From: a virus
Lineage: Duplodnaviria > Caudoviricetes
DNA: 64,000 nt
Direction: 5' to 3' (one strand)
IMG/VR virus record: IMGVR_UViG_3300021431_004509
Location: 1 to 64,000 of that record
Part shown: one piece after another, positions 1-64,000 of the stretch
Layout: the number at the start of each line of letters is the position of its first letter
Numbering within the stretch: the stretch's first letter is position 1
Made by a program: the position numbers and the translations under genes
Notes under the pieces: generated by a model
What the model saw: the letters and a program-made list of their open reading frames with translations, nothing else
Told to the model about the DNA's origin: nothing
Database searches by the model: none

Positions 1-135
1 TTAAGGAATGTAATTCAAATAGATAAAAAAAAAAATACTATATTTATTAATTGAATAGATAAAAAATTCTATTGTCTTGTCTATTTCAAATAAAAATAAG
101 ACCATCGCATTTCTTTTTTTTTTTTTTTTCGCGCG

Positions 136-184
136 AAAAAAAAAAAAAGAGAGACCACATCACCATAAGATGATGTGGTCTCTC
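136..184 (-). terminator. Rho-independent terminator ending the minus-strand late/lysis operon
   Basis: 14-bp perfect stem GAGAGACCACATCA/TGATGTGGTCTCTC (149-162/171-184), followed on the minus strand by a long U run. Confidence 0.8.
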
Positions 185-226
185 CGTGTTGTAAATTGTA
201 TATGTTTTTTACATCGAGCGGATAAT

Positions 227-475
227 TTACTCGATGCCGTAATCAGTGGCGTCAATCCGGTAGTCGATATAATTCACGACGATGAAGTCTGCCTTGGCAT
301 ATCCGTCATCGTTCAGCATTTTCTCGACCTGCTCATCGAGGGCCTCCTCGTCAGGGAACTCCATTGGGACGATCTCTTTCGGGAGGTCTTCGCCGTTATC
401 CTTCTCGGTGGTGAGCCACTGATAGAGTGACGCGTAGTTGTCTCTCTTTGACTTCACAAGCATAATTCTGTACAT
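227..475 (-). CDS. Small acidic hypothetical phage protein
   Basis: ORF tightly coupled to the upstream gene; GAGGTG SD before ATG at 475. Confidence 0.6.
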   Translation of the reverse strand: MYRIMLVKSKRDNYASLYQWLTTEKDNGEDLPKEIVPMEFPDEEALDEQVEKMLNDDGYAKADFIVVNYIDYRIDATDYGIE

Positions 476-489
476 GCACTGCACCTCAC

Positions 490-978
490 TTAGTTAATAA
501 AGTCGTTGTTTGTAAGGTGCTGATCGTATCTTTTTTTTATCAGCGCCTTGGCGTGGACAGTCCGGTTGTTCTTGAAATCTGGGTGACCGTCGCAGTAGTC
601 TTCATATTGGTCGATGTCCTCCATCGCTTGGTCATATGATTCTTTCGAGTGCTCCTGCCCATTCCGGATCTCTTCACAGAACCTGAGAATCCGGCACCTG
701 CAATTGATCGCTTCTCTCATATCAATGTCCGCTTTGATTACATCCTGCTCTTTACGGATACCGTTCAGGTCTTTCTTGAGTGACGCGATATCCTCGTTCA
801 TAGCTTTCATGTCCTTTTTCAGGCTGTCATTGATGTTATCTCCGATCCATTTCAAAGCGAGAGAGATCGGGTTGAATTTGATCTTTTTGTTGAACTCGAC
901 AATCACTGTAAGACCAGCCGCAATACCGGCCACCCATCCTACGATCTGCCCGACCGTAAGACTAAGGATTGCTTCCAT
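490..978 (-). CDS. Membrane-anchored coiled-coil protein of the lysis module (holin-associated)
   Basis: N-terminal TM helix (VGQIVGWVAGIAAGLTVIV), coiled coil, C-terminal YEDYC..HPDFKNNRT motif typical of Clostridia phage lysis-region proteins; GGAGG SD. Confidence 0.65.
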   Translation of the reverse strand: MEAILSLTVGQIVGWVAGIAAGLTVIVEFNKKIKFNPISLALKWIGDNINDSLKKDMKAMNEDIASLKKDLNGIRKEQDVIKADIDMREAINCRCRILRFCEEIRNGQEHSKESYDQAMEDIDQYEDYCDGHPDFKNNRTVHAKALIKKRYDQHLTNNDFIN

Positions 979-994
979 ACCATCCCTCCGTTTC

Positions 995-1321
995 TTATGC
1001 GGGCTGGATGGCGGCATCCTTCAGACGTTTAACGGCTGCTTCAATAAATGCGTCGAACTCTTCCTCGTCAACATTGAATCCCTTTTCGCGCAGAAGGGAC
1101 AGAACATATTCTTTCTTCTCCTTGCCGCGCTTCTCGCCGATATACTTCTGCTCGGCCGCGTCTACAAAGATGCTCGCAAAGTATTCCAGATCAGAATACT
1201 GTCTCTCATTGAGCTTGTCCTTCAGCCACTTCTTGGCGGTCGGGATCAGATAAATAATAGCTGCGCTGATAACCAGCTCAAGAACCCCAAGCAGAAGCTG
1301 GGTAATATCGATAGTAGGCAT
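995..1321 (-). CDS. Phage holin (LL-H-like)
   Basis: One N-terminal TM helix, 'V.AAEQ....GKEKKEYV' and 'IEAAV' motifs; next to the endolysin. Confidence 0.8.
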   Translation of the reverse strand: MPTIDITQLLLGVLELVISAAIIYLIPTAKKWLKDKLNERQYSDLEYFASIFVDAAEQKYIGEKRGKEKKEYVLSLLREKGFNVDEEEFDAFIEAAVKRLKDAAIQPA

Positions 1322-1341
1322 ATCATACCCTCCTTATAGTT

Positions 1342-1668
1342 CTACTTACCCCATGTCTCATATCCGACCGGGACAGTGTTTGCGTATGTGTATTTGTAAG
1401 TATCGTTTTCTTTCGCCAGATCACCATAAATACTCCGCAGCTTGATCTGGTTCTCTTTTTCGGCTTTCTTGAAATAGAAGGCGCATATCGACGCAACGAC
1501 CGCGTCAACGCTCCCGAGCACCCATGTAATAGGTGACATATCTCTGGTGATAAGCATCATCACGATTGCGAACAGGATCACGAAAATCCATAAAGTCATC
1601 CCGATTGCTGTGATAACCTTTGAGAACTCTCTTTTACGAGGCTTCTCATGTCTCCCTGTCTTCTTCAT
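1342..1668 (-). CDS. Two-TM holin-like membrane protein
   Basis: Basic N-terminus, two hydrophobic helices, 'FYFKKAEKEN.IK' tail; lies between endolysin and holin. Confidence 0.65.
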   Translation of the reverse strand: MKKTGRHEKPRKREFSKVITAIGMTLWIFVILFAIVMMLITRDMSPITWVLGSVDAVVASICAFYFKKAEKENQIKLRSIYGDLAKENDTYKYTYANTVPVGYETWGK

Positions 1669-1670
1669 CC

Positions 1671-3080
1671 TTAGACGCCTCCGTTCTTCCAGCGTACATA
1701 GTTGTACACCTCGTCAAGGACGCGCCATGTCTGTGGACCGACGATGCCGTCAACCTCAAGATCACACTGCTGCTGGAATACACGCACGGCGTTCCATGTC
1801 TTGATACCGAACTCGCCGTCTACACCACCAGGGTTATACCCGGTATATGCAAGCTTCTCCTGAAGTTCGCGCACAAATGCACCTGTGGCTCCTCTCCTGA
1901 GCATAGGACGCCCGCCTGGCACCTCGGACGACACAGTGCTTTGGGATGAATAAGTCGGGCTAGAAACGCTCGTATTCGCGTTCAATGTTGCGTTTTCTAA
2001 CAGTTCATATCTAGGTCTCCCGTAACCCGCGATATACGGGCTGCCGATCTGATACGTCCTGCGTGCGACCATATCTGTGGTGTTGCCCTCGATTGTGGTA
2101 ACGACGCCTCCAGATACAGCCTCCACAATGCCTGTGTGATTAATCGCACCGCCAGAGTAGAAGAAGATCTGATCGCCGACATGCGGCTCATCAGACCATC
2201 TACCGGCCTGCTGATAATACTGCGCAGAGTACATACACCCGGCGCCTGCGCTGCCGCTTGGCTGGCACAGAACCTTCATCGCCATTTCTGCTCCCCACGC
2301 TTTATAGTGGAGCCAATCGTGGAAGATGTCGCACCAGGCGTAGCCGTTCTTCTTCCCATTGTAGAAGTTCGCAACGGCATCAAGATCCCGTGCGTACTTC
2401 GTCCAGTTGCCTGATCCTGCGTTCGCGTTCTTATCGTCCAGCCCATAGTTGCTTACCTTTTCACGATAGCCAAGCTCAGCTCTGGCGATATCCAGTACTC
2501 TGTTGATCGCTTCGTTCTGTGTCATTTGACCACGTCCTTTGTTAATGTCTCTGCCTGAGAAATACTGCTGCCACTCCATGGCGTATCCGTATCTCTCTAC
2601 CATATTGTTTTCCTTTTCCTGCGGGTTCTCCCACTTGTCGAGCAGCTCCCATGTGCAAGCCTTCAGATCGTTACTGGTGCATAAAAGCCTCCAGACGCCA
2701 GGAAAGTACGCCGGAAGCTCCCACAAAATGTATTCAACTTGAAGTGTGTAGTCCCCGATGGAACCGCCTTTCTTCCTTACGAGATCAAGGAACATCCTCT
2801 TTCTCGGCCCATAAGTGACCTGGAAGAGTCCGTACCCGAACCCGTCGTCAACAAACCTGGTATATGTGCCACGGTCGACAGCGTTGGTGTATTGCTCGTC
2901 AGTCATACCGAGGATCTTATTCGCCGTGTCTTCCAGGTTGTTTGGGATGAACCGGCTTTCCTTTTGGAGATTTGCAAGCAACGCATAAATACCGGCCTTT
3001 GTCATACCGGCGCCCACACATTTGTTATAGATATACTCGACGATCTCTGCTGTTTTCTGCTGCATTGTTTTCGCCATCAC
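1671..3080 (-). CDS. Modular endolysin: phage-tail-type lysozyme + CHAP amidase + PG_binding_1
   Basis: 'NLQKES..GYGLFQ.T' lysozyme2-like motif; CHAP motifs AWCD / HTGIV / IEGNT; C-terminal 'LRRG..G..VRELQ..L...GY..G.VDG.FG..T..AV..FQ....L.VDGIVG..TW'. Confidence 0.9.
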   Translation of the reverse strand: MMAKTMQQKTAEIVEYIYNKCVGAGMTKAGIYALLANLQKESRFIPNNLEDTANKILGMTDEQYTNAVDRGTYTRFVDDGFGYGLFQVTYGPRKRMFLDLVRKKGGSIGDYTLQVEYILWELPAYFPGVWRLLCTSNDLKACTWELLDKWENPQEKENNMVERYGYAMEWQQYFSGRDINKGRGQMTQNEAINRVLDIARAELGYREKVSNYGLDDKNANAGSGNWTKYARDLDAVANFYNGKKNGYAWCDIFHDWLHYKAWGAEMAMKVLCQPSGSAGAGCMYSAQYYQQAGRWSDEPHVGDQIFFYSGGAINHTGIVEAVSGGVVTTIEGNTTDMVARRTYQIGSPYIAGYGRPRYELLENATLNANTSVSSPTYSSQSTVSSEVPGGRPMLRRGATGAFVRELQEKLAYTGYNPGGVDGEFGIKTWNAVRVFQQQCDLEVDGIVGPQTWRVLDEVYNYVRWKNGGV

Positions 3081-3163
3081 CCCTTTTTGTTTAGATAATC
3101 AGAGAAGCACTGGATATCGCACCCGTGCTTCATAAATTATTTTGTTCCGATTTAGATAGTTTT

Positions 3164-3193
3164 ATAGCCGGCCTCATGGCCGGCTATTTTTTT
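3164..3193 (+). terminator. Hairpin with U-tract oriented for plus-strand (antisense) termination
   Basis: ATAGCCGGCC-TCAT-GGCCGGCTAT followed by a T run on the + strand. Confidence 0.55.
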
Positions 3194-3223
3194 AGTATTC
3201 GAATTGTATTGGCTGCCAAAACG

Positions 3224-3352
3224 TCAGCCTGACGTCCATGACGTCGTCTGCAGACTGATGCAAACAGGTATAAATACAGATCCATCCAACGTTTTGCGCA
3301 TACACAGGGACCCACGATGAGTCAACTGCCGAGGCGTAGTCGCCCTAAACAT
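3224..3352 (-). CDS. Possible 42-aa ORF or gene remnant (MFRATTPRQL...)
   Basis: GAGGTGG SD and ATG at 3352; open to TGA at 3224; below the ORF-track cutoff. Confidence 0.3.
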   Translation of the reverse strand: MFRATTPRQLTHRGSLCMRKTLDGSVFIPVCISLQTTSWTSG

Positions 3353-3386
3353 AAAACCACCTCGTTTTCAAATATGGTATAAGGTA

Positions 3387-3581
3387 TTATTCTTCGCCGT
3401 CTTCCGGTTCTTCGACCGGGATCAGCTCGTCGGTCTCCTCGTATACGCGCCCGAGACCTTCCGGGTCGATGGCCTCCTCGTAGACCTCGCCGTCGCGTGT
3501 GATGAATTTTCCGTCGCTGGAATAGGTGCGGATCAGCCGCACGCCGTCTTCACGCTCCATAAACACTTCCATTACAATCAT
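3387..3581 (-). CDS. Small acidic tail-associated protein
   Basis: GGAG SD; 'LIRTYS..G..I...G..YEEA.DP......Y.ET' type usually found beside LRR tail proteins. Confidence 0.65.
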   Translation of the reverse strand: MIVMEVFMEREDGVRLIRTYSSDGKFITRDGEVYEEAIDPEGLGRVYEETDELIPVEEPEDGEE

Positions 3582-3596
3582 AGTAATCTCCTTCCA

Positions 3597-3833
3597 TCAT
3601 GCAGCCGGCTTCTCGTGGAACAACTGTTCATATAGTGCCCTCATGTTTTCAATCGAATGCCATGCGTCAAAACGTTTCGCATAGGCAAACCATGATTGAT
3701 AAGAACACCAAACATCGTTCATCGTAATGGTGCCGGATGTTAATTTCTTCTTGAGCTTCTTCAGTTTTCGCCGCATTCTTACGATCGATTGCTTCGGAAT
3801 CTTATAAACGATCCTGCCGTTCTCGGTAACAAA
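3597..3833 (-). pseudogene. 3' remnant of a DGR-type reverse transcriptase (thumb region only)
   Basis: FVTENGRIVYKIPKQSIVRMRRKLKKL...SYQSWFAYAKRFDAWHSI..M..LYEQLF resembles the C-terminus of Firmicutes DGR RTs; no start codon and no YxDD; begins ~10 nt after the target gene's stop. Confidence 0.75.
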
Positions 3834-3843
3834 GGATGTGAGA

Positions 3844-3975
3844 TTAGGTGCAGAAGCCGAAGGCCACACCACCCGTGTAGAGGGAGGAGTTGTTGGAGAC
3901 CGTGCCGCCGTTGGTGAAACTCCGGAAGGCCGTGTTGTCGCTGGAGTACGCAGACCGGAGCCACCAGGGGGCGGC
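3844..3975 (-). repeat. DGR variable repeat VR-B
   Basis: Ungapped codon alignment with 5606-5737; 33-bp identical 3' core (3840-3872 = 5602-5634); differences mostly at codon positions 1-2 of NNC codons. Confidence 0.85.
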
Positions 3976-5415
3976 AGAACCAGATCCAAGAATTCCAAGC
4001 TTCTTGATTCTTTTTGTGTCTGCTGTAAAAAACCCAGTATAGACACATCCAGAAGACTCATACTTTGTGCCGCCATACATCTCCCTCGCGGATGGAATCC
4101 ACACCTTGTCGTTTACGGTTTTTGTGGAACTGGATGTCTTATCGTAGAATGTCTTTTTGACAGACTTTACAGCAACTTTCACAGTGCTCTCCATATTGTC
4201 GTAGAGTGCCTGCATAAGGCTTGTGCGAAGCGGACAAACTTCCCATCCGCCGGCGTTTGTATTTGCTGGGTTCATCATAGCCCGCAGAGGCAGATTGGTG
4301 GCCAGCCATGTGATCTTGGCCTTACCGGTGTCGTCCGCCAATTCATCAGTATCCATGGCGACGATTTGCATCAGCATGTGGAAAGCACCAATGTTGACAA
4401 CCTTTGTATCTCCGACGCTATACTTGGAAGAGTATGTGCCGTCGTTCTCCGCAGCGAGAATGTCTGCCCAACTGTCAGTGATTGTCCCCGTCACGACTTC
4501 TTTTGGATATTCATCCAGAGATACAATCTGGTTTGCGTATGTAGCCCAGTTTGTCGCAGACTTATAGGTGTCGACGAGCTCGCTCGGTACAAAGATATGC
4601 CCTATTCCGGATGCGATTGGCGTATTTGTCAGCGCGTTTGTGTTCGCAAGCGTAAGCTGTGATGCATTACGTAAGACCAATGACATGAGGTTGTAATCCC
4701 CGGCAAATGCACTGGCAACGATAGACGGCTTTGCACTAAGGTCAACTTCTGCAGCAAAGTTTGTGATATTGCTTCCCAATGTCGTGGCGGACGGAAGTAC
4801 AAGTTTGTCTACAACTGCATTGTAAAATGCGCTTCTGCCAATACTCGTGGCAGAAGGAAACGACGGAGTCATAAGAGCAGTACACCCCTGGAAGGCTGAG
4901 CCTCCGATGGATTTGACATTTGGAAAACTGACGTCACGCAAGGCCATACAGCTACAAAAACAGCTTGATGCAATATCTGACAGCGATGCAGAGAAACTGA
5001 TAGTTGTAAGCTTCGTGCAATTGCCAAACATACTCGCAACCAGAAAGCGCATCTTCGGAAATATAGCGCTTTCCAGAGCCGTACATCCATAGAACGCATC
5101 AGTCCCTCCATATATTGCTTCCGGGGCAGACACGTCGCGCAGAGCGATGCAGCTCCGGAACATATATTGCCCAAAATGTTTCATGTTAGGAAACGCTGCA
5201 GAAGTAAGAGCAGAACAAGAAGCAAACGCTGACCCTCCGACTTCCTTGGATGTAATGCCTGGCAACTCAACGTACCTTAGACCTATGTTGTTATACAACG
5301 CATAACTCATAAGAGTATCTACGCTATCTTCTTTTAGCTCTTCCAATTCACCCGCGACCAACAAGTCAAACGTTGCTTGATCACCAAGTTCGTCTCGCGT
5401 ATTAATAAATGACAT
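3844..5415 (-). CDS. BspA-type LRR_5 + DUF6273 (C-type-lectin-like) adhesin; DGR target 2
   Basis: 'IG..AF..C..L..V.FP' repeats; ends WWLRSA...GGVAFGFCT. Confidence 0.85.
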   Translation of the reverse strand: MSFINTRDELGDQATFDLLVAGELEELKEDSVDTLMSYALYNNIGLRYVELPGITSKEVGGSAFASCSALTSAAFPNMKHFGQYMFRSCIALRDVSAPEAIYGGTDAFYGCTALESAIFPKMRFLVASMFGNCTKLTTISFSASLSDIASSCFCSCMALRDVSFPNVKSIGGSAFQGCTALMTPSFPSATSIGRSAFYNAVVDKLVLPSATTLGSNITNFAAEVDLSAKPSIVASAFAGDYNLMSLVLRNASQLTLANTNALTNTPIASGIGHIFVPSELVDTYKSATNWATYANQIVSLDEYPKEVVTGTITDSWADILAAENDGTYSSKYSVGDTKVVNIGAFHMLMQIVAMDTDELADDTGKAKITWLATNLPLRAMMNPANTNAGGWEVCPLRTSLMQALYDNMESTVKVAVKSVKKTFYDKTSSSTKTVNDKVWIPSAREMYGGTKYESSGCVYTGFFTADTKRIKKLGILGSGSAAPWWLRSAYSSDNTAFRSFTNGGTVSNNSSLYTGGVAFGFCT

Positions 5416-5535
5416 ATCGTATTGTTTTCACCTCCGTAAGTGATTCGATGAAAGAGATATTTTAATAGCTGGGTGCGGCCTCCATCAGGCGGCGAACCCG
5501 TATTTGATTGTCTAGTTATCCCACCTTTGACCCGT

Positions 5536-5593
5536 GAGAACCCGTAGGAGATACGGGTTCTCGTCAGGTAACTCCGGCAACAACCGGAAGTTT
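5536..5593 (-). other. Hairpin/cruciform elements downstream of VR-A (candidate DGR homing structure)
   Basis: AACTCCGG-CAACAA-CCGGAAGTT (5570-5592) and a perfect 11-bp stem GAGAACCCGTA-GGAGA-TACGGGTTCTC (5536-5562). Confidence 0.6.
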
Positions 5594-5605
5594 TTAGATG
5601 AGAGA

Positions 5606-5737
5606 TTAGGTGCAGAAGCCGAAGGCCACACCACACGTGATGTTGGCGTAGTTGCCGCCGACCGCGCCGGCGCTGCTAACAAACCGAAAGATATCGTTGC
5701 TCTTGGAGGTCGCGGACCGGAGCCACCAGGTGGTGGC
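5606..5737 (-). repeat. DGR variable repeat VR-A
   Basis: See VR-B; encodes WWLRSATSKSNDIFRFVSSAGAVGGNYANITCGVAFGFCT. Confidence 0.85.
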
Positions 5738-8700
5738 ATAACCATTGACCGTCTTGAATTTCGTAGAGGCTGTGCTCGTAAACAATCCAGAATAAATAGG
5801 ACCGCTGGCTTCATAGCTTGAGCCTCCAAACACCTCGCGCGCAGACGGCAGCCAAATGGTTTCGTCCGTTGTGAGGTCGCCGCCGGTTGTCTTGTCATAA
5901 GATGTCTTCGACACAGTTTTGATGTTGTTCCTAATGGTTTCATCTAAAGTAGGCAGAATTGTATCACGCAGCCATTTCCGCATTTCGGTGACAGGCCAGC
6001 CGTTTGCGTTGGTGCCGGTAGCGTTCATGCGGTGTGTGGTATTAAGGCATTCGAGGAGAATCCAGGTGATCTTCGCTGTCCCGCCGGCACTCAGCGTATC
6101 GGTGTCGATTGCTGCGATCTGTGCGTAAGCAATCCGACCATTCACGCTAAGCTGCTTTGTATCTCCAACACTGTACTTTGTTGTATAAGTACCGTCGTCT
6201 TCTGCCGCAAAGATCTCCGCCCAGCTGTCGCTGATTGTGGAGAAATCCGTCATCGGGTACGCAGAGATCGGATAGATCTGGCTTGCATATGTCGACCAGT
6301 TTGTCGCAGCCTTGTAGCTTTCCACCAGCGCACTTGGTACATAGATCGCGCCATTCTTTGCGGCGATCGCGGTGACTGCCAGCGCGTTACTGTCAGCAAG
6401 AGTGGCTACGGTGCTGCTGTTGATGATCAGGTGTGCCAACTTGGTATCTCCGCTGAATGCACTGGCAGCAATGCTTGTGGCACCTGTTCCGGTGAGCTCA
6501 ACAACCTCCAGAGCGGTGCATCCCTGGAACGCACTCGCACCGATTGTAGTCGCACTCGTCTCGGAGGACGTCAGGGCCGTGTAGTTATAAAACGCGTAAG
6601 CGCCTACCGTGGAAGCTGTATCGCTATTGTACTCCGTCAGCGTGCCTTTCAGATACTTCACAACAACGGAGCTTGTATCAAGATACTGCGCGATAAAATC
6701 AGTATTTGCTGTGATCACATAGTTCGACGGACTCCAGCCATTGAAGACCATGTCCTGATTCTCCGGCGCATAGCTTGGGTTGCTTGGCGGCGTCACGGTC
6801 GTACCGTAATCCACAGTCCCGGACTTCAGTACGCTGTTATCATTGTTCAGGAAGCGATACGTGTACTTACGCACAATCTGTGTATACTTCGCTGTGATCG
6901 TCGTGTCTGCCTTAACAAATGTGAAGCTTCCATCCCAACCGTCGTATGTGTAGGAGTACTGCTGAGTGGAGCCACGAGCCGGCCTCGCGATACGCCCTGC
7001 CGTAACAGGGTCAACTGCGTCCGCTTCGTCAAAGACAACCTGTGTATCCAGTCTCGTACCATCCCAATCCTTAAAGGTGACGGCAAACTGTTGATCGGTC
7101 TTATACTCGGCGGTATACGTGATGTTCGCCTTCACGTTGCGAGCCATGTCAGCGTCCCAACCCTTATAGATATAGTTGTAAGTTGGGGCAGATGCGCGAA
7201 CTGGTGTATCGATAGCGCCGCTCACAACAGGGTCAACAACGTTCCCGCCGCGATTCACACGCTCCGTATAGAGCACAGTCCCGCCTGCGTCGTCAGGATT
7301 CTTAAACACAATGATGTAGTACTGGACAGTTGTATACGTCGCTTTAACAGTCGTATTCTCGGTGATACCCTGCAGCGCTTTATCCCATCCGCTGTACACG
7401 TAGTTGGTCTGGTTCGTTTCGTCTGCTGGTCGCATCGGCACTTCGATGTCACCGGCAGTGACAGGATCATCGACATTCATACCTGACGCGATATACTTCC
7501 GAACCAGCACAGTATCATCCCAGTTTACAAAGGCAACTTCAATAGACGGATCTGTAGCGTAGCGTGCAGTAATAATCTTGTCCTGTGTAATATTAAACAG
7601 CGAGCTGTCCCAGCCGATATATGTATACACATACTGTTCGTCTATCTCTTTTACGGGGACATCGATCAGGTTGGAGGCGACAGGATCAATAACGTTTTGT
7701 CCCTCGTGTACAAGCGTGGAGTACAGAAGCGTATGATCGGCATCTGCGTTGACGAAATCAACCTGATAACCTGGGTCTGCGCGATAAACGGCAGTTACGA
7801 TCATATTGGACTGGATATTGGTCAAGTCTTTGTCCCACCCGGCATAGGTGTAGAACATTCTATTTGCTGCCTCACGCACGGGGGTCTGGATTCTGCCGCT
7901 TGCCACAGGATCAAGGACGCTGCCGCCAAGACCGCATGTCTGAGTGTCAAGGATTGTCCCGTCCCAATCACGGAAGCGGATCGTACAAGTTGCCTCACCG
8001 TTTGCCACAACAAGCAGATCTGGGAAGTTATCTGTGAATCCGTTCAAGAGCTCAGCAGAAATAGTCTCATCAACGCGAACGACCCCATTGACCACGGCGT
8101 ACGGTGTGTTCATGCCATCCGCGTCCAGGCCGCCGATGATTCGATTGCCCTGTGCATTCTCCGCTGTCAGCCGGTCATAGATTTGCTGAAGCACAGCGGC
8201 ACTGCTGACTGTCCAGTCAATGTTGACCAAACGCAGTCGATTCAGGTTCCCATTCTGCGTAATCAGGGTTTCAATCGGGATGTTTGGTGTGTTCTCAACG
8301 CGAAGAGTCTCCAAGTTACCGTACCCCTCAAAGATCGGCGGCGTCAAATCCGCCTGATTTTGTACAGTAAAGTTCGTCAATGTGCTTGGCAGCTTCAAGG
8401 TTTCAAGATGCCCGCCATTCGGTAAAGAAATACCGCGAAGCTGTGTGCCGGTCGCAATAACTTCTTTCAGCCCGGAGCATCCGCTCAAGTCCAGCACCTT
8501 CTGTGTCCCGGTGCCAAACAGTTTGCAATTTGCTACATTAACAGACTCCAGCAGGTTATTGTTGCCGACAGTGACACTGTTCTTCACACCGAGTCGGAGG
8601 TTCTCGTAATTTGGGTCCTCATCGCCCAATTTGATCTCTCTCAACTTTGTAGCTGCCGCCGAGTTAAACTCACCGACGATCAGCGGGCTGAGGTCCCCGA

Positions 8701-11700
8701 TAGAGGAAATGCGATCTGCGGAATAGATATAGGTCTCAGTATCATACATTTCGTCTGCTCCGCATTCCATGACATAGCTCTTATCTCTCTCACAGCGCTT
8801 GACTGTATCATAGGAGCCGTAGCGAATGCGTCCATAGATATGAGAATACGGAGTGATGGTGATGTCAGCAACATTGTAGCAGCGGAGGATGATCCGCTTG
8901 CTCGCCGCGTCGCCGCACTGGTACTTGGAGTCCCAGTACCCAAATGCGCCGTACAGCCACCAATCACGCTGCGAGGATTTATCTCCCTGCAGACGGTCAA
9001 GATAGTCCTCGCCGTTTACAAGATACGGTTGAATGTATTTCGTAAACGCGTCTTCATTCCACAGTGCTTCCGGCCACACGGACTGGTGGTCCGTAAATAG
9101 CTTTGCTACTCTGTAGTAGCTGAACGGCGACTCGTGTGAGGAATCGCCGTCGCTCATAGAACGGAGACTGACATACATCTCACGGATCTCATCTTGGAAC
9201 GCATCCCGGAAATTATTCCACAGCACGGAATTCTGCCCGGTGTACACGACGTCTCCGTCAACGATGTCCGTATCTTCAAGGTTATACTCATAAGCAAGTG
9301 AGCCCTCGTTGTTGATACCGAGACAAGAGTCGAAGTCGTAGGGGAGTGAGAACCAGTGTTCGCCGTCAAAGGTAGTCAGGAACATGTTCTTTGCGCGGTT
9401 GTCCATCAGCAGGAATGTAGATGTGAACACGTAATAGAAGAGCATGGCGCTGAGAACGAAGTGATCTTCAAACTCATCTCGGAACTTCTGTAACCTTGCG
9501 GCTTTATCTGATTCGCTGCTGACAGCGCCGCGATCCGTAGAAACGACCCATGCCGCCATACGTGCAAAATCGCCGATCTCCAAAGAATCATCAGGATAGC
9601 GTGCTTCAAAGTCGTTCTGCCACGCTTTGATCGGGTTGCCGTTTTTATCTACGCCGTCCGACGTAAAGTCTGCACTCTTAAACAGGCTGCGGTCTGACGT
9701 GTTGTTCAAGAATTCCCAGCTCTGCGCTTTCGGCCATGCGGTGGTAAGACCAAAGATGTTGTCATTACCTTTATCCACATTGCAGTTGCCTTTGCCGAGG
9801 AACTTCGTTGTATTGGTTGAGGTATCCGTCCAGAACAGAACGGCAGGGAACCCGTCGATGCCCTGACGAATCCTTGCGTCTGCCTCCTGCGGAGGCGTCT
9901 TGTAAACGCAGAGATCATTATAGAACTTTGCGAGTACGACGTTGTTCGCGTTTTCGCTAGAAGCAAAATCCGCCTTCCAACAAATCGTCTTAGTCGGGAG
10001 CTGCCCCTCGTGGATCGGGAACCCGACGTCTGTTACATACTCGCCGTCGTCATCTTTCCTGTTTGTATAAGTGATCCCTTTCTTCAACTTAAACTTCCAG
10101 TTCTTGATCGGGTATCCAGCCGATGACGTGCCCTGGATACCAATCTTAACGCCGTCTGCTGTCCATGACCGGTCCGGATGCAGCGGGTCAACGTAGTCGA
10201 TCTCCACTGTTGCGTCGTCGTCGTCCTTGGACTGCGGCAGCTGTGGCCCGCGAATCACAAAGTAGGGGATATCAGACGGAAGAGTGGCAATGGAGACTTC
10301 CTCATCCGCGTTTAATATGTTGTTGCGTTCATACGCATCCTCGCGCTCTGCAAGTGTCGGGCGATCGATGATAAAGTTGTCCAGCTGCTCGGTGCGTGTA
10401 AGCCCCTTTTTGTAGCAACGGATTCTGTAAAGGTCGATACCGCAGCTCTCCGCTCCTATGGTAATGCCAACGGGATTCTGCTGCTGGAAGTTATCATCTG
10501 CCTTGTACTGCGTCACGCCGCAGAGAATACCATTGATATAAGTATAAATAAACCGGTTCAGATTTCTGTCTTCCACCGAGAAGGCGATACGGATCTTGGT
10601 GTCTTCCTTAAACATGATGGAGATGCCTGCCTGCTCGGAGTTAATTCCCGCCTCCTGGCTCGCGATATGGAATCCACGTCCGTTGTCCAGGCAGGACATG
10701 ACAAGACTCTTGTAGTCGCGAACATCCTTCGTGGCAAGCTCAGTCTCAATGGTAAAGCCACCGACACGCGCATCGGACTCAAATGGGTAGAATGGGATAA
10801 ACATCGTATCCCCTGGGAGGAAGCGAAGCGTTGTAACACCGTCGCCATCAGGGAGCCAGCCATCCTTCCCGGCCCAGCCGAACCCGTCGAATGATGCGGT
10901 GATCCCTTCATATTCCCAATGCCCAGGGTGCTCTTCTCCGTTTGACCTTCCCTCAGCGTCAAACTTCAGCACCAACCGGTCAGTCACTTCCTGAACGGGG
11001 AATTCATTTGCGCCAACCTTGATCGGGAACTCGCACATCGCACTGCCGCAGGATAAACGAATACGGATGTCCCCGCTCGGGTATCTGGACAGGTTCCATG
11101 TGTGAGGAGTCCTGTCAACAGAAATAGTGTCCGTGGAATATATACTGTTATCTTTGTTGATAACAGTCAATGTGACAGACGCATTTTCCTGCATCGGGTC
11201 ATATACGATATACGGGATAGAAAGAATCTCTCCCTCTATCGCCTCCGATACATTGAACGTAGATGTAATAGCAGGTCTGAAGGAGGAACCACCGATCCAT
11301 AGCATGCCGTGCCGCAGCGTATCACTCGTAAGAACAAGTCCGTCGGCGTTTAGAGTAGCGTATACCTCAAATACATGTCCGCCGTATGACTGCTCCGGGA
11401 TTGAGAAACTCTGCGAACGATTGCTTGTTGTTACTTCGGAGCTGCCGATCTGCTTCCCATCCATAAGGAAATGGACAACTTTTGTCCCAGCGCCTGAAAC
11501 AGTATAAGAGTAGTCTACGCTTCCGCTATAGCTTGCAAGCTCGTTAAAGGTCGTACTCAGAGAGAGCACAACAACGGACACCGTGTACTTTATCTGCTTC
11601 GAGGAACTCTCTGAGTTCTCAACTTTGATGATAACTGTATTGCGATCGTTCCCAAGATAATCAGTAATATCAATACTGTTATCACCCTGTGCGATCCCAG

Positions 11701-12115
11701 TCCTGAGCTGGACGACACCGTTCACGCTGATCGTCCCGACGCCCGGCCCGTCGTCGATACCGTCCTCATCGACTGACGTATAGTTAAACCGTAAGATTGC
11801 CTTACCGCCTTTTGCGATCGCAATCTCACGGCTGTCCATTAAATTGATAAGCTTTTGTTTGTAGGTGTTTCCACCTGTTCCGCCGCCGCTTCCTCCGCCG
11901 GAACCCTCTACGAGGATGCCGTCGCCAAGGAGAACGCCGTCAAGAGTTGATATATATACGTATTTCGTCTCCTCGTCCTGGTACAATGTGAGGTCTGGCA
12001 TACGTATGTATTCCGTAATTATTTTGTTTTGTAAAGGGTTCGTTGATCTCTCGTCGAAGCTGGAATCAACTTCTGTCTTAACCGCGGCAATAATAGGATT
12101 GCCGATAATTGTCAT
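5606..12115 (-). CDS. 2169-aa giant tail/adhesin: Ig-like/LamG-like N-part, CotH-kinase-like domain, LRR, ~6 B-repeat-like units, LRR_5, DUF6273; DGR target 1
   Basis: 'KADFASSENANN', 'DNRAKNMFL', 'PYDFDSCLG' CotH-like motifs; repeats 'F.DWDGT.L...DPV..G.I..P....Y.GWD....I......TA.Y'; last ~300 aa paralogous to 3844..5415. Confidence 0.8.
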   Translation of the reverse strand: MTIIGNPIIAAVKTEVDSSFDERSTNPLQNKIITEYIRMPDLTLYQDEETKYVYISTLDGVLLGDGILVEGSGGGSGGGTGGNTYKQKLINLMDSREIAIAKGGKAILRFNYTSVDEDGIDDGPGVGTISVNGVVQLRTGIAQGDNSIDITDYLGNDRNTVIIKVENSESSSKQIKYTVSVVVLSLSTTFNELASYSGSVDYSYTVSGAGTKVVHFLMDGKQIGSSEVTTSNRSQSFSIPEQSYGGHVFEVYATLNADGLVLTSDTLRHGMLWIGGSSFRPAITSTFNVSEAIEGEILSIPYIVYDPMQENASVTLTVINKDNSIYSTDTISVDRTPHTWNLSRYPSGDIRIRLSCGSAMCEFPIKVGANEFPVQEVTDRLVLKFDAEGRSNGEEHPGHWEYEGITASFDGFGWAGKDGWLPDGDGVTTLRFLPGDTMFIPFYPFESDARVGGFTIETELATKDVRDYKSLVMSCLDNGRGFHIASQEAGINSEQAGISIMFKEDTKIRIAFSVEDRNLNRFIYTYINGILCGVTQYKADDNFQQQNPVGITIGAESCGIDLYRIRCYKKGLTRTEQLDNFIIDRPTLAEREDAYERNNILNADEEVSIATLPSDIPYFVIRGPQLPQSKDDDDATVEIDYVDPLHPDRSWTADGVKIGIQGTSSAGYPIKNWKFKLKKGITYTNRKDDDGEYVTDVGFPIHEGQLPTKTICWKADFASSENANNVVLAKFYNDLCVYKTPPQEADARIRQGIDGFPAVLFWTDTSTNTTKFLGKGNCNVDKGNDNIFGLTTAWPKAQSWEFLNNTSDRSLFKSADFTSDGVDKNGNPIKAWQNDFEARYPDDSLEIGDFARMAAWVVSTDRGAVSSESDKAARLQKFRDEFEDHFVLSAMLFYYVFTSTFLLMDNRAKNMFLTTFDGEHWFSLPYDFDSCLGINNEGSLAYEYNLEDTDIVDGDVVYTGQNSVLWNNFRDAFQDEIREMYVSLRSMSDGDSSHESPFSYYRVAKLFTDHQSVWPEALWNEDAFTKYIQPYLVNGEDYLDRLQGDKSSQRDWWLYGAFGYWDSKYQCGDAASKRIILRCYNVADITITPYSHIYGRIRYGSYDTVKRCERDKSYVMECGADEMYDTETYIYSADRISSIGDLSPLIVGEFNSAAATKLREIKLGDEDPNYENLRLGVKNSVTVGNNNLLESVNVANCKLFGTGTQKVLDLSGCSGLKEVIATGTQLRGISLPNGGHLETLKLPSTLTNFTVQNQADLTPPIFEGYGNLETLRVENTPNIPIETLITQNGNLNRLRLVNIDWTVSSAAVLQQIYDRLTAENAQGNRIIGGLDADGMNTPYAVVNGVVRVDETISAELLNGFTDNFPDLLVVANGEATCTIRFRDWDGTILDTQTCGLGGSVLDPVASGRIQTPVREAANRMFYTYAGWDKDLTNIQSNMIVTAVYRADPGYQVDFVNADADHTLLYSTLVHEGQNVIDPVASNLIDVPVKEIDEQYVYTYIGWDSSLFNITQDKIITARYATDPSIEVAFVNWDDTVLVRKYIASGMNVDDPVTAGDIEVPMRPADETNQTNYVYSGWDKALQGITENTTVKATYTTVQYYIIVFKNPDDAGGTVLYTERVNRGGNVVDPVVSGAIDTPVRASAPTYNYIYKGWDADMARNVKANITYTAEYKTDQQFAVTFKDWDGTRLDTQVVFDEADAVDPVTAGRIARPARGSTQQYSYTYDGWDGSFTFVKADTTITAKYTQIVRKYTYRFLNNDNSVLKSGTVDYGTTVTPPSNPSYAPENQDMVFNGWSPSNYVITANTDFIAQYLDTSSVVVKYLKGTLTEYNSDTASTVGAYAFYNYTALTSSETSATTIGASAFQGCTALEVVELTGTGATSIAASAFSGDTKLAHLIINSSTVATLADSNALAVTAIAAKNGAIYVPSALVESYKAATNWSTYASQIYPISAYPMTDFSTISDSWAEIFAAEDDGTYTTKYSVGDTKQLSVNGRIAYAQIAAIDTDTLSAGGTAKITWILLECLNTTHRMNATGTNANGWPVTEMRKWLRDTILPTLDETIRNNIKTVSKTSYDKTTGGDLTTDETIWLPSAREVFGGSSYEASGPIYSGLFTSTASTKFKTVNGYATTWWLRSATSKSNDIFRFVSSAGAVGGNYANITCGVAFGFCT

Positions 12116-12170
12116 GCTTCACTTCGCCTCCTTGTTAATCCGGCATCATTGAGGTCATGTCATGTCCTCC

Positions 12171-12917
12171 TTATATTTTCAGTGTGTCATAAACACACGC
12201 CTGTACCGTCAGCACCTGATCTGGCCTTCCGCCAATCGCGTAGGCAACCAATGTGCCTTCCTCGTTGATGACCATGATCTCGTCAGTTCTGCTGCCGAGC
12301 ATCGCTTCAATAACAGCTGGGTCTCCAACCAGGTCAACTTTCGTGTACTTGTTGACGTCATACCCAATGACATACACGGTTTGTCTATATGGACTTGATG
12401 CCCCGGACCAATCGTTTGACAGCGTAAGCGTCGCAACACTTTGCGATACGCCGCGCATTAATCCTTCAGCCTGCTTAATGCGGGCAGAAAATACACGGAA
12501 GTCATCTGAAGAGACGGCGAGATTGGTCGCGTTTGGGGAGCGCTTGACATCAATCATAAATGGGATCGTACTTAATATCTTCTCGTCTTTACACAGGCAA
12601 ATATCACATCTGCAGCATCCGCAAGCGGTTGAAACCTGTGCGACAAGCTCTACGAAAATATCCCCGTTACCGCGGTCTATAACAAGAAACCGGTCCAGCT
12701 CCTCGTCTTTATCTATACTACTGAGGATCACACCATGTCCATCCGGCTTCTCGCAGCGGAAAAGAATGTAAATATCATCGTCCGGTATAAACGCTTCCCC
12801 GTCTTTCTTCAGGTGGGCGATAATAGACCGCGTAGAAGCATCGCCCTGTTTGACGCTTATAATCGGAAGCTCCTTCCTTAAATCCAAATCCAGTGTTACT
12901 TCTTTGATATATTCCAA
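12171..12917 (-). CDS. BppU-family baseplate upper protein
   Basis: 'EVTLDL....VKQGD..TRSI...KPDG' BppU N-domain; probable TTG start. Confidence 0.75.
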   Translation of the reverse strand: MEYIKEVTLDLDLRKELPIISVKQGDASTRSIIAHLKKDGEAFIPDDDIYILFRCEKPDGHGVILSSIDKDEELDRFLVIDRGNGDIFVELVAQVSTACGCCRCDICLCKDEKILSTIPFMIDVKRSPNATNLAVSSDDFRVFSARIKQAEGLMRGVSQSVATLTLSNDWSGASSPYRQTVYVIGYDVNKYTKVDLVGDPAVIEAMLGSRTDEIMVINEEGTLVAYAIGGRPDQVLTVQACVYDTLKI

Positions 12918-12935
12918 TATTCCACCCACCTTCTG

Positions 12936-13292
12936 TTAATCTGTTGTAGCGTGATACGCACGTATATAAAAGGACTTGCTGCTCAGTACCATACCATCTT
13001 CGATGATACAGATATCGCAAAAGGATACGCCCTCCGCAGACGTGTCATCCCCGGTTAATTCAACTGTCACCTTGTTTCCGTTGACAGCGCATTCCTTTTC
13101 TGCATACACTCCATTTGCCTTTCTATAACGGAACAATACTCTTGCGCCGTCATTAATAAAGAACGGGTCTCCGTTGTCTGTGAGCGTTATCAAGATTTGT
13201 CTCGCGAGGCTATCGCCCTGCTTTATTTGCACAACCGTCGGGAGCTCTTCTGCGAGACTCATGTCTAGTGTGATTTCTCGTATATATTCCAA
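12936..13292 (-). CDS. BppU N-terminal-domain protein (paralog of the neighbour)
   Basis: 'EITLD...IKQGDSLARQI.ITL...G...V.V.LT'. Confidence 0.75.
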   Translation of the reverse strand: MEYIREITLDMSLAEELPTVVQIKQGDSLARQILITLTDNGDPFFINDGARVLFRYRKANGVYAEKECAVNGNKVTVELTGDDTSAEGVSFCDICIIEDGMVLSSKSFYIRAYHATTD

Positions 13293-13331
13293 ATAACCAC
13301 CTATTCTTCTATCAGTGAAAATCCAGATCTA

Positions 13332-14303
13332 CTACATCGCGGTTATATAATCAAGCCATGCATGAATCGTCATCTTCTCCATCTGCATGCCCTCGACTAC
13401 ACTCCTTGTTCTGACCTGATTTGATATTTGCATTTTGCTAACATTTGAGACAGCATCCCATAGGTCTTTATACTTACGGAACCATTCGGAGAATCTTCTC
13501 TCCGTCTCCTCACGGTACTCCTGATTCGCTTGGTCAATCCACTCCGGTTTGTTCATGGTGTAATAAGCATCAAAGATAGTCAGGCAGGTAAAGTATTCTG
13601 CTTTATCGTTCATACCGCGCCGCAAAAATTCTTCTACCAAGGCTTCCGTGCTGTCCAGCATATTGCGATATGTTTTTAAGATGTACTTTGGGTCGTGTCT
13701 GCACACGCTCTCATCACGCCAACGCCAGAGATAAAAAGGGGTCTGGCAGTATTTCGCGTTTTGTGTGCAGTTCTGTGCAAGGATATTAAAATAACTATCC
13801 TCATGGATAGTTAGATTGTCATTGAACCTTATGTTGTTTTCCAACAAATATTGCCTGCGATGTACCTTGCCATGTACAAATGTGCTGTCCATATCATGAT
13901 TGATATAGATGGGTTCCCTTGTTTGTGGATCTCGCGTCTCTTCCGTAAAAACGGAAACCATTGTGTCAAACCCAACACCCATCTCTCGGAAAAGAATCCA
14001 GAGCCCACACGCATTGTAAAACATGTCGTCGGCATCGCAGAACATAACGTAGTCAGCGATTGCATGATCTAAACATGCATTTCTTGTCGCACTGACTCCG
14101 CGGTGTTTCTCTTTGTAATACTCAATCTTATACGGGTAGCTTTCCAGAAAGCCCTCACTTAAATAAACATCTGACCCATCATTGCATATGATGACTCCGA
14201 TTTCATTGAAGTCAATATTCTGCTGTATAGCGATACTATCAAGCAATGGCTTAATGGTATCTTCCGATTCATTATACTGTGGGACTAGAATTTGTAATTT
14301 CAT
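13332..14303 (-). CDS. GT2-family glycosyltransferase
   Basis: 'ILVPQYN', 'NDGS', 'GVSATRN', 'FCDADD' (DxD), 'HEDSYF'; AAAGGA SD before ATG at 14303. Confidence 0.9.
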   Translation of the reverse strand: MKLQILVPQYNESEDTIKPLLDSIAIQQNIDFNEIGVIICNDGSDVYLSEGFLESYPYKIEYYKEKHRGVSATRNACLDHAIADYVMFCDADDMFYNACGLWILFREMGVGFDTMVSVFTEETRDPQTREPIYINHDMDSTFVHGKVHRRQYLLENNIRFNDNLTIHEDSYFNILAQNCTQNAKYCQTPFYLWRWRDESVCRHDPKYILKTYRNMLDSTEALVEEFLRRGMNDKAEYFTCLTIFDAYYTMNKPEWIDQANQEYREETERRFSEWFRKYKDLWDAVSNVSKMQISNQVRTRSVVEGMQMEKMTIHAWLDYITAM

Positions 14304-14321
14304 CGTATTTCCTTTCAATCG

Positions 14322-14358
14322 TATCGGAAGCGTCAACAGTTAATTGGCGCTTCCGATA
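14322..14358. other. Intergenic hairpin
   Basis: TATCGGAAGCG...CGCTTCCGATA between the fibre and glycosyltransferase genes. Confidence 0.5.
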
Positions 14359-14365
14359 ATCCCAT

Positions 14366-17300
14366 TTATCCATTCAACAGCGCTAACAGTTGCTTCAACT
14401 GTGCTGCAGTAATAGTAACTTCATCCTCGGTCCCACCACCAAGCGTGATCGACCCGGCGAGCCATTCGTTACCGGACCAATCCAGGGTCCTCGCATTAGA
14501 CCTGTTATTGGTGCCTTCGCCATTACCAGCGATTTCGATATATGTGCCGTTATTCATGGCATTCTCTTCCGATGGATCTGCAACGTTATAACGACCAAAT
14601 GCATGCTGATTGGCATGATTCGCAATTGTTCCGAAGCCTTCGGCGTGAGACTGAGCACCGGAAGCTTGAGATTCTTTACCTTCGGCATGTGAATTCAGCC
14701 CAGATGCGGTGGTACTATAACATTCGGCGTGAGAACTAAACCCAGATGCGATGGTACTATAACCTTCGGCGTGAGCGTATTCGGCATCGGCAGTTGTACT
14801 ACCGCCCTCAGCATGAGAATTTGATTGTTTCGCGCTAGTCTCCCTGCCTTCTGCGTGAGAGTAATCCCCGGATGCGGTTGTACCACCGCCCTCAGCATGA
14901 GAACTCCGCCCAGACGCGGTTACCCCTGAGTTCTCGATAGTTGCATTAGCACCAGTGCCAGCCCTAATTGCAGGTTTGTTCTTGATGGACCCAGCGGTAC
15001 CTTCTCCCGCATTCCAGTTGGTACCGTCGATGATATTTTTCATTTTTGCAGCAGTAATCTCTGTCTCATTTATAGTCCCACTACCGACTGTAAGCGAACC
15101 GGAGAGCTTTTCATTACCGGACCAATCAAGGGTGCGGGCGTTGGATCTACTTTTATCCGTATCACCATTGCCGACGATTTCGATATAAGTACCCTTTTTA
15201 TCGGTAGTTTCGCTCGAAGGATCAGCAACGTTATAACAACCAAATGCATGCTGATTGGCATGATTCGCAATTGTTCCGCTGCCTTCTGCGTGAGAGAAAT
15301 TCCCGGATGCAGTTGTACCACTGCCTTCGGCATGCGAAGCAACTCCAGTAGCTCTTGCAGCGCCACCTTCGGCGTGCGAACAATCCCCGAGTGCCGCCGT
15401 ACCATTGCCTTCTGCATGCGAACCAGACCCGGATGCGTTCGTGCCACCACCTTCAGCATGAGAATTACTTCCAGACGCGGTGGTGCCGCCACCCTCCGTA
15501 TGTGATTGAGAACCGGAAGCAGTTGTGCCACTGCCTTCAGCATGCGAAGCATATCCAGTAGCTCTTGCACCGCTACCTTCGGCATGAGCGCATTCGGCAT
15601 CGGCAGTCGTACCGCCACCTTCGGCATGAGATTTTGATTGTTTCGCTTTAGTCTCACTACCTTCTGCGTGAGAGTAATCGCCGGTCGCCTGAGAACTAGC
15701 GCCTTCGGCGTGCGAACAAGTCCCTAATGCCAACGTACTACCGCCTTCGGCGTGAGAGTTACCGCCGACCGCCTGAGAACCACTGCCTTCCGCATGCGAA
15801 CAAGACCCTACTGCTTTTGTGCCAGCGCCTTCGGCATGTGAATTACTTTCAGACGCGGTGGTACCACCACCTTCAGCATGAGAATTATCCCCAGACGCGG
15901 TGGTGCCGCCACCCTCAGCATGCGATTGAGCACCGGAAGCAGTTGCCGCTGAGTTCTCGATAGTTGCATTAATACCAGTGCCAGCCCTAATTGCCGGCTT
16001 GTTCTTGACGAATCCAGCTGCACTTTCTCCCGCATTCCAGTTGGTACCGTCAATGATATTTTTCATTTTTGCGGCAGTAATCTCTGTCTCATCTATGGTC
16101 CCACCACCGATTGTAAGCGAACCGGCTAGCCATTCATTGCCAGACCAGTCAAGGGTGCGGGCGTTGGATCTACTTGTATCCTTATCGCCATTGCCGACGA
16201 TTTCGATGTAAGTACCAGCAACAACACCATCGGCATTAGAAGGGTCCGAAATATTGTAGCTGCCAAATACATGTTGACTTCTATTGCTTGCGATTGTTCC
16301 CTCTCCTTCGGAATGCGACGCCTCTCCAATAGCCTGTGCCCGAATACCTTCCGAATGCGATGCGTACGCACCTGAGGTGGTATAATCTCCTTCAGCATGA
16401 GAAGCATGTCCAGACGCAGTCGTATAATTACCTTCGGAATGAGAACAATCATTAGTAGCCTTTGTGTTATTGCCTTCTGCATGAGAGTTATTACTAGATG
16501 CAGTCGTAGAACTTCCTTCGGCATGGGAAGAAACGCCTGTTGATTTCGAACTCGCCCCTTCTGCATGACTGTAATCACCAATGGCATTTGTACGGTTTCC
16601 TTCGGCGTGCGATGTATTGCCGCTCGCGACTGAAGCATTCCCCTCCGCATGGGACATATTTCCCTCTGCTATGGTTCCGTTTCCCTCCGCAAAAGAGTCG
16701 TATCCTTTCGCTTCACTGTCATATCCAACAGCAAATGAGTATGCCCCTGTCGCCTCATTATGAAACTGCTGCACAGCATCGGACCCTTCGCCTGCGCAAA
16801 GGTGTGGAGGAGCAATTATAGTACCGTTGGTTTCCTTCCATGGGCTGTTCAGAATTCTTCCAGGATCGTCCTCCGCGGCTATCATATCCGGCTGCGCTCC
16901 GCTGCTGCCGCCATCCAAAATTTCTTTCAGCTTTTCTGCAGTCAACTCAGTTTCATTGTCAGACCCTGCGCCAAGCGTGATCGACCCGGCGAGCTTTTCG
17001 TTACCGGACCAATCGAGGGTCCTCGCATTCGATCTCGTCTCTGTGTCCGTATCCGCGTCATAAGAACCGTTGCCGACGATTTCGATATAGTCTCCGCGCT
17101 CATTTACACCGGCGTCTGACGCGTCTGCTTCGTTGTACTCACCGAACACATGCTGCACTGCATGGTTTGCAATGGTCTGGTTACCCTCTGCGTGAGAGCT
17201 CGCCCCAGACGCAACGGTTCCGCTTCCCTCGGCGTGAGCCTGTGTACCACTTGCATTGGTGTTGTATCCCTCGGCATGAGAATACTGACCGCCAGCAGTT

Positions 17301-17608
17301 GTAGCCCCGCCTTCCGCGTGGGCGTATGCTGCGTTGGCATTTGTGAATGCACCTTCTGCATGAGAAAAATCACCATTTGCATTTGTGCGGTTTCCCTCCG
17401 CATGTGAATAATCTCCACCTGCGGACTGCGCGTTCCCCTCTAAAACAGAACGGTATCCTTCGCCTGTATCAACGGCCGGCTTGTTGTCGATAAAACCGTC
17501 TTCGCTTTCTTTCGCGGCCCAGTCTGCGCCGCCTCCGCCGTTTTCGTCCATGAGCGCCTTGATCAGTGCGATGGTTCTTCCGGCGGTATCTCTCCTCATG
17601 TTATCCAT
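14366..17608 (-). CDS. YadA/Hep-Hag head-repeat tail fibre
   Basis: Dozens of 14-aa 'SHAEG..T.A.G..' repeats in four blocks, each closed by 'YIEIVGNG...RSNARTLDWSGNE'. Confidence 0.85.
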   Translation of the reverse strand: MDNMRRDTAGRTIALIKALMDENGGGGADWAAKESEDGFIDNKPAVDTGEGYRSVLEGNAQSAGGDYSHAEGNRTNANGDFSHAEGAFTNANAAYAHAEGGATTAGGQYSHAEGYNTNASGTQAHAEGSGTVASGASSHAEGNQTIANHAVQHVFGEYNEADASDAGVNERGDYIEIVGNGSYDADTDTETRSNARTLDWSGNEKLAGSITLGAGSDNETELTAEKLKEILDGGSSGAQPDMIAAEDDPGRILNSPWKETNGTIIAPPHLCAGEGSDAVQQFHNEATGAYSFAVGYDSEAKGYDSFAEGNGTIAEGNMSHAEGNASVASGNTSHAEGNRTNAIGDYSHAEGASSKSTGVSSHAEGSSTTASSNNSHAEGNNTKATNDCSHSEGNYTTASGHASHAEGDYTTSGAYASHSEGIRAQAIGEASHSEGEGTIASNRSQHVFGSYNISDPSNADGVVAGTYIEIVGNGDKDTSRSNARTLDWSGNEWLAGSLTIGGGTIDETEITAAKMKNIIDGTNWNAGESAAGFVKNKPAIRAGTGINATIENSAATASGAQSHAEGGGTTASGDNSHAEGGGTTASESNSHAEGAGTKAVGSCSHAEGSGSQAVGGNSHAEGGSTLALGTCSHAEGASSQATGDYSHAEGSETKAKQSKSHAEGGGTTADAECAHAEGSGARATGYASHAEGSGTTASGSQSHTEGGGTTASGSNSHAEGGGTNASGSGSHAEGNGTAALGDCSHAEGGAARATGVASHAEGSGTTASGNFSHAEGSGTIANHANQHAFGCYNVADPSSETTDKKGTYIEIVGNGDTDKSRSNARTLDWSGNEKLSGSLTVGSGTINETEITAAKMKNIIDGTNWNAGEGTAGSIKNKPAIRAGTGANATIENSGVTASGRSSHAEGGGTTASGDYSHAEGRETSAKQSNSHAEGGSTTADAEYAHAEGYSTIASGFSSHAECYSTTASGLNSHAEGKESQASGAQSHAEGFGTIANHANQHAFGRYNVADPSEENAMNNGTYIEIAGNGEGTNNRSNARTLDWSGNEWLAGSITLGGGTEDEVTITAAQLKQLLALLNG

Positions 17609-17610
17609 CG

Positions 17611-17802
17611 TTAAATCTCCTTCCACTCATGACTTGCGTTCAGCATATATACCACTGTGTCCTTGAGCGGGACGATGGCAATGCTGCCAGGGGCGTAATC
17701 TGTTGAAAGGTCTGCAAGATCAGACTTGCTGTCAAGCACAATCTCAACGTAGTACTTCCCGGGTACCGGCGCGTAATATGAATTTACAATACTGTAAGCC
17801 AT
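17611..17802 (-). CDS. Small tail-associated protein
   Basis: 'DL......APGS.A.......YMLN....W..I'; strong SD. Confidence 0.65.
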   Translation of the reverse strand: MAYSIVNSYYAPVPGKYYVEIVLDSKSDLADLSTDYAPGSIAIVPLKDTVVYMLNASHEWKEI

Positions 17803-17861
17803 TTCGTCTTCCTTTCCCGCAGCCGCTTTTCACGGCTGCGTTTTGTTTTCTGAAATTGCAT

Positions 17862-17892
17862 AAGAAAAAGAGCCCGCCGAAAGGCAGCCTCC
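17862..17892 (-). terminator. Rho-independent terminator
   Basis: Minus strand GGAGGCTGCC-TTTC-GGCGGGCTC-TTTTTCTT. Confidence 0.7.
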
Positions 17893-17901
17893 ATAAAATG
17901 A

Positions 17902-18090
17902 TTACTTGAAATACGCTATGACGTTTGGGATGATCTGCGCCAGCCATAGCGCCTCGATAAATGTTCCCCAGCTCAGCGCAAGCATCCAGATAAGCCTCTT
18001 GGCGATACTGCCAAAAGCCGGACTGCGATCCGCACAATAGACAATAAAGAGCAGGAAAACAAAATTTGAAATGTAGTCAATTGGGAACAT
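17902..18090 (-). CDS. Small two-TM membrane protein
   Basis: MFPIDYISNFVFLLFIVY...LIWMLALSWGTFIEALWLAQII; GGGGG SD-like run. Confidence 0.45.
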   Translation of the reverse strand: MFPIDYISNFVFLLFIVYCADRSPAFGSIAKRLIWMLALSWGTFIEALWLAQIIPNVIAYFK

Positions 18091-18110
18091 ACAACACCCC
18101 CAGCTTTCAC

Positions 18111-19898
18111 TTATGGATAGTATTTCCTGTAGTTGTTTTGAAGATCTGTTATTTTCGCGTCTACACTCTTCATCCATGCAACAAGGTCTTTATTTGCAGA
18201 CCCACCATCAAAGTTTTGAATAACAGCTTTATAAAACATCAGCGTCCACTCAGGGTTAATGTCCAGTGTGCTCTGCCTCTCTGCGACCTTCCCAAATGAG
18301 ATACCATTACCCCCATTGAGATAGTCCATAATAACGCCTGCGGTACTTAGACGCTGTGTATGTCTGACCCCATCAGTTGTTAACTTATCCTTTGCGATAA
18401 GCGTAACATCGAGGATGTGTTCGGTATCAGCAGGTATAACAACGTATCCTGTCTCCGTATACCCTGATGTAGTCACATTGATAGTGGATTTATTATATTG
18501 TACCTGCAGCGTCGTCGTATTGGTCCCGTCAAGCTTGTTGTATACGACTTCATACTCGGCCAAGCAGTAAGCGCCATAATCGTCCTTTGAATACCGATAG
18601 CCGCCATACGAATAACTGCCACTTGTGTCTCGCTTACACCGGTACACGTTTAACACTTTAATCACAGGCGCCCAGTACAGAAGGATAGAAATAGAAATAC
18701 GTCCAGAAATACCATAATCCATCCTATTACCTTGATCAATCGCTCTGTTAAAGCACCACATGTCTTGCACCCAAATTGATGCGCCGCTTTCTACCTGCTC
18801 TGCCATGTCATCGTGCCATGTTCTTGGTATGCCAACTTTAGAACTTATAGTTCCATTTCTTATATACACTTTCGTAGACGTACCGCTATCCGCAGAAAAG
18901 TCCATAACAGCATATGCGTTTTTATAGACATCACCAGTCCACATGTACTTATATTTAACAGACGGCTGAATTGTTATCGTTGCGCTATTCGCAAGATACT
19001 TTCCGTTTATCACAGCAGATTGCGGAGACCCGGTAACTATTGTTTTGGAGATATCAATTTCTGGGTATAGATCGCTATCCGTTTCAAAACTTCTTGGCCG
19101 TATCTCCGTCGTTAAATGTAAAAGAAGTATTGTTATCCCGCCTGAAAAATCACTGCTATAATATTTTGTCTGAAAACTGATTTCAACAGGCGCCCTCGTT
19201 TCGCTTGCTTCGGGCAGACAATTGGTGTTAAACACGGCAAAATAGAATTTATTGAATGCCTGCGTCGCATTAGACACAGACGTGAACGGGTCAACATAGG
19301 CGTCATGCCAATGCTCATCGCATGCAGACTTGTAATAAGTGCCAGACCCACGCTCATATGGATGCTCCCAGTGTAAAGAGCCGGAGGAGTGATACTTAGC
19401 GCCGCCTGGTATCGAACGTGAACAATTGAATGCGTACGCCCTCCCAGTAAGCAGGTATTCCGGCACTGTTACGTCAACAGGCAATACACCGCACGCCGCT
19501 TCAGTAAATGAGTTAGATACGCCGCCAGATTCTGTAACTGTCACAGAAATGCTAAATTCAGACCCATTGTTCGGAATTTGGATTTCAGTTTCTGACGATA
19601 CCTTGACATAGTATGCCATCCAATTCCCGCTTGAACTATAGCCGTTACTCATGACGGATGCTGACGTTGTAAATGTATGTGTTTCGCCAGATCCAACTTT
19701 TATCGCAATCGTAAACGGGAGCCTATCAGCGATTGAATCCTTTGTTGGCCCATATATACTAAAACCATTCATACATAAGTAAGAAGGCGATGATTCAGAA
19801 GCCATATCTGCGTAAACGTCGTAACATGTTTCCACATAATAGCTCCCGAATAATCTTCGCACGCCCTTCCATTGCTCTGGAATCTTTTCAATTGCCAA
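18111..19898 (-). CDS. Minor tail protein (DUF859-like C-terminus)
   Basis: 'IMDYLNGGNGISFGKVAE' motif; paralog of the upstream gene. Confidence 0.65.
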   Translation of the reverse strand: MAIEKIPEQWKGVRRLFGSYYVETCYDVYADMASESSPSYLCMNGFSIYGPTKDSIADRLPFTIAIKVGSGETHTFTTSASVMSNGYSSSGNWMAYYVKVSSETEIQIPNNGSEFSISVTVTESGGVSNSFTEAACGVLPVDVTVPEYLLTGRAYAFNCSRSIPGGAKYHSSGSLHWEHPYERGSGTYYKSACDEHWHDAYVDPFTSVSNATQAFNKFYFAVFNTNCLPEASETRAPVEISFQTKYYSSDFSGGITILLLHLTTEIRPRSFETDSDLYPEIDISKTIVTGSPQSAVINGKYLANSATITIQPSVKYKYMWTGDVYKNAYAVMDFSADSGTSTKVYIRNGTISSKVGIPRTWHDDMAEQVESGASIWVQDMWCFNRAIDQGNRMDYGISGRISISILLYWAPVIKVLNVYRCKRDTSGSYSYGGYRYSKDDYGAYCLAEYEVVYNKLDGTNTTTLQVQYNKSTINVTTSGYTETGYVVIPADTEHILDVTLIAKDKLTTDGVRHTQRLSTAGVIMDYLNGGNGISFGKVAERQSTLDINPEWTLMFYKAVIQNFDGGSANKDLVAWMKSVDAKITDLQNNYRKYYP

Positions 19899-22379
19899 TT
19901 AATCGCCCCCGTTCGTACTCTTGAAGTATATATTTCGAATATCAATAAATGAACTATTCTGATAATGACCGCTGAAAGCGAAATAGACCCACAAGTCTCT
20001 GCCCAAATAGTTTGACACATCGATTACAACCTGGGCACCGCTTGAATAACTATAGTATTCAGAATATCCAGTTGAACGGTCGTGATGAAATGTCCCGGGT
20101 ATTACTCTTGAAATTACATAAGAAGAAGATGGCCCCTGTGGGTCTGATGTGGATAAATAGATGTTTGGTTGATACGAAGGATTCTCATAAGCACCGTCAA
20201 AATATACGTTATATTCTGCCTTAATCACAAGATAGGGCCTAATTATTCTAAGAGGCTCAGATATCTTTGCTCCGCCGTACGCATCCTGCCTGTCGATATA
20301 CATGTACGCGTCATCATAATCAGTGTAGTGCTGACCAGTTTGAGCGTTCGTTATGTTTTTTTGACGCCGCAGCTGTGTTGACGAATCAAGCACAACAAGC
20401 CCGGTTACACCATGAAACCTTGAACAATTGTTATTGTTCGTATCAACGACGTAGACATATTGCATATCTTCAAGCTCTTGTAATTTATTTTCTACGGATA
20501 ACATCCATGAGCGCATATCCTGATCGGTCCCGTCATTATTATAACTGCCAACAGTTATTTGCTGTGGCATCAATACATCCCATGTCCGGTGAACTTCTAC
20601 AGCCTTTTTTGTTTCGGCAACCTTTCCGATGCCAACACCGCTTCCGCCGTTGAGGAAGTCAAGAATAGCGGGAACTGTGCTGAGAGGCATAGAGATATCT
20701 TTCCACTTGAAATGGTCATGTACTGTAAACTGCACCGTATAGCTCTTCTCGGTCCCGATTTTCTTTGCAAAGAACCCGCTTTGTGTATATCCTGTTGTTG
20801 CAAGACTATAAATATGATCTATAGTTATCCTAATATCGCGATCGTTTTTGTTATTTATCGGGTCAATCTTGAACCCCCATTTTACGATGCAATATTCTCC
20901 ATAGTCATCTTCAACATATTTTGTTCCGTCAACTAAATATGTTTGCCCGGTAACACTACCGTCGTAAATCGAACATCTGACAGAGTCGAACTGTGTTATT
21001 TCCGGTTCTGTATATGGTAGGATACTGAAAGAATCCGTAAATGTGTATTCCCGGCCAACATTATCCGAAAGTATATACTCAATCTTTGTATTGTTTACAG
21101 CGTTTTGGAAATCTGTATTATAAGAGAATGTATTCGGCGTAATGTAAATCGGGTATGTCGCGCTGTCTTCATTGCTCCATATAAATGTCTTTAATACGCC
21201 ACTTGAATAATCGTTTACTATTGCTTTGCACAAATATGCTCCATACGGCAAAATACCACGACTGATTCCGTATGTATCCGTTTGTGACCCCTTGTACGCT
21301 ATACTGTATTTATAGCTGACATTATTCTGTACGTATGCTCCGAATTTTGAGAGCGTTGCCTGATTACTTTCACTTACGCTATTCCTCAATAGGATGGGAT
21401 CTAGCGCGGCATCTATCTCCTCACGGGTAGTAACGGTTATTTCTTTTGCCGTAGAACAAATCGTAATCGTGTACTCGTCAGGATATCTCCCATAGTTGTA
21501 TCCCCAAAAATCAATATACCATGCTTTATCACCGAACCCGGAATCATGCGGATAATAATTTGCGCCACCGGTAATTGCAGCATAAGAAGATACCTCCTCT
21601 TCTGGCCCTTCTTGCTCTTCTTGCTCTGTGCCCAGCCTGTCTGTATAAAAAGGTACGACTTCAAATTTGTTAAATTCTGTCTCGGTATCATCCTGTTGAA
21701 ACCTCCAGCCTTCAGACAATTCAATCTTTTGATACGGGTTGATATAGCATCCAGCTTTATGGCGACGCCCAAGGCTCGGGAACTCGTACTCAAATTGCAT
21801 CCATGAAGAAACGATTATTTTGGCTGCTGCGGTCGCCCCGGCGGATCGATCAATGATATTGCACATCGCATGGCTAAGTGTATACTCGTTGATAGCGCCT
21901 GTGTTAATAGTGTCGGGACCAGAAATCTTATTCACATATGGCCCGGCCGCATGTTCGATAAATGAAAACTCTTCGCCATTTTTATCAACCAGCGTCGTGT
22001 TGATCGTAAACGGCTCTGCGTCAGTTGGAACAGTAATATGTACGTTCGAAGAAAACTCAATGAAAAACGTCTGGTCTTCATCCATATCCAAGACGTCTGG
22101 ATTAATTCTGTAATCCCCGGAATATTTAATGTTATCCCCGCTATCAAATGAGTACTCCTCGCCATCTCCGTTGATTTGTACCTTAATCGCAAAAGGGGCG
22201 TGGTCGCTGATCTGCGTCTTTGCGTTTCCATTGCTACGAATCCGAAATCCTTGAATGACAATGTATGGATCTTTTGACAGATCGTCGTTGTCAAGGTAGA
22301 CACCATACTGATTCCGCACCATAAACTGACTAAACCGATGGCAGCCACGCCAATCGTCTGTAAGCTTTGTATATGCCAT
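19899..22379 (-). CDS. Minor tail protein (DUF859-like), paralog of 18111..19898
   Basis: 'ILDFLNGGSGVGIGKVAE'; similar N-terminus (W+G..R); directly after Tal. Confidence 0.65.
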   Translation of the reverse strand: MAYTKLTDDWRGCHRFSQFMVRNQYGVYLDNDDLSKDPYIVIQGFRIRSNGNAKTQISDHAPFAIKVQINGDGEEYSFDSGDNIKYSGDYRINPDVLDMDEDQTFFIEFSSNVHITVPTDAEPFTINTTLVDKNGEEFSFIEHAAGPYVNKISGPDTINTGAINEYTLSHAMCNIIDRSAGATAAAKIIVSSWMQFEYEFPSLGRRHKAGCYINPYQKIELSEGWRFQQDDTETEFNKFEVVPFYTDRLGTEQEEQEGPEEEVSSYAAITGGANYYPHDSGFGDKAWYIDFWGYNYGRYPDEYTITICSTAKEITVTTREEIDAALDPILLRNSVSESNQATLSKFGAYVQNNVSYKYSIAYKGSQTDTYGISRGILPYGAYLCKAIVNDYSSGVLKTFIWSNEDSATYPIYITPNTFSYNTDFQNAVNNTKIEYILSDNVGREYTFTDSFSILPYTEPEITQFDSVRCSIYDGSVTGQTYLVDGTKYVEDDYGEYCIVKWGFKIDPINNKNDRDIRITIDHIYSLATTGYTQSGFFAKKIGTEKSYTVQFTVHDHFKWKDISMPLSTVPAILDFLNGGSGVGIGKVAETKKAVEVHRTWDVLMPQQITVGSYNNDGTDQDMRSWMLSVENKLQELEDMQYVYVVDTNNNNCSRFHGVTGLVVLDSSTQLRRQKNITNAQTGQHYTDYDDAYMYIDRQDAYGGAKISEPLRIIRPYLVIKAEYNVYFDGAYENPSYQPNIYLSTSDPQGPSSSYVISRVIPGTFHHDRSTGYSEYYSYSSGAQVVIDVSNYLGRDLWVYFAFSGHYQNSSFIDIRNIYFKSTNGGD

Positions 22380-25300
22380 TACGAATCACCAACCCACAAT
22401 ACACTCACGTTACCAGAGGAACGCGGCTGGAACTGAATGCTGCCAAGGCGCAAACTGCCGCCAACAGGTATATTGACCATCTTCGGCATGTACTGCTCGT
22501 TGATGTTCCAATACGTTACAACTTGCCCGTTGACTTTCATGGAGATCTGGTCATTGGATATTTCCATAACGGTATCACTGTCACTCTTGCTGATCTCAGC
22601 TCCATTTGCCGTCACACGAAATGCAGTTGTGATTTCACCAATGTTCTCTTCATTCTGTGTAACGCGTGCTTCGAGACTGTTATCATTCTGGATCAATTGT
22701 GTCGTTGTTTCGAGCAATCTGTTATTAACCAGCGTCATGATCCGCCCGTTGTTTACCTCGATTGCGGCATTGATCTGATCCTGATCAACGCCTTTGTTCG
22801 CGATCTCCTCCAACGTCATCAGTCCGTCTCCGGTCTCAACAGAGGACGATGCATTGAGCTGCAAATTTCCGTTGGAGTCAATGCTCAGAATATTCGTCAG
22901 CGTTCCATCATCATTCTTCCTGATGATGCGGAATGTCTTCGCCCCATCGCCGCGCTCCGTGATCAGCGTAAAGCCATCTTCGTCCAGCGTTACGCTCCCG
23001 CTGTCGTTATAGATTCCGGCCTCCTTGGACAGCAGCATGTTGCCTACCAGGACATCGGCGATCACGCCGTATCGCGTCTCTTCTCTGTTCGTCTTCGGAT
23101 TCGTAAAGGTAAATCGCCCGATGCCGGTGCGTGCCGTCAGCCATCCGTCATCCGTGACATACAGTCCGCTGCTGATCAGTTTGACCTGCTCCGGGGAGTA
23201 ACTTCCGGTCTCCGGGATATACTCACGCCCGGTGATGCCGGACTCGTCGATGATGAACTCCTGGTTGTCAGCGCCTCCGATAATTTTCGTGGTCAGCTTA
23301 AACCCGCTGCTCGCCCAATCGTCCAGCGTTTCTTTGCTCTTTTTCCCGGACTCCGCCTGACGCGTAACGGCGCCGTAGGATGTTGTCATATTTTTTGCCT
23401 GCTCCAGCACGCTCTCGATATCCGATGCGGAGTCATGCCCGAACTTCACGTCGGTAAACTCCACGTCGAGCGTCCAGTCATTATACTGTACGCTGTATTC
23501 GCTCAATCTCAGCCGGTAGACGTTCTCATCCACCTCGATGCGTATCCAGTTTCCACAGGCAAACATGTGGACGATCGGCGCAAACTCCCTCATCGAAAGC
23601 AGATCGGACAGCGTGCTCGTCACAGAGTGCTGCAGCGTCGCGGATGTGACGATCTCCTTTTCCGCAATAGCGATGAACTCAAGCGCCCGCGCAAACAATT
23701 CTTCGTTGTTCAGCCCGTCTGAAATATAATTATTGTTGCTGTAAGTATCTTCTCTGCGATAACTTGCAAACTCCTCCCAGAGTTCCGGCCCGAGGAATGC
23801 CTCAAAATTCTGGATCTCCTGAATCTCGTTTCGATGCGCCTCGATCAGCGACTGCATCCCATCCGAAAGGATACCTCCGTTTTCATCCCGTACGCCCGCG
23901 ACAACAGCAAGCTCATTTGACCGCTGCAGGATCTCCGATTCGATCGCAGACATTTTATCCCGGAAGGGGAGAAACAGATTGGTATACAAATCATCGTCTT
24001 TGCTTGCCCAACTCTCCTTGTCTGCAACGCCTTGCTGAATCAGAATATCCAGAGACGCCTGGCACGCATCGCGAAACGCAAGCAGGCGCTGCATGGAGTA
24101 TTTTTGCATCTCCGTCTGGAAGGATGGGAGATCAAGCTTGAACAGCTCTGAGACGTCCGTAATGTCATCCGACCTCTGCGCCATTGTCCTCGTGATCTTC
24201 TGCCTGATATACCGCTCCAGATCCTCCGTGATCGTCACGTTGACCATCTCGGAGTCCGCGGTGTCTTCCTCGTCGCTGTAGTTTGTAATAGTAAAGTTGC
24301 CGCACCAAACATGGGATACCGCATCATAACTGCTCTCTTTTACTTTGACCTGATAAGTCCCTCGTACCAGACACTTTGCCATCCCGAGCGCCGCGCTTGC
24401 CGCCGTACTCGGCGTGCAGGACTCCAGATCAGAGACGGCGATAGGGGAGAGGTTGAACCCGTCAAGCTTCTGCGCCTCTTTTGCGGCAGTCGTACCTGAC
24501 GTATCAACGTTTGGCATCAGACCGCTGTTGAGGAACAGCTGTAAATCTATCGTATTGTAGTATGCCGTCATCAGCTGCGGATACCCGACGATCTGTTCCG
24601 GGATCTTCTGCAGCTCCTCGTCGAACGGCAGATATTTTTCAACAATGGCGTTATACTGCGTGAGCAGATCCTCCGGAGGGCGATAGCCATATTGATCCTG
24701 GTACAGCTCGTACATCTCTTCGTAGTCATTTAAGCGCTGGCGAAGAGCGGGAGACATGTCCTCTTTCAGTTCGTCTGAGATATACCAGATGTACTGGCTG
24801 CCGTTCGGATTGCAGTTGACAACGGTCGCTGTCATCAGATCGTCGCCTGCTTCCAGCCGGAAGCAGTTCTTCACGCTGTCAACATCTGTTGAGTAAGTGA
24901 TGTTTTCGGCAAGGTTGTCCTTGGATACAAAGATGGTTGTGTCCTCGCCGTATCCCATTCTGATATTCGAACTGCCGCACTTGTCACACACGCCGACAAA
25001 GTCCCCGCGCTTTCCGCAGTCACGGCAGACGTTCTCCATGTCATACACACTGATTGCACGGTCGATCTTCCCGTCGTCGCTTTTGGAACATTCAAACTTG
25101 AATAGGCAGTTGATCTCCTTCGCAACTTCCTGGTAGCAGTCGTAAATACTCTTGTTGTCAAAACGGAATGTACGCTGAATCCCGGCGATGGAATCATCCA
25201 CATATTTGACATGGTAGTGCGGTGCCTTATACAAAAGCCTGTCTACAAGAGAAATGCTTTTGTCGTCGGGGGAGTATAAGACTGTCGGCTTATAGTCCTC

Positions 25301-25693
25301 CCGCTCAATGTCCGCCTCTGTGTTGATCTCGATATCATGTACATTGATCTGACTCAGCTCAGCTTCCCCGAGAGATACGGCAGAGCACGTTTTCACGGTC
25401 TCGTCATTCTCGTCGATCTGTACGTAGATCTCGTACCACATGTCATATTCCGGGCAGTAGGCAAGCTTGAAGTCCGTGATCCTGCGCCAGAATGATTCGT
25501 CAATCTTTTTGTTTCTGTCAACGCAGGCTGTCTTATGTACAGTGAAGGAGAACTCAGACCCGTTCACCAACGTGTCTTTGAACACTACATCGCTGATCGG
25601 CAGCTGCCGGATGCGGTTGCCGCTCTTCGTTGCAAGAATCAGTCTTGGCGGCAGGGGATTGTTCGCCGTGTCAAACTGCACTTTTATTGCCAT
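22379..25693 (-). CDS. Tail spike / Tal-like baseplate hub protein
   Basis: Position after Dit; 'TDDGWLTARTGIG...YGVIADVLVG' motif; internal Zn knuckle CRDC...CDKC. Confidence 0.7.
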   Translation of the reverse strand: MAIKVQFDTANNPLPPRLILATKSGNRIRQLPISDVVFKDTLVNGSEFSFTVHKTACVDRNKKIDESFWRRITDFKLAYCPEYDMWYEIYVQIDENDETVKTCSAVSLGEAELSQINVHDIEINTEADIEREDYKPTVLYSPDDKSISLVDRLLYKAPHYHVKYVDDSIAGIQRTFRFDNKSIYDCYQEVAKEINCLFKFECSKSDDGKIDRAISVYDMENVCRDCGKRGDFVGVCDKCGSSNIRMGYGEDTTIFVSKDNLAENITYSTDVDSVKNCFRLEAGDDLMTATVVNCNPNGSQYIWYISDELKEDMSPALRQRLNDYEEMYELYQDQYGYRPPEDLLTQYNAIVEKYLPFDEELQKIPEQIVGYPQLMTAYYNTIDLQLFLNSGLMPNVDTSGTTAAKEAQKLDGFNLSPIAVSDLESCTPSTAASAALGMAKCLVRGTYQVKVKESSYDAVSHVWCGNFTITNYSDEEDTADSEMVNVTITEDLERYIRQKITRTMAQRSDDITDVSELFKLDLPSFQTEMQKYSMQRLLAFRDACQASLDILIQQGVADKESWASKDDDLYTNLFLPFRDKMSAIESEILQRSNELAVVAGVRDENGGILSDGMQSLIEAHRNEIQEIQNFEAFLGPELWEEFASYRREDTYSNNNYISDGLNNEELFARALEFIAIAEKEIVTSATLQHSVTSTLSDLLSMREFAPIVHMFACGNWIRIEVDENVYRLRLSEYSVQYNDWTLDVEFTDVKFGHDSASDIESVLEQAKNMTTSYGAVTRQAESGKKSKETLDDWASSGFKLTTKIIGGADNQEFIIDESGITGREYIPETGSYSPEQVKLISSGLYVTDDGWLTARTGIGRFTFTNPKTNREETRYGVIADVLVGNMLLSKEAGIYNDSGSVTLDEDGFTLITERGDGAKTFRIIRKNDDGTLTNILSIDSNGNLQLNASSSVETGDGLMTLEEIANKGVDQDQINAAIEVNNGRIMTLVNNRLLETTTQLIQNDNSLEARVTQNEENIGEITTAFRVTANGAEISKSDSDTVMEISNDQISMKVNGQVVTYWNINEQYMPKMVNIPVGGSLRLGSIQFQPRSSGNVSVLWVGDS

Positions 25694-25704
25694 CCTGCAT
25701 CACC

Positions 25705-26523
25705 TCACAATGTATCTTTATAGATCGGCCGATAGGAAAGTACGACTGTACATGGCATGCTTGCCGTCACCATGTTGTCTCTGTCGCTGTACGTATTCCC
25801 AAGCCGAAAGAACTCGTAGTTAAAATCGTTCGCGATGTCATGCGCATCATCGCTCGTCTCGATGATCATGGTGTCTCCGCTCTGTGTAATTACCTCACCG
25901 CTTGAGCAATTCTCAACGGAGAACGTGCGCCCTGTCATTTCATTTGCCAAGCTCAGTGCGCCCGTGCCGTTGCACGTCACTTCCATATATGGCGTGATCT
26001 CACCAATCTCATCGTTTTGATCACGGATGTTTTTCGTCAGTTCACCGTCTGTAAACGAAACGGTCTGCCTCACTTCCTCGCCGTAACCAAAAGGGGAGTC
26101 CGTCGTAATATCAAGGCTGATCCCAACCGTATCACCGGCAAACTGAATCTTGCTCAGCCGAAAGCTTGCACGGAACCAGGCCGTTGCCGGTGCGCATCCG
26201 CATGTGTCGTATCCGTGAAACCACAGAAACTCTCGTCTGTTCAGCCACCGGCTCAACTGCCTGAACTCTTCCGGGCTGATCACCATCTCTTCCTCTGTGA
26301 AGATTTCCGGGTCTTTGCAGATCTGGATGGTAGCTTCCAGACAGTCCTCATATTTTGTTCCGCCGACAATAAACCGTTTCCCGGCGTTAACTGGGTAAGT
26401 AATGAAAGAAACTTCTGACCCCTTCTGTGTCACGTTTGCTCCGCTCTGACGGTTGAACTCACACACGATGAATCCAAAGTCGCTCAACACTGTCCCGTCA
26501 TATTCAAAATTCGTGATATACAA
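25705..26523 (-). CDS. Distal tail protein (Dit-like)
   Basis: 'FEYDG..LSDFGFIVC', 'RWLNR..F', 'TDSPFGYG'; AGGAGG SD and TTG at 26523. Confidence 0.7.
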   Translation of the reverse strand: MYITNFEYDGTVLSDFGFIVCEFNRQSGANVTQKGSEVSFITYPVNAGKRFIVGGTKYEDCLEATIQICKDPEIFTEEEMVISPEEFRQLSRWLNRREFLWFHGYDTCGCAPATAWFRASFRLSKIQFAGDTVGISLDITTDSPFGYGEEVRQTVSFTDGELTKNIRDQNDEIGEITPYMEVTCNGTGALSLANEMTGRTFSVENCSSGEVITQSGDTMIIETSDDAHDIANDFNYEFFRLGNTYSDRDNMVTASMPCTVVLSYRPIYKDTL

Positions 26524-26863
26524 TGCCTGTTGTGCCCTCCTTTCTGATCTGCTTTTGCATCTGTCGAAGCAGCTGCTCCATCTCTGTTTTGTATGTCTTC
26601 TCAAGCTTCTTCAGGTCACCAAGGCGCTCCCGGAACGCCGCCTCGGCCTCCGCAGCGCGTTCTATCCCCTCTGATGCTTCGAAGCACACTTTATCGTAAA
26701 CGGCCTGCAAATCATCGTGTCGTTTTTGCAGCGCCGCAATTTGTTCGTCTTTTCGTTTGATCGCTTTGTTTAGAATTTCAATCTCGTCTTTAAGCTCTTT
26801 GTTTTCTTTACGCATATCTTCCAACATGCGCTGCTGATACACCGCTTTTCTTTCGTTGTTCAT
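26504..26863 (-). CDS. Coiled-coil hypothetical protein
   Basis: Heptad-rich 119-aa ORF between tape measure and Dit. Confidence 0.6.
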   Translation of the reverse strand: MNNERKAVYQQRMLEDMRKENKELKDEIEILNKAIKRKDEQIAALQKRHDDLQAVYDKVCFEASEGIERAAEAEAAFRERLGDLKKLEKTYKTEMEQLLRQMQKQIRKEGTTGIVYHEF

Positions 26864-26882
26864 ATTTCCCCTTCCACTCAAA

Positions 26883-26910
26883 GAGAGGGTATGGACAACC
26901 ATACCCTCTC
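26883..26910. other. Perfect hairpin after the tape measure gene
   Basis: GAGAGGGTATGG-ACAA-CCATACCCTCTC. Confidence 0.6.
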
Positions 26911-26918
26911 AGTCCGTA

Positions 26919-29900
26919 TTAGTTTACACGGATGCCGTATTTACCGAGTGAACTCTTGCCGGCAGCGCGATCAAGAGTGATCGCGTTGATCAACCTGTCA
27001 AACTTCGGATCTTTCTGCATCTGCGCCAACATGTCGTTGTAATCAAGCACTTTCCCGATCGGGATATTGACCTCCAGCGTACCGATCTGGATTCCGCCGC
27101 CGGAGCCGAACATGCCTGTCGAAATGCCGCTGCCTATAGATGCGCCGACGTCGTTGAGCCCCCTCATCATGGCCGCAGCCTCCAGGAACTTCTTCGTGTC
27201 CGCAGCGCTCAGCACCATCTCTGGATCGCCTGGCGTTCCGTGTACCGCGGCGAGACCGGTGTAATCGATCAAACCGCCCTTCGCGTATGCCTTCACGGCG
27301 CCGGATGCACGCGCCATTGCGCTGACGTTTGCCGAGATATTGGTTAAAACCGTATGTACGCTTGAAATATCCTCAAATACGTAGCTGTAGTTTGCAAAGG
27401 TGTCAGACAGCGCCGTGCGCATCTCGTCTGTTACAGAGTATCCAACCTCAGCCGCGGCGTCATTGATTTCATTCCGGATCTCTGTGAGGTTCGCATTCGT
27501 TACCTCGATCATATCCTCCATCAAAACATCCACGTCATCCAGCCGCTTATTCAGGAACTCTTCGTATTCGTCATACAGCTCGCCGAGCAGTTTCTTCTGG
27601 TCGCTGATGCTCTGCTCATACTCCGTCTCCTGCAGATTCTCTCTGGCGTCACGCAGCTGCTTCTGCAGCTTCTGTACCCTCGCGCGATTCTCTTCCGAGG
27701 TATCGTTCTGATAAGCCGACAGCTGTTTCTCCAGCGCTGCAATGTCTCCGGTCTGCTGCATAACCTTCTTCTGGTACTCGTATAAATCCTTCGCGCTGTC
27801 CAGAGACTCCTCGTATGCATTGATCAGATCATTCAAGGAGCTGAGCTCAAGCTGGATACCCTGTGAGACAAGATCTTTTACGGCGTCCTTCTCGCCTTCG
27901 GCTGCCTCAATGGACTGCCGCTGTAAACTGATCAGGGTGTTCCTCCGCTCGATCAGTTCCTTGTTGTACGGGTCGCTTGCAAGCTCACGCTGAATCCGCT
28001 GCATCTCCTGCGCATAGGAGTCCGCCTGCTCCATATAGCTGTTGTAATTCAGCACGCGCATACCGACAGTCGCCATGCCCTTTTCGGAGAACTGCCCGCG
28101 ATCATCAAACAGCTTGTCGTTCGCCATCACATTGATGAGGAAGTTTGCTTCGTCTGTAAGCTTCCCGAACTGTTCATGCATATAATCAAAGTACTGCCAT
28201 CCGATATCCCGGATCGTCTTTTGATACTCCACAAGCTGAACGTTGGCGTCAGCAATGGACTCCTTGACACCGTCGATTTCCTGCTTCATCTCATACCACG
28301 CCTCGCTGCCCTCCTCAATTTCATGGGAGTTCATCGCGTCGTTGAAATACGTCTGCAGGCTTGCAAGCTCCTCTTTCAGCTTCGCCACATACTCCGTCTG
28401 TGACCCCACAAGATCCTCGTACCTCTCCGCGCTCGTCAGGTAGCCCTTTGCTTCGATCATGGACAGATCTTTGTTTGTCATCTCCGCCGCATGTTCAATA
28501 TCCTTCAGCTGATTTTCAAAGTCAGTCTGTGCGTTATTGAACATATCCACATAGAGGTCCGCGATCTCCTGATGCAGCCCCTCGACGGCGTCCTTGCAGT
28601 CAAGCGCCTTCTCATACCATTCGGAGTATTCGTCGATCAGCTTCCGCGTCTCTTCGTCGTACTTCTGGATATCGATGGTGCCGTCACGCACCAGTGCGGC
28701 GATGCTCTCCGACAAGCCGACGCTCTTCGCCTCTGCCTCATAACGGGTCATGCCTGCCTGCTGCTTTTCGATCTCCTCCGTCAGCTTGCTGACTTCGTCT
28801 TTCGCGGCGCTTGCCCTCGTGCTGAGCTTCTTAAACCCGGAGGACGCGACCTTTTCCAGCGCGGCGGCAGCGCGCTGCACGCGGTTTAGCGCAACTGCAA
28901 TCCAGTCGACCTTCTGTGGCTCCGACTGTGATGCATAGTCCGCATGGCCGACAGATCCGCCTCCACCGACATATCCACTGCTACCGCCGTGGTTTGCTGC
29001 CCCAGTGTTAAGATCTGGCAGTCTTGTGCTTGACTGCTTCGTGCGTGGCATCTCGCCAGTTACAAAGTTATATCCGCAGTACTTACACGTAGTTGCACTA
29101 AATGTCGTCGTAGACCCGCAATGTGGACATTTCTTTTGATGCTCAACACCGGAGTTAACATTGGAATCCTGTGGCCCCCAACTACCGTTATCTATGTAAC
29201 TCTGCCAGATGTCATCGTATCCGGCTATCTGAGCGCCGCCATAACTTTCGTGTGTATAATATGGATAATAGTCATCATTCTCGTGGCCAACAGTTATGTC
29301 TTTGTTCCCACCACCGACGCGTTTTCCATTTTTATACCTGGCACCACACTTCGGGCATGTCGCAGTAATACCGTTTGGATACTCAAGAAGGCCATACCTC
29401 CAACTATATCCACATACCTCGCATGTAAAAGTAGCAGACACACCGCCAGTGAACATGGCGTCTGTTTTCTTGCCGCTCAGAAGTCTATCACGCAGTGACG
29501 CTCTCGTCGTTCCAGACGCAAGTGACCTGACAGGGATGTTTGAATATCTACCGCCGAGAATCTTCTTAGTATCTTCTGCATTGAAGACAATCGCGTCTTT
29601 GCTTAGATCCGTGAATCCAGGCTTCCCATTGTTCGCAATATAGGCTTTCCCTTCATCCGAGATTAACTCCGGACCAAGCTCGTTAACAAGCGTCTCGCCT
29701 GAAGCTCTCGTCGGACCGCCCAACGCTTTCGCGGCACCCTGTCGCGATGTACTTCCGCCGTTAATGAGATTTTTGACACCAGACACGGCAGACGAAAGTC
29801 CGCCAAGTCCTGGTATTAATGTCACATTTGTCTGATACCCTGGCGCGAAGATGCTTCTAAGCATCTCGTCAATTTGCCTCGCGTGATCTGTCGCGTTATC

Positions 29901-32900
29901 AATCAAGTCAACACTTGGCGCGACATCCTCATCGTCCAGATCTTGAACGTCTGCACGGACAGACTGTATTATTTCACCAAGGCTTCCGATATCCTGCTGT
30001 ATATAACCCCATTTTTGGAGATCTTGAAGGACTTGACTAATCGTAGAGTCGTCTGCCTTTTCGTTCACCATCAGCATTCTTATGAATGCCTCGACGCCTT
30101 CGCGCGCATCCGTAGCGCTCTTGTAAATTCTCACGAAGTCGTCGATCATTTTGCCGTTGTCTTCTGACCCGCGGACTAATCTGACGTCATACTCTTGAAG
30201 TGTAGCAAGAAGTGCTCCACATGCCGCATCTGATACACCAAATGCTTCTGCCAGATCGTGCATGTTGTTATACCAGAAATCAAATGTGCCGTCAGTGTTT
30301 TCAATAATACCTGCGACCCCGTTTAATGCTTTTGCATTTTCCCGGATATAGTTTGCAAATTTTACGCCATAATCTTCATCATCTTCATCCCCACTAAATA
30401 TTGCGGAGAATAGACTATTATGAAGAGCCCTTCCGATTTCACCTGCGTCATAATCAAGAGAAGCACGAAGATCGTCTGAAAGCAAAAGCTTGCCAGCTGC
30501 CTTGATAGACCTTGCGCCAACTTTTCCGGCGGCCATATCGTCCATCGCTTTTTTGTACGCAGCGGCCATCTTTTTCAGAGAATCACCGTAATCTCCTCCG
30601 GCCATCTCATCATTATATTCTTGAAGCGCCTGCGATGTCTCACCGAGTTCATCCCGCAAAGAAACAAGATCTAATATGCTGTCGTCAAGTATCGCCGAAC
30701 TTTTGTCCGATGTATTATCAAGCTCAGTATACATGTGCCTGAAATAGCGTATGATATCTTCTGTGACATACCCTGTTTCGTTGTGCCACTTTCTAAGATC
30801 ATCTATCTGCTTTTCGGACAACCCCTTGCCAGAAAGATAAAAATCTCTGAACGCATCCTGTGTCGCTTTATCAAGTGTCTCAAAAGATTTCGTAAATTCG
30901 TTGAATGATTTTTCCGATACTTTCGACGCATCGGCGATCATATCAAGATATTCATCTATCTCGGCAATGCTGGCTTCATCCCCATGCGCGGCAAACACTT
31001 CACGCATCTCAAGAAGCTTTGTCTGATACTCCTCAAGCCCTGCACGCGCATCCGCCAGCTTGCGTTCTGCATCTTCCGCCTTACCGAATAGTTCTTCTGC
31101 TTCTTCTATACTTTTTTCCGCACTGCTTCTTAAATAATCATCGATATCGGCGTATGTCTTTTTAACGTTGGACTCAGCTTCCTCTATTTTTTCAAACTGG
31201 AGAAGCATCCCGCCAAGACCAGATCCAGACTCTACCGGTTCGACTCCGTGTCCCTCCGTGTCCGGCATGTCATAAAGCTGCGGAGAAGAAAACTTTGGAG
31301 TAAATTTGAACTCGTTAAACTCCGCTCTGGTGTCGTCATATTTTTTGTTGTCTGCCTTTGTCTGCTTGTATTCTGCAATTTGCTTTAGCAGGGCAAGCTG
31401 TTCTTCGTACCGTTCATTTTGCTCAACAAGACTGTTAAGCTCATTCTCAGACGCCTCATACGACTCATCCTTCAGTTGGTTAATTTCTTCAATGCGCTGC
31501 TCGTTTGACTTTATCTTTGCTTCAAGCTCGCTGACAGATTTTTTCGCATCGGCTGCACTCTTTGCAAGGTCTTCATAAGACGGATGATTCTTCCTATATT
31601 CTTTGACAGCAATCGTAACAGTCCCTACCGCAGCAGCAAGAGCGACTAGATACGGCAGAACACTCGCGATTGCAGGAGCCATGCTGCCCAAAATACCGCC
31701 TGTACCAAGCCACGCCATTCCGCCGCTTGCCGTCATTGCAGCTTTATATGCTGCTATCTCTTTGAAAAACGTTACTATAGAAGTGAGATTTGACACAAGC
31801 GTACCGGCGGAAAGCATCTTCAAAACAGAAACTAAGGCAGTACCACCGAGAAGCGTGCCGAGCACACCGATTTTATCGATACACCCAGTCAGGGACTCAA
31901 GCACTTTCGTCAGAAAATCAACAGCGCCTTTTGCAAAATCACTGTTGACAAACGTCATAGATAACTTTTCAAACGCAGCTTTCAACTGGTTGACATGCGC
32001 CTGAATACTGTCCATGTAAATACCGAACGCATTCTGAAGCTCACCAGCGCTGTCTCCCATGCGGGCCATCGCGTCCTCGGCTTCCTGGAATTGTTCGATA
32101 ATGGAGAAGAATACGTTCTGCTGCCTCGTACCAGCCAACTGTTCGGCGACGCCAGCCTTCTCCATGCTGGAAAGCTGACTCCACACACCGGCGATACTCT
32201 TCAGAATATCGTAGGTAGATCGATACTCACCGTTTACTGTAAAGTCGACGCCCTTGCCTGTGAGCATGTCGATAACCTTCTGATACTTGGCTTCCTCTAC
32301 AGTCTCGCCGAGATCATCCAGTTCAACAGTCGTCTTGCGGATTCTGGCCGCAATTGTACGCAAGCCGGTTGAAGACTTGCTTACATTCTGAACCGTCGTA
32401 TTGGCGGCAGTCAGCAGCGCGATCGATTGATCCAGAGAGTTGCCTGATGCGGCGAGCGCACTGCCCGCGTTGTTCATACCCTCCGCAATCTGGCTGACGC
32501 TGATCGGGAAGTTGTTGCCGACGACAACCATCTTGTCCATGATAGACTCGATCTGCCCGACATCCTGCTTGAACGCCTTGATAATGGCGGTCATTGCGTC
32601 CTGGGCCGCGGACGCGTCAATATCTCCTACGCCCTGAAGCATCGCCGTATATTTTGCAAGCACAGAGGACTCGTCCATCGTATAGCCAAGCCTTGCATAC
32701 ACGGTCGTCGCTTCAATCATATCCTTGGTGGACTGCGCAGTCTCTTTCGCGATCTTTGATACGCTGTCCGCGTAGGCGTCCATGTCCTGCTTGGAGCTGC
32801 GCGTGACGACCTGCAGCTGGTTCATCGCGGTGTCAAGCTCGACCGCGGTAGAAATCATTTTCTTGACGCCCTGAATAGCTTTCATCGTAAGATTCAGCAT

Positions 32901-35111
32901 ACTAAGCGTATACGTCAAACGACCACCAATTGCCGTGAGGCCGGTTGACCACCAGCGGCTTAGCGCATTCCCGCTTGTCTTTATTGTAGTTTCTGCATCA
33001 GAAAACGCACGAGCGAGGTCCTTGATCTGCGCCTTATGGCTTTGCTCAACCTTCGTACAACCCTCAACCGTACCCTTTAATGCTATAAGCTCTTGTTTAG
33101 TGTTAACGATCTCGGTGTACTCTTTGTTGAATTTACCTTTGCCGGCAAGTGCGTACTTATCCTCTGCTTCTGTGCATTTCTGAATTAAATCATTTATTTG
33201 CCTTAGCGCGTCGGCCTTTTTCGCTAAGTCCTTATCTGACTGTCCATCATCATGTACTGTTTTTGCTGCTTTCGCTGCTTTTTCTTGCTCTTTTGCGGCT
33301 TCCTTTGCAGCCTTTGCGGCTTCTTCTGAAGCCTGCTTCGCAGCTTTCTGTGCAGACGTGTCAGCTAACTGCGCTTTATATCTGGCAACTGCTGAAGCGG
33401 CATCTTCATATATTTGCCTGATTGTCGCTTTTTGCGCATCAGTAAGGTTCGACGCCTCTTCCTTCTGGTTAAGCTCGTCAAGTTCCTGCTTATACTTCTG
33501 CAGCGCTTCAGATACGATCTGATACTCGTTTGCATTTTTCTCCGGATCAAGCTTTGCAATATCCTTTTGCGCTGCCGCATATTTTTTGGTGACAGAAAGC
33601 AGCTGGTTATAAAACGTTGCTTCCTGCTTCGCAGATTTCGACGCCCCATCGAGAGAAACCTTCTCCTTGTCAAGATCTGCAGAAAGTATCCTCGACGTTT
33701 TCGCTTTTGCTGCCTCGGCCTGCACCGCAGCATCAACGGCCGCCTTGTGCGCCTCGTATAATTTATTTACGTCACCGAGGTCTTTCTTTTCACCGTTTAT
33801 CCAAACACCAGTATCTTTAGACGCGGCCCCGGCACTGCCACCCATCGCCTCATAAAGCTTGGTGATGTTATCTACTGTTGCTTTACTTATATTTATGTCG
33901 TTAAACTTCGTGAAATCAATCGCAGATAATTTCTTTAAGTTTGCAACATCTATACTTGCAAGCTTCCCAAGATAATCACCTAAATTATCCAGCGTTTTAC
34001 TAATCTTTAGCTCATTGAATTTCGATAAATCAACGCCGGATAGTGCCTTTATTTTCCCCGTATCCATCGAGGCAAGTATCGGAAGATTTGTTGCAAGGTG
34101 ACTTAGCGTACTGCTGATCTTCAGATCATTAAACCCATTCAGTGTAACACCAGATAACTTCAGTAAGTTATCAGCGTTAACCGCGGCTATTTTAGGGAGG
34201 TTCTCTGCAAGACTTGTAAGCGTCGCGCCACTTACCTTCAGCCCTTCGAGCCCCGTAAAATCAAAACGCAGCCCAAGCGACCCATTTGAATTGAGTGCCG
34301 AGAGCTGTGTTGCAAGATGTATAATGTTCTCAACTGACTTTGCCGAGAATGAACCGGTTCCCATTTCGGCAATGTTTCTGAATGCCTGCGACACAGCGAG
34401 AAGCTTCGTTGAATCGACCCCGGCATATGCATCGAGTGCGCCGACAAGAGCAGTGACTGATTCAATAGAACCTCTGGCGCCTTCTGATAACTGTGTTGCG
34501 GCCTCACTGATCTGTTTGAAAGACTCGACAATACTCCCGCCGCTTCCGCCGCCGACCGCTCCTACACTTTTAACACCTTCTGTCTCGATGCGTTCAAGTT
34601 TTTCAATGACAGTCCCCATCGTATCTCCGAGACGCTCTAACGCAGCGGAGAACCCTTGAACCATCTGTGAGTCAAACACCCCCCCATGAGAGTTATAGTT
34701 TTCTTCCATTAACCCTCGGAAGTTTGTTTTAACATCCATAATTGCCTGAGACGCAGTGATGCTACCATCTCTTATTTTCCTAAACTGTTCATCGAACATA
34801 AAATCGTTGCTGCCCCAAACATCGTTTAGGTTAACAGATTGTAGAAACGTCTTAAACTCTTCAAGCGACTGTTGTGCGGTATCCTTAAACCGTCTTAATT
34901 CTTCTTCAAGGATATCGATGCCATTACCAACCTTTAGGTTTTGCAACTCTCTCTCAAGTTCAGAAACTTGTTCCCTGGCAAATCTAAAAGACGACTGTAG
35001 TCTGTCGGTTTCTTCTCGTGCAGCTTTTAATTCCACACGCATCCTGTCAAGCTCTTTTTCGCCAGAAATAACAACCTTGTTGTTAATTATATTTTTATAT
35101 TCAGCCACCAC
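26919..35111 (-). CDS. Tape measure protein (TP901-type core)
   Basis: 2730 aa, helical; 'ELDTAM..L..VT', 'YARLGY', 'VGNNFPIS', 'LAGTRQ.N' core; 'YAKGGL.DYTGLA.VHG...PE.VL' C-terminus. Confidence 0.92.
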   Translation of the reverse strand: MVAEYKNIINNKVVISGEKELDRMRVELKAAREETDRLQSSFRFAREQVSELERELQNLKVGNGIDILEEELRRFKDTAQQSLEEFKTFLQSVNLNDVWGSNDFMFDEQFRKIRDGSITASQAIMDVKTNFRGLMEENYNSHGGVFDSQMVQGFSAALERLGDTMGTVIEKLERIETEGVKSVGAVGGGSGGSIVESFKQISEAATQLSEGARGSIESVTALVGALDAYAGVDSTKLLAVSQAFRNIAEMGTGSFSAKSVENIIHLATQLSALNSNGSLGLRFDFTGLEGLKVSGATLTSLAENLPKIAAVNADNLLKLSGVTLNGFNDLKISSTLSHLATNLPILASMDTGKIKALSGVDLSKFNELKISKTLDNLGDYLGKLASIDVANLKKLSAIDFTKFNDINISKATVDNITKLYEAMGGSAGAASKDTGVWINGEKKDLGDVNKLYEAHKAAVDAAVQAEAAKAKTSRILSADLDKEKVSLDGASKSAKQEATFYNQLLSVTKKYAAAQKDIAKLDPEKNANEYQIVSEALQKYKQELDELNQKEEASNLTDAQKATIRQIYEDAASAVARYKAQLADTSAQKAAKQASEEAAKAAKEAAKEQEKAAKAAKTVHDDGQSDKDLAKKADALRQINDLIQKCTEAEDKYALAGKGKFNKEYTEIVNTKQELIALKGTVEGCTKVEQSHKAQIKDLARAFSDAETTIKTSGNALSRWWSTGLTAIGGRLTYTLSMLNLTMKAIQGVKKMISTAVELDTAMNQLQVVTRSSKQDMDAYADSVSKIAKETAQSTKDMIEATTVYARLGYTMDESSVLAKYTAMLQGVGDIDASAAQDAMTAIIKAFKQDVGQIESIMDKMVVVGNNFPISVSQIAEGMNNAGSALAASGNSLDQSIALLTAANTTVQNVSKSSTGLRTIAARIRKTTVELDDLGETVEEAKYQKVIDMLTGKGVDFTVNGEYRSTYDILKSIAGVWSQLSSMEKAGVAEQLAGTRQQNVFFSIIEQFQEAEDAMARMGDSAGELQNAFGIYMDSIQAHVNQLKAAFEKLSMTFVNSDFAKGAVDFLTKVLESLTGCIDKIGVLGTLLGGTALVSVLKMLSAGTLVSNLTSIVTFFKEIAAYKAAMTASGGMAWLGTGGILGSMAPAIASVLPYLVALAAAVGTVTIAVKEYRKNHPSYEDLAKSAADAKKSVSELEAKIKSNEQRIEEINQLKDESYEASENELNSLVEQNERYEEQLALLKQIAEYKQTKADNKKYDDTRAEFNEFKFTPKFSSPQLYDMPDTEGHGVEPVESGSGLGGMLLQFEKIEEAESNVKKTYADIDDYLRSSAEKSIEEAEELFGKAEDAERKLADARAGLEEYQTKLLEMREVFAAHGDEASIAEIDEYLDMIADASKVSEKSFNEFTKSFETLDKATQDAFRDFYLSGKGLSEKQIDDLRKWHNETGYVTEDIIRYFRHMYTELDNTSDKSSAILDDSILDLVSLRDELGETSQALQEYNDEMAGGDYGDSLKKMAAAYKKAMDDMAAGKVGARSIKAAGKLLLSDDLRASLDYDAGEIGRALHNSLFSAIFSGDEDDEDYGVKFANYIRENAKALNGVAGIIENTDGTFDFWYNNMHDLAEAFGVSDAACGALLATLQEYDVRLVRGSEDNGKMIDDFVRIYKSATDAREGVEAFIRMLMVNEKADDSTISQVLQDLQKWGYIQQDIGSLGEIIQSVRADVQDLDDEDVAPSVDLIDNATDHARQIDEMLRSIFAPGYQTNVTLIPGLGGLSSAVSGVKNLINGGSTSRQGAAKALGGPTRASGETLVNELGPELISDEGKAYIANNGKPGFTDLSKDAIVFNAEDTKKILGGRYSNIPVRSLASGTTRASLRDRLLSGKKTDAMFTGGVSATFTCEVCGYSWRYGLLEYPNGITATCPKCGARYKNGKRVGGGNKDITVGHENDDYYPYYTHESYGGAQIAGYDDIWQSYIDNGSWGPQDSNVNSGVEHQKKCPHCGSTTTFSATTCKYCGYNFVTGEMPRTKQSSTRLPDLNTGAANHGGSSGYVGGGGSVGHADYASQSEPQKVDWIAVALNRVQRAAAALEKVASSGFKKLSTRASAAKDEVSKLTEEIEKQQAGMTRYEAEAKSVGLSESIAALVRDGTIDIQKYDEETRKLIDEYSEWYEKALDCKDAVEGLHQEIADLYVDMFNNAQTDFENQLKDIEHAAEMTNKDLSMIEAKGYLTSAERYEDLVGSQTEYVAKLKEELASLQTYFNDAMNSHEIEEGSEAWYEMKQEIDGVKESIADANVQLVEYQKTIRDIGWQYFDYMHEQFGKLTDEANFLINVMANDKLFDDRGQFSEKGMATVGMRVLNYNSYMEQADSYAQEMQRIQRELASDPYNKELIERRNTLISLQRQSIEAAEGEKDAVKDLVSQGIQLELSSLNDLINAYEESLDSAKDLYEYQKKVMQQTGDIAALEKQLSAYQNDTSEENRARVQKLQKQLRDARENLQETEYEQSISDQKKLLGELYDEYEEFLNKRLDDVDVLMEDMIEVTNANLTEIRNEINDAAAEVGYSVTDEMRTALSDTFANYSYVFEDISSVHTVLTNISANVSAMARASGAVKAYAKGGLIDYTGLAAVHGTPGDPEMVLSAADTKKFLEAAAMMRGLNDVGASIGSGISTGMFGSGGGIQIGTLEVNIPIGKVLDYNDMLAQMQKDPKFDRLINAITLDRAAGKSSLGKYGIRVN

Positions 35112-35123
35112 TACACCTCCTTC

Positions 35124-35822
35124 TTATAGAATCTCTTCCATCAATTGTGGAATTTTTGCGTTCACCCTTTGCATAGCGGCTTCATTATGTTTGTTTGAAA
35201 TCTCCTTAAACTTTGCAAACATCTCTGTGCCTTCTATGGCTCTAAGTTCACGACTAATCATGTAGTATGGGGCCTCCGTCCTTACGGCACGCCGGCCCCA
35301 CTTCCCATACCTATGCCATTCTTTTTTCTCGTTTCCAGGATATTTAACCCATCCTGGTTTTCTGTAATAAGCAACACCAGGAGACGGGTGCCTGCCCCAT
35401 ATGTCTGTTTTCCCGTCATCGATTGTCTTTGCACCGCCGTGCCATCCCTCCTGGAATACAGTTTGATACAAGTTGTCCGCACTGCTGCGGTGTGAGTCCA
35501 AACGGTCTGGATTGTAAAGCTCATCATAATTAGGGCCATTCGCAATCACCATTCCGCGGTCATTTGTCTTGATATCCAACAAGTCATATAGCCCGTTCTG
35601 TCTGTCATACGTAGTCGGTGTATATGCGTTATAGAATTCTTCAACGGCACGGTTGAAAATCTTGGTAATCTCTTCTTTCTGGTATTCACCGAACTCCACA
35701 TAGGCTTCTTCCATCGCGGCCTCGGTCTCCGCGCCCATTAACTCCAATGTCTTATCGGCAAGGGTATGTAGACGTGATTTTGCAGAGTCAATCAATGCGT
35801 CAATATCTCTGGTATCGCTCAT
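35124..35822 (-). CDS. Tail-region hypothetical protein (possible neck/tail completion)
   Basis: 'FYNAYTP..YDR...L' motif; position upstream of the tape measure. Confidence 0.6.
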   Translation of the reverse strand: MSDTRDIDALIDSAKSRLHTLADKTLELMGAETEAAMEEAYVEFGEYQKEEITKIFNRAVEEFYNAYTPTTYDRQNGLYDLLDIKTNDRGMVIANGPNYDELYNPDRLDSHRSSADNLYQTVFQEGWHGGAKTIDDGKTDIWGRHPSPGVAYYRKPGWVKYPGNEKKEWHRYGKWGRRAVRTEAPYYMISRELRAIEGTEMFAKFKEISNKHNEAAMQRVNAKIPQLMEEIL

Positions 35823-35831
35823 AAATTGCTC

Positions 35832-36260
35832 CTATCCGGCGTCGATACAAAGCTTTACAGACTGTATGATCGCCTCTATTAGTTTCTTGTTCGCGGCCTC
35901 ATAAACAACGTCATAGAGGTCTGAATCATATACAATGTGAAAAATATTTCCAAAATCATTTGGAATCGACACAGACGCAAAGGTCCCGATTACGACGGCT
36001 TTAATAGCACAGTCAAGAAGTTCTATGGCGATACCGTCTTCCGGTGTACGGCAGATATCCAGAACATTCTGGACGGCCTCCATATACTCGCGTGCAGATA
36101 TGGAGTGTTTGACGCAGATTTTCAGACCACGCCAATTAATAAGCTTATATGGTTGAGTCCCGACACAAGCAGCACGCAATAAATCGTCCGCTGTGACAAT
36201 GCCAGCAGGTGAATACGCTGTGGACGGACGCCCATAGACAGGCCGAGTATTACTCGCCAT
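35832..36260 (-). CDS. Hypothetical protein, distant paralog of the upstream ORF (candidate tail chaperone)
   Basis: Shares 'V.IP.D.......Y.SDL...VY.A' with 36250..36870. Confidence 0.55.
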   Translation of the reverse strand: MASNTRPVYGRPSTAYSPAGIVTADDLLRAACVGTQPYKLINWRGLKICVKHSISAREYMEAVQNVLDICRTPEDGIAIELLDCAIKAVVIGTFASVSIPNDFGNIFHIVYDSDLYDVVYEAANKKLIEAIIQSVKLCIDAG

Positions 36261-36870
36261 CTTTTGTTCCCTCGTCGTGTTCGTCGCGCAGCTTGTTCTG
36301 TTCTGCAACGACAGCCTTCACAATCTTTTCCTCGTCAATACCGCCTTCACCGATGGCGCTGATCATCTTCTTCAGATCGTCCTGCGACACACCGTCGAAC
36401 AGTCCGGCGATAGAGTTGAGAAACTGATTCGCGCTGTCCATAAAGCTGTTGAATTCGCGCTCCATCGCAGCCGCACGTGCATCGCTGCGGTCTTTGCATC
36501 GCTCGGTTACAGACCGGATGATAGTATCAAGCTGATCATTGCTGATGGCCGCATACACATGGTCGATCAAATCAGATCCGTAAAGCATCGCATACTGGCT
36601 CTCAGTATCTTCCGGCACATCAACGTTGGTATATGCGCCAACAATACAAAGTCTTGTAGCAAAGTCCCTGTTCTCCGGGATGTATTCTCCTGTATCCTTA
36701 TCAAAGCATGCGTCCGAGATAGACGTAACCAGCGCCTTTACCGCATAAAACGGAATTACACGTAGCACGACCAGGTCGTTCCCGTAATAACTGATATGCT
36801 GCTCGTTCGGAAAACGGTCGCTGATAACTTCTGCCATATTCTCAATTGTGATTCTCTTCATTTCGTCCAT
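36250..36870 (-). CDS. Hypothetical protein (candidate tail assembly chaperone)
   Basis: AGGAG SD; 'YTNVDVPED....Y..LY.SDL'. Confidence 0.6.
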   Translation of the reverse strand: MDEMKRITIENMAEVISDRFPNEQHISYYGNDLVVLRVIPFYAVKALVTSISDACFDKDTGEYIPENRDFATRLCIVGAYTNVDVPEDTESQYAMLYGSDLIDHVYAAISNDQLDTIIRSVTERCKDRSDARAAAMEREFNSFMDSANQFLNSIAGLFDGVSQDDLKKMISAIGEGGIDEEKIVKAVVAEQNKLRDEHDEGTKDGE

Positions 36871-36887
36871 TGTCGTTCTCCTTTTCT

Positions 36888-37325
36888 TCATTTCATAATA
36901 TCGATTTTGATTTCTGTACGCGGCCACTCAAGATCGACTCCGCATTGCAATGTCAAGCTCCGCAGATGCAGGCTGTCGTCGTCCACAAGAAAGCCGCTCT
37001 CAACAAATCCGTCCAGAATAAACTTGGGCACAGTATTGTCCACGTCGTGCCGTCGGTTATTCGGGTAATAGACCGTAAATGTCATATCGCATTCTTCAAT
37101 GCGCAGGTTAGTGTAACCTTGGTCTTCGATAAACCAAACGATGAAGTCCTTCCATTTCTGCTTTAAGGAGTTCATCTTGGACCTCAGCATGATCATCCAT
37201 ACATTGATCGACTCATGATATGGGTGCTCAATCGGCTTCTTCGTTGCTCGCTTATGGATAGAGAAGTAATGCTCCTCATACCGCCGCAAGGTTTCCTCAT
37301 CAAATACCAATTTGATCTCTTTCAT
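36888..37325 (-). CDS. rusA: RusA-family Holliday junction resolvase
   Basis: 'RRHDVDNTVPKFILDG.V..G.LVDD' catalytic signature. Confidence 0.85.
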   Translation of the reverse strand: MKEIKLVFDEETLRRYEEHYFSIHKRATKKPIEHPYHESINVWMIMLRSKMNSLKQKWKDFIVWFIEDQGYTNLRIEECDMTFTVYYPNNRRHDVDNTVPKFILDGFVESGFLVDDDSLHLRSLTLQCGVDLEWPRTEIKIDIMK

Positions 37326-37338
37326 ATCAGCTCCCATT

Positions 37339-37369
37339 AAAAAAAAGGAGATAGCGTAAGCTACCTCCC
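37339..37369 (-). terminator. Rho-independent terminator
   Basis: Minus strand GGAGGTAGC-TTAC-GCTATCTCC-TTTTTTTT. Confidence 0.75.
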
Positions 37370-37378
37370 TCGTCAATG

Positions 37379-37612
37379 TTATTGCTCCTCGGCTTTGGCC
37401 GTGGATCTTTTTCTTGCCCGCTTTGGCTTCTCCGCTCCCTGCGGCTTTGCCTCACCGCGCGATTCCAGAATTCGCGCCAGATAAATGGCACCGTGCTCCG
37501 GGCAGCACGCAACGTCCTGCCAGCGGAATTCATTGTTCAAATTCGGGCGGAGTGTGTGGCACGCTTCATACTCCGCGCCACACACCTTACATACCTTTAT
37601 TCCCTTCGCCAT
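37379..37612 (-). CDS. Small Cys-rich protein
   Basis: 'CKVCG..Y..C....WQ.VACC.EHG'; follows the major tail gene. Confidence 0.65.
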   Translation of the reverse strand: MAKGIKVCKVCGAEYEACHTLRPNLNNEFRWQDVACCPEHGAIYLARILESRGEAKPQGAEKPKRARKRSTAKAEEQ

Positions 37613-37627
37613 GTTGACTCCTGTGGA

Positions 37628-38416
37628 TTAGGCCACATCCTCGGCGTTTGCACCGAACACGATCATATCCCACAGAGTGCCGCCAGCGCCGCAGGCGCCG
37701 GACAGGCCCTCGGCCTCAAAGTTATGCACGCTCTGGTCGTCGCCGAAGTCCAGAGTGAACTCGCCGTTGAAGTCGGCCTTGGGGATATGGAACTGCACAT
37801 GGTACAGGTTGGCGCACTTGTCCTCGCCGATGCAGTCGATGTAGAGCTCGCACTTGCTGGAGTACTTGTCGCTCTGGTTGCTCAGGACGTTTGCGTTGAT
37901 CTTCCGCTTGTAGTACACAGCGATCTGGGTGCCGGCCTTAACATCCTCGGAGAAGGTGAGCTTCTTGGTAGCAGGATCATACGCGAACTTGCCCTTGGAG
38001 GCGGTCGCATCCTGGGTCAGAGAAGCGCGGACGGTGCCGACAGTCTCAAGAATATAGAGCTCCACGATCTCGGCACCGGCGGTACCGATCGCCTTGTACG
38101 CAGTCTGGGCGGTGTGGTCAGCACCAACGGTCAGGAAGTCGTTCCACATGACCTCGGTGCTCTTATCCTCAAACTTGCTGCCGGTCTGCATTTCGACCAG
38201 ACCGCAGGAGAGCATACCGTTGGCGCCGCTGATAGTCATAGTCTTATTGCGCTTCAGGGAGCTGAGCTTACGGCCCTGCTTACCGGTGATGTCGACCTTC
38301 TCCTGACCCTGAGCCAGGGAGGCGTTCTGCAGCTCGTCAAGAGTCCACATATAGTCGCCGGTCGTGATGTCAAAAGCGTTGATGGTCTCAAGGCTGGTGA
38401 TCATAATATCAACCAT
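37628..38416 (-). CDS. Major tail tube protein
   Basis: Strong codon bias, 262 aa, position after head-tail genes, 'IPKA.F.GEF.LDFGD'. Confidence 0.75.
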   Translation of the reverse strand: MVDIMITSLETINAFDITTGDYMWTLDELQNASLAQGQEKVDITGKQGRKLSSLKRNKTMTISGANGMLSCGLVEMQTGSKFEDKSTEVMWNDFLTVGADHTAQTAYKAIGTAGAEIVELYILETVGTVRASLTQDATASKGKFAYDPATKKLTFSEDVKAGTQIAVYYKRKINANVLSNQSDKYSSKCELYIDCIGEDKCANLYHVQFHIPKADFNGEFTLDFGDDQSVHNFEAEGLSGACGAGGTLWDMIVFGANAEDVA

Positions 38417-38429
38417 GATAAATTCCTCC

Positions 38430-39137
38430 TTATTTGTGTGTCAGCCAGTTTAATTCATCCGGGCTGAGTTTTTTGGGGTCAACGGTTCCCGCATAGACCC
38501 CATGCATCTTGTTGTCGAAATCGACTTTCTTTTGTATTTGTCTAACACTTTCGTTAAATTGATAGATAGAGAGTTCTCGTGTCCCCTCGTATCCGTATTT
38601 GAACTGCTCTGTGTTGACCATTGCTATGATAAGCTGTTCGAGCTGGGATTCCGTCTTGCGCTTCTTTTTGCGCTTCGCTTTTTTCCGCGCTCGCTCCAGC
38701 ATATATTCCTGGGCGTCTTTATTCCCAGGCTTATGGTTATCCTTCTCGATGTGATGTATCTTCCTGAGAAGATTTGCGATCCGCGTGTGGATCACGCGAT
38801 CGATCACAATATCGTTCTCCTCGTCGTAAAGCACCATAGCCCCGGTCTCAGTATTTTGACCGAGTGTAAATTTTGTGAGATCCAAATCGTGAAACACCAG
38901 ACTGGTGTCAAGATCTTTGATTCCGTTGAACAGCATAAGAAACAGATCGTATTCGTTAATCGTTGTAAAGTCTACGCCGATATCATCAAGCTGCACCATA
39001 TAGTCGATCGGCATTGCCGTAAGAACGGAAATGATACTGTAGTATGCGTCCTCCTGATCCAGGATCTCTCCAACTGTCGGTATCACGATCCCAATCTTGT
39101 CATTGATCTGCACGACTCTGTCGTATAACAGACTCAT
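38430..39137 (-). CDS. Conserved phage morphogenesis protein
   Basis: 'IPTVGEI', 'LSIYQFN...R..KK..FD....G.YAG'. Confidence 0.65.
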   Translation of the reverse strand: MSLLYDRVVQINDKIGIVIPTVGEILDQEDAYYSIISVLTAMPIDYMVQLDDIGVDFTTINEYDLFLMLFNGIKDLDTSLVFHDLDLTKFTLGQNTETGAMVLYDEENDIVIDRVIHTRIANLLRKIHHIEKDNHKPGNKDAQEYMLERARKKAKRKKKRKTESQLEQLIIAMVNTEQFKYGYEGTRELSIYQFNESVRQIQKKVDFDNKMHGVYAGTVDPKKLSPDELNWLTHK

Positions 39138-39661
39138 TGCGCAACCACTCCAGTCTTCCTGTTGATCGGCATTTGCTTCCCGGTTGGGTGTGGGCGGTTC
39201 CAGTCTCTTGTGTGGAAAACAATCTGTTTTCCCTGATAGTCCATCATCGGCGCAAAACGCCGCACGGAATAAAGTTCCAATTCACCCATCCCGTAAAACC
39301 TGCTTCCGTTAAGCGATTTGACGACTTCGTGTGCAAGCTTATCCGTCCGTACGCCGCCTTCCGGCAGACGCAGCAGACTCTTGTGGGTAAACACCCAAAT
39401 GTATAAAACCGGTTTGTACACAGTTTTATTCGCCCTGTCGCCTTCGGACAGGAGGTCTACGTCGCAGCACACAAATGTCTCGCCGTGTTCCACGGTCTCA
39501 GGCACATACTCATAGGGGAAAACATTTTGATAAACAAGCTCCCCTGCATCGGCCATCTCGATATTCTCGTCGATTAGCCTTACGATGTTTTCATTTGTCA
39601 ACAGGTCGCTCATGACCTGATTCTTGTAGCCGAAGAATTCATCCAGATACATTACAGCCAA
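39134..39661 (-). CDS. Putative tail terminator
   Basis: 'VFPYEYVP', 'RTD.L....K.LNGS..YG.G.L'; position. Confidence 0.6.
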   Translation of the reverse strand: MAVMYLDEFFGYKNQVMSDLLTNENIVRLIDENIEMADAGELVYQNVFPYEYVPETVEHGETFVCCDVDLLSEGDRANKTVYKPVLYIWVFTHKSLLRLPEGGVRTDKLAHEVVKSLNGSRFYGMGELELYSVRRFAPMMDYQGKQIVFHTRDWNRPHPTGKQMPINRKTGVVAQ

Positions 39662-40404
39662 TTCCTCCTTCCAGAACCGCCGCCGTCCGGCGGGGCAATC
39701 GGCATCACCGGTCCGGAGAAGTGCTTGTAGTAATCTGCAATTCCAAGCTCCTGGTTATCGTCGTCAGTCGTGTTCACTTCCTGCAGCACGAATTTGTAAA
39801 CACCGTTGTCGTTGTATACGCTTGAAAACTTCAGCGGCTTTGTCAACGCGTACGCAAGCATATGCCCGCTTTCGTGATCGTCTATCAAAAATCTGTTCAG
39901 ACGTCCAAGCTTCGCAGTATCCCTGTTCCTCGCAATCGTAACAGCGATACGCGAATCGCCGCGCGTCACAATAAACTGCCGGTCTTCATATTCGCCTGTA
40001 AGGTATTTAGTGCCGTCCTCAACGATGCACCACTGTTCATGAATCACATCATCGTCGTCAACCCATTTCAGCAGATGATTGCACTGCGTCATCTTCGCCC
40101 TCGTGTACACTTCGGTGTTGTAATCCTTCTCCACAACAAGCCAGTGGTTGTCCATCCATTGCACATAGGCGCCGTGGCGAATATCTTCACCGGGCAGTGC
40201 GTAGATGAACTTGGTCTCCAGATTGTCGGTGTTGATGATCGCGACATCGCGATCTTCGTCGTCAACAATCGCATGATGGAAGGATAACGAATGACGCAGC
40301 TTATCTGCCAGCATGCGCTGTTCTCTGCGCAGCGCCGTTTCGCGTCGTGTGTTTCCTCTGACGTCGGCGCGCGCCTGATAAGCATCCCACATATCCATCG
40401 TCAC
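39652..40404 (-). CDS. Putative head closure / head-tail joining protein
   Basis: 'G.YV.W....WLV', 'CN..LKW.D..G'; position. Confidence 0.6.
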   Translation of the reverse strand: MTMDMWDAYQARADVRGNTRRETALRREQRMLADKLRHSLSFHHAIVDDEDRDVAIINTDNLETKFIYALPGEDIRHGAYVQWMDNHWLVVEKDYNTEVYTRAKMTQCNHLLKWVDDDDVIHEQWCIVEDGTKYLTGEYEDRQFIVTRGDSRIAVTIARNRDTAKLGRLNRFLIDDHESGHMLAYALTKPLKFSSVYNDNGVYKFVLQEVNTTDDDNQELGIADYYKHFSGPVMPIAPPDGGGSGRRNWL

Positions 40405-40733
40405 ACCTCCGCATATCTCGCCTTTAATTTGTTGCAGATGGAAATGGCCCGAAAGATCTCGCGGCGTACAATTTTAATATCACAGTCTGCGTGCCCGATC
40501 AGGTACTGCAGAATCGACAGGATGCTTGTAAACTCCGCATCGTTGTGAATCGCGGGAAACAAATCTCTGCACCCGATCAATTCACGCAAAAGGCTGCCCA
40601 TGTAAATGTCCAGCGTATCTTCACCGTTCTCGCGCATCGGAAGAATCTTGAATAAAAGATTCACAAGAGTGGTGAAGTATGATTCCAGGACGCATCCGTC
40701 GATATCGCACCCGTAAATTGTTTCTACAATCAT
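40401..40733 (-). CDS. Hypothetical phage protein
   Basis: 'L.N..FKILP..E', 'V.RE.F..ISI'; translationally coupled. Confidence 0.6.
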   Translation of the reverse strand: MIVETIYGCDIDGCVLESYFTTLVNLLFKILPMRENGEDTLDIYMGSLLRELIGCRDLFPAIHNDAEFTSILSILQYLIGHADCDIKIVRREIFRAISICNKLKARYAEV

Positions 40734-41179
40734 ATATGAAGCACCGTCAGATCTCCGTGGTTATAGCTGTAATCACGGATCATCTGTGTGTAATCTTTCT
40801 TGACCTGCTTGTATGCTTCCCCGATGCGAAGCAGCAGGTTGGCAGGGGAGTACAGCTCGAAGTCTCTTGTGTTCAAGAGATTCTCAAGGTTCTCCTGCCT
40901 GTATAAAAACGGCTTCATCCACTGCATGACCATACCCTCGGATATGATATCGATAAGTTCATCCATGTCATCAACCTTGATGTCCTGGATGAATTCTCTC
41001 GTCTCATCGTCCGCTGTCGTAAACAGATCATACTTGCAGTTTTTACGGAACATGGAAACCGCGGCCTTCAAATAGCCGTCGATGACATCCTGCCTCTCTG
41101 TATGGTTCATCTGCAGGAAGTCATATTCCGATATTTTCGCAAGGAACGCCGCCGTTAAAGTATCATAAGAAAGGCGCAT
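40730..41179 (-). CDS. Putative head-tail adaptor
   Basis: 'FL.KI.EYD', 'RDF..YSPANLL'; position after the capsid genes. Confidence 0.6.
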   Translation of the reverse strand: MRLSYDTLTAAFLAKISEYDFLQMNHTERQDVIDGYLKAAVSMFRKNCKYDLFTTADDETREFIQDIKVDDMDELIDIISEGMVMQWMKPFLYRQENLENLLNTRDFELYSPANLLLRIGEAYKQVKKDYTQMIRDYSYNHGDLTVLHI

Positions 41180-41190
41180 GCCTTACCTCC

Positions 41191-41778
41191 TTACCGTTCA
41201 ACAAGCTGAATACCAAGCGCATCCTCCAGCGCTGCAATCGCCTTGTTGGAGTCGATCCCATTTTCTGCGATCAGCTGTCTGGCACGGTATCCGATCGAAG
41301 CCTTCTGGCCCTCGGATAAACCCGCGATGATCTTCTTGATTTCCTCGGGCTTCTTGGAAAACAGTTCGTCGAACTGATCGAGCGGGAGCGCATTACGGTA
41401 GAACGCTCTCATCCCGAGATAGTCGATGACCCACGAGAACTCCTCGTCAAACATAAACCAGTTGTTGCGGAAGAACGCTTTATCTGCGCTCTTGGCGCTC
41501 TTGAGCTCCTGCAGCTCAATGTCCTGCACTTCATCGAACCCTTCCCACACAAACAGTTCTCCGGTTTTCCTGCTCTTGTAGACCAGTGTTCCCTCAAACC
41601 CGTTGTGTACCGGGATGTACTGATGAATATCTACCTCGGTCGGGATCATCTTTTTCGCAGTCTCGATCGTCTCCGTTTCTTGCTGTGAGTCAGCGGCCGC
41701 CAGCTTTTCCGTGTTCTGATCGGTCGCCGCCGGCTTTGATGCCGCTGTAGTCTTTCTGCTTGTAGTTCTTCCTGCCAT
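41191..41778 (-). CDS. Hypothetical head-region protein
   Basis: AAGGAG SD; directly downstream of the capsid gene. Confidence 0.6.
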   Translation of the reverse strand: MAGRTTSRKTTAASKPAATDQNTEKLAAADSQQETETIETAKKMIPTEVDIHQYIPVHNGFEGTLVYKSRKTGELFVWEGFDEVQDIELQELKSAKSADKAFFRNNWFMFDEEFSWVIDYLGMRAFYRNALPLDQFDELFSKKPEEIKKIIAGLSEGQKASIGYRARQLIAENGIDSNKAIAALEDALGIQLVER

Positions 41779-41804
41779 GTTGATCTCCTTTCAATTCAGT
41801 AAAT

Positions 41805-41829
41805 GGGAGTCCTCTTTATGAGGACTCCC
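41805..41829. other. Hairpin after the major capsid gene (stabiliser or attenuator)
   Basis: GGGAGTCCTC-TTTAT-GAGGACTCCC. Confidence 0.55.
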
Positions 41830-41839
41830 GAAAAAATCT

Positions 41840-42853
41840 TTACGCGCCGATGGTGTAGCAGCCGATGCCGGGGTTGCCGTTGGCAAGCAGAATACCGGTG
41901 CCGTACTTCTGGCCGTACACATACTCCTGGGTCAGGTCAGCGTTGTCGACAGCATCGCGCGGGATCACCAGAGGATCGCCCTCCCAGACAAACTTCAGGG
42001 GCTTGTCATCGCCGGAGATGACGGTCAGCATGTTGTCGTCCATAGCAAACTCGGTGGAACCGACCTTGTGGCGCTGAGGGATCGCCATGCAATTGGTGCC
42101 GTAGAAGTTGCCGTAGTAACCCATGTTGTGCAGCTCTTCCTTCGCACCGTCACTCTGGATGGACTCACGCAGATTCCGCAGAGCCTTCTTGGTGCCGATG
42201 ATGGTGGCCTTCTTGCCGCCGGAAGCAGCCTCAACATGCTCGATCAGGTCAAGCATCTTCCCCTCATCGTAAGCGCCGGCGATAGCATAGGTAGAACCAA
42301 GCTTGGCGGCGGTGGCAGCGCTTGTCCACAGAGAGTAGATGTCGTTGAGCATCTGACGGCGGAAGCTCTCGCCAACCTTGTTGATCATGTGGTTGAAATC
42401 CACACGGCCTGCCAGGATGCGGTTGAGCTCCTCGTAGATGCGGACAATATGCATCTCGGTGGGAATGGACACGGACTCAACGCCGTCCAGGCGCTGACGA
42501 CGGATGCCCTGAGTACCGTCTGCAGCCTTGGCGACCACAAACAGATCGTTGTTCTCGGTGACGAATTCATTCTGGTCACCCTCGGCAACGTTGCGGAAAT
42601 CGACGAGGTTCATGAAGAACTCATCGCCGGTCAGACCTTCGACCACGGTGTTGGCCAGAATGGTCTCGATAATAGCAAACAGGCCGTTGCACTTGCCGTC
42701 GCGGATCGCGCGATAGTCGACCTTGGTAGAACCGTTGTTCGCCTCAATCAGAGCCTGCCGCAGCGTGTCGGTAGCCTCTCTGGCGCTGTACTTCTCGACA
42801 GTGTTATGGTAGGCGTCAACCGCCAGCTTGACAATGTCATTCATTTCAGCCAT
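41840..42853 (-). CDS. Major capsid protein
   Basis: Strong codon bias, 337 aa, after scaffold/decoration; 'VDFRNVA.GD', 'IRRQRL', 'IIGTK.AL'. Confidence 0.8.
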   Translation of the reverse strand: MAEMNDIVKLAVDAYHNTVEKYSAREATDTLRQALIEANNGSTKVDYRAIRDGKCNGLFAIIETILANTVVEGLTGDEFFMNLVDFRNVAEGDQNEFVTENNDLFVVAKAADGTQGIRRQRLDGVESVSIPTEMHIVRIYEELNRILAGRVDFNHMINKVGESFRRQMLNDIYSLWTSAATAAKLGSTYAIAGAYDEGKMLDLIEHVEAASGGKKATIIGTKKALRNLRESIQSDGAKEELHNMGYYGNFYGTNCMAIPQRHKVGSTEFAMDDNMLTVISGDDKPLKFVWEGDPLVIPRDAVDNADLTQEYVYGQKYGTGILLANGNPGIGCYTIGA

Positions 42854-42890
42854 TGTAATTTCCTCCTTAAAACAAAATAGCCTGGTCGGA

Positions 42891-43415
42891 TTAACCGATC
42901 AGGATAACGAAGTAGGTGTGCTTGCCCACAACGTCGATGGCAATGATCTTGCCAACCTGGGTGGAGCCTGCAGTGGCAGAAGCAGCCACATTCAGCTTGG
43001 TGCCGGCCTTCAGCTCGACAACATTGCCGATCGCAGGATTCTCGACGCCGTCGAGAGCAGCCTTGGTCACGGAGAAGATGCCGCCCTCGTGAAGCCGATA
43101 ACCGCGGCAAATCTTGCCCTCAGCATTGAAATAGTTTTCCAGACCCTTGATACGCTCGTCATACAGCACCTCGGGGGAAGCGACAAGGACAACGTCCTTC
43201 AGCGCAGTATTGGCGGCGGGGGCGGAGCCGACAAAAACCTCGCGCTCATAACCGTTGGTAGCATCGCCCTCCAGAGCGCCAACCTGCAGCACATTGCCGT
43301 TGTCGATCGCGGTGGGAGTCTTGCCGTCAGCACCAAGATACTTGATGGAGACGAGAGCTTCGCGGACGTCAGTGCCGCGCATATTGTCCGTACGAACAAC
43401 ACCATGAATAGCCAT
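42891..43415 (-). CDS. Capsid decoration/cement protein
   Basis: 'IDNGNV..VG', 'SPEV.YD', 'RGYRL..G.IFSVT'; CAGGAGG SD; high codon bias. Confidence 0.65.
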   Translation of the reverse strand: MAIHGVVRTDNMRGTDVREALVSIKYLGADGKTPTAIDNGNVLQVGALEGDATNGYEREVFVGSAPAANTALKDVVLVASPEVLYDERIKGLENYFNAEGKICRGYRLHEGGIFSVTKAALDGVENPAIGNVVELKAGTKLNVAASATAGSTQVGKIIAIDVVGKHTYFVILIG

Positions 43416-43437
43416 AGTTAATACCTCCTGATTTGTT

Positions 43438-45033
43438 TTAGTCGCGGCTTGTCCCAAATCTCTGGAACAGTCCGCCGTAAGGCTCGTTCTCTTCAGCCTC
43501 ATTCTGTTTCACGACTCTCAATTTGGGAGCCTTATCTTTTGCAGCAAATTTCTCGCTGGAGCTGTTGATTCTTCCCCTGATGGCGAAGCACTTCTCCTCC
43601 AGCTCGGCAATGCTGATGCCGTCGCATGCGCCTCTCAGCGCCTCAAAAGCGTCGCAGCCGGAAAGGTCCTCAAACGCAGCAAACACGCTCTCGCGCTCTG
43701 CGTCCTCATGTGCTTTCTCTGCGTTTGCCTTGTACTCACGGAGTTCCTGAATATCTGCTGTGTCCTGCTTCAGATGCTCCAGCTCGTCAGAAATCTTGTT
43801 GAATTTTTCTGACCACTCTTCGTCGTTCCGGTTATAAGCAGCCTCTGCTGCCTCGAACATCGCGCCCATCTCACTCGCAGCGCCGTCACCTGCGGCGTCA
43901 TCGAACTCAACAAACGCTCTCTTCATCCGCTTGCCGCTGTTGAAGTCAATAGCGGGAACGTCTCCGTTCATGGTAAACGGGAACCCGAAAATGTTCCAGG
44001 ACTGCGTATCTGTCGCATATACCATCCCGGCGTCTGCGTCATAATCCTCGAAACAATAGGCCGGTTCAAGACCCCACGGTTTCATGACTGTCTTCTCCCG
44101 AAGAGCGTCGCCAAGGACTTTGCGCATATTGCCGGAAAGCTCAAAATTCGCAGGGACGCCATCCTCCGCTGCCTGGTTGTCTTCATCCGCAGCGTCGGCT
44201 TTCATCGCCTCAAATTTTTCACGCAGCTCTTCAACAGAGAAATCGTCGATCGAAAAATCAAGCGCATCGGCGTCGAGCTCAAACTCAGCAAGCAATGCAA
44301 GTTTTTCGTCCAAAACTCTTCCTCCTTCCGTAAAAGTGTTTTCTTCTTGTGTATGTATCTCAATCTCCGCAGTTGGAGGATTGATCGTGGAGAATGTTTC
44401 TCTCAGCTCTGCCATCATCTGGTTCATCTTCTCCTTGAACGCAGAAGCTTCAAACACCTCAAGGGCGCTGCCCTCAAAGCACGGACTTGCAGATTCCAGC
44501 AGGCACAGAGCTTCAAACTCAAAGGAATCCACCGTGACATAGTCGGAGTCCTCATCCTTGTGAAATGCCAGAATGTTGACCTCCATTGAGTGGTCAACAT
44601 GCCCGTCAAGATCCTGTGTAATATGGCGGTAAACCTCCTGCCGCTTCCAAAGGATCACAGGCTCGATTTTCAGATAATTGTGCTCAACGCCGTTTTCATC
44701 CGTTTCTACAGAAAAAGACGCCTCCACACTCTCCGGCACAACACCGCACGGCTCTGTCAAATTGCGCAGACGAAATCCGTTTTCGTCCTTCACGAGTTCA
44801 ACATCGTGCGAACCGATTTCATTTGCCTCAATGTCGTAATGCGCAACAATCGGGATGTTACGCAGCGACGGCAGCGCCGCCTCAACAACATCCTGTGAGA
44901 AAGCACTGCCGTTTTGATTTTCGCCGGTATACATGACCTTCAGTTTCCCCTCCGCGAAGGAGGAGTTCAGGTCGACAATATTGTCAATGGATGCGCTGTC
45001 AAAGCGCAGATTCATTTTTGCCATGTCACTCAC
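43438..45033 (-). CDS. Prohead protease/scaffold fusion
   Basis: 'G.N.NGS', 'PIV.HY', 'HSMEV', 'F.ALCLL...PCF..S' followed by an acidic coiled coil. Confidence 0.75.
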   Translation of the reverse strand: MSDMAKMNLRFDSASIDNIVDLNSSFAEGKLKVMYTGENQNGSAFSQDVVEAALPSLRNIPIVAHYDIEANEIGSHDVELVKDENGFRLRNLTEPCGVVPESVEASFSVETDENGVEHNYLKIEPVILWKRQEVYRHITQDLDGHVDHSMEVNILAFHKDEDSDYVTVDSFEFEALCLLESASPCFEGSALEVFEASAFKEKMNQMMAELRETFSTINPPTAEIEIHTQEENTFTEGGRVLDEKLALLAEFELDADALDFSIDDFSVEELREKFEAMKADAADEDNQAAEDGVPANFELSGNMRKVLGDALREKTVMKPWGLEPAYCFEDYDADAGMVYATDTQSWNIFGFPFTMNGDVPAIDFNSGKRMKRAFVEFDDAAGDGAASEMGAMFEAAEAAYNRNDEEWSEKFNKISDELEHLKQDTADIQELREYKANAEKAHEDAERESVFAAFEDLSGCDAFEALRGACDGISIAELEEKCFAIRGRINSSSEKFAAKDKAPKLRVVKQNEAEENEPYGGLFQRFGTSRD

Positions 45034-45040
45034 CGCCGCT

Positions 45041-45232
45041 TTACTGGTCAGGGCGACCGGTGAAAACCAGCTTGGAACTGATCACCCTTTCCATGTCGTC
45101 CCCGATCTTTGCAGAAAATGATGGGTTGTTCAGAAAAACCCACATCTTCGCACTGTCATCAGCGTGTATCATGGCAAAGCCGATCCGCAGCAACTTGTCG
45201 CGATCAGCCTCCTTAAAAACATAGATAAACAT
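45041..45232 (-). CDS. Small hypothetical protein
   Basis: 'FIYVF....RD.LL..GF' ORF between portal and protease. Confidence 0.55.
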   Translation of the reverse strand: MFIYVFKEADRDKLLRIGFAMIHADDSAKMWVFLNNPSFSAKIGDDMERVISSKLVFTGRPDQ

Positions 45233-45247
45233 AGCGATAACCTCTCT

Positions 45248-46741
45248 TTACCAATCGTCTGAGTCTTCTCTGGATTGTTCGCCGGAATCCGTCAGATCAC
45301 CATCTTCGACAGTCGGTCTGCCAGGTTCTCCGCCTGTCGGTGAATTGTTTGCCTGACTTATCTGCGCTGAGTTGCGCAGCGGTCGGAACATATCCTGGAG
45401 CCCAAGAACCTCTCCCTCAAGATAACTCATGCTGTCGATCTCTGCCTGGCCAAGCCCCTGAGACGCACAGTAGAAAGAGATCATTGGCATCCCATACTCA
45501 CACGCCTTCAGATATTGGTCGCCCATTTCCTTCCTGTTATATGGCGACACATCCAGGAAGGTTACCTTCCAGTACCTGCCATAGCTCTGACGCCGCAGGA
45601 AACGATTGACAACTTCCTCCAGACTCTTCACGATTCCAAAGGTAATCATCTGGTCCGCCTTAATGCTGAGCAGCAACGCGTTCGCAGAAGCCTTTGGATT
45701 GTTGAACAGCAGGGAAGACACACCGGCCGCCGTGAACAAATTCTGTTCCGAGTCGGCAACTGTGTCGTTTTCTCCATTGTTTGATCGTTCAAAGCTGATC
45801 TTACTCAACTCCATTGGCGAAAGGATCGATCCGATCTCCTCTGGCAGGATCGCATCAAGATTCTGCCAGAAGTCAACCGCTCTGTTGTAGTCGAGCTGCC
45901 ATTCGCCGTTGTCTGTGAGGCCGAGCTTCATCACGATCATGGCGTAGTTTTCCAGCGCCGTCTTCGTCAGTTTCAGATCTTTGTAATCTTCAATGTCGTA
46001 GAGCTCCCGCAAAATCCCAGCGAAAGGCGGCAGCGGGTAGTCCAGGATGTCTACGTTGCATTTAACAGCAAATGAATTTGGTGAGTCCAGTTCGATCCAC
46101 CTGCACTTTATCCTGTCTTTCTTGTAGATACTCTCATACTTGTACCGAAACTCTTCCGGATAAAACTCAAGCAGATCCTGGTGCGTGTCGAAATAGGAGA
46201 AATCAAACGTAACATTCAGCACGTTCTCCTCAATGGTAGTAATCTGACAGTAATCGCTTGGCAGCTGCTGGATGATGATATCATCAGGCGTTACCCACAT
46301 CGTCCCGTAAAAGACGTCCTCGCGCAAACAAACAGTCAGAATCTTGGGGAACTGGGACTTTACATGCATCGCAGACATCGCCGCAAGAACCTTTCTGTAA
46401 TTGCGGTTTACGGTTTCAATGTTCGCCTTCTTCGGGTCGATCTTATGCGGCGATACCACATAAGCCAGATCGGACAGACCTACAAAGTACTGTATCAATC
46501 TCCTGAAATGGGAGCTTGCCCCATACAGGTACAGCACGGCCTTCCGCAGCTGCTTTTCATAGCGATATGGGTTCGCAATGAAACGTGATATGTCTTCCTT
46601 CGTATACCGGACAAAGGTCGGCGTATTGCGGTAGTTGTTCAAATCCCTGGTGATCAGACGATTGATCAGCGCAAATCTCCTGGATAGACCAAATTCGCCC
46701 CTTACCTCGTTAGCTCCACCCGCGGGCTTCTTCTCTTCCAT
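45248..46741 (-). CDS. Portal protein
   Basis: 497 aa directly after the large terminase; 'AGVS.LLFN' motif. Confidence 0.8.
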   Translation of the reverse strand: MEEKKPAGGANEVRGEFGLSRRFALINRLITRDLNNYRNTPTFVRYTKEDISRFIANPYRYEKQLRKAVLYLYGASSHFRRLIQYFVGLSDLAYVVSPHKIDPKKANIETVNRNYRKVLAAMSAMHVKSQFPKILTVCLREDVFYGTMWVTPDDIIIQQLPSDYCQITTIEENVLNVTFDFSYFDTHQDLLEFYPEEFRYKYESIYKKDRIKCRWIELDSPNSFAVKCNVDILDYPLPPFAGILRELYDIEDYKDLKLTKTALENYAMIVMKLGLTDNGEWQLDYNRAVDFWQNLDAILPEEIGSILSPMELSKISFERSNNGENDTVADSEQNLFTAAGVSSLLFNNPKASANALLLSIKADQMITFGIVKSLEEVVNRFLRRQSYGRYWKVTFLDVSPYNRKEMGDQYLKACEYGMPMISFYCASQGLGQAEIDSMSYLEGEVLGLQDMFRPLRNSAQISQANNSPTGGEPGRPTVEDGDLTDSGEQSREDSDDW

Positions 46742-48509
46742 AGGCTCTCGTCACCGTCCTCCTTCCGTATTTAGGTGCCTTCATAATGAAGTTGTCCTTT
46801 GTTAAAGATGTTGCGTTGTTCCGCCTTGCGGTCTTTGCCTCAATCTGAGTCGCAACATAGTAGTTGTAAGCGAGGCTGGAGTAGCGGTCCTTCCGCGCCC
46901 CCGCCTTTTCATATATCCTTACCCTTCCGTTCGTTTCGTCGTGCTGCAGTCGAACCAGCTCGTCAATTAAAAGCGTCGTGTTGATGTATGGCATCTGCAG
47001 CGCAAGCTTTTCAGGCGGGTTCAGCTTCGCATAACCGCCAACGTCGCACAGCAATTCGTCAGCGTCATACTCATTGACAAGCAGCCTGACGCGTCCGCTC
47101 CTGAATCCGTCACGCAGCAAGATCGCGCAGTCGCTGTTTACCTGTGCAGTTGCCTTCATCGCCCAAATTACTTTTGGTGCGTTCGGCACCGTGCAGCGTT
47201 CCGCCATCGTCTGGTCGTTGCAGCAGGAAAGGGCAGGGTAGACCTCCCCTGTATCCGGATCGCTGATATCCCTGACAAGGGCGTCGTAACATCCCATGCC
47301 TACGCCCTGGCAGTCCAGCACAATGTAGTCGCAGTCAAACTCGTCGAAGTACTTGCGAATCAGCAGTGCCTGATCGTCCGTATGCACGCCCTCCATTGAA
47401 TCCGTAAATACAAAATTACTGGTGTATCTCCCGGCCTTCGTCGGCGTCATCTGGTTGAGGAACACAGCTGTCGCGTCGTTGTTGTGCTTTTTGCTCGACA
47501 TCAATGCAATATCCGCAGAAAGGATACGGATCTCTCCCGGCTGTTTTGGCGGTATGGAAACATTGGATACGTTTTTACCTCCTCCAAATTTCGCCGCCAG
47601 CCGTGTGGGATACATTGGATATTTGAGATGGCGATTCTTCGCCACCACGTTGTAATCAAAAAAGGACCCGTCCCCTGCACCCCAGAAGACCGCGTCCATT
47701 TCCATCGCCCACTTGACTTCCGTAAAATCTGCCTCCGTCATCTCTGCCTCCACGTCGTCCATGAAAAGCAGATCCTCGATAACGGCAAGCTGCCACGGCA
47801 AGCCAACTATAAAATTGTCTTTTCCGCCGCGGAGCATTCGCACACAGGTGTCTGTGCATTTCAAATAGCTCCAGTGATCTTGATAGTAGCCTGAGCTGAA
47901 GTAAAGCGTACGGTTGCGCTCCTTCTGCTTTTCGGATTTCTTCTCTTCCTTGGTAAGCTCCGAGTAAACCGGCGCTCTCGCAGAGGAGAGGAACTTTCTC
48001 AGGATCGTGTCGATCGTGTCTTTGTTGATCAGGCGGAACTCGTCCAGAATCAGAACGTGTGCGCGGTTGCCTCGCGCGCTTTCGCCAGCCGTGACAACCT
48101 TGATATACGATCCGTTCCGGAACATGATGATAGCGTTCGTCCCGTTCACCTTCGTTTGCTTCCAGTCGATCTCGGCATTAAGCTCTCTGGAGAGCGGGAC
48201 AAGGTCTACCATGACCTTTTCTAAAATATTTATTGCCTGACCACGCGTCCCCGACGCAACACATATTTTTGTGTGCGGGTACAGGATTGCACGGAAGCAG
48301 CAATAAATCGCACATAAAAACGACTTTCCTTGACCTCTCGAAGCGATATAGATAAACACAACGTTGATGTTCATCATAAACAGCAGGATCTTCTGAAACA
48401 GCTTCAGTTCAAGATGCAGATAGTCCGCCGCAAAGCGGTGCGGATTCGCTCTGTAATACGCAGCCCAAAGCGCGGCCCCGTTCAGTATGCGCTCATATCT
48501 GGACGTCAT
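46710..48509 (-). CDS. terL: Terminase large subunit
   Basis: Walker A 'ASRGQGKS', Walker B 'LILDEFR', nuclease 'SADIA', 'VLD..G.G', 'KDRYSS'. Confidence 0.92.
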   Translation of the reverse strand: MTSRYERILNGAALWAAYYRANPHRFAADYLHLELKLFQKILLFMMNINVVFIYIASRGQGKSFLCAIYCCFRAILYPHTKICVASGTRGQAINILEKVMVDLVPLSRELNAEIDWKQTKVNGTNAIIMFRNGSYIKVVTAGESARGNRAHVLILDEFRLINKDTIDTILRKFLSSARAPVYSELTKEEKKSEKQKERNRTLYFSSGYYQDHWSYLKCTDTCVRMLRGGKDNFIVGLPWQLAVIEDLLFMDDVEAEMTEADFTEVKWAMEMDAVFWGAGDGSFFDYNVVAKNRHLKYPMYPTRLAAKFGGGKNVSNVSIPPKQPGEIRILSADIALMSSKKHNNDATAVFLNQMTPTKAGRYTSNFVFTDSMEGVHTDDQALLIRKYFDEFDCDYIVLDCQGVGMGCYDALVRDISDPDTGEVYPALSCCNDQTMAERCTVPNAPKVIWAMKATAQVNSDCAILLRDGFRSGRVRLLVNEYDADELLCDVGGYAKLNPPEKLALQMPYINTTLLIDELVRLQHDETNGRVRIYEKAGARKDRYSSLAYNYYVATQIEAKTARRNNATSLTKDNFIMKAPKYGRRTVTRAYGREEARGWS

Positions 48510-49537
48510 CCGCCATCACCGCCGCCGGAGAAGATCTGGTTGAACAATTCCTCGTCGTCGTCTTCTTCAACCTCATCGTTCTCGATTCGGTATTCGGCAA
48601 GCGCGTCTTCATACATCTTGCAGTATGTATTTTTAATTCCAAGCATCTTGCATAGATGCCCGAGAAACCATGTCGTCACATACTTTACAATATGGTCCAC
48701 ATCTTTCAGCTCCGGGTCTGGCTCCGGTACCGGACGCTTGTTCTCCCAGCGATCGATCCAGATGCCAAACGGCGTTTTGTCAAACGCCGCGTCGCCCTCG
48801 CTGCCTTGCCCCATGCGCTGGTTCAAACTGTTGATCAGCTTGTCCAACATACCGATCTGTTTTTCAACCGCCTTCCCGTTAGCACGGTCTCGGTTGATGT
48901 CGATCTCAAGGTTGCATATCTGCCGGATCAATGCTTCCATTCCGGCGTCCATCGTTGTACCGTCAGGCAAATTGTTCTGCCAGTAGAGTCTTCTCTGTTC
49001 GAGGCTCTGGTACATCTCTGCGTCGTACCCGGGCCCCCAGTATTCAATGGTACTCTCCGATATATCGTCAATGCTGACGTCTATTTGCGTCGGTGCCTCT
49101 TTGATGCTCTCGATAACGCGATCAATATCTACATCCGTCTCTGCCTGTTTTGTCTCTGCAACCTCGCCCCATAGTGCTCCTTCTTCGCGCAGCGTATCGT
49201 CGTACGATTTCCCGGAATACTGTGCATTGTTGATCCTCGATACATAACTTGCAAACACGGACCTCGTCCCATGCTTCTTCGAAGCCGTAATGTAAATGTC
49301 TCTGTTCCAGTATAAATCGAGCTTCCTGCACATTTGCCGCGTTGCTTTTTCTTCGTCGCCACATTCTGTATAGTACGCGCTGAACATCTTGCTGACGCAC
49401 TCCCTGCAGTACGGCATAAACCCAGTACCTTTGTATAAATAGGCATAGCTCGGCAGGAAATACCCGCTCAGTTTTCCATATGCGCGCCCGCATTTTCTGC
49501 ACACAGTGCTGGATGCGTTGATCTCAATCCCGGCCAT
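48506..49537 (-). CDS. Zn-finger protein upstream of TerL (candidate terminase small subunit)
   Basis: CRKC/CREC pairs, 'FG.WI...EN..P', acidic tail; overlaps the terL start. Confidence 0.65.
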   Translation of the reverse strand: MAGIEINASSTVCRKCGRAYGKLSGYFLPSYAYLYKGTGFMPYCRECVSKMFSAYYTECGDEEKATRQMCRKLDLYWNRDIYITASKKHGTRSVFASYVSRINNAQYSGKSYDDTLREEGALWGEVAETKQAETDVDIDRVIESIKEAPTQIDVSIDDISESTIEYWGPGYDAEMYQSLEQRRLYWQNNLPDGTTMDAGMEALIRQICNLEIDINRDRANGKAVEKQIGMLDKLINSLNQRMGQGSEGDAAFDKTPFGIWIDRWENKRPVPEPDPELKDVDHIVKYVTTWFLGHLCKMLGIKNTYCKMYEDALAEYRIENDEVEEDDDEELFNQIFSGGGDGG

Positions 49538-50007
49538 TACAGCGCCTCGTCTTCCTCGTCGTCGTACACCGGCTTCGGTAAATAGCTGTCCGGGTCGTCG
49601 TCGTCCTTTTGCAAACCAAACACACGGGCAGCAGCAAGTAGTCTTTGGCCTGGTCTGAATTTCGGTCTGAACCCAGCCGGGATCTCATGCCAGATTTCTT
49701 CGTTTGGTTCACGTACCCTGTGGGCCGCTGCGTGTCTCACACTAAGTGTCCCAAAGTTCCTGATATTCACTGTCTCGCCGTGTCTCATCGCGTCTTCTAC
49801 CAGACACAGCATCGCGTCCAAAATATTCTGGACGTCCGTCGCCGTGTACAGCATACGTTTGTCGGCACGCGCAACAGAGAACGTTGCGTCGGCACCGCTG
49901 CTTTCCTGTGTTACGCGGAAAGTCTCGTTTTTTAATGTAATCGGCTTGCGGATATCGTTTTCTCTCAGGACATCCACTGTAGCCGTGATCAGTTCCTTTT
50001 TATTCAT
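49537..50007 (-). CDS. HU/IHF-family DNA-binding protein
   Basis: 'MNKKELI', 'GE.V.I..FGT.....AA..V..P......IPA...P.F.PG'. Confidence 0.85.
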   Translation of the reverse strand: MNKKELITATVDVLRENDIRKPITLKNETFRVTQESSGADATFSVARADKRMLYTATDVQNILDAMLCLVEDAMRHGETVNIRNFGTLSVRHAAAHRVREPNEEIWHEIPAGFRPKFRPGQRLLAAARVFGLQKDDDDPDSYLPKPVYDDEEDEAL

Positions 50008-50027
50008 AATCCTCTCGTCCTCCTGCC

Positions 50028-51047
50028 TTACAGATCGGAAAGCTGCGCTTTGTTTGGGACGCAGATATCCCCGTCCTTGAAGAACATTGCAAGCTTTTCG
50101 TCTTTGGAACTGTCGTCATAGATTTTCAGCATTTCCGATGACGACCATCCGATAATATCCACCACGACACTGTCTGGTATGCCAGCCTTGATCAGGCTCG
50201 TGCAATAAAAATGTCTCAGTGAATGAAAATAAAAGTCTTTCCCCGTGATCTTGCTGAAGCTGGCTGCCCAGCTGTTTAACGTAGATTCCGACAGGGGAGA
50301 CTTCCAGTCGGACGGAGAAACAAAAAGCAGCTCGCTTTCAATACCAAGTTCGTCGCGCTGCGTAAGCCACGCGTTCAAATATGGTGTAAATTTCTTCGCG
50401 AGCGTATAGCACTCCAGATACTTATTCCCTTTTGTAAGAATCGGGGCGCTCTGATAAAGCGCCCCGTCACAAACAAGTCTATCTTCTGTGAAATCATCAA
50501 CGCGAAATCTGCATAACTCAGCTTTCCTACGCCCGCCGTACATAGCAAGCGCAACACAGCACGCCTTCTGATACTCGTGTTTTTCCATCAGCCGATGCAG
50601 CAAAGTTTCCAGCTCGTCCTCAGACCACACCGTTTTCTCTCTCACCGGCTGCAATGTCGGGTCCGCAATCTTCCGCACGATCGGCCTGAATTCTTTGAAT
50701 TCTTCCTCTTCGTCCAATACTGCCTCTATAAAATTCGACAGGGAGCTGATCGCAGATTTGATCCTCCGCACACGCGCAGGGCTGTTCCCATTCTCGTTGA
50801 TCATCCAGTTTTGGAATGCGACAATGTCTCTTTTGCTGACTTTTTGAAACGCCTTGTTGTTTGCATTCTGAAGCACCCAACAAAAGAAAATTGCAAGATC
50901 TGAATCGTATTGCCTGCGCGTCCCCTCGCTTCTGTTGAGTGCCTTCAGGTAATCCAGAAATTCCTTCTTCAGGCGAAGATTTTCTGGATTCACCTGCGCA
51001 AGCAATTCTGGCGAAGTCAGCTTGTTCTGCTTTGTCTTCCTCGGCAT
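50028..51047 (-). CDS. Tyrosine recombinase
   Basis: SAM-like N-terminus; catalytic R (GGRRKAEL), K (TKGNK), HSLRH, W (IIGW), Y (KIYD) all present. Confidence 0.9.
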   Translation of the reverse strand: MPRKTKQNKLTSPELLAQVNPENLRLKKEFLDYLKALNRSEGTRRQYDSDLAIFFCWVLQNANNKAFQKVSKRDIVAFQNWMINENGNSPARVRRIKSAISSLSNFIEAVLDEEEEFKEFRPIVRKIADPTLQPVREKTVWSEDELETLLHRLMEKHEYQKACCVALAMYGGRRKAELCRFRVDDFTEDRLVCDGALYQSAPILTKGNKYLECYTLAKKFTPYLNAWLTQRDELGIESELLFVSPSDWKSPLSESTLNSWAASFSKITGKDFYFHSLRHFYCTSLIKAGIPDSVVVDIIGWSSSEMLKIYDDSSKDEKLAMFFKDGDICVPNKAQLSDL

Positions 51048-51100
51048 AAAAGCCTCCTTCCCGTAATATTCATATAATTTACATGACTGTTAAAAAAGAA

Positions 51101-52309
51101 TTACGACAGATCAATGTCGTAGTGGCAGCGGATACCGTTTTCATCACAAACGCATACCATCTGTTCCGGTACTCCGTAAATCCTCTTCTCCACGCAGAAG
51201 CTGTCCATTCCCTGGAAGCTGCCAGCCATCACAGTTCTCACACCCTGCACATTATCCGTCGCATTATGGTGTTTATGGCCGCACAATACTGCGTACAGCG
51301 GCTGCCGCACCATGGTCTGCAAGGACTGGACCTTACCGTATGAGCCATCGAAATCACCGTGTACCATGCAGTAGTTTTTACCGCGTATGGAGAACATCGA
51401 CATGGTTTCGTCAAGTTTGTGTTCTGCAGAATTGATCTCTATGTTCTCTATGTTTTGGAGCCTCGCCTCAAGGTACCATTCCACCAAATTGTCAAGCCGC
51501 TCAGAAACAAGCGAGTTCTCTTTGTTCGGTTCGATACGGCTGTGATTTCCAGCAACGCTTACGAAACGAACCGTCCTGAAGTGTTTGCTCAACTCAGACA
51601 GAAACCATGCAATCAGCTCCGACACGCCGATCACCTGTTCGATCACGTTCTCTTTGTTCGTTACCTGTATGCTTCTATGGATAGACCCGCTGATCAAATC
51701 ACCAGCCGCCCATACAGTACAGTTTTCACAGTGATGCAGCTCAGTGATCTCAACGATCTTATCAAGATAATCACACAGCGCACGCTTGAACACGTCGGAG
51801 TCGTATCGCCTCCATGCGTTTCTAAAGCACGCCCCATAGTGTATATCGTTCAGTGACACAAGAAGGTCTGAATCGCCGTATGGCATCGGCCCGAATGGCG
51901 GCTCCTTATCTCCGACCGGGAGGACTGGCAGCTCACCTGCTCGGATGCAGCTCTGAATAATATCATTCAGTTCTTCTTCTCTCGCGCGATCTCGCACCAT
52001 CTTGCTGTACGCCATTCTCTGGTCGTAAAATTTCTGCCGCTCTTTGCGCAGCTCGACCATCTTTTCGTCAAGCTCCTGGCTGATATCGTCTCCTGACTGT
52101 GCTGCCGCTTCTTCGCCGATCAGGTCAAGCGTTTTCTTGCTCCCATAGAGCATCCTCCGTGCCACATCGCTTGAATACGCTTTCCCGTACAGCCTTTCTG
52201 ACAATTCTGAATAGTCGTAGTCAGAGAGCGTCTTGTCATCCAGTTTCCCGTAGACGAGCCGCTTATGATATTGAAGCGCGCTCTCCCCGTCTCTTCTCTC
52301 CAGATCCAT
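51101..52309 (-). CDS. Calcineurin-like metallophosphoesterase
   Basis: DIH, GDLI, GNH, HGD, GHKH motifs. Confidence 0.85.
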   Translation of the reverse strand: MDLERRDGESALQYHKRLVYGKLDDKTLSDYDYSELSERLYGKAYSSDVARRMLYGSKKTLDLIGEEAAAQSGDDISQELDEKMVELRKERQKFYDQRMAYSKMVRDRAREEELNDIIQSCIRAGELPVLPVGDKEPPFGPMPYGDSDLLVSLNDIHYGACFRNAWRRYDSDVFKRALCDYLDKIVEITELHHCENCTVWAAGDLISGSIHRSIQVTNKENVIEQVIGVSELIAWFLSELSKHFRTVRFVSVAGNHSRIEPNKENSLVSERLDNLVEWYLEARLQNIENIEINSAEHKLDETMSMFSIRGKNYCMVHGDFDGSYGKVQSLQTMVRQPLYAVLCGHKHHNATDNVQGVRTVMAGSFQGMDSFCVEKRIYGVPEQMVCVCDENGIRCHYDIDLS

Positions 52310-52557
52310 CAGCGCTTCCTCCGCGCGCCCTGCTTTGTCGTATCGCTGTAGCTATACCTCGCCGTGTAAATAACACCGCGCTGTCTGATACGATCAAGAT
52401 ACGCCATCGCACCCGGGCGCTCCTCGCAGAAGTAGTGCTTCCGCTTGGAGTCCTGCTTCATTGTACGCGCAATGCACAGGTCGGGATATTTCTTCAGCAA
52501 CATTTCTTTTTCTTCTTTTGTAACAGGAACCATTAAGGTTAACTTCATTCCCTTCAT
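52309..52557 (-). CDS. Small basic hypothetical protein
   Basis: Coupled to the downstream gene; start may be ATG 52533. Confidence 0.55.
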   Translation of the reverse strand: MKGMKLTLMVPVTKEEKEMLLKKYPDLCIARTMKQDSKRKHYFCEERPGAMAYLDRIRQRGVIYTARYSYSDTTKQGARRKR

Positions 52558-52661
52558 TCATTTTTATAGGGTACTACTCCCTACCATAGAAAGACACTCA
52601 TCAAAAAGCCCGCAAACCCGCATGAATACTAACTTTTTAAGGCATCCCCAATGTAAACATT

Positions 52662-53498
52662 TTATGTTTTTGCGGCAGCCTCACTGTTTGTATTTCCTCC
52701 TAACGTGGTCTGCTGGTTATCCGCATACTTTGACGCCGCATTCAAGATACGAGATCTCATAACATGGTTAACGATCTGGCGCATATGTACTTTCACCGCG
52801 CAGTCCTTGCAGTATTTCATACGGTGTTTCTGCGATCCATCGGGCACCTTCACAGTAAGTCCGCAGTTCTGGCATACAAAGTACGGCTTGCCAAGCAGCA
52901 TCATATATTGATTGCCGAGATTCCTGTAGTCTCGGATCTCTACTGCAGTCTCGCCGTCCTCAACAAAAAGAACCTTCACGTTCAGGTTTGTGATCCTCTT
53001 GGAAGATTGGATCAAGCCGGCATCCAGCAGCTGCCCATAGAGCAGGTTCTGCCGCTTGTATGACGTGTTGATATTCGCCATTTTCATGATATCACTTTCC
53101 GGCGTGTTGACCCACCAGTCCGTCTGCGGTGATACGACCTTCATATACTTTGCTATGCACAACAGCGTAAAGGCGAGCCGCTGTGCCTGTACTCCTTTCA
53201 CAGCCTTGATCCGTGCAATCTCCGGCTTTGTGATCTCGATCTTATCAATAATAATGAGTGGATGCTTCATCCCGTATTTCACCGAGCTTTCAATCGTATC
53301 GGCCCACAGTACGGTCGATGCGTAAGGATCGCACCGCAGGAGGAATTCTTCAACCTTCTTCTTGACTCCTGCCTTCTTGTACCCCATGTGTTTGTAATAC
53401 TTTGCTACGCGCCCAAGCGTCTCCGCAGGATTGCTTCCGAGCTCATAATGCTCAATCGCTTCCTTCGTCCATGTCAGTTCGTCCAGAATAATACTCAT
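52662..53498 (-). CDS. RNAP-associated hypothetical protein with C-terminal Zn ribbon
   Basis: 'RLAFTLLC.AK', CQNC...CKDC; overlaps the RNAP stop. Confidence 0.65.
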   Translation of the reverse strand: MSIILDELTWTKEAIEHYELGSNPAETLGRVAKYYKHMGYKKAGVKKKVEEFLLRCDPYASTVLWADTIESSVKYGMKHPLIIIDKIEITKPEIARIKAVKGVQAQRLAFTLLCIAKYMKVVSPQTDWWVNTPESDIMKMANINTSYKRQNLLYGQLLDAGLIQSSKRITNLNVKVLFVEDGETAVEIRDYRNLGNQYMMLLGKPYFVCQNCGLTVKVPDGSQKHRMKYCKDCAVKVHMRQIVNHVMRSRILNAASKYADNQQTTLGGNTNSEAAAKT

Positions 53499-56226
53499 CA
53501 GATTCCCCCAATGTTTTTGTTATCACCGTAAACCGCTCACCGCAATACTCGATTTCCCCGTCGTCTGCTTGAACCGGTATGGAAAGAACGCCGCCATTTT
53601 TATCCAGCAGGTTCTGTACCACCTGCTCGGCAAATGTTCCCCACAGCAATCTCTTTGTCGCGCTCTTCCCGTACCAGATATCGATCAGGATATTGACAAG
53701 CTCCGCATCGCAGGAGCACACAGCCGCACACTCACGTCTGAACTCATCGTAAATACTATGGTTGAATACAAACACCTCATCCTGATCCACACTGTTCGAA
53801 TTTGCGTACGCCATGTATTCCTTCAGCCGCCTGCTGTATTCCTCATAAAGCTTTTTCACCGTGTAGTATCTGTGCTGCTTGTATGTCGCGTCGCTTTTAT
53901 ACAACGATGTATCAAACGTTCCTGCCGCAGAAGCCCGACCGACAAACCCGTCGAAGGCTTCTTCAAACTTCCGGCAGATTCTGTTCATCACGCAGTCTCC
54001 GACGCCGACCGGCATACCGAGATCATAATACCGCAGGAAGTCTTTCTGTCTGTCGGTCAGCTCGGAATAGGGGAGTGCCCGCAATTCATCCACCCCAATC
54101 CGAAACTCACGAAGCGCGGCTCCGTCTGACTTCCGGATATATGTCTTGTATTCCTTCATCAGGTCCGGATAGATATACCGCATAAAGGCAGGCTTTCTGT
54201 CCGCAACGATGCTTCTGTAAAAGCTGCGTGTATCGTCGTCCTCAATCTGGTTGACTGCGTGCCTGTCATGCCACTCCCTCGGCATCGGTTTTGCGATAAT
54301 ACCCTTCGCCCGATCAATTACATTCTGCTGCAGAAGCTGGCCGACCATCGTTCTGTATTCCAGCTCCTTATATTCCTTGCTCTCCGGCTTGAAATGTGAC
54401 TGCACCTCATACATGGATGTGATCCAGTTTGTTGTCTTCCCGATCTCATTTCCAAATGCAAGGATGTTCGCCTGTATCGTGTCGTCCTCTCCCGGGACGA
54501 TTTTTGTCGCCTTCCTCTGGGCACACATGATTGTCGGCAGTTCTCTGTTCCGCCTGACAAGAACAGGGTTGTCCGTCAGCATAACAATATCGCCATCGTA
54601 ATCAGCGCCATTGAGTGCGGCTGTCATGGAGTCCCATACGTTAAAGATCGTTCCCGTCGTATTGAAGCGATACCAATACGCAGCCTCCGCGGACATACAT
54701 GGATGAACCTTCCGGATGTTGTTGTGTACAGACATCGGCGCCCGGAAGCACACAAGGTTGTCCTGGCCGTTATCAACCCAATACTTGTTGTAGATCTCTC
54801 CGGCCTTTAACAGCCCGGTCACTTCCATACCGAAGATACTCTGGCAAAGTGCATACGGGTCTCCGGAGATGATGGAGTAATTTCCATGTACATTGAGCAC
54901 GCCGACTTTTGCCTCATTGATCCTGTTGCGAATCAGTTGGTAGATAGACGCCTTCACGAACGGGTCGTCCAGCACACGTTTGTCTGCCATGATAGCCTTT
55001 GCGATCCCAGGCTTTAACCTCTCCGGGCTTGCATTGCCCACACCGGTTCCGGAAAGAAACAGGACTGTCTTTGCCCAATCCCCTCCAAGCACACCATTTA
55101 ACTCATCCATAGTCGGTGCGATCAGCTCATCAATGTCATCGTCAGACATCTGATAGGACTGGATAAACTGATAGTTAAGCGATCTCTGATTCTCCAGCAC
55201 CTCCGGCGCCGTCTTGGTCACGCAAATTGAGTAACCGTTCTCCGTGCAGCAGTCGAGATAATGGTCAATGCTTCTGTAACTATCCCACAGCTTCAGCATG
55301 CTCTCCGTGAAAATCAGTTCTACTTGACGTATGTCAATCTCGTTCCCCCATACGTCCGTCACCATGTATTTCCCGGCGACATTCTCCGCAAAGTCCAAAA
55401 AGTCAAAGGTAAAGATCATGCCCTTTTCAAAGCTGAGTCTTGTGTTGCACCCGCTCATAACGTAGTTAAGGCCAAGCTCCCTGCTCCATCTCTCTGCAAG
55501 TGACGGCAGCATCAGCCCGCAGCCGTCGCACCCATCCATCCGGATCTCCGTATCCTTCTGGAACTCCATGACCGGCTCGCCGTCTCCCTCGTCAGTGATA
55601 TAGATCGTGTCCTCGTGAAACACCGTTTCGAAATCCTTTACCACCAGGATTCCATTCGGCCATGACACAGGGACAGACGCGCTGCATGCAAGCGCCTTAT
55701 AAGCCTCCAGCTTCGCCGGGACAAGCTGCTTGTTCATATCTCTCCCATTGTCGATCCTGCGTCTGATCTCATCGATATGCCGTTCGCTGATAAAGACGAT
55801 GGTGCTGTTTTTGATTCCGCCGTTTGTGCCAAGCAGACGCTTATAGCTGATCCCGTTGATACTGAACCCGTTGCACGCACGCCAGTAATCCTTTTCCTTG
55901 TCAATAATAAGGCACATATAGTCCGGCTTGAACTGGATCGTATCCAGCTTCTGATAAAGCTGGCGCACAGCCTTTCTGTTTTCAATATTGTTATCTGCTT
56001 TGCGCAGCCGCACGATCTCGCGCTTGATCTCCGCTGCGCGTTCGTCTGCGTCGACAATTCCGTTTAACTCATCCAGCCACCGCAGAACCTGGCTGCTTGC
56101 AAGTGCGATCACCTCTCCGTTTTTTCTTGCCTCAGATATCGGGAGAGTAAGCTTCCACCTTGCCTCGCGCAGCCGTGAGCTGTGTATCTTGTAGATATAG
56201 CGCGGACTCGCTGTCTGTTGCTTAAT
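53452..56226 (-). CDS. YonO-like single-subunit two-barrel RNA polymerase (homologous to eukaryotic RNAi RdRPs)
   Basis: Catalytic 'NGADYDGD', 'DGCG', 'KGM', 'LNYQFIQS', 'FRAP', 'ID.AKG'; frame extends 38 codons above the track start to an ATT placed 8 nt after AAAGGAGG. Confidence 0.88.
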   Translation of the reverse strand: MKQQTASPRYIYKIHSSRLREARWKLTLPISEARKNGEVIALASSQVLRWLDELNGIVDADERAAEIKREIVRLRKADNNIENRKAVRQLYQKLDTIQFKPDYMCLIIDKEKDYWRACNGFSINGISYKRLLGTNGGIKNSTIVFISERHIDEIRRRIDNGRDMNKQLVPAKLEAYKALACSASVPVSWPNGILVVKDFETVFHEDTIYITDEGDGEPVMEFQKDTEIRMDGCDGCGLMLPSLAERWSRELGLNYVMSGCNTRLSFEKGMIFTFDFLDFAENVAGKYMVTDVWGNEIDIRQVELIFTESMLKLWDSYRSIDHYLDCCTENGYSICVTKTAPEVLENQRSLNYQFIQSYQMSDDDIDELIAPTMDELNGVLGGDWAKTVLFLSGTGVGNASPERLKPGIAKAIMADKRVLDDPFVKASIYQLIRNRINEAKVGVLNVHGNYSIISGDPYALCQSIFGMEVTGLLKAGEIYNKYWVDNGQDNLVCFRAPMSVHNNIRKVHPCMSAEAAYWYRFNTTGTIFNVWDSMTAALNGADYDGDIVMLTDNPVLVRRNRELPTIMCAQRKATKIVPGEDDTIQANILAFGNEIGKTTNWITSMYEVQSHFKPESKEYKELEYRTMVGQLLQQNVIDRAKGIIAKPMPREWHDRHAVNQIEDDDTRSFYRSIVADRKPAFMRYIYPDLMKEYKTYIRKSDGAALREFRIGVDELRALPYSELTDRQKDFLRYYDLGMPVGVGDCVMNRICRKFEEAFDGFVGRASAAGTFDTSLYKSDATYKQHRYYTVKKLYEEYSRRLKEYMAYANSNSVDQDEVFVFNHSIYDEFRRECAAVCSCDAELVNILIDIWYGKSATKRLLWGTFAEQVVQNLLDKNGGVLSIPVQADDGEIEYCGERFTVITKTLGESDEYYSGRTDMDEGSD

Positions 56227-56268
56227 AAGCCCCGCCTCCTTTGGTATTCATATAATTGACTTGACAGA

Positions 56269-56448
56269 TCAATAAAGAAATGGGTCAACCCCATTTTCCC
56301 GCAAATAAGCATAATACTCGTCGTAGAAGGAACGTCTCTCAGCCTCTATGTAAAGTCCGATTGTCTCGTCTCCGCTATGCGCGTCAACGCCCATCAGGAT
56401 CGCAAGCTCCTCGTCTGTAAAGCCGTATTCATTCCATGGTGTCTTCAA
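56269..56448 (-). CDS. Small acidic hypothetical protein
   Basis: GGGAGG SD with TTG at 56448 (LKTPWNEYGF...). Confidence 0.5.
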   Translation of the reverse strand: MKTPWNEYGFTDEELAILMGVDAHSGDETIGLYIEAERRSFYDEYYAYLRENGVDPFLY

Positions 56449-57697
56449 CTGCGTCACCTCCCTTCGCCGTCTCAACGATCCAATCCCAGAGCAGGTTACG
56501 CATTCGGCAACTCGGCACATACAGGTAGATCGGCTTACCGTCGCGGATCGCGCTTCGCCAGATCCACTGCAGCATCTCTGACAGCGCGATCTCGTCGCGG
56601 TCGATAATGAACCCGCGCTTGGCAAAGAACTTCTGAACGTTCGGGTCCTCATACCGGTTTACCATGTAGGCAAGGTGAGTGCATCGCCTGTACTCGTTCG
56701 TTGCTTTCAGGTTGAGCGGGACGAAGTTTCCGCGGCATCTTCCGTTCGGCGGTACCAGCTTATCCATATCCTTTTTGAAGCATGTCCACATCCGCTCTTT
56801 ACTTGCATCGGCACCGCGTGCTCTGCGAAGGAAACGAAGCATATTCTTCCTGAGCTGTGCGATAAGATCATCGTCCGCATTTCGCATGTTGTACCAATTC
56901 TTTGCGAGTGAATACGTTTCTCTCCCCGGCCTGTTCATATCAGCATCGAGATCAATATGGATCAGTCCTCTATAGTCCACAGCTGGCGGGTTATCCGGAT
57001 GCGGCACAAAGAATGGACCATTGTTGTCAAACTCAATTCCATAGATATCGTACTGGAATCCAAAGATAGCAAGATAGCCGTCGAGTAAACTCTTCTTAAA
57101 ACGATAAGTAAGGATAAACACCTCGTCAAATGCGCTGAGCAAATCCGGGTTCAGGATGCTCATTAAGGAGGTGTCTGCGCAGTACAGGCATCCGGAATCT
57201 GCCATACGTTTATACCCGTTGAACTTCCCCTCATAGCTGTCGTCGATCCAGGACACGCGCCCATCCTCACCAACCTGTACCTGCTGTTTCAGGATCATCT
57301 GCAGATCCTGATGGGTAATTGCCACCTTTTCTATTATATTGATTTCCTCGTCTACGATCAGGACATAATGCTTTTCTTTCACCAGCTCTCTCGCCTCCTC
57401 GTCCATCAGGTAGAAGAGGGAATGGGTAGTGGAAATATTTTTACCGGCCCTGAGGTAATCTTTCAGGATCACTGACTTCGGAATTGCCCGCGCATCATCC
57501 GCGCCGTCTTCTATCGTATCATCTTTCGGTTCATCGAAATCACACCACTGGCAAATACGCTCCACCTCTGTCAGATACGGCGTGATATACAGGAAGCGAT
57601 ATTCATCCTTATGATCCTCCATATACCGGATGGCGGCAGTGGACTTGCCTCTGCCCATCCTGGCGTCTACAACCTTGATATGATTCTCATCATTCAT
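56429..57697 (-). CDS. SF2 helicase-like P-loop protein (possible replication initiator)
   Basis: Walker A 'DARMGRGKST', 'YITPYLTE', 'TTHSLF', Walker B 'LIVDEE', 'QWIWRSAIR.G'. Confidence 0.8.
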   Translation of the reverse strand: MNDENHIKVVDARMGRGKSTAAIRYMEDHKDEYRFLYITPYLTEVERICQWCDFDEPKDDTIEDGADDARAIPKSVILKDYLRAGKNISTTHSLFYLMDEEARELVKEKHYVLIVDEEINIIEKVAITHQDLQMILKQQVQVGEDGRVSWIDDSYEGKFNGYKRMADSGCLYCADTSLMSILNPDLLSAFDEVFILTYRFKKSLLDGYLAIFGFQYDIYGIEFDNNGPFFVPHPDNPPAVDYRGLIHIDLDADMNRPGRETYSLAKNWYNMRNADDDLIAQLRKNMLRFLRRARGADASKERMWTCFKKDMDKLVPPNGRCRGNFVPLNLKATNEYRRCTHLAYMVNRYEDPNVQKFFAKRGFIIDRDEIALSEMLQWIWRSAIRDGKPIYLYVPSCRMRNLLWDWIVETAKGGDAVEDTME

Positions 57698-58499
57698 TGT
57701 TCATAAACCATCTCCTCTCGGCAAATTCTTTTCTTGACGAACTGACAATCCATGCCATCGGAAGCACCCCTTCCCAATGGAAGTCCGCAAAGCCGCATGA
57801 ATACAGGATTTTTTGGGTCTGTTTCTTAAAAGAAATATACTCTCGCAACCTTTGACACAGTCGGGGGTGAGAGACACGTATCCTCGACTGTAACAAGGGA
57901 CGATCGTAAACATTATCTTTTCGTTAAAATGATTATCTTCCCCTCCTATATATTATTCTTTTATTTAATAGCAATTTCCTGAAACCCGCATGAGCACTAG
58001 CTTTTTTTGAGGCCATTGACACTGGAAAATGAATTTGTGTCAACGCCCTTTTTTAAGTGCCTCAAAAAGTTCACAAAATCGAAAAAACGTGTGAATCGTT
58101 TTTGGGCTTCCATTGTGGCAACAACGTTTTTGATCTCCCACCTATTCTTACCGGCGAGACGTGCCGCTACGTTTGAAAGTGACGTCCAGAGAGTAAACGT
58201 ATGCTCGCAGGAGCAAACGGTGTAAAGCGGCACGTCGACCGGTTTGCGTTGTCTGCCGCCGAACATCGTATTCGTCTATGCGGCAGGTGTACGATCGGCA
58301 GACGGATCGAATAGAATAGCTTTGCTGCAGACCACTCATATCATATACGATGCAGCGTCGTTTGATTGTGGTATCAAATCAAATAAATGCGGTCGATTAC
58401 TTGGAGTGAAAAATAAATATATATATTATTGTTTTACAAGTTTGAGATCCACAGTCCTGTCGTTCACTTCCACACATAATCATTTATTTGACATGATGC

Positions 58500-58528
58500 A
58501 TTATACCACATGAGGTTCAATTTGTCAA
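58500..58528 (-). promoter_or_regulatory. Consensus sigmaA promoter (leftward, towards helicase/RNAP)
   Basis: Minus strand TTGACA-17 nt-TATAAT with extended TG. Confidence 0.85.
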
Positions 58529-58876
58529 GTAAAATCGCTTGACAGACCGAATGTTGCAGTTGCAAAATGAGACAAGGCTAGTTGGCGGCGTATTCGATGT
58601 TTCGCTACGTTTTCTGTCTGGACATTTCTTCTTGATCCGGGAGGGCTGAAGCCCGATCAGATCATTTGGACCCGGAAACCATTGAATTTCAACGGGATCG
58701 TTGAGGGGAAGATTTTTTCAAACGCTACCTGGGAGAAGAAGCAGCTTACATTATTTTTCCCGGTCAAGCCGCCGAAAATACCAAAAACAAGCCGCCCCGA
58801 CGGGCTGAAAGTTTCGCTTTGTAATTTTGCAACATAGCGCCATGGGGAGACGGTCAGCACAAGCCGAAAAAAAATC

Positions 58877-58907
58877 AGACTGTAACGCCGTTTTACCTTT
58901 GGGGACA
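58877..58907 (-). repeat. 31-bp motif copy 1 (inverted relative to copies 2 and 3)
   Basis: Reverse complement TGTCCCCAAAGGTAAAACGGCGTTACAGTCT, 30/31 identical to 60180-60210. Confidence 0.9.
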
Positions 58908-58925
58908 GATAACAAAAATTTTTTC

Positions 58926-58954
58926 TTGACAAATACGATTGACGCCCCTATAAT
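58926..58954 (+). promoter_or_regulatory. Consensus sigmaA promoter for the sigma-like gene
   Basis: TTGACA-17 nt-TATAAT. Confidence 0.85.
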
Positions 58955-59030
58955 TGACAGTGTAGTGAAAGCTACACGATGCACATTGACAAATCAAAAA
59001 AACATCTATCGAGAAAGGAAGTAAAAAACC

Positions 59031-60050
59031 ATGAAAAAAACCGCTTTAACTCTTGCCGTCCGTAGCATCAAACGCCGTAACAGTGCCGAAAGAAAGTTGA
59101 TTAATAACCGCTTTTACTATGAGTACAAATTCAACGAAAGCGGCGAATATGTTTCCGACGGCCTGCAAGCCCTGCACAAGTCCGACAAACGCTTTTATAT
59201 CTACATTCCCGCAACAATCGCAAGCGCCGACAATTCGCCTATTTCTGACTTTGGACAAATGTACATGCTGACGCTTGCATATCGCTTTACCGCTCGCGCA
59301 CTGCTGACAAACTATCAGAAATCCGGTCTTGTCATGCTGGACACTCTTTATAAGCAAGTCAAAGCACAGGGGTCAATGCTTTTCGGTCAAGCCATGTTTG
59401 CCGAAATTGAAACGGAATGCAAGTACAGTTACCGCTATTTTGACAGCAAACTGCACAAATTTTTCCAGCGTCAAACGCCGAAAATGAATCAGCGCATTAT
59501 TCACGACGACGCAAAAGAATTTGCATATAACGCAAGCTATGACAAGTCAAAAACAGTTGACGAATACGATGTATTCCAAGACGTAGAAGATTTGCTTTCC
59601 GCCGCACTTGAAAGAATGACAATTCTTGTTAGGGCTGGACAAATCAAGAATTACTGTGATTTTTCGTTACATTCCAGCGCTATTTATGCAGCTATCAACA
59701 GAGAAATTACATATACAAGAACAATTACAGCGCAAATGTCCGATAATGTCCGCATTTTCGACGAAAACGGACTTGAAAGAATCGTTTCCGCGATTTACTT
59801 TGACGAGCACGAAAAGCTTTCAGTTGATGCAATCCTGCAAGAGCTTGCCGGCGTTATGAAAACGCTTTTCCCCCGCTTGAATGTCGAGAAAGCTATTCTT
59901 GCATATCGCAAAACGCTTGACGGTTTCACCATGCGCGAAATTGGAAACGAGCTTGCAGTTGACCATAAACAGATCGTTAGATGGTCAAAAAGTGTCGAAT
60001 ATGCACTTGAAAGCGTCGAATTTGCCGAAAAAGTGTCCGAAATGGTATAA
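59031..60050 (+). CDS. Divergent ECF-sigma-like transcription factor
   Basis: 'DVEDLLSAALERM' resembles region 2; C-terminal 'LDGFTMREIGNELAVDHKQIVRW' resembles the region-4 HTH; long unique N-terminus. Confidence 0.6.
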   Translation: MKKTALTLAVRSIKRRNSAERKLINNRFYYEYKFNESGEYVSDGLQALHKSDKRFYIYIPATIASADNSPISDFGQMYMLTLAYRFTARALLTNYQKSGLVMLDTLYKQVKAQGSMLFGQAMFAEIETECKYSYRYFDSKLHKFFQRQTPKMNQRIIHDDAKEFAYNASYDKSKTVDEYDVFQDVEDLLSAALERMTILVRAGQIKNYCDFSLHSSAIYAAINREITYTRTITAQMSDNVRIFDENGLERIVSAIYFDEHEKLSVDAILQELAGVMKTLFPRLNVEKAILAYRKTLDGFTMREIGNELAVDHKQIVRWSKSVEYALESVEFAEKVSEMV

Positions 60051-60059
60051 ACTCAAATG

Positions 60060-60094
60060 AAAAGAGCTGTCATTCTTGACAGCTCTTTTTTTTT
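60060..60094 (+). terminator. Rho-independent terminator (possibly bidirectional)
   Basis: AAAAGAGCTGTCA-TTCT-TGACAGCTCTTTT followed by more T. Confidence 0.85.
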
Positions 60095-60137
60095 CGCCCC
60101 TGACGGCCTGCACAGCGGCCTGACGGCCACGAGCGCC

Positions 60138-60345
60138 CCTGACGGCCTGACGGCCTGACGAAAGAAAATTTTCGTCAAGTGTCCCCAAAGGTCAAACGGC
60201 GTTACAGTCTAAGTGTAAGCGGTCAGCGCTTGCAGAAAACGCCTGACGGCCTGACGGCCTGACGAAAGAAAATTTTCGTCAAGTGTCCCCAAAGGTCAAA
60301 CGGCGTTACAGTCTAAGTGTAAGCGGTCAGCGCTTGCAGAAAACG
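60138..60345 (+). repeat. Perfect 104-bp tandem duplication carrying CCTGACGG 8-mers, the palindrome TGACGAAA-N6-TTTCGTCA and the 31-bp motif
   Basis: Units start at 60138 and 60242; motif copies at 60180-60210 and 60284-60314. Confidence 0.9.
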
Positions 60346-60757
60346 CACCACCGAGCGCAAGTCGGTGTGAGATCATGCAGCTAACTGCATGTAACCTTGT
60401 GCATAATCAAGGCGTCGCCAGTGGATGGGAGTAGGCCCATTGTTCGGATAGTGAAAGCCGCTGTGAGTGCTGAGTATCGGCAGCCGGCCGTGTATAGCTT
60501 CGGCCGTGACAATGTGATACCGTCACATTCGACACGCTGTCGCGCTGCGCCCTACCGCGTCAAAATTGGGGCGATATATCCAAATGATTTCAGCCTTGCG
60601 CCGTGGTGCGTGTACACGTTTCCGACGTGTACGTTTATCCGGCATATCTCCGATGTGACGGATCGCATGTAATCGGCGCTTGGCTGATTGAAATTGATAT
60701 ATTTTACACACGAAAGCGTGTGGTAGAGCGCCCGCCTGATTACTCCGGCGGGCGTTG
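60318..60757 (+). ncRNA. Candidate large structured ncRNA or 5' leader
   Basis: More than 10 consecutive hairpins and a multibranch domain (60588-60693); no credible ORF. Confidence 0.55.
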
Positions 60758-60804
60758 AATTATGCGCTTTATGTGCAAATTATATCAAAAGGAGAAAAAG
60801 AAAA

Positions 60805-61578
60805 ATGGCTGAAGAAAAAACCCTGAAGACGATGTATAACGAGGTGATCGCTAATGCGAACGCCGTCGTCGTCGCGATGAATGAGCACAAGCCTCAGAAA
60901 GAGGTCAAAGCGCTCAAAAAGGTTTGCAAGGAGTCGGTCGATCTCTATAACGATCGCCTTGCAAAGGCGTACTACATCCGGCTCTCCGAGGAGCATGGCC
61001 ACGACGCTGTCAAGGTCGCTCTTGAGGCCGAGGAGACCGCAATCCCCGATGCAATCGGCATCTCTTTCAAGGTGACTGATGACGATGTCGCCTTGTTCAG
61101 CGAAAACAAGCCCATCGTGAAGATGAACCTCGTCAAGATGCAGCAGGCTATCGGGCCTGAGTACTTTCACAACAAAGACTGGTTTGCCCGCGTCAATGTC
61201 CTTGCCCGGCTTATGGCGGTCGCTCTGAATGAGGAGCTCGGCGGCAGTGCCACGTTCCAGTACATCCTCGATGAATCCGCGAAAGAATTCAAGCTCAGCG
61301 CCGACGCCGATCCGAAGTCGGTCAAGTCCATGGTCAAGGCGTTCCAGCAGGTCATCGACGACGTCCTGTGGATCGACACGCTCGATAAGAGCGGGAACCA
61401 TGTCAACGGCATCAAGTTTACCTCGAAGCAGTGGGCCTATATCCGCGACTGCATGAGCAAGCAGGGCGGGAAGATCGGTGAAGTCCTGTACGGTTCCCCG
61501 GCAAAATGCACCGAGCTCGTTGCGGATTGCATCCACCTGATTCTGACCAACAAGGGCTGCACCCTCAAGGTCGGATAA
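60805..61578 (+). CDS. Highly expressed early hypothetical protein
   Basis: AAAGGAG SD; strong codon bias. Confidence 0.8.
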   Translation: MAEEKTLKTMYNEVIANANAVVVAMNEHKPQKEVKALKKVCKESVDLYNDRLAKAYYIRLSEEHGHDAVKVALEAEETAIPDAIGISFKVTDDDVALFSENKPIVKMNLVKMQQAIGPEYFHNKDWFARVNVLARLMAVALNEELGGSATFQYILDESAKEFKLSADADPKSVKSMVKAFQQVIDDVLWIDTLDKSGNHVNGIKFTSKQWAYIRDCMSKQGGKIGEVLYGSPAKCTELVADCIHLILTNKGCTLKVG

Positions 61579-61593
61579 TTCAATCGGCCACCG

Positions 61594-61625
61594 GGCGGGG
61601 ATGAAAATCCCCGCCCACGGTTTTT
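61594..61625 (+). terminator. Terminator-like hairpin
   Basis: GGGCGGGGAT-GAAA-ATCCCCGCCC then ACGGTTTTT. Confidence 0.55.
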
Positions 61626-61703
61626 GACGATCGGCAACGTCTGCCCATTCGGTTGGGTTTTTGCCGACGGTTTAGGGCTGCTGTCCGATAACAAGCCATT
61701 TAT

Positions 61704-61755
61704 GGCTCCATGCACAAGCGTCCACGTCGCGGGGCTGGGTTCGGCAGATTGTGCA
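61704..61755 (+). ncRNA. Minimal HDV-like self-cleaving ribozyme 1
   Basis: P1 GGCTCC/GGGGCT (G1.U), P2 TGCACAA/TTGTGCA, P3 GCG/CGC, L3 TCCACGT, P1.1 CC/GG, J4/2 CAGA. Confidence 0.8.
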
Positions 61756-61779
61756 ATCTATCGACGGGGGTTTGGTTTT

Positions 61780-61938
61780 ATGTCCTACAAGATTCGTATC
61801 GAACGGATTTCCGACGGCGAATCGTTCGGGGAATCTGACCTTATCCCGGTCGCAGATATCGGCGAGTATCTCAAGGTCTTATCTAAGCCGAGTATGTTCG
61901 GCGGCGGGGATTTTCGTTTCGTACTCATCCCGGCATAA
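61780..61938 (+). CDS. Small early protein (MSYKIRIER...)
   Basis: 52 aa, GGGGG SD-like run, just 3' of ribozyme 1. Confidence 0.55.
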   Translation: MSYKIRIERISDGESFGESDLIPVADIGEYLKVLSKPSMFGGGDFRFVLIPA

Positions 61939-61978
61939 AATCGCGGGTTTCTAAAACGTATCGAAAGTGAGGGTTTTT

Positions 61979-62173
61979 ATGTCCTATGAACTGTTTTGCT
62001 CCAAAGTGCGGGGTATTTGTTCTCGCGCTGGGTTATCCGCGGTTTTCTCCCATGAGGACGGGAAACATGTGGCGAGGGTTTCCGATGGTTGCATCATTAT
62101 CGGGAATTCTGTCGCACCGTCTGTCGTGATTCGTGATCCACTGCGGAATCATTGCTTCAGAACTGCAATTTGA
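61979..62173 (+). CDS. Small early protein (MSYELFCSK...), paralog of 62301..62492
   Basis: GAGGG SD; shared 'MSYELF...FS...G...A....G..I.GNS..PSV.I'. Confidence 0.7.
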   Translation: MSYELFCSKVRGICSRAGLSAVFSHEDGKHVARVSDGCIIIGNSVAPSVVIRDPLRNHCFRTAI

Positions 62174-62220
62174 TTTCTTCACCATTCCTCCTTTGTTTTG
62201 GCGGGGCTTATGCCACGCCA

Positions 62221-62270
62221 CCTTAATGCAGCCGATGCCGGTCACAAGCCCGGATAAATGCAGAGTGGGG
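62221..62270 (+). ncRNA. Twister (type P1) self-cleaving ribozyme
   Basis: CCT-TAA-TGCA-GC-CGAT-GCCGG-TCAC-AA-GC-CCGG-ATAAA-TGCA-GA-GTG-GGG follows the twister layout: UAA cleavage loop, P2 TGCA/TGCA, P4 CCGG/CCGG, pseudoknot CAC/GTG. Confidence 0.85.
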
Positions 62271-62300
62271 AATTTTATAATTGAATATCGGGGTGATCCC

Positions 62301-62492
62301 ATGTCTTACGAACTATTTAAGGACCGCTGTATTCTTATCGCGCATAGACATGGCGTGGAAACAGATATCGAATTCAGTGACGAGGGTGGGTATTACACAG
62401 CAACATTCCAGAACGGGGATGTCATCGTCGGGAATTCGATATGCCCGTCTGTGCGGATTTTCCATAAGAACGGAAGAATGGAGCGCGTATAA
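62301..62492 (+). CDS. Small early protein (MSYELFKDR...)
   Basis: GGGGTGA SD; paralog of 61979..62173. Confidence 0.7.
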   Translation: MSYELFKDRCILIAHRHGVETDIEFSDEGGYYTATFQNGDVIVGNSICPSVRIFHKNGRMERV

Positions 62493-62550
62493 AATAGAAA
62501 AACTGTGGATTTTTGTGCGGTTACATGTTAAACTGCACAAGGGTGATTGA

Positions 62551-63267
62551 ATGAAGTATCAGGAAATACGTGAGGCATTTCCGGAGTGTGGGGTTACTGT
62601 TTCTCCGCAGGGAATATCGCTGGTTTTTCCGTATTATATTCCAGACCGCTGGGTTAGTGCGCCTGTAAATGAGGATCAATTCCATAATATGCAGGTTTTT
62701 CAAGAACTCCTGTCATGTGATTCCATTGAGATTGCTTTATCCCCCGGGAAATACGCTAAAATGCTTTTTAATATGCAAATCGCTATAGGGAATTCGCTGA
62801 TGTTTCCACCATTAAACAAACCGCAATCAGGTGATGAAATTATAGCGGAGGCTTCGGAGGGCTTTTTAGCTGACGAGGAATTTGTTGATATATTTAAGGA
62901 TATTGATCCTGGAAATATTGAGGAAATCCTCAACGGTTTTCAGGAATTGAATGAGCGTAAAAAGGGGATCATTGCGAAGACTCCGATGACACTAAGTGGT
63001 GTCCAGCGTTGGAAAATTTTACGCGAGGAATCAGAGGAATTTCTTAAAAGGAATTTGCCGTGGGAAAGATCGATTGAACCTCCAACGAAAGGAATCGACT
63101 TCGGCACGATCGAATTTTACATAGAAGCTAGTCAACTGCTGGTTTTTAAGATATGTCAAACCGATATGCCGGCATTTCGTAAAATGTGTTTCGCGGCTGC
63201 TAGTTTTGATATCTCAAGCCATATCGAAAATGATTTTGCGAACATGGTTTTTGATGTTTTTTCATAA
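62551..63267 (+). CDS. Hypothetical protein
   Basis: 238-aa ORF with SD, visibly more AT-rich than its neighbours. Confidence 0.65.
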   Translation: MKYQEIREAFPECGVTVSPQGISLVFPYYIPDRWVSAPVNEDQFHNMQVFQELLSCDSIEIALSPGKYAKMLFNMQIAIGNSLMFPPLNKPQSGDEIIAEASEGFLADEEFVDIFKDIDPGNIEEILNGFQELNERKKGIIAKTPMTLSGVQRWKILREESEEFLKRNLPWERSIEPPTKGIDFGTIEFYIEASQLLVFKICQTDMPAFRKMCFAAASFDISSHIENDFANMVFDVFS

Positions 63268-63291
63268 TAGGTAATTCAATAATTATCATGT

Positions 63292-63318
63292 ACACCACCG
63301 AAACTCGGTGGTGTTTTT
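63292..63318 (+). terminator. Rho-independent terminator
   Basis: ACACCACCGA-AAC-TCGGTGGTGT-TTTT. Confidence 0.75.
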
Positions 63319-63387
63319 AATTGCTATCATTCTTTTTCCATACCTCCTTTCTTTCTCATCGGGGCGGGTTTTCCATCCGCCCCACAT

Positions 63388-63441
63388 GGCACCATGTACA
63401 AGCCTCCACGCGGCGGTGCTGGATAATCAACCGATTGTACA
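63388..63441 (+). ncRNA. Minimal HDV-like self-cleaving ribozyme 2
   Basis: P1 GGCACC/GGTGCT, P2 TGTACAA/TTGTACA, P3 GCC/GGC, L3 TCCACGC, P1.1 CC/GG, J4/2 CCGA; covaries with ribozyme 1. Confidence 0.8.
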
Positions 63442-63535
63442 ATAGGATGACGCCCGGCCAGGCTCCGTATGGACATGGGCAATAGCCGCCATGGCCGGGG
63501 CATCCGACAAAAAAAGGGGTTATGCGTGGAACGAT

Positions 63536-63835
63536 ATGTCGTACATGGTATCAAAGAATACCGTAGTTTTCGGCGGACATGAAACGTGGTTAAAGGCCAT
63601 AAGGCTGGAATTGTCCGGGAAAATAAGGTATGTGGGACGCGAGGAATCGTTTAACACTCTGATTATCAGGAACGCAGAGGTTATCTGGATTCAGCCGAAT
63701 GCCATCGCTCACAAGCAGTATTACAAAATAATAAACGTATCCAGAAGATACGGGAAACCTGTGCGGTATTTCAAAAATGCAAGTGCTTCTATCTGTATCA
63801 AACAGATAAAGGAAGCAGACGGCGGAAACGCATAA
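63536..63835 (+). CDS. Small alpha/beta protein (DUF2325-like)
   Basis: 'VVFGGH..W', 'A.VIW.Q.NAI.H..YY', 'PV.YF'. Confidence 0.6.
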   Translation: MSYMVSKNTVVFGGHETWLKAIRLELSGKIRYVGREESFNTLIIRNAEVIWIQPNAIAHKQYYKIINVSRRYGKPVRYFKNASASICIKQIKEADGGNA

Positions 63836-63847
63836 AGGGGGATTCTT

Positions 63848-64000
63848 ATGGGAGATAATTGGGGTTTGCATCGGTGGTATTACAGCAAGACCACCGGGGA
63901 AATCGTCAAGACCATCGGCGAGGTTATCCGCCACGCGGCGTTTAACCTGTTCAAGTTCCGGTTGCTGGATTTTCGCTGGGCCGTTATCTGGCTCAATCAG
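63848..64000 (+). CDS. Partial hypothetical protein running off the window
   Basis: AAGGGG SD, ATG at 63848, open to the end of the window. Confidence 0.4.
   Translation, partial: MGDNWGLHRWYYSKTTGEIVKTIGEVIRHAAFNLFKFRLLDFRWAVIWLNQ

Follow-up and report, generated by a model that had tools for sequence, protein, structure and literature searches.

RAGATH motifs were discovered through their association with twister and hammerhead ribozymes. Most of them are of unknown function, and only three members have been reported as ribozymes (PMC11061315, 2024). One motif of particular interest for comparison is RAGATH-18: its 73 nt are the core of a longer RNA, to which the neighbouring protein binds (PMC11061315). 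Two others, RAGATH-16 and RAGATH-4, found no mention in the literature searched. Among RNAs of phages, HK022 put is a processive antitermination RNA, formed by a two-hairpin element.

The RNA analyzed in the present study is encoded in a member of the Caudoviricetes, IMG/VR record IMGVR_UViG_3300021431_004509, which comprises 117,148 bp and is classed as a provirus; its first 64 kb were investigated and are termed the window. Gut metagenomes from sheep and bovines contain this stretch. Leftward genes extend up to position 57697, rightward genes start from about 58900, and a gap of 754 nt without any ORF separates a 339-aa ORF from a 257-aa ORF (Table 1). Into this gap the preliminary description, made from the letters alone, had placed a densely folded non-coding RNA of about 440 nt. 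As with HK022 put and the leaders of attenuators, this RNA has promoters in front (here promoter-like repeats), a terminator-like hairpin behind it and a pair of hairpins within; it differs in being much larger and shows no similarity to them in sequence or model. As in RAGATH-18 and the IS607 TnpB reRNA, a RAGATH motif of ~73 nt is the core, with conserved flanks and one adjacent protein family (PMC11061315), whereas fold and protein are different: the reRNA lies downstream of its gene and guides a nuclease, while the protein next to the window RNA is acidic and without nuclease motifs.

Table 1. Features of the RNA locus, in positions of the window.
Feature	Position	Strand	Basis
Third copy of the 30-nt motif, leftward, upstream of the sigma-like gene	58877-58906	-	genome motif search
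Perfect TTGACA-17-TATAAT promoter of the sigma-like gene	58926-58954	+	promoter scan
339-aa sigma-like gene, C-terminal region-4-type HTH	59031-60050	+	ORF; upstream partner in the cassette
Intrinsic terminator of the sigma-like gene, 13-bp stem and 9-T run	60055-60094	+	inverted repeat
Two perfect tandem repeats of 104 nt each	60138-60345	+	repeat scan
Variable 5' region with three hairpins (60318-60338, 60347-60368, 60374-60391)	60318-60391	+	MFE fold
RAGATH-16-like core	60395-60467	+	Rfam RF03047, covariation of P1-P3
Parts of the core: P1; linker CGUCG; P2; P3; loop GAUAGUGAAA	60395-60412; linker; 60418-21/60461-65; 60424-60441; 60447-60456	+	
Hairpins P4 (60469-84), P5 (60485-60506, conserved loop UGUAUAGCUU) and P6 (60511-29)	60469-60529	+	R2
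H-type pseudoknot: helix A 60541-44/60556-59, helix B 60548-52/60569-73	60541-60573	+	compensatory changes
Multibranch domain with twin hairpins (60612-32, 60637-63) inside three stacked closing helices	60590-60687	+	R1
Conserved UUGAUAUAUU, then hairpin H3 (60707-22)	60694-60722	+	homolog alignment, R3
H4, GC-rich hairpin of 9 bp with interrupted U tail UGAAUUAU	60728-60763	+	R3, stem energy
Hairpin H5 (60763-77), AGGAG ribosome-binding site (60790-94), ATG of the 257-aa gene	60763-60807	+	alignment, R3
257-aa gene, downstream of the RNA in all cases	60805-61578	+	ORF, homologs
Intrinsic terminator after the 257-aa gene	61593-61625	+	terminator scan

The plus strand of 60318-60757 folds with a minimum free energy (MFE) of -188.2 kcal/mol, corresponding to z = -5.97 against dinucleotide shuffles, and the minus strand reaches z = -4.32. 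All stems listed in the preliminary description are present where it had placed them; P2, P4, the pseudoknot and H5 were absent from that list. Three covariance models, R1 for the junction (60586-60700), R2 for the 5' domain (60393-60535) and R3 for the 3' domain (60690-60804), were built from these pairs and a few added ones, each from the window sequence alone, and as single-sequence models their columns equal window positions. They were applied to loci fetched via orthologs of the 257-aa protein. The resulting alignments are model-fitted, which biases them toward structure, and controls with slid partners were run against this bias.

The homologs thus collected upstream of the orthologous genes display covariation in all three modelled domains: 95-98% of the pair cells are paired, and 57 of 90 pairs have changed on both sides. 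R1, which holds the multibranch domain, gave 95% of cells paired as against 20-47% in the slid controls and changes on both sides in 30 of 34 pairs (L030, E 3e-9; L031, 2e-7; L025, 4e-7; L033, 2e-5; L028, 6e-4). R2, which covers the stems CCTTG/CAAGG, ATGGG/CCCAT, CGGCCG/CGGCCG and AATGTGA/TCACATT, matched L025 (E 4e-29), L030 (1e-20), L041 (1.6e-7) and loci with canonical RAGATH-16 (~1e-7), with 98% of cells paired and 19 of 36 pairs changed on both sides. R3 matched six loci at E < 1e-5 (96.6% paired; 8 of 20 pairs changed on both sides). Chance is unlikely to account for these pairs, given how many changed on both sides and how the slid-partner controls came out. Over the three domains G-U cells outnumber A-C cells by 51 to 5, an excess which places the constraint on the plus-strand RNA and not on the DNA or the other strand. 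No conserved ORF runs through the RNA region, the longest stop-free run on the plus strand varying from 56 to 155 codons among the homologs. Hence there is indeed, as first described, a densely folded non-coding phage RNA that follows the repeated motif directly and precedes the 257-aa gene, and it is conserved.

Known RNA classes were compared at two levels. An Rfam scan of the window, the check proposed in the preliminary description, gave no match at the curated cut-offs, and a search for tRNA and tmRNA found none; 6S, ROOL, GOLLD, OLE, riboswitches, RNase P and tmRNA likewise gave no gathering-level match in the window and none at E <= 10 in 59950-60900, so that the initial exclusion of tRNA, tmRNA, RNase P and known riboswitches stands. 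Below the cut-off, 60395-60467 aligns to the whole RAGATH-16 model (RF03047, positions 1-72) with 46.6 bits and E 1.5e-7, the gathering cut-off being 65.6 bits. P1, the CGUCG linker, the 4-bp P2, P3, the GAUAGUGAAA loop and the 3' AG all align, and the two non-canonical pairs of the window copy both fall in P1. Among the relatives L025 scores 65.2 bits, L030 passes the cut-off with 67.2 bits, and canonical loci reach 88-96 bits. Independent plain folding of 10 homologs also recovered P2, which closes the GAUAGUGAAA loop and whose arms have seven different sequences among them.

A pattern derived from the RAGATH-16 core led to 21 large phage contigs with canonical RAGATH-16. Their arrangement is that of the window: a 350-390-aa ORF with a region-4-type HTH end, a terminator, tandem repeats, RAGATH-16, about 400 nt of non-coding sequence and a 249-aa ORF. 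In the same intergenic region canonical loci hold RAGATH-4 with 112-152 bits; it follows RAGATH-16 at a distance of ~180 nt and immediately precedes the last hairpins. Diverged RAGATH-4 stands at the equivalent place in two close relatives, L031 (57.2 bits) and L028 (36.7 bits), so that these and the canonical clade have a RAGATH-4-type module at the H3 position. The window differs here, as RAGATH-4 (RF03153, a 131-nt model) gave no match in 59950-60900 at E up to 10 and the simple hairpin H3 takes its place in front of H4. When compared directly, the canonical 249-aa protein and the 257-aa protein are 22% identical, and both match shared family members strongly (P0103, 5e-25; P0039, 1e-22); judged by these sequence matches, the 249-aa protein is a member of the 257-aa family.

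Since L030 passes the RAGATH-16 cut-off, RAGATH-4 shares the region and the downstream proteins form one family, the window RNA is a member of a modular family of ~440 nt with RAGATH-16 as its 5' core, and Rfam lists two modules of this RNA family as separate orphan motifs. RAGATH-16 as defined in Rfam thus differs in covering 72 nt of a much longer conserved RNA, and its P3 is wholly missing in some relatives. The earlier view of the RNA as undescribed has to be given up for 60395-60467, a diverged RAGATH-16; it is upheld for the ~350 nt without an Rfam family, namely P4-P6, the pseudoknot, the twin-hairpin junction and H3-H5. The models do not reach equally far, as R1 and R3 are blind to the canonical clade and R2 to relatives without P3; for the 3' two thirds, homology across the clades is therefore recognized by position and by the likeness of H4 and H5 only. 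In other searches, blastn of the RNA region against phage records and a strict RNA pattern in viral and metagenome contigs retrieved no relatives. Two apparent tandem copies of RAGATH-16 in L042 were rejected as an artefact of N-masked scaffolding, and the matches L043 and L044 of a genome pattern scan are probably due to chance.

Along the RNA, conservation is uneven. The first stem, TGTAAGCG/CGCTTGCA, lies inside the perfect 104-nt duplication and is hence present twice, and CACCGA/TCGGTG belongs to the part that varies among homologs. The only compensatory change of the variable 5' region is found in its third hairpin (CATGCAG/CTGCATG), in L030; this hairpin is not kept in L025. Behind the core, both-side changes affect 3 of 4 pairs in P4, 4 of 6 in P5 and 5 of 7 in P6. 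A long-range helix, GUCG 60414-17 with CGAC 60530-33, is kept with one-sided changes only and competes with a small local hairpin. Both helices of the pseudoknot are compensatory in L030 (CGCAU/AUGCG; UCAC/GUGA) and in L041 (CGCAAU/AUUGCG; UCGU/ACGA), and the strand order was kept in all four of the four sequences compared. Whole modules are swapped between relatives, that is the RAGATH-4 module, the P3 hairpin and P4-P6.

The twin hairpins of the junction carry similar loops of YUYCG type. Within a genome the two loops are near-identical and between genomes they differ, with CUUCG twice in L030, UUUCG twice in L031 and UAUCG twice in L028; by this pattern they look like paired binding sites which co-evolve with a partner. 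In the 3' domain CACACG/CGTGTG shows both-side changes in 2 of 6 pairs, while the H4 stem GCGCCCGCC/GGCGGGCGT is 100% paired with such changes in 6 of 9. In the window H4 has -20.1 kcal/mol and 4 U among the first 8 bases of its tail, and a simple terminator scan made no call; across the homologs the stem ranges from -16 to -23 kcal/mol with 3-5 U within the first 8 tail bases. By these features H4 resembles a terminator, probably a leaky one. H5 is 100% paired with one-sided changes only and highly conserved in sequence, and H4, H5 and the ribosome-binding site all keep sequence and spacing to the start codon in the homolog alignment. No antiterminator pairing with the 5' arm of H4 is conserved; candidates picked out by eye, with GAGAGC or with H5, are not kept across homologs.

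Three further pairings were discarded. The MFE pairing 60343-56/60598-611 conflicts with a strongly covarying helix of the junction, and pairing of the twin loops with the ribosome-binding site, as well as 60694-60701 with 60781-60788, is confined to the window and not conserved in homologs.

With its neighbours the RNA makes up a cassette of HTH/sigma-like gene, terminator, tandem repeats, RNA and a ~250-aa gene of a single family. Besides the window, L041 and the canonical clade have this conserved cassette, as do 12 distinct loci of the close clade. As terminators flank both the RNA and the 257-aa gene (one behind the sigma-like gene, one behind the 257-aa gene), these two would on sequence grounds form one bounded unit.

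The upstream partner evolves fast. The 339-aa protein has a weak match to Sigma70_r4 (E 0.11), its orthologs upstream of the RNA in L026, L028 and L036 share 25-26% identity with it (E 1e-12 to 1e-25), and that of L026 exceeds the Pfam Sigma70_ECF cut-off with 23.5 against 21.1 bits; a search against PDB sequences gave nothing useful. Each 104-nt repeat behind this gene consists of CCTGACGG 8-mers, a short hairpin, a 30-nt promoter-like motif and the first hairpin of the RNA. The motif has only three copies in the 117-kb genome, the rightward ones at 60181-60210 and 60285-60314. Homologs possess two tandem copies of a related motif in fixed spacing, A-A/C-G/C-TGTYY (AAGTGTYY-like), ~14 nt and CGTTRC. 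Among seven homologs the repeat motifs differ in sequence and share a two-block, sigma-type geometry with fixed spacing, and they diverge along with the sigma-like protein. Ahead of RAGATH-16, phages of the canonical clade have an unrelated 58-nt repeat in 1-6 tandem copies. We infer that the tandem repeats are promoters private to the sigma-like protein.

Canonical-clade phages that are otherwise near-identical (L010, L015, L016, L020, L022, L023) differ in the copy number of the 58-nt repeat, from 1 to 6, and a more diverged copy in unchanged orientation is located upstream of the HTH/sigma-like gene.

The 257-aa protein has 13 close homologs and 92 clusters at 50% identity. It matched no family in Pfam or PHROG, and protein-pattern searches for relatives in viral and genome contigs found none. 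Its AF2 model (pLDDT 95) resembles nothing beyond generic helical hairpins in the PDB (Foldseek, VIA-align) and has no match in the Atlas; in BFVD it finds one uncharacterised phage protein. With a pI of 6.1 (family median 5.7) the protein is acidic, which speaks mildly against its being the partner of the RNA, a role for which the preliminary description had considered it and the sigma-like protein.

Metatranscriptome contigs from four of the five runs holding the stretch, belonging to three studies, cover 60242-60594 and 60775-61635; ~60595-60775 is uncovered in all four runs, and the contigs of two studies stop at 60483. Such contigs reflect presence in RNA libraries, not ends, levels or strand, and DNA carry-over is possible. 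Canonical RAGATH-16 also occurs in contigs assigned to the bins of two MAGs, one of Prevotella and one of Muribaculaceae, such binning of phage contigs being unreliable for the host.

Starting from a plus-strand RNA structure with RAGATH-16 homology in a conserved cassette, we tentatively favour, with a probability of roughly 0.4, a long, modular, structured 5' leader which acts in cis and gates read-through into the 257-aa gene. It is preferred because H4, H5 and the ribosome-binding site are tightly coupled to one gene family. The host polymerase would read the sigma-like gene from its consensus sigma-70 promoter and halt at the terminator of this gene; the sigma-like protein could then drive its private promoters, two tandem rightward ones and one leftward one. 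Rightward transcripts would start at ~60315 (and ~60211), so that the ~440-nt fold is made first and may set in cis the passage of the polymerase through H4 and by this the amount of 257-aa message. H4, which is conserved, lies 50 nt ahead of the start codon and has a weak U tail, would act as the terminator, and a factor specific to the phage would probably take part by binding to the twin hairpins with their YUYCG loops. The position of the RNA after promoter-like repeats and before a leaky-looking hairpin fits a role in transcription elongation.

For the cis-acting leader speak the z value of the fold, covariation in every modelled domain with its surplus of G-U over A-C cells (51 to 5), the match to the full RAGATH-16 model, the conserved cassette with its flanking terminators, the sequence and spacing held by H4, H5 and the ribosome-binding site beside the start codon, the sigma-type two-block geometry of the repeats in seven homologs, and the contigs in RNA libraries of three studies, with the proviso of DNA carry-over. 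On the other hand, the first 8 bases of the H4 tail include only 4 U, the terminator scan did not call this hairpin, and no antiterminator pairing is conserved across homologs. Moreover, with ~440 nt, a pseudoknot, at least 14 helices and single-stranded motifs the RNA looks more like a stand-alone RNA and is, to our knowledge, far larger than known attenuators; whole modules are exchanged between relatives, and tandem promoter arrays are typical of abundant stable RNAs. These same traits lend weight to a possible, if less likely, reading in which an abundant RNA extends from the tandem promoters to H4 and acts in trans, the 257-aa message arising by read-through only. It could be the scaffold of a ribonucleoprotein, or it could act on a protein of host or phage, for instance the RNA polymerase holoenzyme, as decoy or modulator. 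Size and ornate architecture, conserved single-stranded motifs and pseudoknot, promoter-like arrays with up to six copies in canonical phages, the swapping of modules, the strong hairpin H4 parting the fold from the gene and the twin loops, alike within and different between genomes as for co-evolution with a partner, would all suit it, and RAGATH-18 with its 73-nt core of a longer protein-bound RNA offers a precedent (PMC11061315). It accounts less well for the strict conservation of the orientation and of the short distance to the ribosome-binding site of a single gene family, for the poor U tract behind H4, and for an adjacent protein that is acidic and in which no RNA-binding fold was found.

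Distinctly improbable is processive antitermination in the manner of put, a function suggested in the preliminary description, where the nascent fold would bind the polymerase and render it resistant to H4, to the terminator of the 257-aa gene and to later terminators of the rightward operon with its ribozyme-like elements. The RNA does follow directly on the promoter-like repeats and opens a long rightward operon with terminators at 60728-60763 and 61593-61625, and its twin hairpins recall the two-hairpin element of HK022 by analogy; yet similarity to the antitermination RNAs of Rfam was not found, the window RNA has six times the size of put, the leftward copy of the 30-nt motif has no related RNA behind it, and the canonical clade is, as far as the models detect, without the twin-hairpin junction. 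A self-cleaving or otherwise reactive ribozyme that needs the full ~440 nt would agree with the discovery of RAGATH motifs by association with twister and hammerhead ribozymes, with the twister-like element at 62220-62271 in the operon and with twister-P1 and HDV-like matches in relatives. It would also agree with the fact that three RAGATH members only are reported ribozymes and the rest are unexplained (PMC11061315). We regard this as very unlikely all the same, as no known ribozyme class was matched and a free exchange of modules between relatives is unusual for a catalytic core. Hardly credible, finally, is an origin of the signal outside the RNA level, be it a DNA site (origin, iterons), a gene for a small protein or structure that arose by chance. 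There are indeed 8-mers and tandem repeats in the DNA just upstream, and a 91-codon ORF overlaps, but the ORF is not conserved, an RNA covariance model is matched, and neither the compensatory changes nor the 51 G-U against 5 A-C cells would be expected.

The consequences differ with the reading. If the RNA is a cis-acting leader only, it is still an unusually large and modular one; if control of the polymerase or action in trans proves true, it would represent a new kind of phage takeover RNA. A wider proposal, which we hold to be doubtful, is that RAGATH-16, RAGATH-4, the pseudoknot and the twin-hairpin junction belong to one large, ornate class of phage RNA which would function as an RNA in itself and, during takeover, bind and reprogram the transcription machinery or another host complex, mass-produced from a promoter array private to a phage sigma-like factor and not the mere front of a message. 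By this locus and its relatives, the orphan motif RAGATH-16 gains a defined unit that can be tested by means of sigma-like factor and putative promoter, RNA, terminator-like hairpin and reporter, RAGATH-16 and RAGATH-4 become modules of one ~440-nt RNA, and ~350 nt of covarying structure beyond any Rfam model are added. On one side of the RNA there is always a fast-evolving sigma-like gene, together with tandem promoter-like repeats, and on the other a single conserved gene of 250 residues, and the cassette spans phage contigs binned with Prevotella and Muribaculaceae MAGs as well as phages of ruminant gut samples.

Metagenome contigs that carry an ortholog of the 257-aa gene very often break off ahead of it, at a distance of 190-600 nt, many of them at 400-600 nt, in or beside the tandem repeats (L025, L027, L029, L030, L032-L035, L038-L041). 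This suggests systematic assembly failure, as is expected at tandem repeats, by which the cassette is hidden in short-read assemblies.

Further matches to orphan or ribozyme RNAs occur in the operons concerned. Downstream of the 257-aa gene and within its operon, 62220-62271 (plus strand) matches twister-P1 below the threshold, with 56.7 bits against a cut-off of 67.2 (E 1.7e-11), a trait shared with RAGATH-16 members in that the window has a twister-like element in its operon. Relatives have twister-P1-like matches too (L025 1601-1660, L038 1746-1798, L006 2163-2227), and L026 an HDV-like match of 39.4 bits at 3322-3385 on the plus strand, again in the operon. L006 holds further orphan or ribozyme-like RNAs within its operon at 1540-1668 and 3992-4046, both on the minus strand; it has RAGATH-36 (150 bits), as well as a twister-P1-like match ~160 nt upstream of RAGATH-16, where other relatives have their repeats.

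Upstream of the cassette, 57914-59030 is a region of ~1.1 kb without convincing ORF, in which an Rfam scan gave no match at E up to 0.1. It carries two perfect consensus sigma-70 promoters in divergent orientation, that of the sigma-like gene and a second one at 58528-58500 on the minus strand, in addition to the leftward copy of the 30-nt motif. At the head of the leftward gene block stands an 886-aa ORF (53452-56112, minus strand) with matches to the Pfam family RdRP (PF05183, E 1.9e-12) and to PHROGs of unknown function; we take the RdRP match to be of the kind that YonO-type single-subunit phage RNA polymerases give.

Follow-up and report, generated by a model that had tools for sequence, protein, structure and literature searches.

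A conserved module of small genes in a 117-kb tailed gut phage carries two minimal HDV-like ribozymes and a twister between its genes, and all three are genuine members of their classes. They lie in a 64,000-nt stretch of the genome, the whole of which was analysed (the window; positions below refer to it, and features are on the + strand unless marked otherwise). We consider it reasonably likely that all three are functional self-cleaving RNAs at the module's gene junctions, cutting the intergenic RNA, and we infer that cleavage takes place in the cell and affects RNA stability or translation. An earlier note on this DNA had proposed an early operon whose transcript is divided by interchangeable ribozyme classes; the "early" status of the module is suggested solely by a consensus sigma-70 promoter at 58926–58954.

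The first HDV-like ribozyme (HDV1) occupies 61704–61755, with a predicted cut at 61703|61704 and C61745 as candidate catalytic base, and the second (HDV2) occupies 63388–63441, with a predicted cut at 63387|63388 and C63431 as candidate. Strand and coordinates are exactly those first proposed, and the fold can be read directly from the sequence. Both copies have a 6-bp P1 with a G1-U closing pair (G61704-U61736 and G63388-U63420), a 6-bp P2, a 3-bp P3, a 7-nt L3 (UCCACGY), GG (P1.1) and, in J4/2, a conserved C. They differ by the compensatory changes that had been claimed, one two-sided change in each of P1 (U-G to A-U), P2 (C-G to U-A) and P3 (G-C to C-G). A custom covariance model (R3), built from 17 copies that all lie in other phages, detected HDV1 with 66.6 bits (E = 7.5e-17) and HDV2 with 76.2 bits (E = 1.4e-19), the next-best match across the 117-kb genome scoring 14.8 bits; additional HDV-like copies, sought through all 117 kb, were not found. 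Rfam models responded weakly, at 18.8 bits for CPEB3 and 11.5 bits or less for RF02682, under the curated cut-offs; these models require P4, which is absent here. The RF02682 cut-off of 44 was passed only by a P4-bearing relative (L081:9385–9454, 46.4). At gathering thresholds Rfam gave zero matches in the whole window, and the ribozymes need E-value thresholds or custom models to be seen. One RF02682 match on the minus strand (52103–52154, 14.6 bits) was set aside as chance: it lies inside an exonuclease gene and no custom model recovers it. A loose hand-written HDV descriptor was likewise dropped after hundreds of chance matches.

Covariation supports P1, P2 and P3 of the nested double pseudoknot in the HDV-like type. 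Across 19 copies, 93.6% of cells were paired, compared with 78% after shuffling (none of 500 shuffles reached the observed value), and the covariation score was 0.42, against 0.13 in shuffles and 0.03–0.15 with slid partners. Two-sided changes occurred in 11 of the 19 pairs of this alignment. P1 and P3 were paired in 100% of cells, while P2, which lies outside the search model, was paired in 83.8%, the failures being four misaligned P4-carrying copies. P1.1 shows no covariation since its pairs are invariant, GG and CC being found in the two window copies as well as in 18–19 of 19 relatives. The G1-U pair was retained in 17/19 copies, and the J4/2 column of the catalytic C held C in 15/15 minimal copies. 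The 6-pair P1 of the window copies, compared with 7 pairs in HDV, counts against the cutting interpretation. A copy of the present type is also carried by Flavonifractor sp. An82.

The third element, at 62220–62271, is a type-P1 twister without P3, with a predicted cut at U62224|A62225. It stands where a twister had been claimed and matched RF03160 with 56.7 bits (E = 1.5e-11 for the region, 1.9e-13 for the genome), below the gathering cut-off of 67.2 because the P3 stem is deleted. Its stems comprise a 4-bp P2, a 3-bp P4 and a P1 of 3 bp plus one mismatch; the short P1 and the score under the Rfam cut-off both count against the cutting interpretation. In the T1 pseudoknot, CAC (62243–62245) pairs with GUG (62265–62267) in place of the usual CCC/GGG, a double change that preserves pairing. 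The GC bases of T2, the UAA, AAGCC and UAAA segments and the U-A at the predicted cut all agree with the consensus. P3 is optional in twisters and present in 78% of them (PMC5408937). The same subtype was found at more than 110 IMG/VR loci; P3 was missing in 74 of 120 phage twisters of this subtype, and U stood directly before the predicted cut in 117 of 120 related copies.

A small ORF follows each of the ribozymes, as the earlier note had described, the starts at 61780, 62301 and 63536 falling 24, 29 and 94 nt past HDV1, the twister and HDV2. The module runs from a 257-aa gene (60805–61578), upstream of the HDV1 terminator, through ORF a (61780–61938, 52 aa, MSY start), ORF b (61979–62173, 64 aa), ORF c (62301–62492, 63 aa) and ORF d (62551–63267, 238 aa) to ORF e (63536–63835, 99 aa, MSY start). 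ORFs b and c are paralogues of an MSYELF family (44% identity), and ORF b has related ORFs in phages L109 and L081. ORFs a–d gave no match in Pfam, PHROGs or NCBIfam, leaving a and d without a known family; a protein atlas search with ORF d returned nothing, and ORF e shows a weak likeness to DUF2325 and phrog_11092. Thirteen proteins of the collection are close relatives of the 257-aa protein; P0002, P0005, P0008, P0009 and P0010 are 53–71% identical to it. Related loci sought in viral, metagenome and genome contigs were not found. Its predicted fold (pLDDT 85.7) had no Foldseek match in the PDB at E ≤ 0.001, and VIA-align gave an uninformative Z of only about 6, on an N-terminal helical hairpin. 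DNA similar to this phage was not found among INPHARED phages. A shared MSY start had been proposed as part of the ribozyme arrangement. The motif ATG-TCN-TAY is real at 61780, 61979, 62301 and 63536; only 10 sites exist genome-wide on both strands, five of which start ORFs of 40 aa or more, four of these within this 1.8 kb. The link to the ribozymes did not hold up: related ORFs start with MTF, MPF or MRT, and the alignment of the L081 homologue of ORF e begins at residue 37, with no MSY start. Because the starts are not kept in relatives and two of the four ORFs are paralogous, we place MSY outside the ribozyme grammar.

The surroundings of the predicted cuts share a layout that fits intercistronic processing, as had been suggested: stop codon, hairpin, predicted cut, ribozyme, open ribosome site and next ORF. 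A GC hairpin ends 4 nt ahead of the predicted cut both at the twister (62199–62220, −14.1 kcal/mol, z = −2.4) and at HDV2 (63361–63383, −17.8 kcal/mol, z = −4.4). HDV1 has a conserved 27-mer in place of the pre-cut hairpin, which counts against the cutting interpretation. Most predicted cuts in this cassette and its relatives fall 0–6 nt behind a GC hairpin, with an open ribosome site further on. Of 21 related cuts, 12 were preceded by a hairpin of at most −11.7 kcal/mol whose end lay 0–4 nt ahead of the predicted cut, and mean upstream energy over the 21 was −12.5, against −6.6 in controls (p = 2e-7). The same subtype supplied 111 distinct phage twisters for comparison; their 40 nt upstream averaged −12.35, compared with −6.36 in controls, and reached −12 kcal/mol or lower in 59%, compared with 10% of controls (p = 5e-30). 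This proportion among other phage twisters suggests that the rule is probably general. On the downstream side, the first 40 nt folded more weakly than controls (mean −3.7), and 74 of the 111 had a Shine-Dalgarno sequence and start codon within 60 nt (median 25 nt). We did not meet this rule in the limited literature consulted. A long irregular hairpin (63445–63505) without an Rfam match separates HDV2 from the ORF e ribosome site, in a 115-nt stretch (63442–63556) that folds at −42.8 kcal/mol (z = −2.3).

Such a layout would allow the following course of events. RNA polymerase would pass the junction and the ribozyme would fold, cutting at the 5′ edge of an HDV-like copy or 5 nt inside the 5′ end of the twister. 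The upstream RNA would then end 0–6 nt past a stable GC hairpin in a 2′,3′-cyclic phosphate, where 3′ exonucleases should be blocked. The downstream RNA would begin with a 5′-OH and a compact ribozyme fold, followed about 25 nt on by an unstructured ribosome-binding site; its 5′ end should resist 5′-end-dependent decay, and translation initiation should be independent of the upstream context. The class of ribozyme would be irrelevant, as only the cut would matter. In the early polycistronic mRNA of phage T7, RNase III cuts between genes and leaves a hairpin at the end of the upstream message. The junctions described here would be this phage's own counterpart of those sites, without a host enzyme; unlike at the T7 sites, the RNA would cut itself, leaving 2′,3′-cyclic phosphate and 5′-OH ends. 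The layout thus gives a testable prediction, namely an upstream message protected at its 3′ end and a downstream message shielded from its upstream context. Two junctions of the same stretch, 61939–61978 and 62493–62550, carry no ribozyme, showing that cutting is not necessary at every gene, a further point against the cutting interpretation.

The idea of a single uninterrupted polycistronic RNA could not be established. Intrinsic terminators, each with a 10-bp stem and a T run, lie behind the 257-aa gene (61593–61625, a GC stem) and behind ORF d (63292–63322), that is, 65–80 nt ahead of both HDV-like copies (78 nt for HDV1, 65 nt for HDV2), so only read-through RNA would get there. In two studies, RNA-library contigs stop at 61585–61635, a weak hint for the HDV1-side terminator only, and no assembled RNA-library contig spans any of the three ribozymes. 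The HDV-like core of a phage resembling L118 is present in one X1 RNA contig. The terminators lend themselves to another explanation, that a promoter between terminator and ribozyme starts a new RNA and the HDV-like ribozymes trim its 5′ leader, no polycistronic RNA being cut; a short triphosphate-bearing leader would be removed, leaving a 5′-OH mRNA headed by a folded ribozyme. The conserved 27-mer (GGGCTGCTGTCCGATAACAAGCCATTT, 61675–61701), which stops 2 nt short of the HDV1 predicted cut, could belong to such a promoter. In L081, L109 and L118 it again immediately precedes an HDV-like ribozyme, and in L032 it stands 40–60 nt upstream of two ribozyme-less genes, a promoter- or operator-like placement; the phage also encodes a sigma-like protein (TIGR02937, E = 5.6e-4). 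However, the 27-mer is present once in this genome (0 matches in shuffles), and no sigma-70-type promoter was detected in the terminator-to-ribozyme intervals. Moreover, the twister and most of the relatives' junctions follow a stop codon and a hairpin without a T run, and such a hairpin is sensible only if upstream RNA is present, which argues against leader trimming. We regard trimming as unlikely.

Pyrimidine boxes precede the pre-cut hairpins as well. One, UUCCUCCUUUG (62185–62195), resembles the 16S rRNA 3′ tail and lies in the 3′ UTR of ORF b; another, ACCUCCUUUCU (63342–63352), lies ahead of the HDV2 pre-cut hairpin, and similar boxes occupy this position at junctions in L081, L109 and L032. 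Pairing of ACCUCCUUUCU with the ORF e start region was computed at −15.5 kcal/mol, equalled by 3% of shuffles. Overall, the outcome was mixed and supports no claim: pairings of the CCUCC box with neighbouring start regions were at 3% and 0/300 of shuffles in two cases and like shuffles in four. Antisense ORFs behind the "perfect RBS" formed by the box's reverse complement were rejected as genes, their length and sequence varying between phages.

The role of self-cleaving ribozymes in bacteria and phages is largely unexplained, and this cassette, common to four related phages (L081, L109, L118 and L032), forms with them a natural experiment. Behind the gene of about 255 aa, L118 has a twister at the junction that in the present phage, L081, L109 and L032 is occupied by an HDV-like ribozyme. 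Conversely, behind the MSYELF-family gene the present phage has a twister where L081 and L109 have an HDV-like ribozyme, and the pyrimidine box and hairpin of this junction are the same. The proposed interchangeability of ribozyme classes is thus directly visible at two matching junctions, which argues that selection acts on the cut and not on the RNA class. Units of ribozyme plus small ORF differ in number and order among five related phages, with 2 to 5 HDV-like copies. This variation could also mean that the ribozymes are borders of mobile or shuffled gene cassettes, selfish or recombination modules with little effect on flanking expression, and near-identical cores within one genome could act as recombination sites. 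We find this very doubtful. Where one genome holds several copies, the differences between them are compensatory and preserve the fold, pointing to selection on catalysis, and the asymmetric arrangement of hairpin and open ribosome site in 111 twisters would be unexpected for a mere recombination site.

Other RNAs neighbour ribozymes of this type elsewhere, and a RAGATH-16-like RNA (46.6 bits) lies 1.2 kb upstream of the present locus; L109 and L118 have matches to RAGATH-16, -36 and -4. In L061 a ribozyme of the same type begins at the final bases of tmRNA, and in L035 one begins 5 nt past a GOLLD RNA. These cases, together with theta ribozymes, which cut at tRNA 3′ ends (PMC10879173), would agree with a cut that makes the 3′ end of a non-coding RNA just upstream. 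At the present locus we judge this extremely improbable. The window contains no tRNA (ARAGORN), the phage's 12 tRNAs lying at 68–92 kb, and Rfam models matched no RNA upstream of HDV1, HDV2 or the twister. The twister is instead 46 nt past the stop codon of a protein gene, and HDV1 and HDV2 are 120–125 nt past upstream stop codons, with a terminator between.

Cutting between genes also raises the fate of the released units. A 5′-OH and a 2′,3′-cyclic phosphate are the ends joined by RtcB ligase. Successive cuts would give units of 521 nt (61704–62224) and 1163 nt (62225–63387) that might be joined by RtcB into circular, exonuclease-proof mRNAs, which we hold to be highly improbable. RtcB and RNA ligase genes were sought in the phage genome and none was found, so circularisation would depend on the host. 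If true, such mRNAs would be the natural counterpart of engineered twister-plus-RtcB circular RNA systems.

Among known systems, the twister shares with the type-P1 family (RF03160) P1, P2, P4, both pseudoknots, the U-A cleavage dinucleotide and the conserved loop bases, and departs from its consensus in lacking P3 and in having CAC/GUG rather than CCC/GGG in T1. HDV-F-prausnitzii (RF02682) is likewise a bacterial and phage HDV-like type of gut Clostridia, whereas the window copies lack P4. Close to these copies are the drz-Mtgn-1 type and theta ribozymes, which share the nested double pseudoknot in which P4 has shrunk to a short linker, the G1-U closing pair, the J4/2 C and occurrence in animal-gut Caudoviricetes (PMC10879173). 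"Isolated" minimal HDV-like copies near ORFs of unknown function were noted there too (PMC10879173). In contrast to theta ribozymes, with their tRNA-adjacent cleavage, the window copies lie between protein genes and not beside tRNA; the present type also forms arrays of 2–5 per module in related phages, has a P1 of 6 pairs and shares its junctions with twister. Ribozyme clusters in phage-like regions and the processing idea are already published: in the RAGATH setting, several classes cluster near small phage genes in bacterial and phage neighbourhoods, and a processing role for bacterial and phage ribozymes has been proposed (PMC6765202, section 13). Compared with those clusters, the present module combines HDV-like ribozymes and twister rather than hammerhead and twister, and the two classes replace each other at matching junctions.

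The IMG/VR source record is 117,148 bp long and rated 99% complete, and the window is its first 64 kb. Over positions 1–58,000 the minus strand carries tailed-phage genes for the terminase, portal, endolysin, an integrase and several giant proteins. At 58500–58954 a pair of perfect sigma-70 consensus promoters diverges, and the plus-strand module opens with a sigma-like gene (59031–60050; weak TIGR02937 match). Immediately past this gene's terminator lies a direct repeat of ~100 bp in two copies (60100–60340), each headed by CCTGACGG repeats and carrying TGTCCCCAAAGGTC inside. A RAGATH-16-like RNA (RF03047; 60395–60467, plus strand; 46.6 bits, cut-off 65.6, E = 7.5e-7) sits in a 700-nt non-coding stretch ahead of a plus-strand 257-aa gene (60805–61578), which precedes the ribozymes. 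Elsewhere this phage has 12 tRNAs, at 68–92 kb, with a drum RNA within the cluster (RF02958; L004:14171–14280, genome 77970–78079; 57.3 bits, cut-off 43).

Both minimal HDV-like ribozymes named by the earlier note, HDV1 (61704–61755) and HDV2 (63388–63441), read in the order P1, P2, P3, L3, P3', P1', GG, short linker, C-N-G-A, P2', and differ, as it had stated, by a single two-sided compensatory change per stem in P1, P2 and P3. IMG/VR was scanned with a pattern, and the contigs obtained were searched with R1, a covariance model built from the two window copies. R1 found 17 HDV-like copies in seven other phage contigs (L109, five; L081, four; L118, three; L032, two; L022, L035 and L061, one each) and none further in this genome, a check the earlier note had proposed. 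R3, made from the 17 foreign copies only, scored HDV2 at 76.2 and HDV1 at 66.6 bits, with the next match at 14.8. When all 19 sequences are aligned, 93.6% of cells of the pseudoknotted structure are paired, compared with 78% for shuffles; two-sided changes occur at 11 of 19 pairs, and covariation scores 0.42, where shuffles give 0.13 and slid partners 0.03–0.15. Neither P2 nor P1.1 was fitted, because both are absent from the model; P2 pairing fails in four P4-bearing copies, whose 3' ends are misaligned. A P4-bearing foreign copy (L081:9385–9454) scores 46.4 bits against the Rfam cut-off of 44 for the F. prausnitzii HDV ribozyme, tying the set to a curated family. The identification of HDV1 and HDV2 as true HDV-like ribozymes is very probably correct.

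One minimal HDV-like copy (60 bits with R3) occurs in Flavonifractor sp. An82 (NZ_NFHG01000001.1; L241:164–217, minus strand), a cultured gut Clostridia genome, and hints weakly at the group of hosts that these phages use. The L061 copy starts at the final bases of a phage tmRNA (RF00023; both within L061:4162–4543) and the L035 copy 5 nt past a GOLLD RNA (RF02032; both within L035:9693–10146), arrangements in which the ribozyme looks placed to cut the 3' ends of these two RNAs. The word tmRNA does not occur in the text of the theta-ribozyme paper (PMC10879173).

The claimed twister (62220–62271) also stands: RF03160 aligns end to end (E = 1.5e-11), though at 56.7 bits it falls short of the 67.2 cut-off because the P3 stem is missing. 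P3 is optional and found in 78% of twisters (PMC5408937). Cleavage is predicted at U62224|A62225. Pseudoknot T1 is changed on both sides, from the consensus CCC/GGG to CAC/GUG, a variant that a scan located at more than 115 IMG/VR loci. Among 120 parsed copies, U precedes the predicted cut in 117, P2 occurs in at least five distinct complementary versions, and 74 lack P3, 66 of them sharing the 9-nt linker of the window copy.

Four IMG/VR contigs (L081, L109, L118 and L032) have the cassette in common with the window, and in it the proposal of interchangeable ribozyme classes could be followed. The 257-aa protein is 22–24% identical to its homologues, which are 26–43% identical among themselves, and a ribozyme always comes next: a twister in L118 (1752–1804), an HDV-like one in the other three contigs and in the window. 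Downstream of the MSYELF-family gene (ORFs b and c here, at 61979 and 62301; homologues in L109 and L081) come a pyrimidine box, a GC hairpin and then a ribozyme, which belongs to the twister class here and to the HDV-like class in L081 (10235) and L109 (9028). Either class thus fills the slot at matching junctions. Related cassettes also carry a RAGATH-4-like RNA (L118:671–798; 78.1 bits) and a RAGATH-36-like RNA (L109:6689–6804, minus strand; 55.1 bits), both below Rfam cut-offs, and L109 a RAGATH-16 copy above its cut-off (67.1 bits). The four ATG-TCN-TAY starts (61780, 61979, 62301 and 63536) are real and clustered; no link between them and the ribozymes was seen. Two of these ORFs are paralogues, homologues in other phages begin MTF, MPF or MRT, and in L081 the homologue of ORF e (63536) lacks the MSY start.

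A GC hairpin stands 4 nt ahead of HDV2 (−17.8 kcal/mol) and of the twister (−14.1 kcal/mol), and at 12 of 21 related cuts a hairpin at least as stable as −11.7 kcal/mol ends 0–4 nt before the cut (p = 2e-7 versus random windows). For 111 distinct twisters, all from other phages, the 40 nt upstream of the cut average −12.35 kcal/mol versus −6.36 in controls, with 59% versus 10% at or below −12 (p = 5e-30); the 40 nt downstream of the ribozyme average −3.7, folding more weakly than controls, and 74 have a Shine-Dalgarno and start codon within 60 nt downstream (median 25 nt). The hairpin might merely shield the ribozyme during folding, but the asymmetry across cuts argues against this and is expected if the hairpin becomes the 3' end of the upstream RNA.

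HDV1 is the exception, with a 27-mer (61675–61701) in place of the hairpin. Its sequence is the same or almost the same in five related phages; in four of them an HDV-like ribozyme follows directly, and in L032 it precedes two genes that lack a ribozyme. The 27-mer occurs once in this genome and might serve as a promoter, operator or RNA element. Pyrimidine boxes between stop codon and pre-cut hairpin (62185–62195, 63342–63352) match the anti-Shine-Dalgarno tail of 16S rRNA (ACCUCCUUUCU), and the same box occurs at junctions in L081, L109 and L032. Its reverse complement resembles a perfect ribosome site, with no conserved antisense ORF downstream. The heptamer GGGTTTT (61655, 61971 and 63366 here) is 10–45x over-represented in the four related contigs, on the sense (ribozyme) strand only (L118, 19; L081, 14; L032, 10; L109, 5; expected 0.3–0.5; antisense 0–1). 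Frequently forming the 5' arm and loop of pre-cut hairpins, it may bind an RNA-binding protein. Between HDV2 and the ORF e ribosome site, a long irregular hairpin (63445–63505; −42.8 kcal/mol for the surrounding 115 nt) had no Rfam match and no counterpart seen in relatives. By eye, the ribozyme-free junction of ORFs c and d has an 8-bp hairpin (62514–62539) directly ahead of the ribosome site, which may be a host RNase site.

Self-cleavage between genes is the best-supported reading and, on balance, a probable one. The upstream product would end in a hairpin and a 2',3'-cyclic phosphate; the downstream product would begin with a 5'-OH, followed by the ribozyme fold and then an open ribosome site. 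Against this reading, HDV1 and HDV2 each lie 65–80 nt downstream of an intrinsic terminator (61593–61625 and 63292–63322), and RNA-library contigs from two studies stop at the first, with no contig extending over any of the ribozymes. The main alternative, a promoter between terminator and HDV-like ribozyme, with the ribozyme trimming the 5' leader of a new transcript, appears unlikely.

That three ribozymes from two established classes occur here, in a setting of a known kind, is a sound observation. Ribozyme processing of polycistronic transcripts in bacteria and phages has already been proposed (PMC6765202, section 13), and two further points are also published: that ribozymes of different classes cluster, and that "isolated" minimal HDV-like ribozymes lie near phage ORFs without assigned function (PMC10879173). 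The value of the observation is as a clean, conserved test case, combining class swaps at matching junctions with a hairpin-before-cut rule. T7 early mRNA carries RNase III processing sites. By analogy, the junctions described here would work similarly, except that they would need no host enzyme.

Follow-up and report, generated by a model that had tools for sequence, protein, structure and literature searches.

Organization of the locus

In the window, i.e., the whole stretch of 64,000 nucleotides of Caudoviricetes DNA that was analyzed, the locus considered here contains protein-coding genes together with one twister and two minimal HDV-like ribozymes, and both the twister and the second HDV-like ribozyme (HDV-2) are preceded by a pyrimidine tract and a G+C hairpin (Table 1). 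The small genes on the two sides of the twister, s64 and s63, are paralogues, and s64 has an orthologue in the related contig L108; comparison of the small genes with Pfam and PHROGs returned no match. Between HDV-2 and the region of the next ribosome-binding site (RBS) lies a conserved structured element (element X), which has no match in Rfam and whose homologues in the relatives L108, L106 and L074 feature compensatory changes in the outer stem.

Table 1. Features of the locus, in window coordinates
Feature	Position	Strand	Remarks
HDV-like ribozyme 1 (HDV-1)	61704..61755	+	Minimal, no P4; predicted cut 5' of G61704; in covarying alignment A1
s64 (64 aa, MSYELF...)	61979..62173	+	Cistron upstream of the twister module; ORF table
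Pyrimidine tract upstream of the twister	62170..62199	+	G-poor; begins at the s64 stop codon; holds motif CCATTCCTCCTTT (62182-62194)
G+C hairpin 1 (GGCGGGGC / TTAT / GCCACGCC)	62200..62219	+	8 bp, one G/A mismatch; abuts twister P1; sequence and hairpin scan
Twister ribozyme	62220..62271	+	Type P1, without P3; predicted cut between U62224 and A62225; Rfam RF03160
GGGGAAT, partner of ATTCCTC	62267..62273	+	Overlaps the 3' strand of twister P1; not the s63 RBS
s63 (63 aa, MSYELF...)	62301..62492	+	Downstream of the twister; ORF; SD ~62290-62296, ATG 62301
238-aa gene	62551-63267	+	Followed by the intrinsic terminator
Intrinsic terminator	63292..63320	+	After the 238-aa gene, before the second module
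Pyrimidine tract upstream of HDV-2	63325..63360	+	Holds motif CCATACCTCCTTT (63338-63350)
G+C hairpin 2 (GGGGCGGGT / TTTCC / ATCCGCCCC)	63361..63383	+	9 bp, one G.U; ends 4 nt before the predicted cut
HDV-like ribozyme 2 (HDV-2)	63388..63441	+	Minimal, no P4; predicted cut 5' of G63388; covariation
Element X	63445..63505	+	Nested stems in the predicted fold
A-rich run, G-run and ATG 63522	63507..63524	+	Includes the pairing partner 63513-63524
14-codon ORF from ATG 63522	63522..63566	+	Out of frame with the next gene; ORF table
Next gene (99 aa, MSYMVSK...)	63536..63835	+	Weak DUF2325 / phrog_11092 match; start backed by L058 homologue

The twister matches Rfam family RF03160 over the full model length (56.7 bits, E 2.4e-11); it lacks the optional P3 and so stays short of the gathering score of 67.2. 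At gathering thresholds Rfam gave no match within the window, and the twister surfaced in a permissive search only. Alignment to the consensus places the conserved core in the expected order (UAA cleavage loop, P2, P4 loop GGUCNCAAGCCC, AUAAA, GAG), and this core recurs in 142 phage contexts. HDV-2, whose stems are P1 GGCACC/GGUGCU, P2 UGUACAA/UUGUACA, P3 GCC/GGC and P1.1 CC/GG, had no match among the curated HDV-type covariance models of Rfam at E up to 10, HDV-1 gave a weak CPEB3 match (18.8 bits), and the HDV-like ribozymes of relatives scored 37-39 bits against RF02682 (threshold 44). In the 23 aligned sequences, the nested double pseudoknot of P1, P1.1, P2 and P3 has 97.3% of cells paired, with 7 pairs changed on both sides, whereas none of 500 shuffles was as good and slid controls were 34-48% paired. 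Furthermore, a G.U wobble occupies the base of P1 in 22 of the 23 sequences, both window copies included, with the cut predicted 5' of G1. No tRNA gene occurs in the window and the nearest ones in the genome lie at least 4 kb away, so the arrangement that characterizes theta ribozymes, a cut within about 5 nt of the 3' end of a tRNA, is not found here. HDV-1 is preceded by a conserved box (~61672-61703), and not by the CU tract; L074, L078, L157, L114, L134 and L150 have this box in common with the window.

A conserved tract and hairpin ahead of the ribozymes

The sequence-only reading had described the motif CCAT(T/A)CCTCCTTT, followed by a GC hairpin, ahead of both the twister and HDV-2, and the sequence bears this out in each case. 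A pattern search of the window found exactly these 2 matches, both on the plus strand; when up to 2 mismatches were allowed, 8 matches were obtained against 2.7 expected, with 8 or more in none of 100 shuffles. The two copies are alike over about 24 of 27 nt by direct reading. In the whole 117-kb phage genome they provide the only sense-strand CCTCCTTT octamers, each at most 45 nt from a ribozyme cut, and the sense strand has 2 to 5 times fewer words resembling an anti-Shine-Dalgarno (anti-SD) sequence than the antisense strand. The tract core, CCUCCUUU(CU), matches the 3' tail of Firmicute 16S rRNA. In particular, CCUCCUUU lies 13 nt past the s64 stop codon and constitutes a sense-strand anti-SD-like word of at least 8 nt on the same RNA as an RBS. 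Across modules, the tracts are 30-45 nt long and nearly devoid of G.

Conservation of the CU-rich motif, on which the sequence-only reading had made its proposal depend, was found in the relatives, which were gathered by DNA patterns of the ribozyme core; locus searches seeded with the 238-aa and 257-aa proteins returned no relatives, and a search of the phage collection for similar DNA returned none. At least 10 related contigs of gut and rumen phages carry the tract and hairpin ahead of a ribozyme, either HDV-like or twister; one relative of the window's phage is a prophage of Flavonifractor sp. An82 (Oscillospiraceae; L184/L039). The module lies 5' of HDV-like ribozymes in L058/L098/L102/L152, L085, L106, L108, L114, L134, L143 and L150, and 5' of a twister in L135; since these modules come from one phage lineage, their counts are not independent events. 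Among 38 unique HDV-like ribozymes, 7 have CCTCCTT 12-65 nt upstream, against a background of 0.5% (P ~1e-9), and none has GGAGG there. A general association of the tract with twisters was ruled out, as about 5 of 142 twister contexts carry it, and the tract is therefore lineage specific.

It is scarcely credible that this resemblance arose by chance and has no function. Short CU-rich words are indeed common in A+T- or pyrimidine-rich spacers, but two exact 13-mers are present where the expectation is far below one, both of the genome's sense-strand octamers fall close to ribozyme cuts, and the tract recurs in relatives. On the evidence of the sequence, we regard the tract as a genuine, conserved, sense-strand anti-SD-like element, which cleavage would part from the downstream cistron.

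The class of ribozyme is exchanged between twister and HDV-like at equivalent junctions. L143 and L135 have the upstream gene, the tract and the hairpin stem in common and differ in the ribozyme, HDV-like in the former and twister in the latter, and in the downstream genes; similarly, the window and L108 share the s64 orthologue, followed by a twister in the window and by an HDV-like ribozyme in L108. In L153 and L157, the tract and hairpin are followed by a U-run in a terminator-like arrangement without a ribozyme. In L114, no ORF accompanies the module, which has an HDV-like ribozyme on each side; the two delimit a 131-nt fragment in which the tract is predicted to be 80% unpaired. RAGATH-4 and RAGATH-16 RNAs are present in the relatives L114 and L150.

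The hairpins in the window end 4-5 nt ahead of the predicted ribozyme cuts, and a hairpin of at least 6 bp ending 0-6 nt 5' of the cut accompanies 26 of 42 ribozymes, compared with 12% of control positions. Judged by eye, a hairpin abutting P1 is near-universal among the 142 phage twister contexts. The stems contain 5 G.U and 0 A.C pairs, and the hairpin is thus a structure of the plus-strand RNA. Hairpin sequences diverge among relatives while the tract core is retained. A reading of the two window hairpins as terminators was ruled out by the lack of a U-run after either. Stem-loops that protect 3' ends are known at processed intercistronic ends, and the genomic HDV ribozyme has an upstream hairpin, P(-1). 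As in these precedents, a stable hairpin ends a few nucleotides 5' of the cut, where it would cap the 5' product and prevent mispairing of the flank with the ribozyme; different from them, the modules also feature the conserved CCUCCUUU tract, for which the precedents do not account.

Predicted pairing partners of the tract

According to the sequence-only reading, the tract keeps the next gene's RBS masked as long as the RNA is uncut, and self-cleavage frees downstream translation and times it. The complementarity behind the two pairings invoked was confirmed, CATACCTCCTTT with 63513-63524 at 11 of 12 positions and ATTCCTC with GGGGAAT at 7 of 7, one G.U included. Several observations are consistent with masking: the predicted cut falls between the tract and the downstream RBS; in the minimum free energy fold of 63325-63545, the segments 63325-63357 and 63507-63538 form a long imperfect helix that encloses the hairpin, HDV-2 and element X; complements at 11 of 12 positions are rare (4 sites in 59 kb), a partner at least this good occurring in 1.4% of 200-nt windows and 3.3% of local shuffles; the motif varies at a single base (T versus A), to which the partner of each copy is fitted; and the cognate duplexes of L085, L108 and L150, in which a downstream SD takes part, are best in class. 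Moreover, in an engineered twister whose P1 contains SD and anti-SD, cleavage raised expression 5-fold (PMC5052635).

Other observations argue against masking of the next gene. The stretch 63513-63524 had been taken as the likely RBS region of that gene, but ATG 63522, which provides the CAT:ATG part of the pairing, opens the 14-codon ORF, whose frame is not that of the gene, and 16 nt separate the G-run from the homologue-supported start at ATG 63536. At the twister, the partner is the 3' strand of the ribozyme itself, 28 nt before the ATG, and the true SD lies elsewhere. In addition, L106 carries the same A-rich and G-run/SD region past element X without any CU tract upstream, and the tract keeps to the upstream gene and occurs with terminator-like hairpins and between two ribozymes. 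The imperfect helix predicted to close HDV-2, up to 24 bp, should by its stability survive a cut in the backbone.

Specificity of pairing is likewise not apparent. Among 3937 windows of the phage's own plus strand, the two cognate duplexes come 248th and 127th by energy, and hundreds of phage windows pair with the tract better than the local RBS regions do. Across 13 modules, non-cognate downstream regions pair with the tract as well as the cognate ones do (mean rank of the latter 4.9 of 12, not significant overall), the upstream regions behave likewise, and the best partner varies from locus to locus. Covariation of the anti-SD with the SD across related phages, which the sequence-only reading had proposed as a check, was not found with any partner. 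No sense-strand RBS at the loci is complementary to the whole tract above background, and a search for a specific trans target in the phage gave none, as only generic SD regions share 12-mers with the tract complement. Of the proposed switch, the placement of tract and downstream cistron on either side of the predicted cut holds; the pairing is no better than that of any anti-SD with an SD. We consider masking of the next gene's RBS until cleavage decidedly unlikely; a cleavage-timed switch on the next gene lacks specific support, and it is possible that cleavage acts as a timer.

A role unrelated to SD pairing can also be envisaged, with the tract serving as a G-poor spacer, as a Rho (rut)-like or protein-binding tract, or as an attenuator arm that competes with the 3' strand of the ribozyme and slows cleavage. 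Before the cut, the tract is predicted to pair with the twister 3' strand at AGAGUGGGGAAU, with a pairing probability of ~0.84 and overlapping P1 and the adjoining loop; after the cut, it is predicted to be mostly free, with the SD of s52 as best partner. The length and near absence of G of the tracts are in agreement with such a role, and upstream sequences can misfold HDV ribozymes. On the other hand, composition alone leaves the strict retention of CCUCCUUU unexplained, shuffled sequences fold as well as the 141-nt twister region (z = -0.05), the fold of the HDV-2 region shows no equivalent complementarity to the HDV-like 3' strand, and repression by anti-SD-like words in Bacillus subtilis was Rho independent (PMC12697547). 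Altogether, we regard a function of this kind as very doubtful.

The opposite strand deserves separate consideration. As the sequence-only reading had noted, the minus-strand AGGAGG lies 1 nt from an ATG in both window copies; its conclusion that this is too close for a real start stands for the window, but not for most of the relatives, where spacing is a canonical 5-8 nt. Complementing the tract base for base gives a full canonical RBS (AGAAAGGAGG, 5-8 nt, ATG/GTG, A-rich codons) in 7-8 of 12 relatives, with spacers of differing sequence. L034 uses this motif as the SD of a true divergent gene, which adjoins an XRE-type repressor gene, and in the L048 group the start of an XRE-like gene is 20 nt from an HDV-like ribozyme. 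It might be hypothesized that the motif starts translation of short antisense ORFs or of decoys, or that it is derived from a canonical RBS, as a relic or inverted copy riding with the hairpin-ribozyme cassette. Yet an SD 5-10 nt from a start was not found together with a conserved ORF: the relatives' ORFs range from 4 to ~200 codons, are unconserved and run antisense to real family genes, and the near-identical L058, L102 and L152 give 42, 15 and 113 codons. Because these ORFs are unconserved and overlap real genes, a minus-strand gene was rejected for the window and the syntenic relatives and accepted for L034 only. Moreover, the window copies keep the core despite the dead 1-nt spacing, L114 and L009 have no start codon, no promoter-like minus-strand site was seen near either module, and the G.U pairs of the hairpin exist in the plus-strand RNA only. 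A useless relic should decay, since anti-SD-like words are selected against on sense strands (PMC12697547). We judge an opposite-strand RBS unlikely. A promoter formed by the tract and a TATA-like linker was also considered for either strand; partial matches seen by eye were inconsistent, and no sigma-70-like site was found at the modules.

A candidate role for the cut

Given the motif, the hairpin with its strand, and the two ribozymes with their conservation, which this analysis demonstrates, the reading that we tentatively prefer, as a possibility rather than a settled account, is that the sense-strand anti-RBS tract and its protective hairpin form the 3' end of the upstream cleavage product, the cut deciding which cistrons are left exposed. 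The module is placed directly 5' of a self-cleaving ribozyme, interchangeably twister or minimal HDV-like, in early operons of one lineage of gut and rumen phages, and the ribozyme cut would turn it into the 3' end of the upstream RNA, a job that a terminator-like hairpin appears to do in two relatives. The hairpin would cap the new 3' end and keep the flank from mispairing with the ribozyme, and the single-stranded tract could mask purine-rich ribosome-binding sites on any RNA carrying it. Upstream cistrons would remain joined to the tract and the downstream cistron would be detached by the cut; because the tract would mask the RBSs of the RNA to which it is attached, the cut would set its reach. 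In at least one relative, the tract would end up on a small RNA excised by two ribozymes.

Between L143 and L135, the tract has stayed with the upstream gene although both ribozyme and downstream gene differ, which argues for the 3'-end reading. Against it, all pairing of the tract is predicted and does not covary with a partner, a plain anti-SD needs no full RBS complement, yet 7-8 of 12 relatives have one, and the second copy, lying beyond the intrinsic terminator, would be joined to the upstream mRNA on read-through only. Pairing of the tract with RBSs in vivo, the identity of the RBSs targeted and any effect on timing are inferred. It is also conceivable, although in our view unlikely, that the phage ribozymes release or delimit a mimic of the 16S tail, consisting of an anti-RBS seed and a hairpin 3' end (a free RNA of ~130 nt in L114), which would mask RBSs in cis before cleavage or in trans after it.

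Intercistronic twister and hammerhead ribozymes have reportedly been found in prophages, with RAGATH neighborhoods. The phage operon resembles them in the clustering of several ribozymes of differing classes, and the conserved anti-SD tract on a cut-proximal hairpin is the feature that distinguishes its module; our literature search found no description of such a tract joined to such a hairpin. Theta and other minimal HDV-like ribozymes of gut phages include examples not associated with tRNAs, the function of which is unknown (PMC10879173). The ribozymes studied here share with them the minimal HDV-like fold, the gut Caudoviricetes and a cut just 3' of a helix, but they sit between protein genes with no adjacent tRNA, and the upstream helix is a plain G+C hairpin after the anti-SD tract.

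For the tract itself, a counterpart is long-range repression by anti-SD-like sequences. In B. subtilis, words of 8-12 nt anywhere in an mRNA pair with the RBS at long range and reduce both mRNA and translation; they are depleted from genes, and their repression in an 8-mer screen was independent of Rho (PMC12697547). Similarly, icaR is controlled by an anti-SD in its 3'-UTR through pairing of the 5'- and 3'-UTRs (PMC3868564), and long-range anti-SD repression occurs within the hbs mRNA (PMC5737220). Like these, the phage module has a sense-strand anti-SD-like word 3' of a cistron, the system is of the Firmicute type and its SDs are strong, and such words are depleted from sense strands. Different from them, the 3' end would be produced by a self-cleaving ribozyme and not by a terminator, and the tract, which copies 10-13 nt of the 16S tail and lies beside a hairpin, can land on an excised small RNA.

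A likeness in layout is offered by engineered switches. A twister designed with SD and anti-SD in a stem gave, in Escherichia coli, 5-fold (P1) to ~100-fold (P3) more expression when active than when dead, and hammerhead designs that mask the SD are cited in the same work (PMC5052635). There, as here, an anti-SD lies 5' of the ribozyme and a purine-rich sequence 3' of it, the strands being parted by cleavage. Those switches, however, were designed with the SD within the ribozyme stem, whereas here a hairpin separates the tract from the ribozyme, the twister partner is not an RBS and the HDV-2 pairing is generic; the design has no documented natural case.

The function of self-cleaving ribozymes between genes of bacteria and phages is a long-standing question. 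Should the tract prove inert or act in antisense, the finding would shrink to a protective hairpin. The fusion of an anti-RBS tract to a cut-proximal hairpin, with interchangeable ribozyme classes, leads to the specific hypothesis that the cut sets how far an arm that represses translation can reach. If confirmed, this would be the first natural case of a design that synthetic biologists have built by hand, and it would extend long-range anti-SD repression to the architecture of phage operons. If a mimic of the 16S tail is at work, the engineered ribozyme/anti-SD switches would have an equivalent in nature, and a definite task could be assigned to intercistronic ribozymes.

Ribozymes and pyrimidine modules in the window

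The provirus record spans 117,148 bp (rated 99% complete), and the window covers its first 64 kb; genes in the window run on the minus strand up to ~57.7 kb and on the plus strand from ~59 kb, and three predicted self-cleaving ribozymes lie on the plus strand at 61.7-63.6 kb, among small genes starting with MSY. The twister falls below the Rfam gathering score because its optional P3 is missing, and the Rfam search of the window left the HDV-like copies undetected. Relatives of the latter were gathered using the P3/L3 core as a DNA pattern, and 23 P4-less members were aligned: 97.3% of the cells of the HDV fold are paired, against only 34-48% in slid controls, with compensatory changes at seven pairs and a G.U at the base of P1 in 22 of the 23 sequences. 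The HDV fold holds for these P4-less members and, given this covariation and the twister match, the premise of a twister plus a second HDV-like ribozyme is sound.

Upstream of both ribozymes we found a module, namely, a pyrimidine (CU) tract with an anti-Shine-Dalgarno (aSD)-like core and a G+C hairpin. The two motif copies fall exactly where the sequence-only reading had placed them and are alike over ~24/27 nt; each is followed, as that reading had also held, by a hairpin, which ends 4-5 nt 5' of the predicted cut. In the whole genome, the octamer CCTCCTTT occurs on the sense strand only in these two copies, and aSD-like words are depleted there 2- to 5-fold relative to the antisense strand. 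An intrinsic terminator precedes the second module, whose attachment to an upstream mRNA therefore depends on read-through.

Predicted ribozymes and module components in the window
Feature	Position	Strand	Basis or context
HDV-like ribozyme 1	61704-61755	+	P4-less covarying HDV-like alignment
Pyrimidine motif CCATTCCTCCTTT	62182-62194	+	upstream of twister
G+C hairpin after first motif copy	62200-62219	+	
Twister	62220-62271	+	Rfam RF03160, 56.7 bits, E 2.4e-11
Pyrimidine motif CCATACCTCCTTT	63338-63350	+	upstream of HDV-2
G+C hairpin after second motif copy	63361-63383	+	
HDV-like ribozyme 2 (HDV-2)	63388-63441	+	P4-less covarying HDV-like alignment

Three small paralogous MSY genes (52-64 aa, with a GNS..PSV motif) occupy 61780-62492, each after a ribozyme or a sibling gene; they matched nothing in Pfam and PHROG, and the family recurs in all relatives. 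Elsewhere in the genome, a drum RNA at 77970-78080 (contig L002:14070-14179) scores 57.3 bits against Rfam RF02958, above threshold, and sits inside a tRNA cluster; all 12 tRNA genes are outside the window.

Recurrence of the module and exchange of ribozymes

The phage contigs carrying the module (L-numbers) are relatives and belong to one lineage, as shown for their relatedness by the synteny of s64 (the 64-aa MSY gene), MSY-family, 238-aa-like, and 257-aa-like genes; a Flavonifractor prophage is among them. The module occurs 5' of HDV-like ribozymes in L058/L098/L102/L152, L085, L106, L108, L114, L134, L143, and L150 and 5' of a twister in L135, and the tract core CCUCCUUU(CU) is retained while the hairpin sequences diverge. 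CCTCCTT lies 12-65 nt upstream in 7 of 38 unique HDV-like ribozymes (background, 0.5%; P ~1e-9, with ancestry shared), and GGAGG in none of the 38 over the same interval; that the tract resembles an aSD by chance is highly improbable. A hairpin of at least 6 bp ending 0-6 nt 5' of the cut was found in 26/42 HDV-like ribozymes versus 12% of control positions, and, as judged by eye, a hairpin adjoins P1 in nearly all 142 phage twister contexts. The stems contain five G.U and zero A.C pairs, so that the hairpin is a plus-strand RNA structure. The cut-proximal hairpin is the broader rule, and the CU tract is lineage specific, being carried by ~5 of the 142 twister contexts.

A 56-aa gene upstream, the tract, and the stem of the hairpin are common to L143 and L135; an HDV-like ribozyme follows in the former and a twister in the latter, with different downstream genes. 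The s64 orthologue is likewise common to the window and L108 and precedes a twister in one (62200-62271) and an HDV-like ribozyme in the other (L108:250-360). At such equivalent junctions, with upstream gene, tract, and hairpin alike, the two classes are interchangeable cassettes. In L153 and L157, a ribozyme is absent, and the tract is followed by a hairpin with a U-run; in L114 (1640-1780, oriented +), two HDV-like ribozymes 131 nt apart flank the module without any ORF between them, and double cleavage is predicted to free a 131-nt RNA comprising an HDV fold, the CU tract (80% unpaired by prediction), and the hairpin. What these loci have in common is a 3' end composed of tract and hairpin and not any particular downstream gene. 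A role of the tract as attenuator, rut-like site, or spacer is improbable.

In the 142 distinct twister contexts (L005-L034, L185-L296), a G+C hairpin ends almost universally 3-5 nt before the UAA cleavage loop, often directly after a stop codon. A conserved box of ~30 nt (GGTTTAGGGCTGCTGTCCGATAACAAGCCATTT; 61672-61703 in the window, also in L074, L078, L157, L114, L134, and L150) replaces the G+C hairpin before a subset of HDV-like ribozymes; in L150, the CU module follows it directly, with no ribozyme there. A second conserved element (AGAGGTGAG ... CTGATCAG ... TGATCCA; L058:10290-10360, L078:3150-3220) sits between a P4-bearing HDV-like ribozyme and the next start codon. Upstream of the 257-aa-like gene, relatives also carry RAGATH-16, which scores above its threshold (69.6 bits), and RAGATH-4-like RNAs, which score below theirs (57-67 bits) (L114:152-225 and 421-544; L150:1576-1700, minus strand); the equivalent slot in the window is a ~440-nt structured noncoding stretch (60318-60757).

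Complementarity to the next ribosome-binding site

According to the sequence-only reading, the tract masks the ribosome-binding site (RBS) of the next gene until self-cleavage severs it, which would make cleavage a timer for that gene. The proposed complementarity is real, the HDV-2-side motif pairing at 11/12 positions with 63513-63524 and the ATTCCTC side at 7/7 with GGGGAAT (62267-62273). Complements of 11/12 are infrequent (1.4% of windows, 3.3% of shuffles), and the minimum free energy fold of 63325-63545, like all our folds a thermodynamic prediction ignoring pseudoknots, joins the pyrimidine region to 63507-63538 in a long imperfect helix. However, the local partners rank only 248th (HDV-2) and 127th (twister) by energy among 3937 plus-strand windows of the phage itself, and, across 13 modules, cognate downstream regions were no better than noncognate ones (mean rank, 4.9 of 12; best in three modules versus one expected by chance). 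The best partner also varies by locus: roughly half of the loci have an SD in this place, L058 has a post-ribozyme element, and others have coding sequence. Moreover, element X, a structured stretch, is followed by an A-rich stretch with a G-run both in the window and in L106, and the L106 copy has no tract upstream of it. The twister-side partner overlaps the 3' strand of the ribozyme's own P1, not an RBS. The complementarity is therefore generic, as for any anti-SD against any SD, and the strict timer for the next gene is an improbable reading. Predicted folding of the 141-nt twister region was no better than that of shuffles.

One detail is wrong: the ATG at 63522 opens a 14-codon ORF in another frame; per the L058 homologue, the gene starts at ATG 63536 (MSYMVSK...), which puts the G-run 16 nt from the true start. 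The 14-codon ORF (63522-63566) overlaps the start of the 99-aa gene; the latter has no good SD at normal spacing, and its initiation may thus be unusual, through coupling or a structure drawing the G-run closer. Element X (63445-63505), located after HDV-2 and before the next RBS, is a predicted 61-nt RNA of nested stems. It has homologues in L108, L106, and L074, where the outer stem shows compensatory changes, and L157 carries an X-like copy. Element X had no match in Rfam and may represent a novel structured RNA, perhaps a ribozyme, protein site, or switch.

The opposite strand and the role of the tract

A minus-strand start had been dismissed because of the 1-nt ATG-SD spacing, which is true in the window but not in 7-8 of 12 relatives, where the complement has AGAAAGGAGG, a spacer of 5-8 nt (unrelated in sequence among relatives), ATG or GTG, and A-rich codons, an arrangement that reads as a textbook RBS. 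In L034, a genuine divergent gene next to a repressor gene has the motif as its SD, and the tract may thus originate as an inverted or borrowed RBS. Several observations speak against a working antisense start: the ORFs (4 to ~200 codons) are unconserved and antisense to real genes and measure 42, 15, and 113 codons in the near-identical L058, L102, and L152, a start codon is missing in L114 and L009, and both window copies keep the core despite the dead 1-nt spacing. We consider it unlikely that the tract is an antisense or relic RBS.

Because of known precedents, we tentatively prefer to interpret the tract as an anti-RBS arm on the sense strand, the reach of which would be set by the ribozyme cut. 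In a Bacillus subtilis screen, aSD-like 8-12-mers pair with the RBS from anywhere in the mRNA, 3' UTR included, reduce mRNA level and translation in a Rho-independent manner, and are underrepresented in genes (PMC12697547); icaR is controlled by a 3'-UTR anti-SD (PMC3868564); and, in an engineered twister whose P1 contains both SD and anti-SD, cleavage gave 5-fold activation (PMC5052635). A search for an RBS on the sense strand that would complement the tract over its full length found none, and the anti-RBS reading leaves the canonical opposite-strand geometry unexplained. It is possible to hypothesize that, before the cut, the tract could mask nearby purine-rich sequence, which at the twister would be the ribozyme's 3' strand (predicted probability, ~0.84). 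After the cut, the tract would remain on the upstream fragment, with the hairpin as its cap and the SD of s52, the 52-aa MSY gene, as its best predicted partner there, while the downstream cistron would be detached.
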